Part shown: positions 1 through 36,316 of the stretch, one piece after another
How positions within the stretch are numbered: the stretch's first letter is position 1
How the letters are laid out: every line of letters starts with the position of its first letter
Assembly (NCBI GenBank): GCA_040755315.1
Contig: JBFMBF010000012.1
Span: 1-36,316 of the forward strand
DNA length: 36,316 bases
DNA from: Candidatus Hadarchaeota archaeon
Lineage (GTDB): Archaea > Hadarchaeota > Hadarchaeia > Hadarchaeales > Hadarchaeaceae
Reading direction: 5' to 3'
The notes under the pieces: model-generated
Seen by the model: the letters and a program-made list of their open reading frames with translations, nothing else
What the model was told of the DNA's origin: nothing
Databases searched by the model: none
Translations under genes and position numbers: made by a program

Positions 1-61
1 GATAGTGCTCAAGGACTTCGTGCGGAAGCTGCCTTCCTTGGTACAATTGTTTCTCGCCCAT
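1..61 (-). CDS. N-terminus of an unknown gene running off the left edge
   Basis: ATG at 61 preceded by GGAG; frame MGEKQLYQGRQLPHEVLEHY is open to the window edge. Confidence 0.45.
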   Translation of the reverse strand, partial: MGEKQLYQGRQLPHEVLEHY

Positions 62-150
62 GTGCTCCAATATTCACTGTAACGGACCTCCTATAAAGCT
101 AACATAAATTACGCAAATCACAATAATATGCCGCGGCGAGAGAGTGGAAT

Positions 151-732
151 TTGGGTCGCATGAAAAAAGCCACCAGGGTAGAGGTTGCGAGATTCGTCAT
201 TGGGCTGCTGCTGATCGGTTACCCGATTCTTGCCCTGGCTTTCGCCGGCGTCTCGATTTCATTGTTTCCGGCGGCAATAATCGGCACCCCACTGTTATAT
301 AGCATGATCCTGTTGATTGCCGCTGGCATCTATTTCCTCATCATTCCAAAAGTCAGGAAGTTAGATGCCTTGGTGGTTGTAATTGCCGTTGTGGGTATCC
401 TAATCTCTCACAGTGTCGTTTCCGGATTCGGGGCGGGGTCGACTGGGTCGGCCATAACCGGCACGATCCCGTTTCAGGTGAAGATACTCGGCGAGAATGC
501 GGCCCCGCTGGCGGGCATCGAGGTTGATATCGCCGAAACTCCCGGACCACCCCCGGAGGGTGGGGTAGCAACAACTGATGAAAATGGCGTGGCTCAATTC
601 ACCCTGAAAGCAGGGAAATATTGGGTCTTTTTCAACACGAATAATTTTCCCCAAGCATATGTGCAGCCGAATCCAGTCCAGATCAGCGTGCCAGGGGACG
701 GAGAAAAAGAAATAACTCTTGCTAGAAAATAG
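151..732 (+). CDS. Membrane protein with C-terminal carboxypeptidase-regulatory/prealbumin-like beta domain
   Basis: Three hydrophobic helices, then PLAGIEV...TTDENGVAQFTLKAGKYWV; the start may be ATG 160. Confidence 0.7.
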   Translation: MGRMKKATRVEVARFVIGLLLIGYPILALAFAGVSISLFPAAIIGTPLLYSMILLIAAGIYFLIIPKVRKLDALVVVIAVVGILISHSVVSGFGAGSTGSAITGTIPFQVKILGENAAPLAGIEVDIAETPGPPPEGGVATTDENGVAQFTLKAGKYWVFFNTNNFPQAYVQPNPVQISVPGDGEKEITLARK

Positions 733-735
733 TTT

Positions 736-1353
736 TCAAGATTTTTCGTCAGGTTTGGAATCTCCGGAAGGTGGTGTCTTTCCCGACTTGTTTTTATCCT
801 CCTCTTGGGTCCGGGACTCCTCCTTCCCGAGGAGAAGCCCAAGCAGAGTCTTCTGGTCAACCTCTGCCCTGACCCTCCACCCCATGTAAACAAGCCCGGC
901 ATCGTCCTCTGATAGGTAGCCGCGCCGGATGAACCTGTCCAGAGTCGACTCGACCCTCCATCGCGGGAACTTTTCCTCCAACACCCGCTCTATCTCCTTC
1001 AGCGGCGCCTTCCCGCCTTTCGCGAGGACATGCGCTAGGGTGACCGTGAGTATGGCCATGTCGTCTATCCTCCACCCGAAAGTCCTCCCCTCCGTCAGGA
1101 CCGGGTGACCCTTCAGGGTTATGTAAAATCTGTCGGAGTCGGAGCCAGCCTCCCCCTCCGAAAGAACTTTCAGCTGCAGCCCTAGCTTTGAAATCTCATC
1201 GTCAAACATCTTCAGCACTTGCTCGTAGTTCCTGCCGAGGGCCCTCCTGAGCTCCCATCTTTTCGCCCCGGGCTCAACATGATGGCGGTAGAACAACAGC
1301 TGGGCCGCCCTCGCAAGCTTCTGCCTTGCCTCCACGATATTCTCTTCAGCCAC
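736..1353 (-). CDS. Kite-type (ScpB/Nse1/Nse3-like) tandem winged-helix protein
   Basis: 205 aa; LDRFIRRGYL...VYMGWRVRAEV resembles the Nse1/MAGE WH-B end; last gene of an SMC-kleisin operon with overlapping ORFs. Confidence 0.7.
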   Translation of the reverse strand: MAEENIVEARQKLARAAQLLFYRHHVEPGAKRWELRRALGRNYEQVLKMFDDEISKLGLQLKVLSEGEAGSDSDRFYITLKGHPVLTEGRTFGWRIDDMAILTVTLAHVLAKGGKAPLKEIERVLEEKFPRWRVESTLDRFIRRGYLSEDDAGLVYMGWRVRAEVDQKTLLGLLLGKEESRTQEEDKNKSGKTPPSGDSKPDEKS

Positions 1354-2134
1354 CCTTCTGCCTCCTCATCCACTCATCCCTCGATATCGAAATCGGAACT
1401 GAAAAAGTCTGCGCACGCTCCGGCCTCTGGGGCTTCGGGAGCGGCTTGATGGACGGCTCCTCATCCAGCGGCTTGAGCTCGAGGGTGGCGTAGCCGTAAC
1501 TCACGAGAAAGCTGACAAGCCAGGCTCTGAAGGCCGTTCGCTCGAAACTTTTCTCCATTATAAAGTCCCAGTACTTCACCTCGCCGCCGCCCGCCGCCTC
1601 CTTCAGGTCCCGCCAGGCCTTGTCCAAGACCGCGACAAAGTCCTCCTCGGAGAGTATCCCCATCTTGGCCAGCTCCTTCCTCGCGAACTCCCCCGTCATC
1701 ACCTCCGTCACATCGAGCTCGCGCCACCTCTCCCCCAGTGGAGGGAGGGCCGTCCAGTACTCCTTGGCCTCCAGAATCCCGGGAGGAGATATCGCTTCAA
1801 TCTCAACTATCGGGTGCCATGAGCTGGAGAAAACCTCCGCAAGATCCTGCGGGGAAAGGGCGTGCAGCTTCAACATTATCAGGAGTGGGTCTAGATAGAG
1901 GACAGAGGACTTGTGCTTAATCCACTCCCCCTGCTGGAATACCACGTCCGCCAGACCGAGCAACGCTTGGACATCCAAATACATGTCCTCATGGCTCTTG
2001 ATCTTGGGAAGAAGCTCCCTCAGCCTATCGAAGAACTCCCTCACCTGCACATCGAAGGGGTCCAGACCCCTGCTCCTAACGGACTCGCAGAGGTCTATCA
2101 CCCTGAGCAAAAGTTCCTGGCGCTCTTTCGTCAT
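1346..2134 (-). CDS. Kleisin-like (ScpA/Nse4-like) protein
   Basis: N-terminal GLDPFDVQV matches KLDPWDVDI of the ScpA in this window; C-terminal WH pattern (VKYWDFI...AFRAWLVSFLVSYGYATLE) parallels the ScpA C-terminus. Confidence 0.75.
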   Translation of the reverse strand: MTKERQELLLRVIDLCESVRSRGLDPFDVQVREFFDRLRELLPKIKSHEDMYLDVQALLGLADVVFQQGEWIKHKSSVLYLDPLLIMLKLHALSPQDLAEVFSSSWHPIVEIEAISPPGILEAKEYWTALPPLGERWRELDVTEVMTGEFARKELAKMGILSEEDFVAVLDKAWRDLKEAAGGGEVKYWDFIMEKSFERTAFRAWLVSFLVSYGYATLELKPLDEEPSIKPLPKPQRPERAQTFSVPISISRDEWMRRQKGG

Positions 2135-4041
2135 TTGGTGGCCACCTTCACCTTTGACGACCCGGCGATGTTCTGGACTGTCACGACGTTCGGGACCCCT
2201 TCCACAGTGACCAGCTGCCCAGGAGTGATGACTATGTACTGGGTCTCGCTCCCCTTCATGAACTCTATTATCCCGCGGAAGACCGCCTCCCGGTTGCGCG
2301 GATCAAGATGGGCCTCAAACTCATCTATTGCTCTAAGGGGGGACTTGATGCGGTGCTGCAGGGCGAGCAGGAAGCACATGAGGGCGGTGGTTCTCTCACC
2401 CCCGCTCTGGGTGTAAGCGTCTAGAACCCTGGGCTCGGCGCCCCTGAACCCCACCATTAGCTCAAGCCCGGCCGCCTCTATGTCCTGAGGGTTCTTCATG
2501 TTTATGTCGCCGGCTGCGTCCACCCTTTTCAGGATTTCGGCGTAAGTCTCATTGACATCATTGAGAAGTTTTGTGATCTCGGCTGTCCATCGGCGCCTCC
2601 TGATGTCCAGCTCCTCCATCGCCCTCTTCCTGTTTGCCTCGGCAATCTCGGCCTTCGCCCTGAGTTCTTTCATTGTGCCCTTGTAGCTCAGATACATCTT
2701 TTCCACCTCTGGAGAGACATCTGTAAGCGTGGCAAGCTGGACGTTGATTATCTTCAGCTCATCCAGAACATCCTGCGGCTTCCGCTCCGTCTCCGCCCGC
2801 TCCCCAAAGCCCTTGGCCTCCTCCTCAAGCTTATCCAGTTCCCTCCTCGCCTGCCTGAGGTCGGACTGTACTGACGATGCCTCCTTCTCCAGAAGCTCCC
2901 TGCGGACTCCTAGCACCGCCACCCTGACCCTTGAGCCGATGTAGATTTCTCTCGCCTTCTCAATCTTGCCCTTTGTTTCAACTATGACTGACCTCGTCAA
3001 CTTTATCTTTCCCTCAATCTCGCCCGAAAGCTTCCTGCTGCGGACGACCTCGGCCTTCAGATACCCCACGGCATCACTGACCACGGCGCGAAGCGATTTG
3101 TCGAGCCCCTCCAAAAGTTTTGTGCTCGCACCCAGCTCCGCCTGTGTCCTCTCCTGCTCGATCAGGCGCTGGTAGGAGGAGTCCAACTCAAACTCAAGCT
3201 CCTTCAGCTTTTCCCCGGTCTCTTCCTCCTTCTTTGAGGCCTTGTCCATCTCCCCTGAAATCTCCGACAGCTCCGAAGTCAGAGCATCCAACTTGGACTT
3301 CAGGCCATCGACGGAGTCCTTCTGCCTAAAGTACTTGGCCCACGCATACTCTAGCTCAAGCGACTTCTTTTTCTCCCCCAGTTCCAGCTTTCGCCTGAAC
3401 CTATGGTACTCCCCCTCCCAGTACTTGAGTGTCTCCTGTGCCTTTTCCAGAAGGCTTTTGGTTGACTCGGCCTCGCTCAAGGCGTGGGTGAGTTTTTCCT
3501 TCGCCTCGATGATCCTTTCCCTGTACTCCTTGAACCCAACGGCCTCCTCCACAAGCTTCAGCTTCTCCTTTGGATCGACGGCGCCGAAGATGTCTATCAT
3601 GTTCTGGTGCATTATTATCAGCATGTTGTCGGGGTTTATCGAGAGCCTCCCGAAAAGGCGGAGGACCTCTTCCCTCATGGCCCGGCGGTTGTTGACCTCA
3701 TGCCAGTAGGTTCCGTCCTGGCTCAGATAGCGGGAGACCACCAAGGTGTCCGAGTCCACGCTTGGGACGGGTCGCCTCCCTGCTTTCGGGGAATTGTCAA
3801 ATACCACGCTAACCCGCCCAAGGTCCTTTCCCCTTCGTATTAGGTCGCCGAGCCTCCTGGAGCGCTCGGTGTATGTCTGGCCTAGGGCCACTGCTAGGGC
3901 CAGCAGGATGGAGGACTTTCCCGCGCCGTTCGGACCGCATATCACATTTAGGCCGGGCTTCAGAGGGATCCGGCTATAAGTGTGACTCATGAAATTCTCG
4001 AGTATTAGCTCTTTCAACTGGACGCCATAATCCTGCGGCAA
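2131..4041 (-). CDS. SMC5/6-related (ClsN-like) short SMC ATPase
   Basis: Walker A GPNGAGKS, Q-loop (IIMHQ), long coiled coil, signature QSGGER, Walker B/D-loop RAIDEFEAHLD; 636 aa. Confidence 0.85.
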   Translation of the reverse strand: MPQDYGVQLKELILENFMSHTYSRIPLKPGLNVICGPNGAGKSSILLALAVALGQTYTERSRRLGDLIRRGKDLGRVSVVFDNSPKAGRRPVPSVDSDTLVVSRYLSQDGTYWHEVNNRRAMREEVLRLFGRLSINPDNMLIIMHQNMIDIFGAVDPKEKLKLVEEAVGFKEYRERIIEAKEKLTHALSEAESTKSLLEKAQETLKYWEGEYHRFRRKLELGEKKKSLELEYAWAKYFRQKDSVDGLKSKLDALTSELSEISGEMDKASKKEEETGEKLKELEFELDSSYQRLIEQERTQAELGASTKLLEGLDKSLRAVVSDAVGYLKAEVVRSRKLSGEIEGKIKLTRSVIVETKGKIEKAREIYIGSRVRVAVLGVRRELLEKEASSVQSDLRQARRELDKLEEEAKGFGERAETERKPQDVLDELKIINVQLATLTDVSPEVEKMYLSYKGTMKELRAKAEIAEANRKRAMEELDIRRRRWTAEITKLLNDVNETYAEILKRVDAAGDINMKNPQDIEAAGLELMVGFRGAEPRVLDAYTQSGGERTTALMCFLLALQHRIKSPLRAIDEFEAHLDPRNREAVFRGIIEFMKGSETQYIVITPGQLVTVEGVPNVVTVQNIAGSSKVKVATK

Positions 4042-4069
4042 GTCAATCTAACAAAATTCCCCCACCCAC

Positions 4070-4077
4070 CTTTAAAG
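4070..4077. promoter_or_regulatory. Palindromic TATA-box candidate between divergent genes
   Basis: CTTTAAAG lies about 30 nt from both the 4041 and 4108 starts. Confidence 0.45.
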
Positions 4078-4107
4078 CAGTCGGAGAGAGTTCTTAGCGG
4101 TGCCGCG

Positions 4108-4815
4108 ATGGTGCTAGTGGCAAAAATATTTGAGCTCAAGGAGCGCTTGGACATGACGACGACGGCTAGGAAGCTCAAGGACTTCAAGGAGGAGCAGCCT
4201 CACGAGGCGCCCGGCGGGAAGAAGACGAAGCTGACGACCGAGGTTCTGGACATGCAGGCTGGACGGGACTCTGTTTCAGGGGTCTTCAGCAGGGATTTCG
4301 TCCTGAGCCGCTACTACAAGCGGGGGCTGGTGGAGACGATTGTAACAGAGGAGGTGCCTTTCTGGATCAAGAGCCACAAGGGGCGCTACTTCCTCATAGT
4401 TCTCGCGCCGTCGAAGGCCAGAGGGGTAAAAAAACTTCTCACAAGCTATGTGGCAAACAAGATCAGCGAGATACTGTTCATAAAGCCCGGGGCGGTCGTT
4501 GAGTGCAAAATCACTCACGAGACCCTCAAGAAGCTGCACGAGTCGAACCCAGGCGCCACCAAGCTGATCTGGTTCGACGAGGTGGACATCCCCGGCGTTG
4601 GGAAGCTTGCGCTGGCGGGCTCAGGCCTGGCGGACACGAAGCTCTACCGGGATTACCTAGAACACGGGCGGCTGTGGTATGTCATGTTCGAGATAAGGGA
4701 GCGGGGGCTGGCTGTCGGGATAACCAGAAGTTGCGTGGTTACGCTATTCAGCCGCTCGGAGCAGAAGGAGTTCCTGCAGTACGTGATGGAAAACATCGTC
4801 CCCCTCATCTCGTGA
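4108..4815 (+). CDS. Hypothetical protein divergent from the SMC5/6-like operon
   Basis: 235-aa ORF with host-like codon usage and a globular alpha/beta pattern; family not recognised. Confidence 0.8.
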   Translation: MVLVAKIFELKERLDMTTTARKLKDFKEEQPHEAPGGKKTKLTTEVLDMQAGRDSVSGVFSRDFVLSRYYKRGLVETIVTEEVPFWIKSHKGRYFLIVLAPSKARGVKKLLTSYVANKISEILFIKPGAVVECKITHETLKKLHESNPGATKLIWFDEVDIPGVGKLALAGSGLADTKLYRDYLEHGRLWYVMFEIRERGLAVGITRSCVVTLFSRSEQKEFLQYVMENIVPLIS

Positions 4816-4890
4816 AAAACCGACGTACAAAATTGGCGCACAATGCCTGGATTATATAGTTGAAATGAGAAATATTATTTTTGGACCAGC

Positions 4891-5694
4891 ATGCCAAAGG
4901 CAGACCTTCACGTCAGGACCACTGCTTCACTTGGGAAGATCACGCCAACAGGGGCTGTTGACGCTGCCAAGAAAAAAAGAATCGCCGCAATCGCCATTGT
5001 CGACCACGAGTGCGTGGACGGGGTGATAGGGGCCACGGAGGCCGGAGCCCTGCGCGGCGTTGAGGTCATCCCCGGGGTGGAGCTTACCTATGAGACGGAC
5101 AAGGAGGAGGCCCACATAATCGGGTACTTCATCAACCCACACACACCAAGGTTGCGCCTTGAGCTCGCGAAAAACCAGATGATCAGGATACAGCAGGTGG
5201 CGGACACCCTGGAAAAGCTGCAGGACCTCGGGATAAAGCTCGCTTACGAGAATGTGATGCACGAGGTTGACGGCGCGGCGTCGGTTTCCCGCATGCACAT
5301 AGCCAGGCACATGGCAAGGCTGAGGATGGTTAAAGACCCGAAAGAGGCGCTCGACAAGTACCTGGGCCGGGGGAAGCCGGCTTACGTGCAGAGGGACCAG
5401 ATGCCGCTGGCGACCCTGCTCGACTTCATCAGGGAGGCAGGGGGGGTGCCGGCTCTGGCTCACCCTAAGTTCGGCGGGGCGGAGGCACTGCTGCCCGAGC
5501 TCGTACAGGAGGGGATAAAGGCGCTCGAAGTCTACCACCCGTTCCACACAAAGGAAGACACTGAGCGATACCGGCAAATCGCGAAGAAATATGGTCTGAT
5601 CGAGGTCGGGGGCACCGACTCTGGGTCCGGATGTGTGGGGGATGCCACGGTCCCGTACAGTACTGTTAACAAGCTGAAGAAGCTGACAAAGTAA
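4891..5694 (+). CDS. PHP-domain phosphoesterase (TrpH/YciV-like), paralog 1, with degenerate metal sites
   Basis: DLHVRT, IAIVDHE, IPGVE, HIIGY, RMH, LAHP, GGTD motifs. Confidence 0.85.
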   Translation: MPKADLHVRTTASLGKITPTGAVDAAKKKRIAAIAIVDHECVDGVIGATEAGALRGVEVIPGVELTYETDKEEAHIIGYFINPHTPRLRLELAKNQMIRIQQVADTLEKLQDLGIKLAYENVMHEVDGAASVSRMHIARHMARLRMVKDPKEALDKYLGRGKPAYVQRDQMPLATLLDFIREAGGVPALAHPKFGGAEALLPELVQEGIKALEVYHPFHTKEDTERYRQIAKKYGLIEVGGTDSGSGCVGDATVPYSTVNKLKKLTK

Positions 5695-5799
5695 GGCGCA
5701 AACGCCGGACAAGCCAAAAAAACTACAAAATGCTCAAAATTGCACGCTTTAGCATCTTCCAATACATTTATTCAGGCCCGTTTCCATAAATCGTTGTGG

Positions 5800-6645
5800 A
5801 TGGTTGGAAAGAAAGCCGACCTCCACGTCCGCACGACTGCGACTACAGGCAGAGTGCGACCATCGGAGGCTGTGAAATTAGCTAAAGAGATGGGGCTGGC
5901 AGCTATAGCCATAGTGGATCACGACACTGTTGAAGGAGTTCCAGAGGCTGTTGAAGCTGGAAAAGCCTACGGCGTCGAGGTAATCCCTGGAGTAGAAATA
6001 ACTTTTGAAGAGGAAGGAGTCGAGGCCCACATAATAGGCTACTTCATAGACTGGCGGCACCCCGCTCTGCTCTCGGAGATAAGCCGGTCTCAGGTCTCCA
6101 GGGCCTGGAGGATCAAAGGGACAATAGAAAAGCTACAGGAAATGGGAGTTAGGATTACGTATAACGATGTCGTGAAGATTGCGGGGGACGCGGCCGTCAT
6201 GGGGAGAACCCACATAGCCGAGGCCCTGGTGAAATCTGGCGCCGTAAAGTCCATAGGGGAAGCATTCAGCCGATACCTTGCGCCTAGGAAGCCTGCCTAT
6301 GTTCCTAAGTACCAGCTACCTGTGGGGGAGTTGATAGGGCTGGTAACAAGGGCGGGCGGGGTGACGGCGCTAGCCCACCCGAAGTTTGGCGGCGCTGAAT
6401 CCATTTTACCTGAGCTTGTCAAGAGTGGGTTGGCGGGCCTCGAGGTATATCACCCTTACCATGAGCCTGCTGATGTCCGCAAATTTCAAGGCTTGGCCAA
6501 AAAATATGGGCTGGTAGAAGTGGGCGGGACGGACTCTGAAGCCAAAAGGTCGCCGGTTGGCACGATAACCGTCCCGTACAAGGCCGTTGAAAGCCTCAAA
6601 TCAGAAAAAACCATGCCAAAGAAGCTGAAGAAGCTCCTGAAGTAG
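5800..6645 (+). CDS. PHP-domain phosphoesterase (TrpH/YciV-like), paralog 2
   Basis: Same motifs as paralog 1; ATG 5800 chosen by alignment to it. Confidence 0.85.
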   Translation: MVGKKADLHVRTTATTGRVRPSEAVKLAKEMGLAAIAIVDHDTVEGVPEAVEAGKAYGVEVIPGVEITFEEEGVEAHIIGYFIDWRHPALLSEISRSQVSRAWRIKGTIEKLQEMGVRITYNDVVKIAGDAAVMGRTHIAEALVKSGAVKSIGEAFSRYLAPRKPAYVPKYQLPVGELIGLVTRAGGVTALAHPKFGGAESILPELVKSGLAGLEVYHPYHEPADVRKFQGLAKKYGLVEVGGTDSEAKRSPVGTITVPYKAVESLKSEKTMPKKLKKLLK

Positions 6646-6761
6646 GCTATCCCTTAGTTTCCCCTTCTTCCTTGATATCGGCAAATGCCGTGAAAAAATG
6701 AAAAAGACGCTATTTTTATACCCTATGTCTGCCACTGTAAGTTGTCGGAGGGGAACGAAAA

Positions 6762-6905
6762 ATGATGAGCTTTACTCAGAAGCTACGAGTGGGCTTGGCC
6801 TTTTACCAGCTCTACAGGGAGCACTCGACGGTTCGCGGGTACTCAAAGCTCATGTCACACTTCGCTCCCAAGAGCTACCGAGAGATGCTCAAGTTATTGA
6901 ACTAG
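6762..6905 (+). CDS. Candidate 47-aa small protein (not in the ORF track)
   Basis: ATG..TAG frame MMSFTQKLRVGLAFYQLYREHSTVRGYSKLMSHFAPKSYREMLKLLN, upstream GGAGG and TTTTTATA; fills the intergenic gap. Confidence 0.5.
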   Translation: MMSFTQKLRVGLAFYQLYREHSTVRGYSKLMSHFAPKSYREMLKLLN

Positions 6906-7816
6906 TCCTTGAACAGTTCCCTTGCATATTCCCTTACGCGTTTCTCTCGCAGTATTTCATATGGCATGAAAGGCATCACCAGCAGCTTCAGGTCGTTGTA
7001 CTCCTGCTTTATCAAGTCCAAGTTTTCTTCCTGCTCCTTTCTTTTCATGGTGCAGAAGTTGCATTTGCAGGGCAAAAGCATCTTGTTGACCACCGCCCGC
7101 TTGACAGTAATGTGATGGGCTTCCGCCGCTTCCTTGAGCTGCTTGGCCTCGAATATTGAGAGCTGTTCCGGGTTCATGACCAAGATGAGCTCGGTCTGGG
7201 AGTCGGCCAGCATTTTCTCCACTTTTTCCACTGTCCTCCCCAGGTTCTCCACGGCCTTCAGAAGCTGCGGCTCTGGACCCCCGAATGCTGCCCTGATGGC
7301 TTGGAGCGGGTGAGCAAGCTTATACAGGGCTGCGAACTTCCCGTGGAAAGCCTCGCTCAGCTTTTTGGACAGGCCCAGCAGACGCAGGGTATGGGTGGTC
7401 GGGCTCGTGTCCCAGACGACGACTTCATGTTCATCATCCACAAGCCTTCGTATCTTGTCAAGGGCTAGGAGCTCGTCGGCGCCGCTCAGTATGTGGAGAG
7501 GAAGGCTCTTGGCGGTCTCCTCGTCCAGCCATGAGGAAAGGGCGTCCGCCAGAACATCCTTGTACTCCGTTTCTACTTTAGTGGCGATCTTCTCGACGTC
7601 TATCTCCATGGCGTCCAAGTTCTTAGTTATCTTGGTGATTTTGTTACCGACCTTCTTGTTGAATATTCTCGAGAGGGCCTGGACCGGGTCGCTGGAAACC
7701 AGAAGAGTCTTTTTCCCAGTCTCAGAGAAGTACGTGGCTATGGCTGAAGCCACCGTGCTTTTCCCGACTCCTCCCTTGCCGCTGCAAAGGATCAGCCTGG
7801 CCTTTCGCTTGGGCAT
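6902..7816 (-). CDS. arsA: ArsA/GET3-family ATPase (single domain)
   Basis: GKGGVGKS, SSDP, DTSPTTHTLRLL, VVNK and C-terminal CKCNFC. Confidence 0.9.
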   Translation of the reverse strand: MPKRKARLILCSGKGGVGKSTVASAIATYFSETGKKTLLVSSDPVQALSRIFNKKVGNKITKITKNLDAMEIDVEKIATKVETEYKDVLADALSSWLDEETAKSLPLHILSGADELLALDKIRRLVDDEHEVVVWDTSPTTHTLRLLGLSKKLSEAFHGKFAALYKLAHPLQAIRAAFGGPEPQLLKAVENLGRTVEKVEKMLADSQTELILVMNPEQLSIFEAKQLKEAAEAHHITVKRAVVNKMLLPCKCNFCTMKRKEQEENLDLIKQEYNDLKLLVMPFMPYEILREKRVREYARELFKD

Positions 7817-7837
7817 GGAAACACCCCTACGCCAGCT

Positions 7838-8083
7838 CTAGGCCTTCTTCAGCCTTACGACAAAGCTGATGGGAACCTTCTTTTTCTTCCCGCCGGCGTT
7901 GACCTTTACTTCCATCTCTCCCTGCTGAATCTTGGCGGCTATTTTCTCGATAATATCGGTCTGGCCCTTCTTTGCCGCCTCTGCAGCCTGGTCAAGGAGT
8001 TTCCCAAGTCCCAAGCTCTCCAACAGGGGGATAACGTTAAGGTTTATCTCCAAAGCCGGACGCTTTTCCTTTTTCTTCAGCAT
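7838..8083 (-). CDS. Small basic hypothetical protein upstream of the ArsA/GET3 gene
   Basis: 81 aa, GGAGG RBS, 21 nt from the arsA start. Confidence 0.65.
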   Translation of the reverse strand: MLKKKEKRPALEINLNVIPLLESLGLGKLLDQAAEAAKKGQTDIIEKIAAKIQQGEMEVKVNAGGKKKKVPISFVVRLKKA

Positions 8084-8171
8084 TTTACCCCTCCTTTGCC
8101 TCCTTTGGAATAATGGGAACTAGGCCTTTTAACACCCATAGTCTGGATGGACCCTTTAAAAAACGCTGAAG

Positions 8172-8266
8172 TGGTGCGGCGGGCGGGATTTGGACCCGCG
8201 TAGCAGGCTTGGGAAGCCTGAGTCTCTTGGCAGCTTTTGGCTTTAACCAGGCTGGACCACCGCCGC
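8172..8266 (-). tRNA. tRNA-Gly(CCC) with an 18-nt BHB intron at 21/22 (8226-8243); CCA encoded
   Basis: Acceptor GCGGCGG/CCGCCGC-ACCA, anticodon arm CAGGC-TTCCCAA-GCCTG, BHB TGGT-TA^A...GCCA-AG^A. Confidence 0.92.
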
Positions 8267-8290
8267 CCGAAGACTACTTCACCAAGAAAC

Positions 8291-9085
8291 TTAAAGCCTC
8301 TCCCGGGCTACTTCGGCGAACTCTGTTTTAGTAACCAGACCGACCAGCTCCCCCTCGAGGTTCACCACCGGGAGCCCAGAAAACCTTTTTTCCAGCATGA
8401 GTCTCGCGACATCACAAAGTTTCTCATCAGTGCGCGTGGTCACGGGGGGCTGGGCCATGACATCCCCCACAAGGAGGTTGCGGATGCGCTCGCTCTTGAA
8501 CCTGTCCGGGACGACATCCTGAAAGTCGACCAGCCTCATGGCGACGTCCCTCATTGTAATAACGCCGACGAGCTCCCGGCTGTCCATCACAGGCAGGAGC
8601 AGCAGGTCCTCCTCAAGGAGGAGCTTGCGCGCGTGTATGAGCCTGTCCTGTGGGGAGACTGTAGTTGGGTTGGCCTGCATGACCTCCCCGACGTAGATGT
8701 CCTCGTAACCGGCGCAGATTTTTGCAAAGTCCAACTTTGTGACCACTCCCACCAAGGCTCCCTCCCGAACGACAGGCAGGCCGCTTATGTCCCTTTCAAG
8801 CATGAGCTCGGCAGCCCTCTTCGCGGTGACATCAGGCTCCACCGTGACCGGGTTGGCCGTCATCAGGTTGGAGACATGGAGCCTCCCGGGAGGAAGGCGG
8901 TAGGCGTGAAGCGACCCCATCTCCCTTGCTATGTCCTTCTCAGTCAGAACGCCGACTATCTTCCCGACGTGAGTGGCAACAAGACGCGAAACCTCTTGTT
9001 TTTTCATGAGGTCAACCGCGACGATTAGCTCGACATCCTTGTCGACGGTCACCGCTGGAGAACTCATTATCTGGCTAACCCTCAT
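8291..9085 (-). CDS. CBS-domain protein (4 CBS)
   Basis: Repeated ISGLPVV...LVGVVTKLD-type CBS motifs. Confidence 0.9.
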   Translation of the reverse strand: MRVSQIMSSPAVTVDKDVELIVAVDLMKKQEVSRLVATHVGKIVGVLTEKDIAREMGSLHAYRLPPGRLHVSNLMTANPVTVEPDVTAKRAAELMLERDISGLPVVREGALVGVVTKLDFAKICAGYEDIYVGEVMQANPTTVSPQDRLIHARKLLLEEDLLLLPVMDSRELVGVITMRDVAMRLVDFQDVVPDRFKSERIRNLLVGDVMAQPPVTTRTDEKLCDVARLMLEKRFSGLPVVNLEGELVGLVTKTEFAEVARERL

Positions 9086-9950
9086 GGTACAACCTGCCTA
9101 TTTCCTTAACAAAGTCTGTCTTGGTCAAAATGCCGGCTAGTTTTTCATTCTCGACGACCGGGAGCCCGCTTATGCCGTGCTTGAGCATGAGTCCCGCCGC
9201 CTCGGCAGAGTCCGACTCCGGCAGAACTGTGATTATGTCCGAGTGCATTATGTCCTCCGCCGTCAGCAAAGCAACCTGCTTAACATACCTGGCCATCGGC
9301 CTGGAGGCCCTTTCCAGCTTTCTGGTGTACCTGACCTCGCGCTCCTTCATGCCCCGACCAGGCTCCTCCATCCTGGCAAACCCAACGTCGCTCTCGGAGA
9401 TTATTCCAATCGGCCTTTCCCCAACCACTACCACGACCCTCGCCACGCCGAACTCCTCCATAAGTTCCACCACGCGGGCGATGCTGTGGCCCCTGTTGAC
9501 CACAACAGGATTCTTTGTCATCAGTTCATCCACCCTGGACTTGCCGCGCAGCTGCCCGGCAAAGTGCCGCGTAAGGTCTGTTTTTGTGAGCATCCCCGCG
9601 ACCTCTCCATCCTCAAGGACCACAAGGCTACTTATGCCGTGGTGCAGCATCAGACGCGCGGCGTTGCCCAACTCCGTCCCCATTGAAACTGTGACCAAGC
9701 CCTTGTGCATCACCCGGCTGATGGGAATCTGGTCTATCTGCCTTCTCCTCCACTCTGGGGCGCCCCTGCTGAGGTGCTCCGCCACATCATGCATGGAAAG
9801 CATCCCCACGGGTTTGCCCTTCTCCATGACCACCAGTCGCCCGACCCCGTGGCGCAGCATCAGGTTCTTGGCGCGGGCAACCGTGTCAGTCGGCCTAACG
9901 GCGATTACTGGACTGCTCATCGCGCTTTCGACCTTGATTTCCGACTTCAA
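9075..9950 (-). CDS. CBS-domain protein (4 CBS)
   Basis: CBS motifs; TTG 9950 overlaps the upstream TGA and has a GAGGT RBS. Confidence 0.88.
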   Translation of the reverse strand: MKSEIKVESAMSSPVIAVRPTDTVARAKNLMLRHGVGRLVVMEKGKPVGMLSMHDVAEHLSRGAPEWRRRQIDQIPISRVMHKGLVTVSMGTELGNAARLMLHHGISSLVVLEDGEVAGMLTKTDLTRHFAGQLRGKSRVDELMTKNPVVVNRGHSIARVVELMEEFGVARVVVVVGERPIGIISESDVGFARMEEPGRGMKEREVRYTRKLERASRPMARYVKQVALLTAEDIMHSDIITVLPESDSAEAAGLMLKHGISGLPVVENEKLAGILTKTDFVKEIGRLYHEG

Positions 9951-10846
9951 ACCAACAACCTCAAAAGATCGCGCTCGGTTATTATCCCTAAGAGTTCCCT
10001 CCCCGAGACCACCGGCATCCCCCCGCAACCCTTTTCTTTCATGAGCGCCGCTGCCTCCCCGACATCCGCGTCCGGAGAGACGCTTATAACTTCCTTGGTC
10101 ATTATTTCCTGTACTTGGCCTCCAAAAATTCCTCCCTCAGGGTTTGACCGCATCCTCTCAAAGGCCCTCCCAGAAGCAAAATACCTCAAGATGTCCACTG
10201 TTGTCACTATCCCAACCAGTTCCCGGCCACGAACCACGGGGAGTCTTCTCACTCCACGTGAGACAATCCTCTTTGCCGCCTCATTTATAGAAAGCTCCGG
10301 CTCGGCCGTGACCAAGTGCCTGACCATGTAATAGCTCACTGCCGTCCCTGCCGTGGGCGGGACGAAAGAGATGAAGTCCCTGTCGGATATTATTCCCTCT
10401 ACCTGCCCTTGACGGTCCAAAATCGGTGCCCCGCCAAAGCCGGTCTGCAAGAGCAACCTGGCTGCCTCCTCCATCGACATTGTAACCTCCCCGTGGGGAA
10501 AATCCCTGACCATGATTATATTAACCGGCTCGTTCACGGCGGCGTGGAAGTTATCCTTGAATTTGGCTCTGATTATCATGTTCTTTTCGCCCCCGCCTAG
10601 AAAGTCGACTATTTCCCTAGACCTCACCATCCCTTCAATCCTTTTTGTCCCTGGCCGGATTATGGGGAGCCGTCTAACCTGGTGTTTGACCATGAGCTCC
10701 GCAGCGGCCTTTATTGGAGTTGTTGGCGGAGCAGTGAAAACTGACTTTCTTGCTATCGCCATGATGTCTCCCTCCTTCTTGTGGACGTGCGACTTGAATG
10801 ATAGCGGACCCCTGTCGTGCGACTGGTAGTGCAAAGCTCTCTTCAA
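9947..10846 (-). CDS. CBS-domain protein (4 CBS)
   Basis: VRRLPII, VRRLPVV, GIITERD motifs; TTG 10846 follows GGGTGA. Confidence 0.88.
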   Translation of the reverse strand: MKRALHYQSHDRGPLSFKSHVHKKEGDIMAIARKSVFTAPPTTPIKAAAELMVKHQVRRLPIIRPGTKRIEGMVRSREIVDFLGGGEKNMIIRAKFKDNFHAAVNEPVNIIMVRDFPHGEVTMSMEEAARLLLQTGFGGAPILDRQGQVEGIISDRDFISFVPPTAGTAVSYYMVRHLVTAEPELSINEAAKRIVSRGVRRLPVVRGRELVGIVTTVDILRYFASGRAFERMRSNPEGGIFGGQVQEIMTKEVISVSPDADVGEAAALMKEKGCGGMPVVSGRELLGIITERDLLRLLV

Positions 10847-10850
10847 CTCA

Positions 10851-11663
10851 TCACCCGCACGCTGCCGCCACGACATCATACCTAGTTATGATTCCCACTA
10901 GGTCGTCATTTTCCACAACTGGCATCCGCCCTATGTTTTTCCGGACCATTACATCAACCGCTTCCACAACTGGCGCCTTGGGAGATATTTTCAGCGCGGG
11001 GGTGCGCATGATTGTTTTTACCTTCGGGGAGGCCCGTCCCTTGCGAGACTCCTCGGATATCCTCGCCGTCCCCGTTCCTATTATGTCCGAGCGGGAAATT
11101 ATCCCGACGACCCTTTTCACGCGCCTTGCTCGGTCGTAGCTGACAACAGGGATCCCCGAGTACCTGGCCTGCTCCATCTGTTCCCAGACCTGGCGGACAT
11201 CGTCTTCTCCTGAGCAGGACACAACTTCTTTTGTCATTACAGATTCAACCAGAAGCTTCGGAGAGAACTTGCTGGAAATCTTGCGCAGGACATCCTCCAT
11301 TTTGACCAGCCCCACGACCGTCCTGTCTGTTTGATTTTGAAGCACTGGCATGTCATTGACATCCAGCTCGGCCATCTGCCTCGCAAGCTCTGACAATGGC
11401 ATCCCCGGCGTTACCAGCAGCCGGGTTGGGAACATCACACCTGAAACCGGAATGTTGGAGCGGGTTGAGGTGACCTGCATAACTTCCCGCGGGGTCAATA
11501 CCCCTTCCAGCCTCCCGCCGTCAACAACAGGAAGGGTCCGGAGCCCATTCTCACGCATCATTGCCCTGGCCGTCGTCACCGGCTCTCGGGAGCTGATGAA
11601 CACTGTGCAGGGCTTCATCACGTCGCTGACGCGGAGCCCCGCCAGCATGTCCCTACATGACAT
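10851..11663 (-). CDS. CBS-domain protein (4 CBS)
   Basis: LRTLPVV, YSGIPVV, IGRMPVV motifs; ATG 11663 follows GAGGA. Confidence 0.88.
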   Translation of the reverse strand: MSCRDMLAGLRVSDVMKPCTVFISSREPVTTARAMMRENGLRTLPVVDGGRLEGVLTPREVMQVTSTRSNIPVSGVMFPTRLLVTPGMPLSELARQMAELDVNDMPVLQNQTDRTVVGLVKMEDVLRKISSKFSPKLLVESVMTKEVVSCSGEDDVRQVWEQMEQARYSGIPVVSYDRARRVKRVVGIISRSDIIGTGTARISEESRKGRASPKVKTIMRTPALKISPKAPVVEAVDVMVRKNIGRMPVVENDDLVGIITRYDVVAAACG

Positions 11664-11671
11664 TTTATCCT

Positions 11672-12202
11672 CTACTCGCCAGAAGTATCGCGGCAGTTCT
11701 CGCAGACCCACATCCCATTTACTTCGTAAAGGGCGTTTGTGACCTCGCCGCAGGACTCGCAGACGCTTTCTTCTATTTCTTCCTTCATCGGCTCGTTTGG
11801 TCGGGATGCCGCCTCAAGTATGTCCGGGGATATCGCGGTTATGTCGGCGGAAGTTATGATGCCGATCAGTTTTCCATTTTCCACGACTGGGAGGCGCCTT
11901 ATCTTGTTTTTTGACATGATTTTCGCGGCCTCCGTGACATCGGTGTCTGGAGTTATCGTCATTATCGGAGAAGACATCACCTTCTCAACGAGAACCTTGC
12001 TGGGTCTCAGATCTTCGCTCACCACCTTCTCCAGAACATCCCTCTCTGTCAGAATCCCCACGGGCGTCTTTCCTTTCAAAACAACTATGCTCCCGACGCT
12101 GCGGCTCGCCATCAACTTTGCGGCTTTCGCCACTGTAGTCGCTGTGGTTGCTACGAGAACTTTTGCGGACATTGCCTCTTTTACCGAAACTATTTTTTTC
12201 AT
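11672..12202 (-). CDS. CBS-pair protein with C-terminal zinc ribbon
   Basis: Two CBS motifs plus CESC...CENC; start at ATG 12202 or GTG 12229. Confidence 0.9.
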   Translation of the reverse strand: MKKIVSVKEAMSAKVLVATTATTVAKAAKLMASRSVGSIVVLKGKTPVGILTERDVLEKVVSEDLRPSKVLVEKVMSSPIMTITPDTDVTEAAKIMSKNKIRRLPVVENGKLIGIITSADITAISPDILEAASRPNEPMKEEIEESVCESCGEVTNALYEVNGMWVCENCRDTSGE

Positions 12203-12268
12203 TTCCACCAATCGTGAATATTGCGGCACTATTTAATATATTCGCGTGGTTGACTTTCTGGGGATTGC

Positions 12269-12979
12269 TTGAGCGTTGAAGACTGGAAAATCGCTGCTGC
12301 CGAAGCTGCCGCCAAACTTGTGAGGGCGGGGACAGTAGTGGGGCTGGGATCAGGAACCACTGTTGCCGAGGTTGTCGGGGCCATCGCTAGGCTCAGGCCT
12401 AAAGCAACATTCGTGCCGGCCTCGTCATCTACTGAGAAGCTGGCCAAGAAGCTGGGGCTGAAGTTGGACTCTCTGAACAACCACGACAAACTGGACTTGG
12501 CGATTGACGGCGCCGACGAGGTGGACCCCAAGTTCAACATGATAAAGGGCCACGGAGGGGCGCACACTCGGGAGAAACTTGTGGCGGCTGCGGCCAAACG
12601 ACTTGTAATCGTTGTAGATTCAACCAAGCTGGTCCTGAGGATTGGCGAACGTTCGCCAGTGCCTGTTGAGGTTCTGCCGTTTGCCGTTGGTTACGCCGAA
12701 AGGGAGCTCTTGGCGCTTGGCGGACACCCAAAGCTGCGGGCGGTGGCCGGACAAAAGCCGTTCGTTACTGATAACGGGAATTACATTCTTGACGTGAAGT
12801 TCCACAGGATTTCCGACCCGGAGAAGCTTGAGCTGGAGATAAACAAAATTTTGGGTGTGGTGGAAAACGGAATTTTTGTTGGAATGGCGGATGAAGTTCT
12901 GGTGGGACACGAGGGTGGCTGCGCGAGGCTGAAGTCGAGACGGGATTTCCTACAGTTCATGCGGAAGACTAAAGCTTAA
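12269..12979 (+). CDS. rpiA: Ribose-5-phosphate isomerase A
   Basis: GLGSGTT, DGADEVD, IKGHGGAHTREK, TDNGN, GVVENGIF. Confidence 0.96.
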   Translation: MSVEDWKIAAAEAAAKLVRAGTVVGLGSGTTVAEVVGAIARLRPKATFVPASSSTEKLAKKLGLKLDSLNNHDKLDLAIDGADEVDPKFNMIKGHGGAHTREKLVAAAAKRLVIVVDSTKLVLRIGERSPVPVEVLPFAVGYAERELLALGGHPKLRAVAGQKPFVTDNGNYILDVKFHRISDPEKLELEINKILGVVENGIFVGMADEVLVGHEGGCARLKSRRDFLQFMRKTKA

Positions 12980-13003
12980 AGTTGGCAATTTGAGTTCTAA
13001 TTG

Positions 13004-13154
13004 GCCGGGGTGGCCCAGCTGGCTAGGGCGCCAGACTCATAGCCTCGTCGTCGGCTGTGAGTGCTGATTCACGAGATGATGTGAGAAATCTGGAGACCGC
13101 GGGTTCGAGTCCCGCCCCACTGTTGGGGTTCCCCCTACAGGGCGAACGGCACCA
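13004..13154 (+). tRNA. tRNA-Met(CAT), elongator type, with introns at 37/38 (13042-13087, 46 nt) and 68/69 (13119-13146, 28 nt)
   Basis: GCCGGGG pairs with CCC^CGGC-ACCA only after removal of the second intron; both introns have exact 3-4-3 BHB motifs. Confidence 0.9.
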
Positions 13155-13888
13155 CTGAACCTGGAAGAAATCCTGGTTGCCACCCGCTGCCACCATTCTC
13201 CTTCAAAATCAGTAAATAACACGTGGATGTTCATACAGCCAAACAGTTCTATTGCATCACGAGTAATGATTCTCTTGGACAATAGCTCAGAATGCAAAAT
13301 TACAATGCATTTTGCACCTAATTTTTTGTTCGCCACATGACATTGATAAAGCAACTTCCCAATTATGCGGTGTCTATTCTGTAACCTGCGGTCGGAATCT
13401 GGACAACAAGGCAAAATTTTAGTAACATGAAACGAGTACAAAATCCCGTCTTTGGCCATGACTAAATCACCCATACCATTATTACATGTGACTCTTTCCG
13501 GATATTCTTTGAATTCGTGCTTTGCTAGTTCGCAAAAAAGTAATCGCCCATCTAAATCTTCTATTGTTTCTGCTGAAGACAGCCCAAATTCAGATGGGTC
13601 AAACACCACATTTACTTTTCGATTTCTTTTTTCTGGAGTCAAAACATTATTTGGCATGTATTTTGTTACAGCTAGGTTTATGCCATATCTATTATCTGAA
13701 TACAATTTATTTCCAAAAGCACCTGTATGTATCTCTGCTTTTGAAATGTTTCTGTCAAATTTAGCTATTACAGTTATGTTTTTGCTTTCGCATTTTTCTA
13801 AAAGGGACTTGCAACTGAATGAAAGAACAACCGTTTTGTTATTGCTCATGAGACGAATTCTGCCATTGCGGATTGTCAATTGCCCCAA
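13037..13888 (-). CDS. AT-rich orphan, possibly PD-(D/E)XK restriction-endonuclease-like
   Basis: GDLVMAKDGILYSFHVTK and IIGKLLYQ resemble PD-(D/E)XK elements; TTG start after GGGGGATGA; 3' end reads antisense into tRNA-Met. Confidence 0.55.
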   Translation of the reverse strand: MGQLTIRNGRIRLMSNNKTVVLSFSCKSLLEKCESKNITVIAKFDRNISKAEIHTGAFGNKLYSDNRYGINLAVTKYMPNNVLTPEKRNRKVNVVFDPSEFGLSSAETIEDLDGRLLFCELAKHEFKEYPERVTCNNGMGDLVMAKDGILYSFHVTKILPCCPDSDRRLQNRHRIIGKLLYQCHVANKKLGAKCIVILHSELLSKRIITRDAIELFGCMNIHVLFTDFEGEWWQRVATRISSRFSGAVRPVGGTPTVGRDSNPRSPDFSHHLVNQHSQPTTRL

Positions 13889-14085
13889 GTCATCCCCCTT
13901 ACTGAATTTTAGAGACGAATTTAAGCGAATTTTGGGGAGAGAGGTCAGCGAAAGTAAAAGCGAAGGCGTGGCCGTGGGCGGCGTCAGACAGGCGATTTGA
14001 GGCGGTTATTTGGCACTTTTTCACGACATTTCGGGCGGCGGCGAAAGTATTACAATAAAATTATTCCGTCCCGCCCCCGGCACTA
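13155..14085. mobile_element. tRNA-Met-anchored islet remnant (no integrase)
   Basis: AT-rich cargo between the tRNA 3' end and a repeat of that end. Confidence 0.6.
14068..14085 (+). repeat. att-like copy of the spliced tRNA-Met 3' end
   Basis: GTCCCGCCCCCGGCACTA vs mature GTCCCGCCCCCGGCACCA (17/18). Confidence 0.85.
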
Positions 14086-15186
14086 CTTTCTCGGCAATAT
14101 TTTCCACATGACTGGGATGGAAACGAGCCCCACGAAAGAAAAAATCAAAAAAACTGCGGCCGGGCTGAAGGCGTCCGCAAGCGGACCGCCTATCCCTGAA
14201 AATACGCCCCAACCAATCATCGCCACCATGTTGAAGATGCCCATCAACAGGCCAAGATTACCCTCTCCGCCTTTTGATATCATGCAGACCACCGCAGGGT
14301 AAACCAGTGCCTCAGAAATTGAAAGGAAAATAACGAAAACTGCAATGAAGAAATAACCTGTGACCAGCGATATGCCTGCCGATGCTGCCGAAGCGATAAA
14401 TATTCCTAAAAGAATAATCGGCCTGTGCCCAACCCTGTCAGATATTTTCCCAAATGGAGAAAACAGCAGGGCCCTAACCAGGGTGTAGATTGCAACCAAG
14501 GCACCTACCAAAAACTCGGGCATGCCTAAAGATTTTGTCGCGTAAACGGGAAGGAGAGTGAAGAGGAGCGCCACGAACCCGACGTACATCACAGTGGGTA
14601 AAAATGTGGGGATGATTGGCCTCAAATCAACCTTCTTTTTAATCTGTTTGGGTTTTGGAAAAGAAATCGTGGTAACGATTGCAGTGGCCGCAAAAGCGAT
14701 GCAACCACTGATGAGAAAAGCTGCCCTCGCCCCAACCGAGGTGTATAGCAATCCCCCGACTATCGGACCTATCCCAATGCCTGACGCCCAAAATGTTGCA
14801 TACGAACCCATCGCTGCTCCCCTTTTCTCTGCAGAGGAAAAATCGGCCACGGCGCTCTGGGTGGTAACCCACACGGGTGTCTCGGCGGCGCCCTGGGCAA
14901 GCCTCAGGACCAGGAGCCACACAACCGAGCTGGACAGGGGATACAGAAGAAAGATGAAAGCTGCTGAAAGAAATCCTCCGACTATGAAAGATTTTCTCCC
15001 CTTCCTGTCGCCGATTCTTCCAACAGGCACGGAAAGGGCGGCGTTGAAAACCACGTAGGCGACGCCGAGCAAGCCGATTTCGGTGTAACTTGCCCCGAGG
15101 TCTATCGCCGCATAGAGAGGGATAACAATCGCCAGTATCCCCACGGAGAGGGATATCACGAATGTCGAGATCAGCAGGCGGCGCAT
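14083..15186 (-). CDS. MFS transporter
   Basis: About 12 hydrophobic helices; motif A GRIGDRKGRK and GKISDRVGHR; start ATG 15186. Confidence 0.92.
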   Translation of the reverse strand: MRRLLISTFVISLSVGILAIVIPLYAAIDLGASYTEIGLLGVAYVVFNAALSVPVGRIGDRKGRKSFIVGGFLSAAFIFLLYPLSSSVVWLLVLRLAQGAAETPVWVTTQSAVADFSSAEKRGAAMGSYATFWASGIGIGPIVGGLLYTSVGARAAFLISGCIAFAATAIVTTISFPKPKQIKKKVDLRPIIPTFLPTVMYVGFVALLFTLLPVYATKSLGMPEFLVGALVAIYTLVRALLFSPFGKISDRVGHRPIILLGIFIASAASAGISLVTGYFFIAVFVIFLSISEALVYPAVVCMISKGGEGNLGLLMGIFNMVAMIGWGVFSGIGGPLADAFSPAAVFLIFSFVGLVSIPVMWKILPRK

Positions 15187-15227
15187 ATTGGAAAATATAT
15201 TGAAGGTGTTAAATAGGCTCGAGTGAA

Positions 15228-15914
15228 ATGGGTATGATGCTGAAGCTTCCAATAGTGGTTTTGAACCTGAAGACATACAAGGAGGCCACCGGCGAAAGGG
15301 CCCTGGAGCTGTGCAAGCTTGTGGAAGATGTTGTCGCAGATTACGGCACAAGCGTTGCCGTTTGTCCCCAGCATGCAGACATCTACAGGATTGCAAGCAA
15401 GGTAAAAATCCCGGTCCTAGCGCAGCATGTCGACCCTGTGACGCCGGGGAAGAACACGGGATGGGTCACCCCGGAAGCTGTCAAGGCGGCCGGGGCGGTC
15501 GGAACACTTCTGAACCACGCGGAGCACAAGATTCCAATTGAGCAGATGAAGAAGACTCTTGAGCTGATCAGGCCGCTGGGGTTTTCTTCAATAGTCTGCA
15601 CAGCCGACATCGAGGAAAGCAAGGGGGCGGCGGCTCTCGGCCCGGACATGATTGCCGTCGAGCCCCCAGAGTTGATTGGCAGCGGAGTGTCGGTGTCGAA
15701 GGCGAAGCCTGAGGTGGTCAGCGGTTCTGTCGACGCCATCAAGAGGGTGAACCCGAAAGTGGAGGTCCTGTGCGGTGCCGGAATCACGACCGGGGACGAC
15801 ATCATCAAGGCGATACAGCTCGGGACAAAAGGGGTGCTGCTGGCCTCGGGCATTGTGCTCGCGAAGGACCAGCGGGCGGCAATTGAGGACATGGTCAGGG
15901 CACTCCCAAGATAA
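15228..15914 (+). CDS. tpiA: Triosephosphate isomerase (archaeal type)
   Basis: NLKTY, AQHVD, LNHAE, AVEPPELIG, CGAGI, GVLLASG. Confidence 0.96.
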   Translation: MGMMLKLPIVVLNLKTYKEATGERALELCKLVEDVVADYGTSVAVCPQHADIYRIASKVKIPVLAQHVDPVTPGKNTGWVTPEAVKAAGAVGTLLNHAEHKIPIEQMKKTLELIRPLGFSSIVCTADIEESKGAAALGPDMIAVEPPELIGSGVSVSKAKPEVVSGSVDAIKRVNPKVEVLCGAGITTGDDIIKAIQLGTKGVLLASGIVLAKDQRAAIEDMVRALPR

Positions 15915-15947
15915 AATTAAATGCGGACCTGTTAACTAATGTATGGT

Positions 15948-16053
15948 GCCCCGGTAGCTCAGCTTGGCGGAGCGACTGAAGGCAGCTGTCGAAACTTGTA
16001 GCCAAGCGCAAGAAATCAGTAGGTCGTGGGTTCAATTCCCACCCGGGGCTCCA
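15948..16053 (+). tRNA. tRNA-Thr(TGT) with introns at 30/31 (15979-15993, 15 nt) and 37/38 (16001-16014, 14 nt)
   Basis: GCCCCGG/CCGGGGC-T-CCA; spliced anticodon arm ACTGA-CTTGTAA-TCAGT; two BHB motifs; U73 discriminator. Confidence 0.92.
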
Positions 16054-16141
16054 CTCGGTTTTTGCGCTTTCGCTCCGGAACCGCCAGCGGTCCACCAAAA
16101 GATTTATAGTTTACCTGGTATACCAGTTATACTGTGGACGC

Positions 16142-16366
16142 ATGGCGGCAACAACGATAAAAATCCATTCTGACACGGCAAGCACCCTCCGGAAGTTGGG
16201 CGATAAAGGAATGACTTACGATGAGATAATAAACGAAGTTGTGTCCGGCTATCTGGCTTTCGTCGACGAGCTTTACCAGCGGGCCAACGAGCCAGTCGTG
16301 GGGAGGCCACTCCGGGAGGTAATGGATGAGCTTGAAAGTGACACTTCACCCCGACGCCGAAGATGA
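16142..16366 (+). CDS. RHH-type antitoxin
   Basis: TTIKIHSDT...LGDKGMTYDEII pattern; overlaps the downstream toxin. Confidence 0.75.
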   Translation: MAATTIKIHSDTASTLRKLGDKGMTYDEIINEVVSGYLAFVDELYQRANEPVVGRPLREVMDELESDTSPRRRR

Positions 16367-16661
16367 TTTAAGACGCATATTCAAAAAAGACCGCGAAAAT
16401 TATCGCAGGATTGCAAACGCGCTCGAGAGGTATGCGGAGACTGGCGTGGGTGATGTTCGAGTGGTCGTGGGCGCCAAAAAACCGGGCGAGCGACCGCTTC
16501 TCGCGCTAGTGGTTGGTAAAAGATGGTGGAGGGTTTTTTTCAGCATTGCGGACGAGACAATATACGTGGTCCACATAGAGCGACGCCCAGCGGCCTACCA
16601 ACCGTGGATTGTTGACGCCGCACGTCGCAGGTTAAAACATTATGGTGTGGACGCGCCGTAA
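16326..16661 (+). CDS. RelE/ParE-family toxin
   Basis: KVTLHPDAEDDL...WRVFFSIADETIYVVHIERRPAAY. Confidence 0.8.
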   Translation: MSLKVTLHPDAEDDLRRIFKKDRENYRRIANALERYAETGVGDVRVVVGAKKPGERPLLALVVGKRWWRVFFSIADETIYVVHIERRPAAYQPWIVDAARRRLKHYGVDAP

Positions 16662-16748
16662 CGTAGAACATGGTTAACTCTCACAAGCCATTGCCTCATT
16701 CTACGGGACTTTACCACCAGCGGATCTACCCTTAAGTTTTGGTGCTGA

Positions 16749-17525
16749 ATGAGTATGGTGCAAATGAGAAGCGGCTACATCGGCCAGATATTCAACTCAA
16801 TCCAAGGCGAGGGACCCCATGTCGGCCGGAGACAGGTGTTCGTTCGTTTTTCCGGATGCCCTTGGAACTGCCGATACTGCGACACGGAGAAATTCAGAAG
16901 CACCGCCAGAAAATGCGAGGTAGAAACAAAACCCGGCTTAATGGTGTTCAAAATCGTGGAAAATCCGATGACAGCGGCTCAGGTGCTTCAGCATGTCAAA
17001 CGTTTGACAACCCCAGACACTCACAGCATCTCGCTGACCGGCGGCGAACCTCTTCTTGCCGGAGATTTTTTGGTGGAGGTGGCGAAGGAGTGCAAGCGCC
17101 TAAAACTCAGAACTTACCTTGAAACGAACGGCATTGACTCAAAAGTCATGAAATCCGTCCTCCCGTACACTGACATCGCTGCTGTGGACGTGAAGCTCCC
17201 GGAGCACGAGGCTGTGCCGCGAGAAAGGTGGGGCAAATTGCTGGAAGAGGAACTCGCGTGCACGAAGCTGGCAAATGGGGCAGGAATTGACACTTTTGTG
17301 AAGATCGTTGTGCTTTCCTCCACGAGGGCTTCAACAATCACAAACGTCTGCAAAAAACTGTCACATATTGGAGTTCCGGTCGTCCTCCAGCCCGTCACAC
17401 CAGCAAGAAAAATCAGAACCGGCCCGAGCATGACACATGTGTATCGTCTAGCGGAAGCCGCCGCCCGGGCAGGGGTCGAGGTCGCGGTCATCCCCCAAGT
17501 CCACAAGCTCCTCGGGATCCAGTGA
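16749..17525 (+). CDS. queE: 7-carboxy-7-deazaguanine synthase (radical SAM)
   Basis: IFNSIQGEG, FVRFSGCPWNCRYCDT, TGGEP, LETNG, IPQVHK. Confidence 0.93.
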   Translation: MSMVQMRSGYIGQIFNSIQGEGPHVGRRQVFVRFSGCPWNCRYCDTEKFRSTARKCEVETKPGLMVFKIVENPMTAAQVLQHVKRLTTPDTHSISLTGGEPLLAGDFLVEVAKECKRLKLRTYLETNGIDSKVMKSVLPYTDIAAVDVKLPEHEAVPRERWGKLLEEELACTKLANGAGIDTFVKIVVLSSTRASTITNVCKKLSHIGVPVVLQPVTPARKIRTGPSMTHVYRLAEAAARAGVEVAVIPQVHKLLGIQ

Positions 17526-17576
17526 CCGGCTTTCCCTCAACTTTTTAACCGCGCGTGAAAAATGGGATACGGTGAA

Positions 17577-17900
17577 ATGGCCAAAAAACCTTCTGACAAA
17601 AAGATAGGAAAACTTGTGCTCGACGTGCTGAAGCCCCACGACCCGGGCCTGCCCGAGTTCACGACAAGGCTGAGTTCACTTGACGGGGTTGATGGCGTGA
17701 ATGTCATTCTGGTTGAAATCGACAGGAACACGGATACGCTTAGAGTGACCCTGGAGGGGCGCCTTGATTACCCATACATCCGCTCATCAATCGAGGAGTG
17801 GGGTGCCGTGGTGCAGAGTGTTGACGAAGTTTCAATCGGATCGGTGCTGCCGGAAATGATTCCGGGACCAAGACACGGACACAAAGGTGCAATCAAGTAA
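17577..17900 (+). CDS. DUF211-family protein
   Basis: LVLDVLKPHDP...GAVVQSVDEV; ATG follows GGTGA. Confidence 0.8.
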   Translation: MAKKPSDKKIGKLVLDVLKPHDPGLPEFTTRLSSLDGVDGVNVILVEIDRNTDTLRVTLEGRLDYPYIRSSIEEWGAVVQSVDEVSIGSVLPEMIPGPRHGHKGAIK

Positions 17901-17905
17901 ATCTA

Positions 17906-18697
17906 TCAGTAAAAGCAGTCCGACTGCTCGCACTTCCTGCAGTCAGTTTCAACCTTCACGTGCGGCTCGCCCTTCATGATCTTTACGAGATTTTTTGCTC
18001 TTGACAGCTGGGTGGCGGTCCCCTTCACAAGAAGGGTGACGCTGCCCTCCGCCCCGGACACTCCCCCCTTCCCCATCACCGCGGCATTTGCACCGGTAAG
18101 TGTTTTTACGGCCTCCAGCTCCGTGACGACCCTGCCGCTCACCGGCATCACCCCCACGGGGCAGCCGGTTGCATGGCTGAACTTTGATATCCCGGCGACC
18201 CTGGAAATATCCCTGACCGAGCCCGGAATGAACTTCTCCTGTCCAACTGGGATCACAAGAGTTATTCCTTTGGACTTGACGTGGCCCATCACTTTCCCTA
18301 TCGTCCCCCCGCTCCTTGAAGCCAGGAACACCCCCGCCGTGCCTTCGGCGTCGAGTGCATTTGCCCCTTTTATCACCACGTCGCCTTTTCCCATTTCCTC
18401 CAGCGCTTCGTCCATGGTAACGTCCGCGACCCGCCCCTTTCGGATTACTATCTCCCTCCGCCTCTTCTCCTTCGGAACCACGCATGTGCCCTTTGGAAGA
18501 ACCACGCCGGCCACGAACCTGCTCTTGTCAACTTTCCTTCCAAGAAGCTCCTCGGCCACGCACGCGTTGGTCGTGCCTACCCCCACCACAATTGTACCTG
18601 AACGCATGGCAGACCTTACCTCCGGCATGGCCGCGACGGCCTTTGCTATCAGCCGCTTTGACTCCGCGGGCGTCAACGTCATCTGAATCTGATTCAT
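17906..18697 (-). CDS. Conserved hypothetical protein (Gly-rich alpha/beta, C-terminal Cys cluster)
   Basis: LTPAESKRLIAKAV, GTTN, IKGANALD, GGTIG, PVGQEK, CRKCEQSDC. Confidence 0.75.
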   Translation of the reverse strand: MNQIQMTLTPAESKRLIAKAVAAMPEVRSAMRSGTIVVGVGTTNACVAEELLGRKVDKSRFVAGVVLPKGTCVVPKEKRRREIVIRKGRVADVTMDEALEEMGKGDVVIKGANALDAEGTAGVFLASRSGGTIGKVMGHVKSKGITLVIPVGQEKFIPGSVRDISRVAGISKFSHATGCPVGVMPVSGRVVTELEAVKTLTGANAAVMGKGGVSGAEGSVTLLVKGTATQLSRAKNLVKIMKGEPHVKVETDCRKCEQSDCFY

Positions 18698-18778
18698 CAG
18701 CTAGAATTTGCGCTCCGAATTTAACAACGTTTCGCTGGCTGAGGTTGGAGTGACAATCGTGGCCTCGGGAAAATAGGA

Positions 18779-19162
18779 TTACTTCTCCAAAAGTAGCGCA
18801 TCCACGGCGCCATGCTGCCCCGGCCTGCTGGTCACGCGGGCTCTTCCGACCTCAGTATTGATGATGGCTCCTTTTGTTATCACGTTCCTTCGGACGAAGT
18901 GCGGGTCAGCGCGGTTTTCCACCACGGTCAGAATTTTGGCTTTTGTCGTCTTCCCGGTCGCCGGGTCTGTGACGTTCGCGACATCTGCCGAGTAAAGCTT
19001 TACCTTCCTTTGCCCTCCAAAGACCTTCAGTCCCAATCGCTCGGTGGGTGCCATCTTCACCTCGACAAAATCACCCCCGATCTCCCTCTTTCTCTTGCTT
19101 CGCCTGGGCCATATCCGGCCGCCCGTGGACTTCTTCAGTGACCTTCCCTGCCATCTAGCCAT
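18779..19162 (-). CDS. rps8e: 30S ribosomal protein S8e
   Basis: WQGRSLKKSTGGR, RRNVITKGAII, VTSRPGQHG. Confidence 0.97.
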   Translation of the reverse strand: MARWQGRSLKKSTGGRIWPRRSKRKREIGGDFVEVKMAPTERLGLKVFGGQRKVKLYSADVANVTDPATGKTTKAKILTVVENRADPHFVRRNVITKGAIINTEVGRARVTSRPGQHGAVDALLLEK

Positions 19163-19194
19163 ACAGAAAAACGTGGAAAAGACAGCATAAAGCC

Positions 19195-19704
19195 CTAACG
19201 AACGAGCTCTTCCAGCCTTTCCCTCATCTTGTCCATGTCGCTGTCGAAGCCCAAGTGGCTCGCGAACTTTTTCGAGACCCTGAGGACGCGGGTCCTTTCA
19301 TACCTTTTCCACTCCACGAACCCCGCGTCGGAAAGCTGCCTGATGTGGTCGTATGTCCTGCTTCCCCTGAGCTCGGCAAGCCTGGCTTGGGTTATCGGCT
19401 GCTTGTAGGCGACCATCGCCAGAGTCTTGAGGGCCCCGCGAGATATTCTCATCTTTGGTATTACATCATCGAGCCTATCGAAGAGCTCCTCGGCCAGCTT
19501 CAGGGAGAATGTCCCCCTTTCTCCCTCCACCACCCGGAAGGCGCCTCCCCTTCCGCCGTGCTCCGACTTCAGCTCATCTATCAGCTTGCGGGTGTAAGTC
19601 TCGGAAGATGTCCCAAGGATTTTTTTGAGCTCCTCCATCGTCATGGGGTGGTCGGCCGCGTAAAGGGCGCCCTCCAGCACCCTCCTGTCTTCCTCTGTCC
19701 CCAC
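19195..19704 (-). CDS. scpB: SMC-Scp complex subunit ScpB
   Basis: LEGALYAA, ALKTLAMVAYKQPITQ, KKFASHLG. Confidence 0.93.
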   Translation of the reverse strand: MGTEEDRRVLEGALYAADHPMTMEELKKILGTSSETYTRKLIDELKSEHGGRGGAFRVVEGERGTFSLKLAEELFDRLDDVIPKMRISRGALKTLAMVAYKQPITQARLAELRGSRTYDHIRQLSDAGFVEWKRYERTRVLRVSKKFASHLGFDSDMDKMRERLEELVR

Positions 19705-19706
19705 CG

Positions 19707-20357
19707 TTACACTCCCTCAGGAAGGGAAATGAAGATTGGTCCGAATAGTTCCGGCTGCTCTAGCCTCAGCTTCCCCTCCGAACACAGTAAAATCACTATG
19801 AAGAAGGTCAACACCGTAGACTCCTTGCTTGGCTGATCGATGAGGTCCGACAGTGTTATCTTTCCTCTTAAGGCGGCCAGCTCCTTGATCCTGGAGAGCA
19901 ACTTCGGGCTTTCGCTCCGGAGTAGGAGGTCGAATGGGTTGGGGATGATGACCCTGCTCGCGACCTTGGGGCCGCAGGCCTCCTTTTTGACAGGGGTTTC
20001 GGCCAGCGCATCTCTCAGGGCCCCGAGGAGGTCGGCCAGCTCTATCTTGCGGTGCATCAGCTGGGGTACGGCGAGCGAGCCAAAGTCTGGGAGCTCTATG
20101 TCTGGGAGCTCTTCTTCCTCCTTCTCCGGCGCCTTCTTGCCGTTCCCGCCCACGGCGCAGTCGGACTTTATTCTCAAAATTGTGGAAGTTGAAAGGACGG
20201 CCCGGCCGGGGACCCTCAGGTCCAGCTCCCTCGCCTTCTCTATTTTTCTGAGGTAGACGGCCGCGAGCTTCTCTATGTCTACGTCCCAGGGGTCAAGCTT
20301 GTGCTTCTGCACAAGGTCAAGAAGGACGTGGATGGGCTGGTCGGTCACCGCGTTCAT
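19707..20357 (-). CDS. scpA: Kleisin ScpA
   Basis: LDPWDVDI, ILRIKS, LEQPELFGPI. Confidence 0.92.
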   Translation of the reverse strand: MNAVTDQPIHVLLDLVQKHKLDPWDVDIEKLAAVYLRKIEKARELDLRVPGRAVLSTSTILRIKSDCAVGGNGKKAPEKEEEELPDIELPDFGSLAVPQLMHRKIELADLLGALRDALAETPVKKEACGPKVASRVIIPNPFDLLLRSESPKLLSRIKELAALRGKITLSDLIDQPSKESTVLTFFIVILLCSEGKLRLEQPELFGPIFISLPEGV

Positions 20358-22652
20358 TCAACCACCAAAACCAGAAAGGTCCACAGAGTAAAGGCGGGAG
20401 ACGCCGTTGTCCTTGACCACTCCGAACACCCGGCTGGCCAGGGAAGGGATCGTGTTGTGGTGGGTGATCACGACTATCTGGGACTCCCTGGAGAACTTCT
20501 GGAGAATTTTTGCGACGCGTTCCCTGTTGTTGGGGTCAAGATTGTCGTCTATCTCGTCCATGATGTAGAATGTCGTCGGCCTGTATTTCTGGAGAGCCAG
20601 GATAAAAGCCAGGGCCGTCAGGGTCTTCTGCCCGCCCGAGAGGCTGCACAGACCCGGCGGGGAGCCCTTGAAACTCACCTCCATGGCCAGGCCGCCGTCG
20701 AACGGGGACTCCGGGTTCTCCAGCTTCAGCTCTCCCGTGCCTCCGCCGGAAAGCTCGGAAAATATCTGGTTGAATTGCCAGGAAATCTCGCCGAATGTCT
20801 TCATGAAGACCTCCTTCTTCTTTTTCTCCACCTCGGCCATGAAGTCCAGCAGCGACTGCTTCTCGGCCAGCAGCTTGTCGTGCTGCCTCTTCTTCTCGTT
20901 AAACCTTTCCTCCGTCTCCCTGAATGACCTAGCGGCCGTCTGGTTGACCGGTCCGAGCGCCCCCAGTTTGGCTTCCAGCTGTTTGGATTTTCCTTCCAGC
21001 TCTTCCAAACTCATCCTGAGGAATGGCGCCGGGTCGGCCACAGCCTTCTCCAACTCTGTTTTAACTCCTTCCAACTGCAAACCCGTGGTCGCAATGCTGG
21101 TGTTCCTTTCCCCACGCTTGGCGGTCAAGTCCTGAATCTTGTCTCGGATGTCGTCTGCGCGCTGCCTGAGGTCCCGCACGCTGGCGGAAAGATGGTCCCT
21201 CCTCTCCCGCAGGGCCCGAATGGAAACCCGCAGCTTTTTTTCTTCCGGCTCTATTTCTTTAAGCTGAGCATTGGCGTCTTCGATTTTATTCTCAAGGCCT
21301 TTCAGCTCTGCTTCGCAACTTTCCTTTGCGCCGGTGAGCCTCATTAGTTTGTTGTGAATCTCCCCGAGTCCTTTGTCGTCTCCCCGGCTGGCATCCGCCC
21401 CGCATTCCGACAGCCCCTTTATCACCATTCCGAGGTCCTCCAGAAGACGCCTGATCTGCTGGATGGCCGCCACCGCCTCCTCTTGAGTATTGGCTGACAC
21501 CAGCAAATCGTGCAGGGCAAGGAATTTTTCGTGCAGCCTGCTGAACTCTGAAGAGAACGAGAACTGGCTGCTGGCTTCAATCTTCGCCTCGGCAAGGCTT
21601 CGGCTGGTTTTTTCCATTCCCCTGACAAGGCCCGCGAGCCTGCCAGCGGCCGATTTCTGCAAGGTAGTGAAGGTGGAAAGCTGGGTCCTTATGGCCTCCG
21701 CCCTCTGAAGCAGCCCCTCTTCCTCTATTTTCCGTATGCTGCCGTCTAGCTCCTGCAGCTCCCTCTCACATGCCTTCGCCTTCTGGCCCAGACGCTTGCG
21801 CTTCTTTTCAAGGACTGTGATGCTCCTGCCCATCTTTGTCCATTCGGCCCTCAGCTTCGAGGCCTTCCTCGAGAAGTGGATGAACTTCTTTTTCAGGAGG
21901 GCGGCCCTTACCTGGTCAAGCTCGGCCGCAACCTGGTTGTGCTCCATGGCCGCTTGCATCTGCCCTCTCAACCCCTCCAGCTGGGTGGAGATCTCCTTCA
22001 TGCCGGCGTCTAGCTTGGAGATGTTCCCATCGACCCCCTGGAGCTGGCCAAAGGCATCCCGCTTTTTCTTCTCGTACTCCCCCACTCCAGCCAGCTCGTC
22101 CACAATCTCCCTGCGCTCGATTGGGTTCTTTTCGGCTATGCTGCCGACCGTGCCCTGAATAACGAAGTTGTGCTCCCCCGGGCTGCTCACGACCGGTGCC
22201 AGGAGGTCCACAACATCCTGACGGCTGACCGCCTTCCCGTTGATCTTGTAGTTGCACTTCCCGCTCCTGCTGATCCACCTGGAGATGCTGACTACCGGAG
22301 AGTGAATACTGATTGCCCCGTCCTCGTTGTTGAAATGCAGGACAACCTCCCCGAAGGGGGCTGGCTTTGTCCCCAACTTTTCGTCCCCCTTGAAGAGGAA
22401 GTCGGAAAAGCGCTCCACCCTCATGGTCGTGGCACTCAGGCCCCCCATGACGAAGTAAAGGGCGTCCATTATGTTGGATTTCCCGTGGCCGTTGGGACCG
22501 ACGATAGCTGTGAGCCCCTTAGAAAGCGGAATCGATACTTTGGCGTTACCAAATGACTTGAAGCCCTTCAGCTCGACCCTGGTTATGTGTGGCAATTTCT
22601 GACCCTCGGGTAACCACCCCTCGAGCCAGCCTCGGACCACATTCTCCGCCAC
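20358..22652 (-). CDS. smc: Condensin-type SMC, unusually short (764 aa), hinge not visible
   Basis: GFKSF, GPNGHGKSN, FVIQG, LGPVN, LSGGQK, IMDEIDDNLD, ITH; operon with scpA-scpB. Confidence 0.9.
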   Translation of the reverse strand: MAENVVRGWLEGWLPEGQKLPHITRVELKGFKSFGNAKVSIPLSKGLTAIVGPNGHGKSNIMDALYFVMGGLSATTMRVERFSDFLFKGDEKLGTKPAPFGEVVLHFNNEDGAISIHSPVVSISRWISRSGKCNYKINGKAVSRQDVVDLLAPVVSSPGEHNFVIQGTVGSIAEKNPIERREIVDELAGVGEYEKKKRDAFGQLQGVDGNISKLDAGMKEISTQLEGLRGQMQAAMEHNQVAAELDQVRAALLKKKFIHFSRKASKLRAEWTKMGRSITVLEKKRKRLGQKAKACERELQELDGSIRKIEEEGLLQRAEAIRTQLSTFTTLQKSAAGRLAGLVRGMEKTSRSLAEAKIEASSQFSFSSEFSRLHEKFLALHDLLVSANTQEEAVAAIQQIRRLLEDLGMVIKGLSECGADASRGDDKGLGEIHNKLMRLTGAKESCEAELKGLENKIEDANAQLKEIEPEEKKLRVSIRALRERRDHLSASVRDLRQRADDIRDKIQDLTAKRGERNTSIATTGLQLEGVKTELEKAVADPAPFLRMSLEELEGKSKQLEAKLGALGPVNQTAARSFRETEERFNEKKRQHDKLLAEKQSLLDFMAEVEKKKKEVFMKTFGEISWQFNQIFSELSGGGTGELKLENPESPFDGGLAMEVSFKGSPPGLCSLSGGQKTLTALAFILALQKYRPTTFYIMDEIDDNLDPNNRERVAKILQKFSRESQIVVITHHNTIPSLASRVFGVVKDNGVSRLYSVDLSGFGG

Positions 22653-22724
22653 TCTTTAAAACACTTTTTGTTGGGGTTACCACGCTTTATCAATGGCAAA
22701 GATTCCAAACAGCAATGATTAATC

Positions 22725-23141
22725 TTAACCAACCATTTTCTCCATTTTTTTCAGGAAGTCTTTGGCTGCCTCAAGCAGATAAGATGCGGTTTCCTGTGTG
22801 TAAGTGTACCTGTAGTCGGCGTCTTCTCTGGCCACGAGCGCTGCGGAAAAGTCTGAGATGAACTTGTTCTCCAGTTTCCCCCGGGCGTTCAGGTCCTCCA
22901 GCACCACTCTGACCGCAAAGTGTCTGCGCTCTTTTAGCCCGATAGAAAACAGCACCCCGCGGGCGGCGTGAAACATGGAGTAATAACTCTTGATTATCGA
23001 CCACTTGAAATCTCCATCATCCAACGCGTGGCGAGCCTTTTTTAGGTCATATTCTGCCTCTTCAAACTCTTTTTCAATAAGGTCTCGCTCCACTTTTACC
23101 CTTTGCAGGTAACCTTCCTGCAGACAGCTCGCGATGTCCAT
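22725..23141 (-). CDS. HEPN-domain protein
   Basis: YYSMFHAARGVL and REDADY; abuts an MNT gene. Confidence 0.88.
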   Translation of the reverse strand: MDIASCLQEGYLQRVKVERDLIEKEFEEAEYDLKKARHALDDGDFKWSIIKSYYSMFHAARGVLFSIGLKERRHFAVRVVLEDLNARGKLENKFISDFSAALVAREDADYRYTYTQETASYLLEAAKDFLKKMEKMVG

Positions 23142-23675
23142 TCACACCAACCTTATTTTGTCTTGCAAGACCCGCTCATAAAAAGCTGGGTCCTCCCTTG
23201 CCACCTTTGCCCATTCAAGTGGAGTGAAAAAACTGACCTTAATCCTTTTGTCTATCTTTCCGATTTCACTTATCACATCCCGTTCACGTCCAACTACGAG
23301 GATGTCCAAATCTGAGTCTTCGAACCCCTCGCCGCGTGCTGCTGAACCATAAAGATAAATCTCGCCACGACCCTCGTGTCTTTTTAGTTTCGGAAGCAGT
23401 TCACTCACCACGCTCAAGATTTTCAGCTGTTTCACCACCGGATTTTCGCGGTCCAGCTTGTAGCGCTTCGACCTGCCCCACCTCTCGGTTGAGATAAAAC
23501 CGAGCTGCTCCAAAACGCTCAACCACTTGCGGACGCTTGCCCTTGCCGCTGTGACTTCTTGCTGAATCTCACGCTCATAGAAATTTTTAGTTGGATTATT
23601 GAGAAAAAATTGAAGTACTGCCCAACAAATCTTGGTCGCAAACAAATGCTCGATTGCTTGACCCATGGGTGTCAA
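23142..23675 (-). CDS. wHTH plus minimal nucleotidyltransferase (MNT antitoxin)
   Basis: N-terminal wHTH; LYGSAARGE..DSDLDILV. Confidence 0.88.
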   Translation of the reverse strand: MTPMGQAIEHLFATKICWAVLQFFLNNPTKNFYEREIQQEVTAARASVRKWLSVLEQLGFISTERWGRSKRYKLDRENPVVKQLKILSVVSELLPKLKRHEGRGEIYLYGSAARGEGFEDSDLDILVVGRERDVISEIGKIDKRIKVSFFTPLEWAKVAREDPAFYERVLQDKIRLV

Positions 23676-23709
23676 TCAAATATACATTTGTCTAACTATT
23701 TATACTTTG

Positions 23710-23729
23710 TTGTCTAAAAAATTAGACAA
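23710..23729. promoter_or_regulatory. Inverted-repeat operator candidate of the MNT-HEPN operon
   Basis: TTGTCTAA-N4-TTAGACAA plus a half-site at 23688-23695, flanking a TATAAATA box on the minus strand. Confidence 0.6.
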
Positions 23730-23783
23730 AGAAAAAAATCTAAATACCGCCACTGCTTAACGCGGATGATCGCCAGCGGGGTT

Positions 23784-26700
23784 TCATTTCTTCGGCCTGA
23801 CGAAAGAGTAGATGACCGCCAGAGCCGCAACGACCAGGAATATGGCCGCTCCCGCCATCAGGACGATGTTCGTTGTTGTGGACGTCGGGGTCGTAGGCAT
23901 CGCCGCGGACGGCGAGTAGTTGACCGTCAGCGTTCGGCTGGTCGTGTTGCCCGCCTGGTCTGTGACCTCTATCGTGAATGTGTTCGCGCCTCCAATCAGG
24001 CTGGCTGCCAGGCTGAACACGCCGCCGGAGACATCGACCGTCGTCCCGTTTATCTTCACAGTTGAGCCCGCCGGCACCGTCCCGCTTATAGTGTAAGAGG
24101 CGCTGGTGGATGTGGCGGTCCATCCCGCGGCGGTCTCGGTGGCGCCCATGGCTGCGGACAGCGTGACCGTGGGCGTGGCCCTGTTCAGGTAAAGGGTGGC
24201 TGAACCCTTGTTGGTGGAGAGGACGTTGCCTACGGCGTCGACCAGCCAAATGTAAACGGTGTTCTGGCCGTCTGCCGGGGCGCTTATGGTCATTGACGTC
24301 AGGTTGGACCCTGACACTAGCGTGCCGTCCGTGGAGCCGGCCGGCGTGCCGAATTTGTAGTATGCGCCGCTTATGCCGGTGAGGTCAGAGGGGTTGGTCC
24401 AGCTGACCGTGAACGAGTTGGTGGCCGTCCAGCTTGCCGGTGAGACAGAGATGCTGGTCGGAACTCCCGGTGCGGTGGTGTCGATGTAAATCGCCCTGGT
24501 GTCTGCGGAGAAGTCGCTGTAGTGGGTCCCCTTCCAGACGCGGGCCTTCCAGTAGTACTTTCCGTCGGCCAGGGTGCCCATGTCGTGGGAGTTGTCACTG
24601 TCGTTCTCCATCACGGGCGAGGCGAAGCCCGAGTCGTCGTCCACCCAGAACTCGTAGCTGTCGCCGATGTACGTGTTTTCAAGGTCAAGGTTCGGGGTGG
24701 TGTCGGTAGTCTTTGTGTCTGCTGCAGGAGAGAACGGCCTCACGGGAGTGGAGTGCTCGTACTGCAATGTTATGTCGGTGAGAATGGGGGTGTCGTCGAG
24801 GATGGACTTGAACATCCAGCCATCGTTGTCGATTGCACCTCCGGGTCCATTGCCTGAGAAGGTGAAAATGTTCTCGGTCTTGGGGTCGTAGACCATCCCA
24901 TGCTCGCTCCTAACATACATTACGGCGTTTCCAGTGTAAGATAGGTTTTCCCAACTTCTTGTGGTCGTGTTGAACATCCAGGTATCGTTGTCGACTACTG
25001 CCCCTGCCGCTCCGGTGGCACCTCCAAACAGGAAAATGTTCTCTGTAATGGGGTCGTAGACCATGGCGTGCTGAGACCGGATGAGCAGAACATCATCTCC
25101 GGTAACTGACAAGAGTTCCCAGCGCCTGGTGGTCGTGTTCAACATCCATGTCCCGTTCTCGTTTGTTGCCCCATTATAACCGCCGACTAGGACTATGTTC
25201 TCGGTGACCGGGTCGTAGACCATCGCGTGGTCGTACTTTAGGCCCGGAAATGATGTATATGTACTAGTAACTATGTTCTCCCATCTCCTGGCGGTTGAGT
25301 TGAACATCCAGGTCTCGTTCTCGTATGTCGTGCCATTATAACCGCCGACTAGGACTATGTTCTCGGTCTTGGGGTCGTAGACCATCTTGGCGCCCTCCCG
25401 CGCGCCTATTCTATTTTCTGTGGGATTTGGCGGAAAACGGTCTTTTGCAGTAACAGCTATGTTCTCCCATCTCCTGGCGGTTGAGTTGAACATCCAGGTC
25501 TCGTTCTCTACCCCTGGAGAACCGCCTCCGAAAAGGATAATGTTCTCGGTCTTGGGGTCGTAAACCATTGCTGAACCACCTCTCGGGCGCAGGACGGCGC
25601 CGAGATATGTAGTAACGGTCAGGTTCTCCCAGGTTCTGGTTGATGGGTTGAACATCCAGGTCTCGTTTTCTCTCACCCCTGCACTATTAACGCCTCCAAA
25701 AAGTATTATGTTCTCCGTCTTCGGGTCGTAGACCATCGCGTACCTTCTCACCGGGCGAGGGGTTGGAGTGGCTGCGGTGAACGCCAAGTTTTCCCAAGTT
25801 TTCGATGGAATCGTCAGATATGTGAGATAGCTGAGTGTAGACCCCCTGCTGATAGCAGTAAGGATACTGCGTTCCACACCATTATCAACTGAATAATAAT
25901 ACGCGCCCGCGTTACTTGCGTAAATACTCAACCTCGCCGTCAGGGGCACGGAGCCGTTCCAAGTTACAGTGACATTCTCAATCAGGTTCGCCGTGTTGTC
26001 CAACTCCGCAGACACCAAGTACGATTGGGATGAGATTGCGGGGAAATAGAGCCCCGAGCGGTAGGTCCAGGTGTCGTTCACATAAACCGTTCCATCGTCG
26101 CCACCGAACAGGACGACTTTTTCTATCTTGGCCGCGTATACCATTGCGTGCATATACCTCCCCGTCGGGCCCGTCGCCGGAGTCACGTTCTCCCAGGTTC
26201 GGGCTGTGGGGCTGAACATCCAGGTATCGTTGAACATTGCCCCGTCCCATCCTCCAAAGATCACCACGTTCTCGGTCACTGGGTCGTACGCCATCGAGTG
26301 CAAATACCTCCCCGTCGGGCCCGTCGCCGGAGTCACGTTCTCCCAGGTTCGGGCTGTGGGGCTGAACATCCAGGTATCGTTGAAGATTTCCGTGCCACTG
26401 CGCCCACCAAAGACGATAATGTTGTCCGTCACGGGGTCGTAGACCATCGCGTGGGCGTACCTTGCTGTCGGGCTCGCCGCCGGCGTCACGTTCTGCCAAG
26501 TGCGAGCGGTGGGGCTGAACATCCAGGTTTCGTCGTTGACAGCTCCGGTGTATCCACCAAAGAGAATCACGTTCTCGGTCACGGGGTCGTAGACCATCGC
26601 GTGCTGCTCCCTCCTAGACGGGCCGGCAATGGAGGCCACGTTCTCCCAGGTGCGGGTGGATGGTTTGAACATCCAGATTTCGTTGTCGCGCCCCGAGTCG

Positions 26701-27170
26701 GTCATCCCTCCGAAGACAATCACGTTCTCGGTCACTGGGTCGTACGTCATGGCAGGATACTCCCTCGCGGACGGCTTGGTTGCCGCTTGCGTCACGTTTT
26801 CCCATCTTTGGGTGGAGGGGTTCAGCATCCAGCTCTCATCATAGCGCACCCCATCGTAACCTCCGAAGAGGATCACGTTCTCGGTCACGGGGTCGTAGAC
26901 CATCGCGTGCCTCCCTCTCGCGGACGGCGGGGTGTTGGTCGCCAAGCGCGCCCACTTGTTGACCCTGAAAGCCGAAAGCCTGACCTGGTTCTGGCTCACT
27001 ATCGCGTTCATCTTAGCTACGGCAGTGTTGAAGTTATCAGTAGTGGTGTGGGTGACGGAGCTGGTCGGGGCAGAAACAATTGGGGCCGCCGCAATGAGCA
27101 GCGCCAATAAAAGCGCGACGCTGAGCCCTTGTTTGACATGACTGGTCCTATCCGAACGTCCAATCCTCAC
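23784..27170 (-). CDS. Cell-surface protein with two Kelch propellers, Ig/FN3-like domains and a C-terminal TM anchor
   Basis: Signal-like N-terminus; 2x6 repeats of R..HAMVYDP.TENV.LFGG...W; Thr-rich linker, TM helix, RPKK tail. Confidence 0.9.
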   Translation of the reverse strand: MRIGRSDRTSHVKQGLSVALLLALLIAAAPIVSAPTSSVTHTTTDNFNTAVAKMNAIVSQNQVRLSAFRVNKWARLATNTPPSARGRHAMVYDPVTENVILFGGYDGVRYDESWMLNPSTQRWENVTQAATKPSAREYPAMTYDPVTENVIVFGGMTDSGRDNEIWMFKPSTRTWENVASIAGPSRREQHAMVYDPVTENVILFGGYTGAVNDETWMFSPTARTWQNVTPAASPTARYAHAMVYDPVTDNIIVFGGRSGTEIFNDTWMFSPTARTWENVTPATGPTGRYLHSMAYDPVTENVVIFGGWDGAMFNDTWMFSPTARTWENVTPATGPTGRYMHAMVYAAKIEKVVLFGGDDGTVYVNDTWTYRSGLYFPAISSQSYLVSAELDNTANLIENVTVTWNGSVPLTARLSIYASNAGAYYYSVDNGVERSILTAISRGSTLSYLTYLTIPSKTWENLAFTAATPTPRPVRRYAMVYDPKTENIILFGGVNSAGVRENETWMFNPSTRTWENLTVTTYLGAVLRPRGGSAMVYDPKTENIILFGGGSPGVENETWMFNSTARRWENIAVTAKDRFPPNPTENRIGAREGAKMVYDPKTENIVLVGGYNGTTYENETWMFNSTARRWENIVTSTYTSFPGLKYDHAMVYDPVTENIVLVGGYNGATNENGTWMLNTTTRRWELLSVTGDDVLLIRSQHAMVYDPITENIFLFGGATGAAGAVVDNDTWMFNTTTRSWENLSYTGNAVMYVRSEHGMVYDPKTENIFTFSGNGPGGAIDNDGWMFKSILDDTPILTDITLQYEHSTPVRPFSPAADTKTTDTTPNLDLENTYIGDSYEFWVDDDSGFASPVMENDSDNSHDMGTLADGKYYWKARVWKGTHYSDFSADTRAIYIDTTAPGVPTSISVSPASWTATNSFTVSWTNPSDLTGISGAYYKFGTPAGSTDGTLVSGSNLTSMTISAPADGQNTVYIWLVDAVGNVLSTNKGSATLYLNRATPTVTLSAAMGATETAAGWTATSTSASYTISGTVPAGSTVKINGTTVDVSGGVFSLAASLIGGANTFTIEVTDQAGNTTSRTLTVNYSPSAAMPTTPTSTTTNIVLMAGAAIFLVVAALAVIYSFVRPKK
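26154..26384. repeat. 81-bp exact direct repeat (26154-26234 / 26304-26384) inside the Kelch gene
   Basis: Identical nucleotides at a 150-bp period. Confidence 0.9.
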
Positions 27171-27424
27171 TTTATCCGTCTCCTGTTAAGCAAAATAAAG
27201 TGCCTTTCAGTCTTTTAAAGCGTTTTGGTGGCCATTTTGGTGTGTACTATCTTTTAGTTTCCGCACTTGGTGCCCAGTTGCTTGCGGGGTCTGAAGAAAG
27301 GAGCCTAAATCCCCTACATCCTCAATGTGACATGAGCGGCAGAAAAAAAACGTGAAAAACGTGCAATTAGCTGTAGATATTTTTACTTGTTTGTTACGCG
27401 ATTGCGTTATTAAGCCAGTAAATT

Positions 27425-28069
27425 TTATCTAAAGGTCACTTTTTCCTCAAGCTGCCGCCTCAGCCTGACGCCGTCCTCGTACCTCAACCCCAAAACTTTG
27501 TATTCCTCCCTGCTCTCCGCCAACGTTTGTTTCAAAACCCTCCAAAGATTTTTTTGCAAGTCATATTTCTCGAGGAGTTTTTTTAGGGCGCCGAACTTCA
27601 GGTCAACAAACGCCAAAAGTGATATGATGTCCATGCGGTCCTTCATCCCCTTTTCAGAACCCCACCTCTCCCCGGCGGCCTGGGCCTTCAGGAGCAGGAG
27701 AACTTCCGGGGTCGCGACCTTGAACCCCTCAACATTTGAAATCATCTTCTCGCGAAAGATGTCCAGACAGGGGACGACCAAGTTGCACATGAACGGGGTG
27801 TAAATGTCCACCTCGACACCGTCCACCACAACCTCAAATTTTTTTAACCGTGGATTGCGCTTGACATGCAAACTCCACTTGAGCGCTTCGGCCTGCAGCC
27901 TGTAGAAATTGTTTTGGTCCATGTAGATATCGATGTCGCGGCTCTTGAGCTTGCGGGCCCACAGGTACACTCCCCAGCCGCCTATGGTCACAAAATCGGC
28001 TACCTTCTGCAATCGCTTGAGGACATCCCAGGAGCGCTCGACCGCTTCATCACGCCAGAATTCTACCAC
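27425..28069 (-). CDS. Nucleotidyltransferase (AbiEii-like putative toxin)
   Basis: IGGWGV, SRDIDI, LLLLK, KDRMDI. Confidence 0.75.
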   Translation of the reverse strand: MVEFWRDEAVERSWDVLKRLQKVADFVTIGGWGVYLWARKLKSRDIDIYMDQNNFYRLQAEALKWSLHVKRNPRLKKFEVVVDGVEVDIYTPFMCNLVVPCLDIFREKMISNVEGFKVATPEVLLLLKAQAAGERWGSEKGMKDRMDIISLLAFVDLKFGALKKLLEKYDLQKNLWRVLKQTLAESREEYKVLGLRYEDGVRLRRQLEEKVTFR

Positions 28070-28665
28070 ATGCTCAACTCCGGATGTGCCTGTGTCACGT
28101 CTTTGAGGTATGGCGCCGCCTCCGGTCCTCCAATGGCATAAATATCAACATAGATCTGCGGCACTGGCACTACGCCATGTTTTGAAGTCTGGAGTAAGTG
28201 TGGGTCGTCAACCTGCAGCACGAAGATGTTGGGGTTGGTTTTACGTATTTTTTGTTTTCGGAACCCCAACCAGCGATTGAACTCCTCGCGGTCCCAGATG
28301 TAAAAGTAAATGCGCGAGTACTCTGCTGGGCGGCGTTTTGTCAACGATGACCAAGCTGAAAAGGCGGTCAGTGCAGCGCCGCGTGGAAGGTTCTTTTCCT
28401 CCAAGGGGTCGATGCGGAAGGCAAAAACTATGTCGCGATCGAGTCTGCGCTCGGTTGCCCATAGGTTCAGTATCCGCGCCGGAGACAGCGTCCTCAGCCC
28501 GCGCCGCGTTGTCTCCACCGCTCTCGCAGCCGCAAGTTTTCGCGCAGTCTTGTTCACCAAACCTATCGAAACCTGGCAGCGTTTGGCCAAGTCCTCCTGC
28601 TTGGTTCTAGACTCCCCAGAGAGGCTCAGGAGCAGGAGCTCGCGATAAATCCGCTCGAACTTCAT
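28063..28665 (-). CDS. HTH transcriptional regulator (AbiEi-like putative antitoxin)
   Basis: QEDLAKRCQVSIGLVNK HTH; ALTAFSA...PQIYVDIY C-terminal pattern; overlaps the NTase gene. Confidence 0.72.
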   Translation of the reverse strand: MKFERIYRELLLLSLSGESRTKQEDLAKRCQVSIGLVNKTARKLAAARAVETTRRGLRTLSPARILNLWATERRLDRDIVFAFRIDPLEEKNLPRGAALTAFSAWSSLTKRRPAEYSRIYFYIWDREEFNRWLGFRKQKIRKTNPNIFVLQVDDPHLLQTSKHGVVPVPQIYVDIYAIGGPEAAPYLKDVTQAHPELSMW

Positions 28666-28706
28666 GTTTCCACTGTTTCACTTTTAGACTTTGTATATAT
28701 ATAAGT

Positions 28707-28726
28707 TTTTCACAAAATGGTGAAAA
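28707..28726. promoter_or_regulatory. Inverted-repeat operator candidate
   Basis: TTTTCAC-N6-GTGAAAA next to a TATATATA box, with a further TTTCAC half-site near 28676. Confidence 0.5.
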
Positions 28727-28827
28727 TAAGCCGATTCAAGATAAAACGCGGCTTCAGCTTTTCTGCGTCGGCCGCAAAAACTTGAACGCAACTTTTAAAA
28801 CATCTCCCTCGATATGCTCAAGGACGC

Positions 28828-31488
28828 ATGCCAAGGAATCTTTACTTCTTCGACGAGGGGGACGGCAAGGACAAGAGGCTGCTCGGGGGAAAGGGCGCCG
28901 GCCTCTGCACCATGACCCAGTTGGGTCTCCCTGTCCCGCCAGGCTTCATCATAACGACTGAGGTCTGCAAGCGATACTACGCGCTCGGGGGGAAGATACC
29001 AGAAGACCTGAATGAAGACGTGAAGGCGGCCATGCAAAAGCTTGAGAAGCTCACCGGCAAGCGCTTCGGCGACCCGGCCAACCCGCTCCTGATCTCGATC
29101 CGCTCGGGCTCCATGCTCTCGATGCCCGGGATGATGGACACGATACTGAACCTCGGCCTGAACGAGGAGACCGTCCGTGGGATTGCAAAGCTCACGAACG
29201 ACGAGAGGTTCGCCTACGACGCCTACAGGAGGTTCATCCAGATGTTCGGGAAGGTTGTTCTCGGGGTGGACGCGAAGAAATTCGAAGACGCGCTGGAAAA
29301 GAAAAAGCATGAGGTTGGGGCGAAGGCCGACACCGACCTCAAGGCGGAAGACCTCAAAAAAATCGTTGTGGAGTTCAAGTCAATAATAAAAAGCGACACT
29401 GGTTCTGACTTTCCATCCGATCCCTGGAAGCAGTTTGACCTTGCAATAGCCGCCGTCTTCAGGTCATGGAATAACAAGAGGGCCAATGAATACAGGAATT
29501 ACTACAAGATACCCCACGACCTCGGGACGGCTGTCAACGTGATGACGATGGTCTTTGGCAACATGGGGGAGGGCTCCGGGACGGGAGTGGCCTTCACGAG
29601 GAACCCATCAACCGGCGTGCACGAGCTCTACGGCGAGTTCCTGTTCAACGCTCAGGGGGAAGATGTCGTCGCTGGCATAAGGACGCCGCTCAAGATAGCC
29701 GAGCTCGAGAAGAAACACCCGCAACTGCACGCCCAGCTCCTTGACATCGCTAGGAAACTGGAGCAGCACTACAGGGAGATGCAGGATGTCGAGTTCACGG
29801 TCGAGCGGGGCAAGCTCTACATGCTCCAGACGCGGGCTGGCAAGCGAACGGCGCAGGCGGCCGTCAAGATTGCCGTGGAGATGGCCGATGAAGGTTTGAT
29901 AACGAAGGGGGACGCCATCATCAGGATAGAACCTGAACAAGTCGAACGCTTGCTTCACAAACAAGTGGACCCAAGCGCCAAGGTGAAGGTGGTGGCAAAG
30001 GGGTTGAACGCGAGTCCCGGCGCCGCGGTCGGCAAAGTCGTTTTTGACCCGGAAGATGCAAAGAAAAAGGCGAAGGATGGCGAAAAACTAATTCTAGTCC
30101 GCCCCGAAACGAACCCCGATGATGTTGGAGGAATAATTGCCTCGCAGGGCGTGCTCACTTCAAGAGGGGGAATGACAAGTCATGCGGCGGTTGTAACCCG
30201 CGGGCTTGGGAAACCCGCAGTCGTCGGCTGCGAGGGGATAAAAATTGACTTGGAAAAGCGCCTTTTCACTGCGGGTGACGTGACCGTGAGGGAGGATGAA
30301 CTGATAACGATAAACGGGACCACAGGCGACGTGATCGTCGGCCAAGCCCCGCTGGTCGAGCCAAAGATGTCAGAGGAGCTGCTGAAACTCCTGAACTGGT
30401 GTGACGAAACCAAGCGCCTCCAGAACTGGGCGAACGCCGACTACCCGCGTGACGCCCGGAAGGCGAGGGAGTACGGGGCGCAGGGGATAGGCCTCTGCAG
30501 AACCGAGCACATGTTCTTCGAGGAGGAGCGGCTCCCGATTGTCAGGCAGGTCATACTGGAGGAGGACGCCGAGAAAAGGAAGCCGGGGCTGCAGAAGCTG
30601 CTGCAGTTCCAGAAGGGGGACTTCAAGGAGATTCTGAAGGTCATGGACGGGCTGCCGGTGATAATAAGGCTGCTAGACCCGCCGCTCCACGAGTTCCTCC
30701 CGCGCTACGAGGAGCTGCTTCACGAGGTGATTGTGAGGAGGATGGGTGGAAGCAAACAGCCGGAGCTCAAGGCGGCGGAGGAGCTGCTGAAGAGGGTGGA
30801 GGACATGAGGGAGGCCAACCCCATGATGGGGCTGCGCGGGTGCAGGCTCGGGATAACCTACCCGGACATAAACGAGATGCAGGTCAAGGCAATCTTCGAG
30901 GCGGCCTGCGAGCTGAAGAAGGAGGGGTTGGACCCAAGGCCGGAAGTGATGATCCCGCTAGTCGGGCACTTCAACGAACTGAAGATCGTGAGGGAGCAGC
31001 TTGAGCCGGTGGCAAGAGGAGTCATGGAAAAGTACGGGGTGAATGTCGAGTACAAGTTCGGGACGATGATAGAGATTCCGCGGGCGGCGCTGACGGCCGA
31101 CGAGATTGCTGAGTACGCGGAGTTCTTTTCTTTCGGCACAAATGACCTGACTCAGATGACATACGGCTACTCGCGCGACGACGCCGAGCACAAGTTTCTG
31201 TTCCAGTACCTCGAGAAGAAAATACTTGATGCCGACCCCTTCCAGACGTTGGATCCCAAAGGGGTTGGAAAGCTGATAAAGATTGCCGTGGAGCTCGGGA
31301 GAAAAAAGAGGCCCGGACTGGAGATCGGGATTTGCGGGGAGCACGGTGGGGATCCCGCGTCCATCCAACTCTGCCATGATTACGGGCTGAACTACGTCTC
31401 GGCATCTCCTTTCAGGCTCCCGGTGGCGAGGCTGGCCGCCGCCCAGGCCGCGCTCAGGGAAAAGATGGAGAAAGAACGCTACCTGTGA
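28828..31488 (+). CDS. ppdK: Pyruvate, phosphate dikinase
   Basis: LLGGKGA, SMPGMMDT, NAQGEDVVAG, GGMTSHAAV, GLCRTEHMF, SFGTNDLTQ, ICGEHGG. Confidence 0.98.
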   Translation: MPRNLYFFDEGDGKDKRLLGGKGAGLCTMTQLGLPVPPGFIITTEVCKRYYALGGKIPEDLNEDVKAAMQKLEKLTGKRFGDPANPLLISIRSGSMLSMPGMMDTILNLGLNEETVRGIAKLTNDERFAYDAYRRFIQMFGKVVLGVDAKKFEDALEKKKHEVGAKADTDLKAEDLKKIVVEFKSIIKSDTGSDFPSDPWKQFDLAIAAVFRSWNNKRANEYRNYYKIPHDLGTAVNVMTMVFGNMGEGSGTGVAFTRNPSTGVHELYGEFLFNAQGEDVVAGIRTPLKIAELEKKHPQLHAQLLDIARKLEQHYREMQDVEFTVERGKLYMLQTRAGKRTAQAAVKIAVEMADEGLITKGDAIIRIEPEQVERLLHKQVDPSAKVKVVAKGLNASPGAAVGKVVFDPEDAKKKAKDGEKLILVRPETNPDDVGGIIASQGVLTSRGGMTSHAAVVTRGLGKPAVVGCEGIKIDLEKRLFTAGDVTVREDELITINGTTGDVIVGQAPLVEPKMSEELLKLLNWCDETKRLQNWANADYPRDARKAREYGAQGIGLCRTEHMFFEEERLPIVRQVILEEDAEKRKPGLQKLLQFQKGDFKEILKVMDGLPVIIRLLDPPLHEFLPRYEELLHEVIVRRMGGSKQPELKAAEELLKRVEDMREANPMMGLRGCRLGITYPDINEMQVKAIFEAACELKKEGLDPRPEVMIPLVGHFNELKIVREQLEPVARGVMEKYGVNVEYKFGTMIEIPRAALTADEIAEYAEFFSFGTNDLTQMTYGYSRDDAEHKFLFQYLEKKILDADPFQTLDPKGVGKLIKIAVELGRKKRPGLEIGICGEHGGDPASIQLCHDYGLNYVSASPFRLPVARLAAAQAALREKMEKERYL

Positions 31489-31545
31489 AGCGGAACTTCT
31501 GTCGTGTCTGTTAAATAAAATGGAAAACAATTGTTGAGGGGAGCC

Positions 31546-31971
31546 ATGCCAGAAAAAGCTGAAAAAACTGAAAAAGCAGGCGGCGCTGAAAATGCAGAAG
31601 AAGCCGCCAAAGCTGAAAAGATAGAAGAAATAGCCAAAGCTTTGCAGACTGAGGAGGTTGCCAAACCCGAAAAGATAGAGGAAGCCGAGGTTGAAAAAGT
31701 TGTTGAGGAAGAAGTCAAACCAACTGAACTTGCCGAGGGGGTTTTTTCTTTCGGCGTCGTCACCGTTGGAGGAAACGGAGACATTGTGATACCAAAGGCG
31801 GCGCGAGACAAGTTTGAAATCCAACCGGGGGACAAGCTGGTGGTCGTGGGGGATGTCAAAAAAGGGTTGGGGATTGCCAAGAACGACGCCATGAAAAACT
31901 TATTTTTGAAGATTCTGGGAGTCATCCGCGAGGTCGAGAAAAAAGTGGAAGGCAGCGAAAGTAAGGAATAA
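31546..31971 (+). CDS. AbrB/MazE/SpoVT-family DNA-binding protein with acidic N-terminal extension
   Basis: VTVGGNGDIVIPKAARDKFEIQPGDKL. Confidence 0.8.
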   Translation: MPEKAEKTEKAGGAENAEEAAKAEKIEEIAKALQTEEVAKPEKIEEAEVEKVVEEEVKPTELAEGVFSFGVVTVGGNGDIVIPKAARDKFEIQPGDKLVVVGDVKKGLGIAKNDAMKNLFLKILGVIREVEKKVEGSESKE

Positions 31972-32020
31972 CCCACACGGTTCATTTTTAAGCAGCGAGT
32001 TCGATAAGAAAAGGATAGCT

Positions 32021-32482
32021 ATGGAAGAAAAAACAGAAGCTGCGCCCGCAGAAATAACAAAGGTGAAAGACCTTACGCCTCGGTCAAACAAGGTAAATGT
32101 TCTGGCGAAGGTCACAGGCATCGGGGAACCGAAGGAAATACCAAACAAATTTGGCGGAGAAGCAAGGAGAGTGGCTGAGGCCCGGGTTGGCGATGAGACC
32201 GGCACGGTCGTCCTCTCGTTGTGGCAGGACCAGATAGGTTCGGTCAGCGAAGGCGACGTCCTGTACATAGAGAATGGTTACGTCACGCTATTCCAGGGGC
32301 ACATTCGCCTGAACGTTGGAAAGTACGGAAAAATGACAAAGCCCGACAAAGATATCCCAAACGTGAACACCGAGGTAGATGTCAGCGCCGCGGAACATGA
32401 GCGGGAACGCAGGGAGTTCAGGCCGAGGTACGGCGGCGGTTTCAGGGGCGGGTACAGAGACCGCGGCGGAAGAAGGTATTAG
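32021..32482 (+). CDS. ssb: Single-stranded DNA-binding protein (single OB fold, RG-rich tail)
   Basis: KVKDLTP, VGDETG.V.LSLW, IENGYV, LNVGKYG; tail RYGGGFRGGYRDRGGRRY. Confidence 0.9.
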   Translation: MEEKTEAAPAEITKVKDLTPRSNKVNVLAKVTGIGEPKEIPNKFGGEARRVAEARVGDETGTVVLSLWQDQIGSVSEGDVLYIENGYVTLFQGHIRLNVGKYGKMTKPDKDIPNVNTEVDVSAAEHERERREFRPRYGGGFRGGYRDRGGRRY

Positions 32483-32505
32483 AACTTCTTGTTGTCACGG
32501 CTGGC

Positions 32506-34086
32506 TTATTCCCAAGCGAGCATGTCCCGAGAGTGAGATTCTTTGATGGAATCCAGCAGCAGCCTTTTCATTTTTTTCTTTGTGTGGTAGTCGTGGACGA
32601 CCTTGACCTTCCCGAGGGTGAACGGGTTGAGGCCAGTCCAGTACATGCAGGATGAAATCGTCATTGGCGTGGGTGTGAAAAGCTGGAACTGTTCTATGTT
32701 CCGGAGCTTGGCCAGCTTTTCGCTCAAGACCTTTACCTGCAGCTCGTCGTCGCCCGGGTGGCCAATCATGATGTAAAACCTCAGGGCCTGCCTCCTGCCC
32801 TTGTTGAATTTTTTGAAAAGCTCCACGAACTTGTCAAAATTGGAGTTGTCCTTGTTCATCAGCTTCAGCACCCCCTCAGAGAAGTGCTCTGGGGCAATCT
32901 TCAGTGTTCCGGAAATGTGGTGCTCCGTCAACTCCTTTATGTACTCCTCGCTTTCCAAAGCCAAATCATACCTTATGCCGCTCCTGACAAAAACCTTCTT
33001 CACTCCCGGGACCGCCCTCGCCTTCCTCATGAGCGAGACCAGCCTCCGGTGGCTCCTGTCCAAAACGGCGCATCGCATGCAACTCGCGCCGCAGTTCTTC
33101 TCGCAGTCCATCCCATACATGTTCGCTGAGGGGCCGCCGAGGTCGTCGATGTACCCCCTAAAGTCTGGGTGCTTCGCAAGGCTCTTTATCTCGTTGAGGA
33201 TGTTCGCCTCCGACCTCGAGATTATGTTATCGCCGTGGTGTAGAAAAATCGAGCAGAAATTGCACCTCCCGATGCAGCCGCGATGGGTGACCACCGAGAA
33301 CTGGGCCATCTTCAAAAGCGAGCGCGGATGAAGCTTCCTTGTGAACCCCAAGGAGTATATCCAATCAAGATCCTTTGTAGTGTAATCTGGCGATCTGTAT
33401 TGCAACACGTAATTGTTCTCATATCTCTGGGCCTGGTTCTTACAGTTCGAGAATGCCACCTGCATCTGACAGAACTTCACCTTGTCCTCCTTCGCCTCTT
33501 TGAAAGATGGCAGCATTTCAAAATCCGCGTCGACCGTTCGGGACATGACACATGTGCCAGGTACTCCCCGCAGGCCATTTCCGGCCCTCAATCTGTCGGC
33601 GATCTCTATGGCCTGCTTCTCGCCGCCGCCGTACACTAGAATGTCTGCCCTGGAGTCAAGAAGGATGCTGCGCCTGATATCGTTGTCCCAATAATCATAG
33701 TGCGCGAACCTTCTCAGGGAAGCCTCTATGCCGCCTATGATGATGGTGCTCGACTTAAAATGCCGTTTTATCCCGTTGCAATAGACTATCACGGCCCTGT
33801 CCGGCATCTTTGAGGCGGAGCTGTGGCCGCCGGCCCGCTTTTTCTTGAGCGGCGTGTAGTTGTTCACCATGCTGTCCACGGAGCCGGAGGTGACAAAGAA
33901 GCAGAGCTTTGGTGCGCCGAGCCTGGCGAAGTCCTCCTTAGTCTCTGGCTTTTCGATTATCCCAACATTATAGCCCTTGGAGTCCAAGACCCGGGCTATG
34001 ACTCCGGCCGGTGACATCGGGTGGTCGTCGTAGTAGTCGGCAGTGAGGAACACTATGTCAAAATCCGTTCCAGTTTTGGCTATCAT
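32506..34086 (-). CDS. ygiQ: YgiQ/UPF0313-family radical SAM protein
   Basis: DSMVNNYT, GGIEASLRRFAHYDYW, HRGCIGRCNFC, DLGGPSANMY, SGIRYD, LKIAPEH. Confidence 0.93.
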   Translation of the reverse strand: MIAKTGTDFDIVFLTADYYDDHPMSPAGVIARVLDSKGYNVGIIEKPETKEDFARLGAPKLCFFVTSGSVDSMVNNYTPLKKKRAGGHSSASKMPDRAVIVYCNGIKRHFKSSTIIIGGIEASLRRFAHYDYWDNDIRRSILLDSRADILVYGGGEKQAIEIADRLRAGNGLRGVPGTCVMSRTVDADFEMLPSFKEAKEDKVKFCQMQVAFSNCKNQAQRYENNYVLQYRSPDYTTKDLDWIYSLGFTRKLHPRSLLKMAQFSVVTHRGCIGRCNFCSIFLHHGDNIISRSEANILNEIKSLAKHPDFRGYIDDLGGPSANMYGMDCEKNCGASCMRCAVLDRSHRRLVSLMRKARAVPGVKKVFVRSGIRYDLALESEEYIKELTEHHISGTLKIAPEHFSEGVLKLMNKDNSNFDKFVELFKKFNKGRRQALRFYIMIGHPGDDELQVKVLSEKLAKLRNIEQFQLFTPTPMTISSCMYWTGLNPFTLGKVKVVHDYHTKKKMKRLLLDSIKESHSRDMLAWE

Positions 34087-34138
34087 CTTTACCAGCTTAC
34101 AGTATGGCGCTTGTTGTTATATCCTGTGTAAAGAAGGC

Positions 34139-34158
34139 TGGCGCGGGGGAAGGGATTT
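34139..34158 (-). repeat. tRNA 3'-end remnant (att-like), copy 1
   Basis: Minus strand reads AAAT-CCCTT-CCCCCGC-G-CCA. Confidence 0.6.
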
Positions 34159-34198
34159 CAGCACCTTTTTACTGGTAAAATTTGGCCAATCGCGCTGT

Positions 34199-34600
34199 TC
34201 ATTTCGGGACTTTTTCTTTTACCCATTCATGGAAGCGTTCGACCCGCTTTGCAAATTCCCGAGTGTCTGACTCCTTAAACACCGTTTCGCCGTGCTCTAC
34301 TGGAGTTTTGAAATCCAAGATGGAAATAAACTGGTTTGACTTCTTCAATTCTCTGGACTCGATCTCCTCTATGCTGGCTAGAAGCTTTGCCGCATCTGCA
34401 TGTTTCATGCCCTTGTGTTTCTTACCCAGGTAAAATATCGTCAACGCATCACACGAAGTGATGGTGCAATGAACTCCTGCCAGGACTGCCATGTTCCACC
34501 GCTTGTGCGCCAGCTCGTCTTTCATGCCGTTCAGAAATTCTTCTGCTTTTTTGAGGTAGTTTGAATAGATGTGTTTCCCAATTTCCTGTGTTTCAATCAT
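34199..34600 (-). CDS. HEPN-domain protein
   Basis: YLKKAEEFL, CDALT, HADA, KTPVEHG; abuts an MNT gene. Confidence 0.82.
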   Translation of the reverse strand: MIETQEIGKHIYSNYLKKAEEFLNGMKDELAHKRWNMAVLAGVHCTITSCDALTIFYLGKKHKGMKHADAAKLLASIEEIESRELKKSNQFISILDFKTPVEHGETVFKESDTREFAKRVERFHEWVKEKVPK

Positions 34601-34601
34601 T

Positions 34602-35180
34602 TCAATCGCCCAACACTGCAATTCCTTTACTTATCTCCTTTTTCAACCCATCGCTCAACTGTTCATACTCAATAGACGTGCAGACGAGTATCGACAACGC
34701 GTTGCCAAAAAGTTTCAAAACCGCTTCCCTCAACTTGTTCTTAAAATCCTCCAACCACTTGCCTTTTTCTTTCACAATTAACATCAAATCTATGTCGCTG
34801 TCCGGGCGTTCATTTCCACGGGCAACACTGCCGTAAATCACCGCTTTTTGTATAGGGTGGCCTTTTGCAATTGCTGAAATTCTCCGTTTCAAATGGTTAA
34901 TGAGGCGGCTTTCGGCTTCAAAAATTGGCAGTATTACCGACTCCGCCAGGTAATTTTTCCCGTTCAACTTCCAAAGGATAGAGTTTCCAATCCGCCTGCT
35001 CTGGATAAACCCGTGACGTTCGAAGAGAGTCAGGATGTTTATAACGCCGGGGGTAGAAACTCCACATAATCCTGATAACTCCCTTGACGTGAACTCCTTT
35101 GTATAAGTAACGAGTGTCCGCAATACTCTTACTCTTTCTGCGGTGCCGAAAACCTCTTCCAACACGTTATGAAATCTCAT
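34602..35180 (-). CDS. wHTH plus minimal nucleotidyltransferase (MNT antitoxin)
   Basis: FTSRELS HTH; IYGSVARGNERPDSDIDL. Confidence 0.88.
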   Translation of the reverse strand: MRFHNVLEEVFGTAERVRVLRTLVTYTKEFTSRELSGLCGVSTPGVINILTLFERHGFIQSRRIGNSILWKLNGKNYLAESVILPIFEAESRLINHLKRRISAIAKGHPIQKAVIYGSVARGNERPDSDIDLMLIVKEKGKWLEDFKNKLREAVLKLFGNALSILVCTSIEYEQLSDGLKKEISKGIAVLGD

Positions 35181-35229
35181 GCTCTCAGTTATGTTAACTC
35201 AACTTAAAGTATTTAAAGCTAACTTAAAA

Positions 35230-35257
35230 TGGTGCGGGGGAGGAGATACTCACTCCC
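35230..35257 (-). repeat. tRNA 3'-end remnant (att-like, Leu-like), copy 2
   Basis: Minus strand reads GGGAG-TGAGTAT-CTCCT-CCCCCGC-A-CCA (T-arm plus acceptor 3' strand). Confidence 0.62.
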
Positions 35258-35338
35258 GTTTAATTCTACCATTATTCAGGAGAGTTGGAAACGGGTGCAC
35301 GAGATGTAAAGTCTAATCTTTATGTGGTAAAAACATAC

Positions 35339-36211
35339 TCAATGCTTTTTCGACCTGATTACAACGACAACTCCCATCACTATCACAAAGATTGCCACAA
35401 CCGCCATTTCAGTTGGAAAAGTCGATGTTGGGCTGGAAGTGCCCCCTTCCGACTCCCCCGCCACCGCGAAAGTCGAGAACCCAGGGACCATTGCGGTAAA
35501 GTACTGGTACGTTGCGTCCTCTTTTTCTAGAAGGAAGGCAATCTTCTCGCTCCACTGGCCGCTGGAATACCTCAACAGGCGCACACCGGCAGCACTTATG
35601 TTATTGCTGCTAAGCCAGGATTTCGAAACTCTGAAGCTGACCGTGGAAGTGTTTTCAACCTGTATGGAGGTCGCGGCCGTTGGCGTGACAGTTATGTCCA
35701 TGTAGTGGCTCACGACTATGCCTGGAATTGAAGCTGTCGGGTCCGGCACGTTGGACGGCTTCTGGGATAGTTGTTCAACGTCGACTGAGATCGAGGACAT
35801 GTTCTCGTCCGTGTTGATTGTAAGAACGTAAACCGGCTGATCATCATTGAAAGTCACCTGAACAATTTTTGGAGACGAGGACACAGTTATAGACTTCACT
35901 CCATTATCATCGATGGATATCGTCTGCCCGAGTTTTGAAGAAATGTTCGTGAGTGTGACGGAGGCAGGAGTGACTGTAGTGGCCGTGTTGTTTTCATTGT
36001 TCTCTGTGATCCCGCCAGCGCCGGCAATATAGAACCTCCTCGCCGTGTTCCAGTCAGTCATGAGATCACCCGCCTCGCCTCTAACCCTCCAGTAATAGAT
36101 GCCCGGGGACAGCGTGGGCGTGGTGTAATAGACGTTCTCTGTCGTGGTGTCAACAACCGTGGTGTCAAAAGTTAAGGATGAGGAGATTTGTACGTATTTA
36201 GCTTTTGACCG
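35339..36211 (-). pseudogene. 5'-truncated surface protein with PGF-pre-PGF-like domain and TM anchor
   Basis: VSFRVSKSWL...VRLLRY...PGFSTFAV plus TM helix; the frame continues upstream of ATG 36061 through an FN3-like YYWRVRG segment to a stop with no start or signal peptide. Confidence 0.65.
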
Positions 36212-36253
36212 TTAGCCTTAAATAGAGAATATATATTAATATATATTGATAAA

Positions 36254-36316
36254 ATGGCGAGGAAGTTGGTTTTGACCAAGGGGCGGCTTGTTCTCACAGA
36301 AGAGATAGAAGGTTTC
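36254..36316 (+). CDS. N-terminus of a small protein, possibly DUF2080 transposon-associated; partial
   Basis: MARKLVLTKGRLVLTEEIEGF is open to the edge after an AT-rich promoter-like tract; family guessed from 21 aa only. Confidence 0.4.
   Translation, partial: MARKLVLTKGRLVLTEEIEGF

Follow-up and report, generated by a model that had tools for sequence, protein, structure and literature searches.

In a 36,316-nucleotide stretch of DNA (hereafter the window), which is taken from contig C12 of a Hadarchaeota genome (G000, 1.21 Mb, 86.6% complete), we identified an elongator tRNA-Met(CAT) gene whose 3' acceptor strand is interrupted at position 68/69 by a bulge-helix-bulge (BHB) intron of 28 nt. 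Comparison with orthologous loci shows that this intron belongs to an inserted cassette, that the native tRNA end has been displaced to the far side of the insert, and that close relatives carry empty alleles. The intron is of a kind already known, its position is unusual, and the element that brought it is still present at the locus. We think it probable that a free-standing homing nuclease replaced the end of the tRNA gene, with the intron breaking the nuclease target and splicing keeping the tRNA working. The preliminary description of this DNA gave positions 13111-13154 for the intron, and the more important finding lies beyond these, in that the 3' end of the tRNA has been replaced by a nuclease cassette of which the intron forms part.

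The tRNA-Met(CAT) gene spans positions 13004-13154 of the plus strand and contains two introns, one of 46 nt at 37/38 and one of 28 nt at 68/69. Exon 1 (13004-13041, tRNA positions 1-37) and exon 2 (13088-13118, positions 38-68) were delimited from the sequence, ARAGORN and a cloverleaf score, and exon 3 (13147-13154, positions 69-76) consists of only 8 nt and forms the replacement 3' end, with CCA encoded. When 13042-13087 and 13119-13146 are removed, a tRNA-Met(CAT) of 77 nt remains, whose 7-bp acceptor stem is perfectly paired according to ARAGORN, in line with the earlier claim that excision of the 28 nt restores this stem, and the spliced form attains 31 of 31 points in our own cloverleaf score. 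The motif of a 4-bp helix, two 3-nt bulges and an inner hairpin at 13111-13149 is likewise present as had been described. Its central helix pairs 13113-13116 with 13141-13144, the bulges containing the cut sites lie at 13117-13119 and 13145-13147, the inner helix is formed by 13120-13123/13137-13140 plus 13125-13128/13132-13135, and the outer helix comprises 2 bp only (13111-13112/13148-13149), the whole being a strict BHB with flanking helices (inner 4 bp, outer 2 bp). The intron (13119-13146, plus strand) occurs as a single copy in the genome. It is inserted after C68, five bases before the end of the gene, and since the insertion cannot slide to the left or right, its ends coincide with the BHB cut sites. 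When the 28-nt intron was shuffled 200,000 times, 2,936 shuffles gave the central helix alone, and 49 gave a 4-bp helix together with a 4-bp inner helix at these cut sites.

We compared the locus with its orthologs using a DNA search of 61 genomes, 47 of which matched; 30 loci from these, including our own, were compared. The 3' acceptor strand is uninterrupted in all 29 other loci, among them those of both same-genus genomes, which, together with the strict motif, bears out the assignment of a BHB intron to 68/69 in the acceptor-stem 3' strand. The gene is the only elongator tRNA-Met that we found in the 86.6%-complete genome, a check proposed in the preliminary description, and the other CAT gene has an Ile-type acceptor stem. 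No initiator tRNA-Met was among the tRNA loci found in G000; it may be unassembled or heavily interrupted. The genome encodes one EndA (178 aa), RtcB and a CCA enzyme, and in the available part of PMC5829648 a Hadesarchaeal alpha4 EndA with an extra loop is linked to disrupted tRNA genes. Judging from sequence, the 68/69 intron of tRNA-Met is very probably spliced. The expectation that standard finders would call the gene truncated holds for Rfam, whose tRNA match covers model positions 5-66 only; ARAGORN instead called no tRNA in the whole window when introns were disallowed, and a false tRNA-Ser in place of the tRNA-Met gene when they were allowed. On the other hand, tRNAscan-SE may find the 68/69 intron because it adds 60-nt flanks to seek terminal introns (PMC8450103).

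The cassette extends from 13119 to 14068 (950 bp) and comprises the 68/69 intron at its left end, the replacement exon with CCA, one minus-strand ORF, which is the only long ORF within the insert, and a promoter-like motif. Its GC content is 0.41, and that of the ORF 0.36, compared with 0.54 for the window. At its right end lies the displaced native 3' end of tRNA-Met (14068-14085, plus strand), which is intron-less, overlaps the stop codon of an MFS transporter gene, and carries tRNA positions 59-74 in a form identical to the spliced gene, thereby making a 16-bp direct repeat. The native end encodes no CCA, whereas the replacement exon 3 does. The MFS transporter gene (14083-15396, minus strand) is the native right-hand neighbor of tRNA-Met, and the ribose-5-phosphate isomerase A gene (rpiA, 12269-12979, plus strand) is the native left-hand neighbor. 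Among named relatives, the one closest to this rpiA, at 86% identity, comes from a Hadarchaeota genome. In G002, which belongs to the same genus, the MFS gene is directly adjacent and the site is empty, tRNA-Met joining directly to the sequence found behind the cassette in G000; the aligned right-hand flanks of the two genomes are 86% identical. Since the sequence behind 14068-14085 matches the tRNA-Met flank of G002 and holds the MFS stop codon, this segment is the native end, pushed aside, and since it has no intron, the host gene was still uninterrupted at 68/69 when the insertion took place. Therefore, it is very likely that the 68/69 intron arrived with the cassette, which is an optional insertion at a conserved gene, with empty alleles in close relatives.

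The ORF (283 codons, 13037-13888, minus strand) is convergent to tRNA-Met; the folded part of its product ends near 13160, and the tail is an antisense reading through the tRNA gene. The product consists of an N-terminal beta domain and a PD-(D/E)XK (restriction-endonuclease-like) domain. Pfam has no family for the ORF, nor for the core of any of its 30 family members, no sequence match to the ORF was found among solved structures, and neither of our two nuclease-family queries was present in the ESM Atlas. In a structure model of the product (pLDDT 93), residues 96-230 resemble PD-(D/E)XK nucleases, namely EndoMS, XisH and the nuclease domain of Can2, which are the top non-dehydrogenase matches with Z of 8-9 and an rmsd of 3.1-4.6 over 112-121 residues; however, Foldseek gave no E-value better than 4e-3, and short-chain dehydrogenases come close to these nucleases in Z. 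The N-terminal beta domain gave no clear fold match (best Z 5.1), and the homing endonuclease I-Ssp6803I is absent among the fold matches listed, where a likeness may still exist. The textbook PD-(D/E)XK motif carries Glu and Lys. Both Asp residues of the motif are invariant in 27 of 27 aligned rows, and the family consensus shows an Asp, Asp, Glu pattern, but the clade of our ORF has His and Thr in place of Glu and Lys, which makes nuclease activity uncertain. We thus regard the product, on a moderate fold match, as a putative nuclease of the PD-(D/E)XK fold without a described family, likely to be active although the motif leaves this uncertain.

A full protein search returned 30 relatives of the ORF, and a second query a clade of 27. 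Two relatives from two other datasets, P0001 and P0031, are 65% identical to the ORF, and their tails, seen in protein sequence only, can be read as antisense to the 3' exon, to an interruption of 29 nt with an ending like that in G000, to the T-arm and to the 37/38 intron. The tRNA-derived part of these tails matches the ortholog L004 at 24 of 31 residues and G000 at 19 of 31, and this better fit to L004 indicates that the host differs. Hence, a second host appears to carry the same or a similar ORF-intron junction. On the other hand, the tail of P0061 runs into a tRNA-Met-type end that has no interruption, which means that some relatives do without the 68/69 intron. We considered P0057 as a third copy of the intron and rejected it as ambiguous, its tail fitting the intron junction at 5 of 5 residues and the intron-less T68 ortholog at 4 of 5. 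Pattern searches for the tRNA-Met intron in DNA recovered 12 matches in metagenome contigs, all of them ordinary tRNAs with chance downstream words, with a pattern that allowed only purines at position 59 and could not have recovered the P0001 host; four matches in 66 genomes of the phylum, real in G000 only, with a pattern that needs an exact T-arm and misses variants; and five matches in viral contigs, all by chance, where no relative of P0001 was found either.

Among the 66 genomes of the phylum, the intact ORF was found in G000 only; the ORF and the tRNA-Met intron were each found in 1/66. A frameshifted family member lies in an AT-rich insert in G001 (locus L052), facing the 3' end of pdxS. 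A profile search identified members in 13/351 and 11/351 genomes of two other archaeal phyla with small genomes, which are probably DPANN; no member turned up in the searched portion of 401 genomes from the phylum to which G059 belongs, in the lone genome G060, or in 300 of 301 mixed archaeal genomes. The 26 loci in the two other phyla abut the starts or ends of conserved genes, which we named by eye from translations: elp3 (7 loci), ileS (5), taw1 (5), rpl11, kae1, purC and others. Targeting of tRNA genes was discarded as a family-wide rule, as none of the 26 adjoins a tRNA. When these 26 loci and the G001 locus were tested together, four of the 27 showed a diverged, displaced copy of the gene end beyond the nuclease that exceeded all 26 cross-locus controls, and a fifth displaced end, at L062, was missed by the test window and found by tblastn (E 2e-5). 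A displaced end is thus kept in 5/27 loci, with none at the other 22/27. That family loci show the same layout at protein-coding genes argues against a tRNA-specific integrase.

This observation bears on an alternative that we consider unlikely, namely, that a virus or plasmid was integrated at the tRNA 3' end by a tyrosine recombinase and has since shrunk to the cassette, the att site having carried the intron, and the nuclease being cargo. Once the intron is removed, the 16 bp of the tRNA 3' end that are directly repeated stand on either side of the insert as attL and attR would, and islands of the SSV1/pNOB8 type have such a repeat at their far boundary as well. However, these islands are expected to hold a tyrosine recombinase gene or a fragment of it within the element, and we found neither in the 950 bp, the sole PF00589 match of G000 being located on contig C40. 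Furthermore, tRNA-targeting integrases would not yield a family that sits at the ends of protein-coding genes, some of them displaced, and the second host shares the ORF-intron junction. A similar case, the insertion in tRNA-Thr(GGU) of Caldiarchaeum subterraneum, is interpreted as recombinase-driven in the available part of PMC3293823. It is likewise a small insert with one ORF that supplies a substitute tRNA end containing a new intron, the old end being left beyond the insert as a fragment (PMC3293823). There, the insertion affects the 5' end at 24/25, measures 1.87 kb, occurs in multiple copies and has an ORF read as a recombinase, whereas here it affects the 3' end, measures 0.95 kb, is single-copy and has an ORF with a nuclease fold (comparison with the same part of PMC3293823).

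The preliminary description had called the position unusual for lying so far 3'. It is unusual, but it is not unique, since a strict BHB intron also interrupts tRNA-Asp at 68/69 in 16 of the 66 Hadarchaeota genomes (loci L079-L097); our tRNA-Asp pattern had matched 17 of the 66 at 19 places, two of which were chance matches. In the 13 distinct tRNA-Asp introns the central helix is kept and the inner helix varies with compensatory changes, and this covariation is good evidence that the 68/69 site is spliced in Hadarchaeota. In G004 and G035, a whole, convergent LAGLIDADG gene faces the tRNA-Asp intron from no more than 30 nt away, and G009, G065 and G066 have partial or broken copies that face it in the same manner. 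Thus, a LAGLIDADG gene or remnant lies directly behind the intron in 5/16 genomes, and an intact nuclease gene is missing in 14/16. We found no displaced intron-less end at the tRNA-Asp loci, and no cassette of the PD-(D/E)XK family behind these introns. As the 16 genomes are kin, the tRNA-Asp introns may go back to a single old gain, after which the nuclease gene decayed.

The promoter-like motif of the cassette (13920-13954, minus strand), a pattern ending in a TATA-like box, also occurs before LAGLIDADG genes of Hadarchaeota. The pattern was built from four of six distinct sites, and its reversed control gave 0 matches. Apart from the site in the window, the motif was found at C44:5018 (plus strand) and C11:2971 (minus strand) of G000 and at L106, L111 and L114; it precedes the PD-(D/E)XK gene and four LAGLIDADG-like genes, and the sixth copy lies behind tRNA-Leu(TAA) with no long ORF after it. 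Since the motif is common to genes of both kinds, it suggests that nuclease genes from different families may swap within one cassette frame. At L111 and L114 (G007 and G030), a LAGLIDADG gene lies directly upstream of a tRNA-Met that has no 68/69 intron.

The tRNA-Asp introns also enter into a second alternative, which appears quite improbable to us, that the intron and the ORF arrived separately, the intron at a permissive site and the ORF as a DNA-binding gene, inactive or unrelated, whose insertion duplicated the end of the tRNA. The use of 68/69 in tRNA-Asp too, the missing intact nuclease gene at 14/16 of these loci, the His in place of Glu in the ORF motif, and the uninterrupted end that P0061 abuts would all fit such a history. 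Against it, the displaced native end has no intron, so that the host gene had none at insertion, and the intron was found only together with the ORF, in the one genome of 66 that has either and again in P0001. A misassembly, or a dead gene copy with an unspliced insertion and a working tRNA-Met in the unassembled part, is very improbable despite the 86.6% completeness of the genome and a junction known from one assembly, given the synteny with the ortholog on both sides, the strict BHB at the exact junction, the independent homolog with the same layout and the conserved 68/69 intron in tRNA-Asp.

Homing by a free-standing nuclease, the explanation that we prefer, is supported by the coincidence of the insertion ends with the BHB cuts, the empty site in G002, the low GC content, the nuclease fold, P0001 and P0031, the location of the family at gene ends, the lack of an integrase in the cassette and the parallel at tRNA-Asp, and it is weakened by the His/Thr motif, the weak E-value, the 0/26 loci beside a tRNA, the 22/27 loci with no displaced end, P0061 and the lack of a displaced end at tRNA-Asp. 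Comparison of the loci shows that a 950-bp cassette, selfish under this model, invaded the elongator tRNA-Met gene at its 3' end, supplied its own last tRNA bases, split at 68/69 by the BHB intron, and moved the native end to the far side. Its single ORF would encode a homing endonuclease, free-standing and from a PD-(D/E)XK family not yet described, which would cut empty tRNA-Met alleles at a site covering roughly the T-arm and the 3' acceptor strand, with the cut predicted to fall between positions 59 and 68, and repair would then copy the cassette into the cut allele. The occupied allele would be immune twice, as the intron splits the site in the working gene and the stub has nothing before position 59. 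EndA and RtcB of the host would excise the intron from an unfolded precursor, in which pairing of the trailer with the T-arm and the 5' acceptor strand may allow the BHB to form before the cloverleaf, with 3' end maturation afterwards. Decay of the nuclease gene would finally leave a lone intron, as may be seen at tRNA-Asp.

Folding predictions agree with the earlier suggestion that the BHB competes with the T-stem and the acceptor stem, as the strict motif costs about 5.4 kcal/mol without the trailer, and its outer helix is not populated. In the presence of the trailer, the cost falls to 1.8-1.9 kcal/mol, and the population of the outer helix rises to 0.25 at 37 C and to 0.43 at 65 C. A trailer segment at 13156-13163 (plus strand) is complementary over 8 bp to the 5' strand and loop of the T-arm and is predicted to extend the outer helix of the BHB, and another at 13179-13185 (plus strand), complementary to tRNA positions 5-11, is predicted to hold the 5' acceptor strand aside, which is suggestive only. 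Controls reached the trailer effect in 21/150 and 12/150 cases at 37 C, and in 6/150 and 1/150 cases at 65 C; with such counts, the effect at tRNA-Met is only suggestive, and any aid that the trailer gives to BHB formation would be modest. In 11 of 15 tRNA-Asp genes, the actual trailer outperformed at least 19 of its 20 shuffled versions, and the trailers of the remaining four are perfectly complementary to the 5' acceptor strand over 7 bp. Stretches of at least 8 bp pairing against the T-arm occur in 6/16 tRNA-Asp genes and in 4/67 control genes, the genes being kin and thus non-independent.

The 46-nt intron at the canonical position 37/38 (13042-13087, plus strand) is kept across the order in the alignment of ortholog loci. 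It looks like a minimal box C/D guide, predicted to direct 2'-O-methylation of C34 in its own precursor. It contains a guide at 13054-13061, a D'-like box CTGA at 13064-13067 and a C'-like box ATGATG at 13076-13081, and C34 pairs with the base that lies 5 nt ahead of the D' box. This pattern could be parsed in 23 of 30 loci (7/30 were not parsed), and C34 is paired in 23/23, with compensatory changes between the guide and the exon-intron junction. One box pair (D'/C'-like) was seen by eye in the 46 nt, terminal C and D boxes not being among these, and no Rfam sRNA match to the intron was found; fibrillarin is encoded in G000. Trans-acting guides for the C34 site exist in other archaea, and our literature search found no intron-encoded C34 guide for tRNA-Met. 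A similar arrangement is sR50, a C/D guide in the intron of archaeal pre-tRNA-Trp (PMC7994747, available part); the 37/38 intron of our tRNA-Met likewise has a guide and box motifs directed at C34 of its own precursor. Our case differs in concerning tRNA-Met instead of tRNA-Trp and in having, within 46 nt, a single guide together with a D'/C'-like pair of boxes (same part of PMC7994747).

G000 is rich in non-canonical BHB introns, with well-scoring census rows at 9/10, in the D-loop, at 30/31 and at 59/60; the census had poor models for about 12 of 50 anchors, and only rows scoring at least 29 were used. Elsewhere in the genome, introns were noted at about 8/9 or 9/10 in tRNA-Ile2, tRNA-Asn (in a nested arrangement) and tRNA-Lys and at 59/60 in tRNA-His (C3:10423, C5:3011, C21:12430 and C27:1635). 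In the window, tRNA-Gly(CCC) at 8175-8266 (minus strand) has a D-arm intron, and tRNA-Thr(TGT) at 15948-16050 (plus strand) has introns at 30/31 and 37/38. Five consecutive CBS-domain genes (8291-12229, minus strand) lie between tRNA-Gly and rpiA, and a small DUF7557 gene with a weak ParE-like gene, probably a toxin-antitoxin pair, directly follows tRNA-Thr (16142-16661, plus strand). A tRNA gene at C23:19357-19512 (plus strand), whose anticodon region contains a long insert with CTGA and ATGATG boxes, is probably tRNA-Trp with its guide intron, and two atypical tRNA-like genes at C8:3474-3377 (minus strand) and C28:10564-10635 (plus strand) fit the standard cloverleaf poorly. Lineage-specific extra introns of tRNA-Met were seen in the anticodon stem in G002 (L003 920-943) and near the 5' acceptor strand in G050 (L022).

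As for known tRNA introns, non-canonical positions in archaea are given as 3/4 to 59/60, "etc.", in the available part of PMC4090602. The introns described there share with ours the strict motif, the restored cloverleaf, a second intron at 37/38 and an intron-rich genome; in contrast, ours lies at 68/69 in the 3' acceptor strand, leaves an exon of 8 nt, and requires both the T-stem and the acceptor stem to open (PMC4090602, same part). Our literature search found no archaeal tRNA intron 3' of 59/60, although tRNA databases and supplementary position tables, which were outside the search, could list one, and, in the same scope, no nuclease cassette carrying a tRNA intron. Among homing systems, collaborative homing of free-standing endonucleases and ORF-less group I introns is described in phages in PMC10448857, and intronless homing by the T4 Seg and Mob enzymes, with SegB in a tRNA region, in PMC2988022 (available parts of both). 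Phage collaborative homing resembles our case in having the nuclease gene outside the intron, an intron thought to break the cut site, and joint spread (PMC10448857). Here, however, a 28-nt protein-spliced BHB intron is found in a cellular archaeal tRNA gene, the gene end is replaced, and the nuclease is of another family. A PD-(D/E)XK homing endonuclease, I-Ssp6803I, resides in the group I intron of a cyanobacterial tRNA-fMet. The use of a restriction-enzyme fold for homing at a methionine tRNA gene is similar to what we propose, but I-Ssp6803I is encoded inside its intron, whereas our ORF is free-standing, and we found no sequence match between the two. In fungal mitochondria, mobile ORFs bring along a substitute for the 3' end of their host gene. 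They show the same gene-end replacement, with the native end displaced beyond the nuclease ORF, but they involve protein-coding genes, GIY-YIG or LAGLIDADG enzymes, and a replacement end without an intron.

The route by which tRNA introns are gained is left open in a preprint on Asgard archaea (10.64898/2026.10.13.758758, October 2026), in which three routes were tested and none proved general, and the word "homing" is absent from its available part. The locus described here offers a gain with all parts in place, i.e., empty same-genus alleles, an intron on the incoming end, the displaced old end and one candidate enzyme, and it suggests a concrete route by which archaeal tRNA genes gain introns. 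It adds the 3' acceptor strand to the places that an intron can occupy, and with an intron there common finders cut the gene short or misidentify it. The locus also draws attention to a nuclease family without a Pfam model at conserved gene ends. More broadly, we see about an even chance that archaea harbor homing cassettes that replace gene ends, including those of an undescribed PD-(D/E)XK family, in which a tiny BHB intron would serve as self-immunity; new tRNA introns would be written even into the 3' acceptor strand, the trailer would refold the precursor, and the cassettes would then decay. If this is true, many orphan non-canonical tRNA introns would be the footprints of such cassettes.
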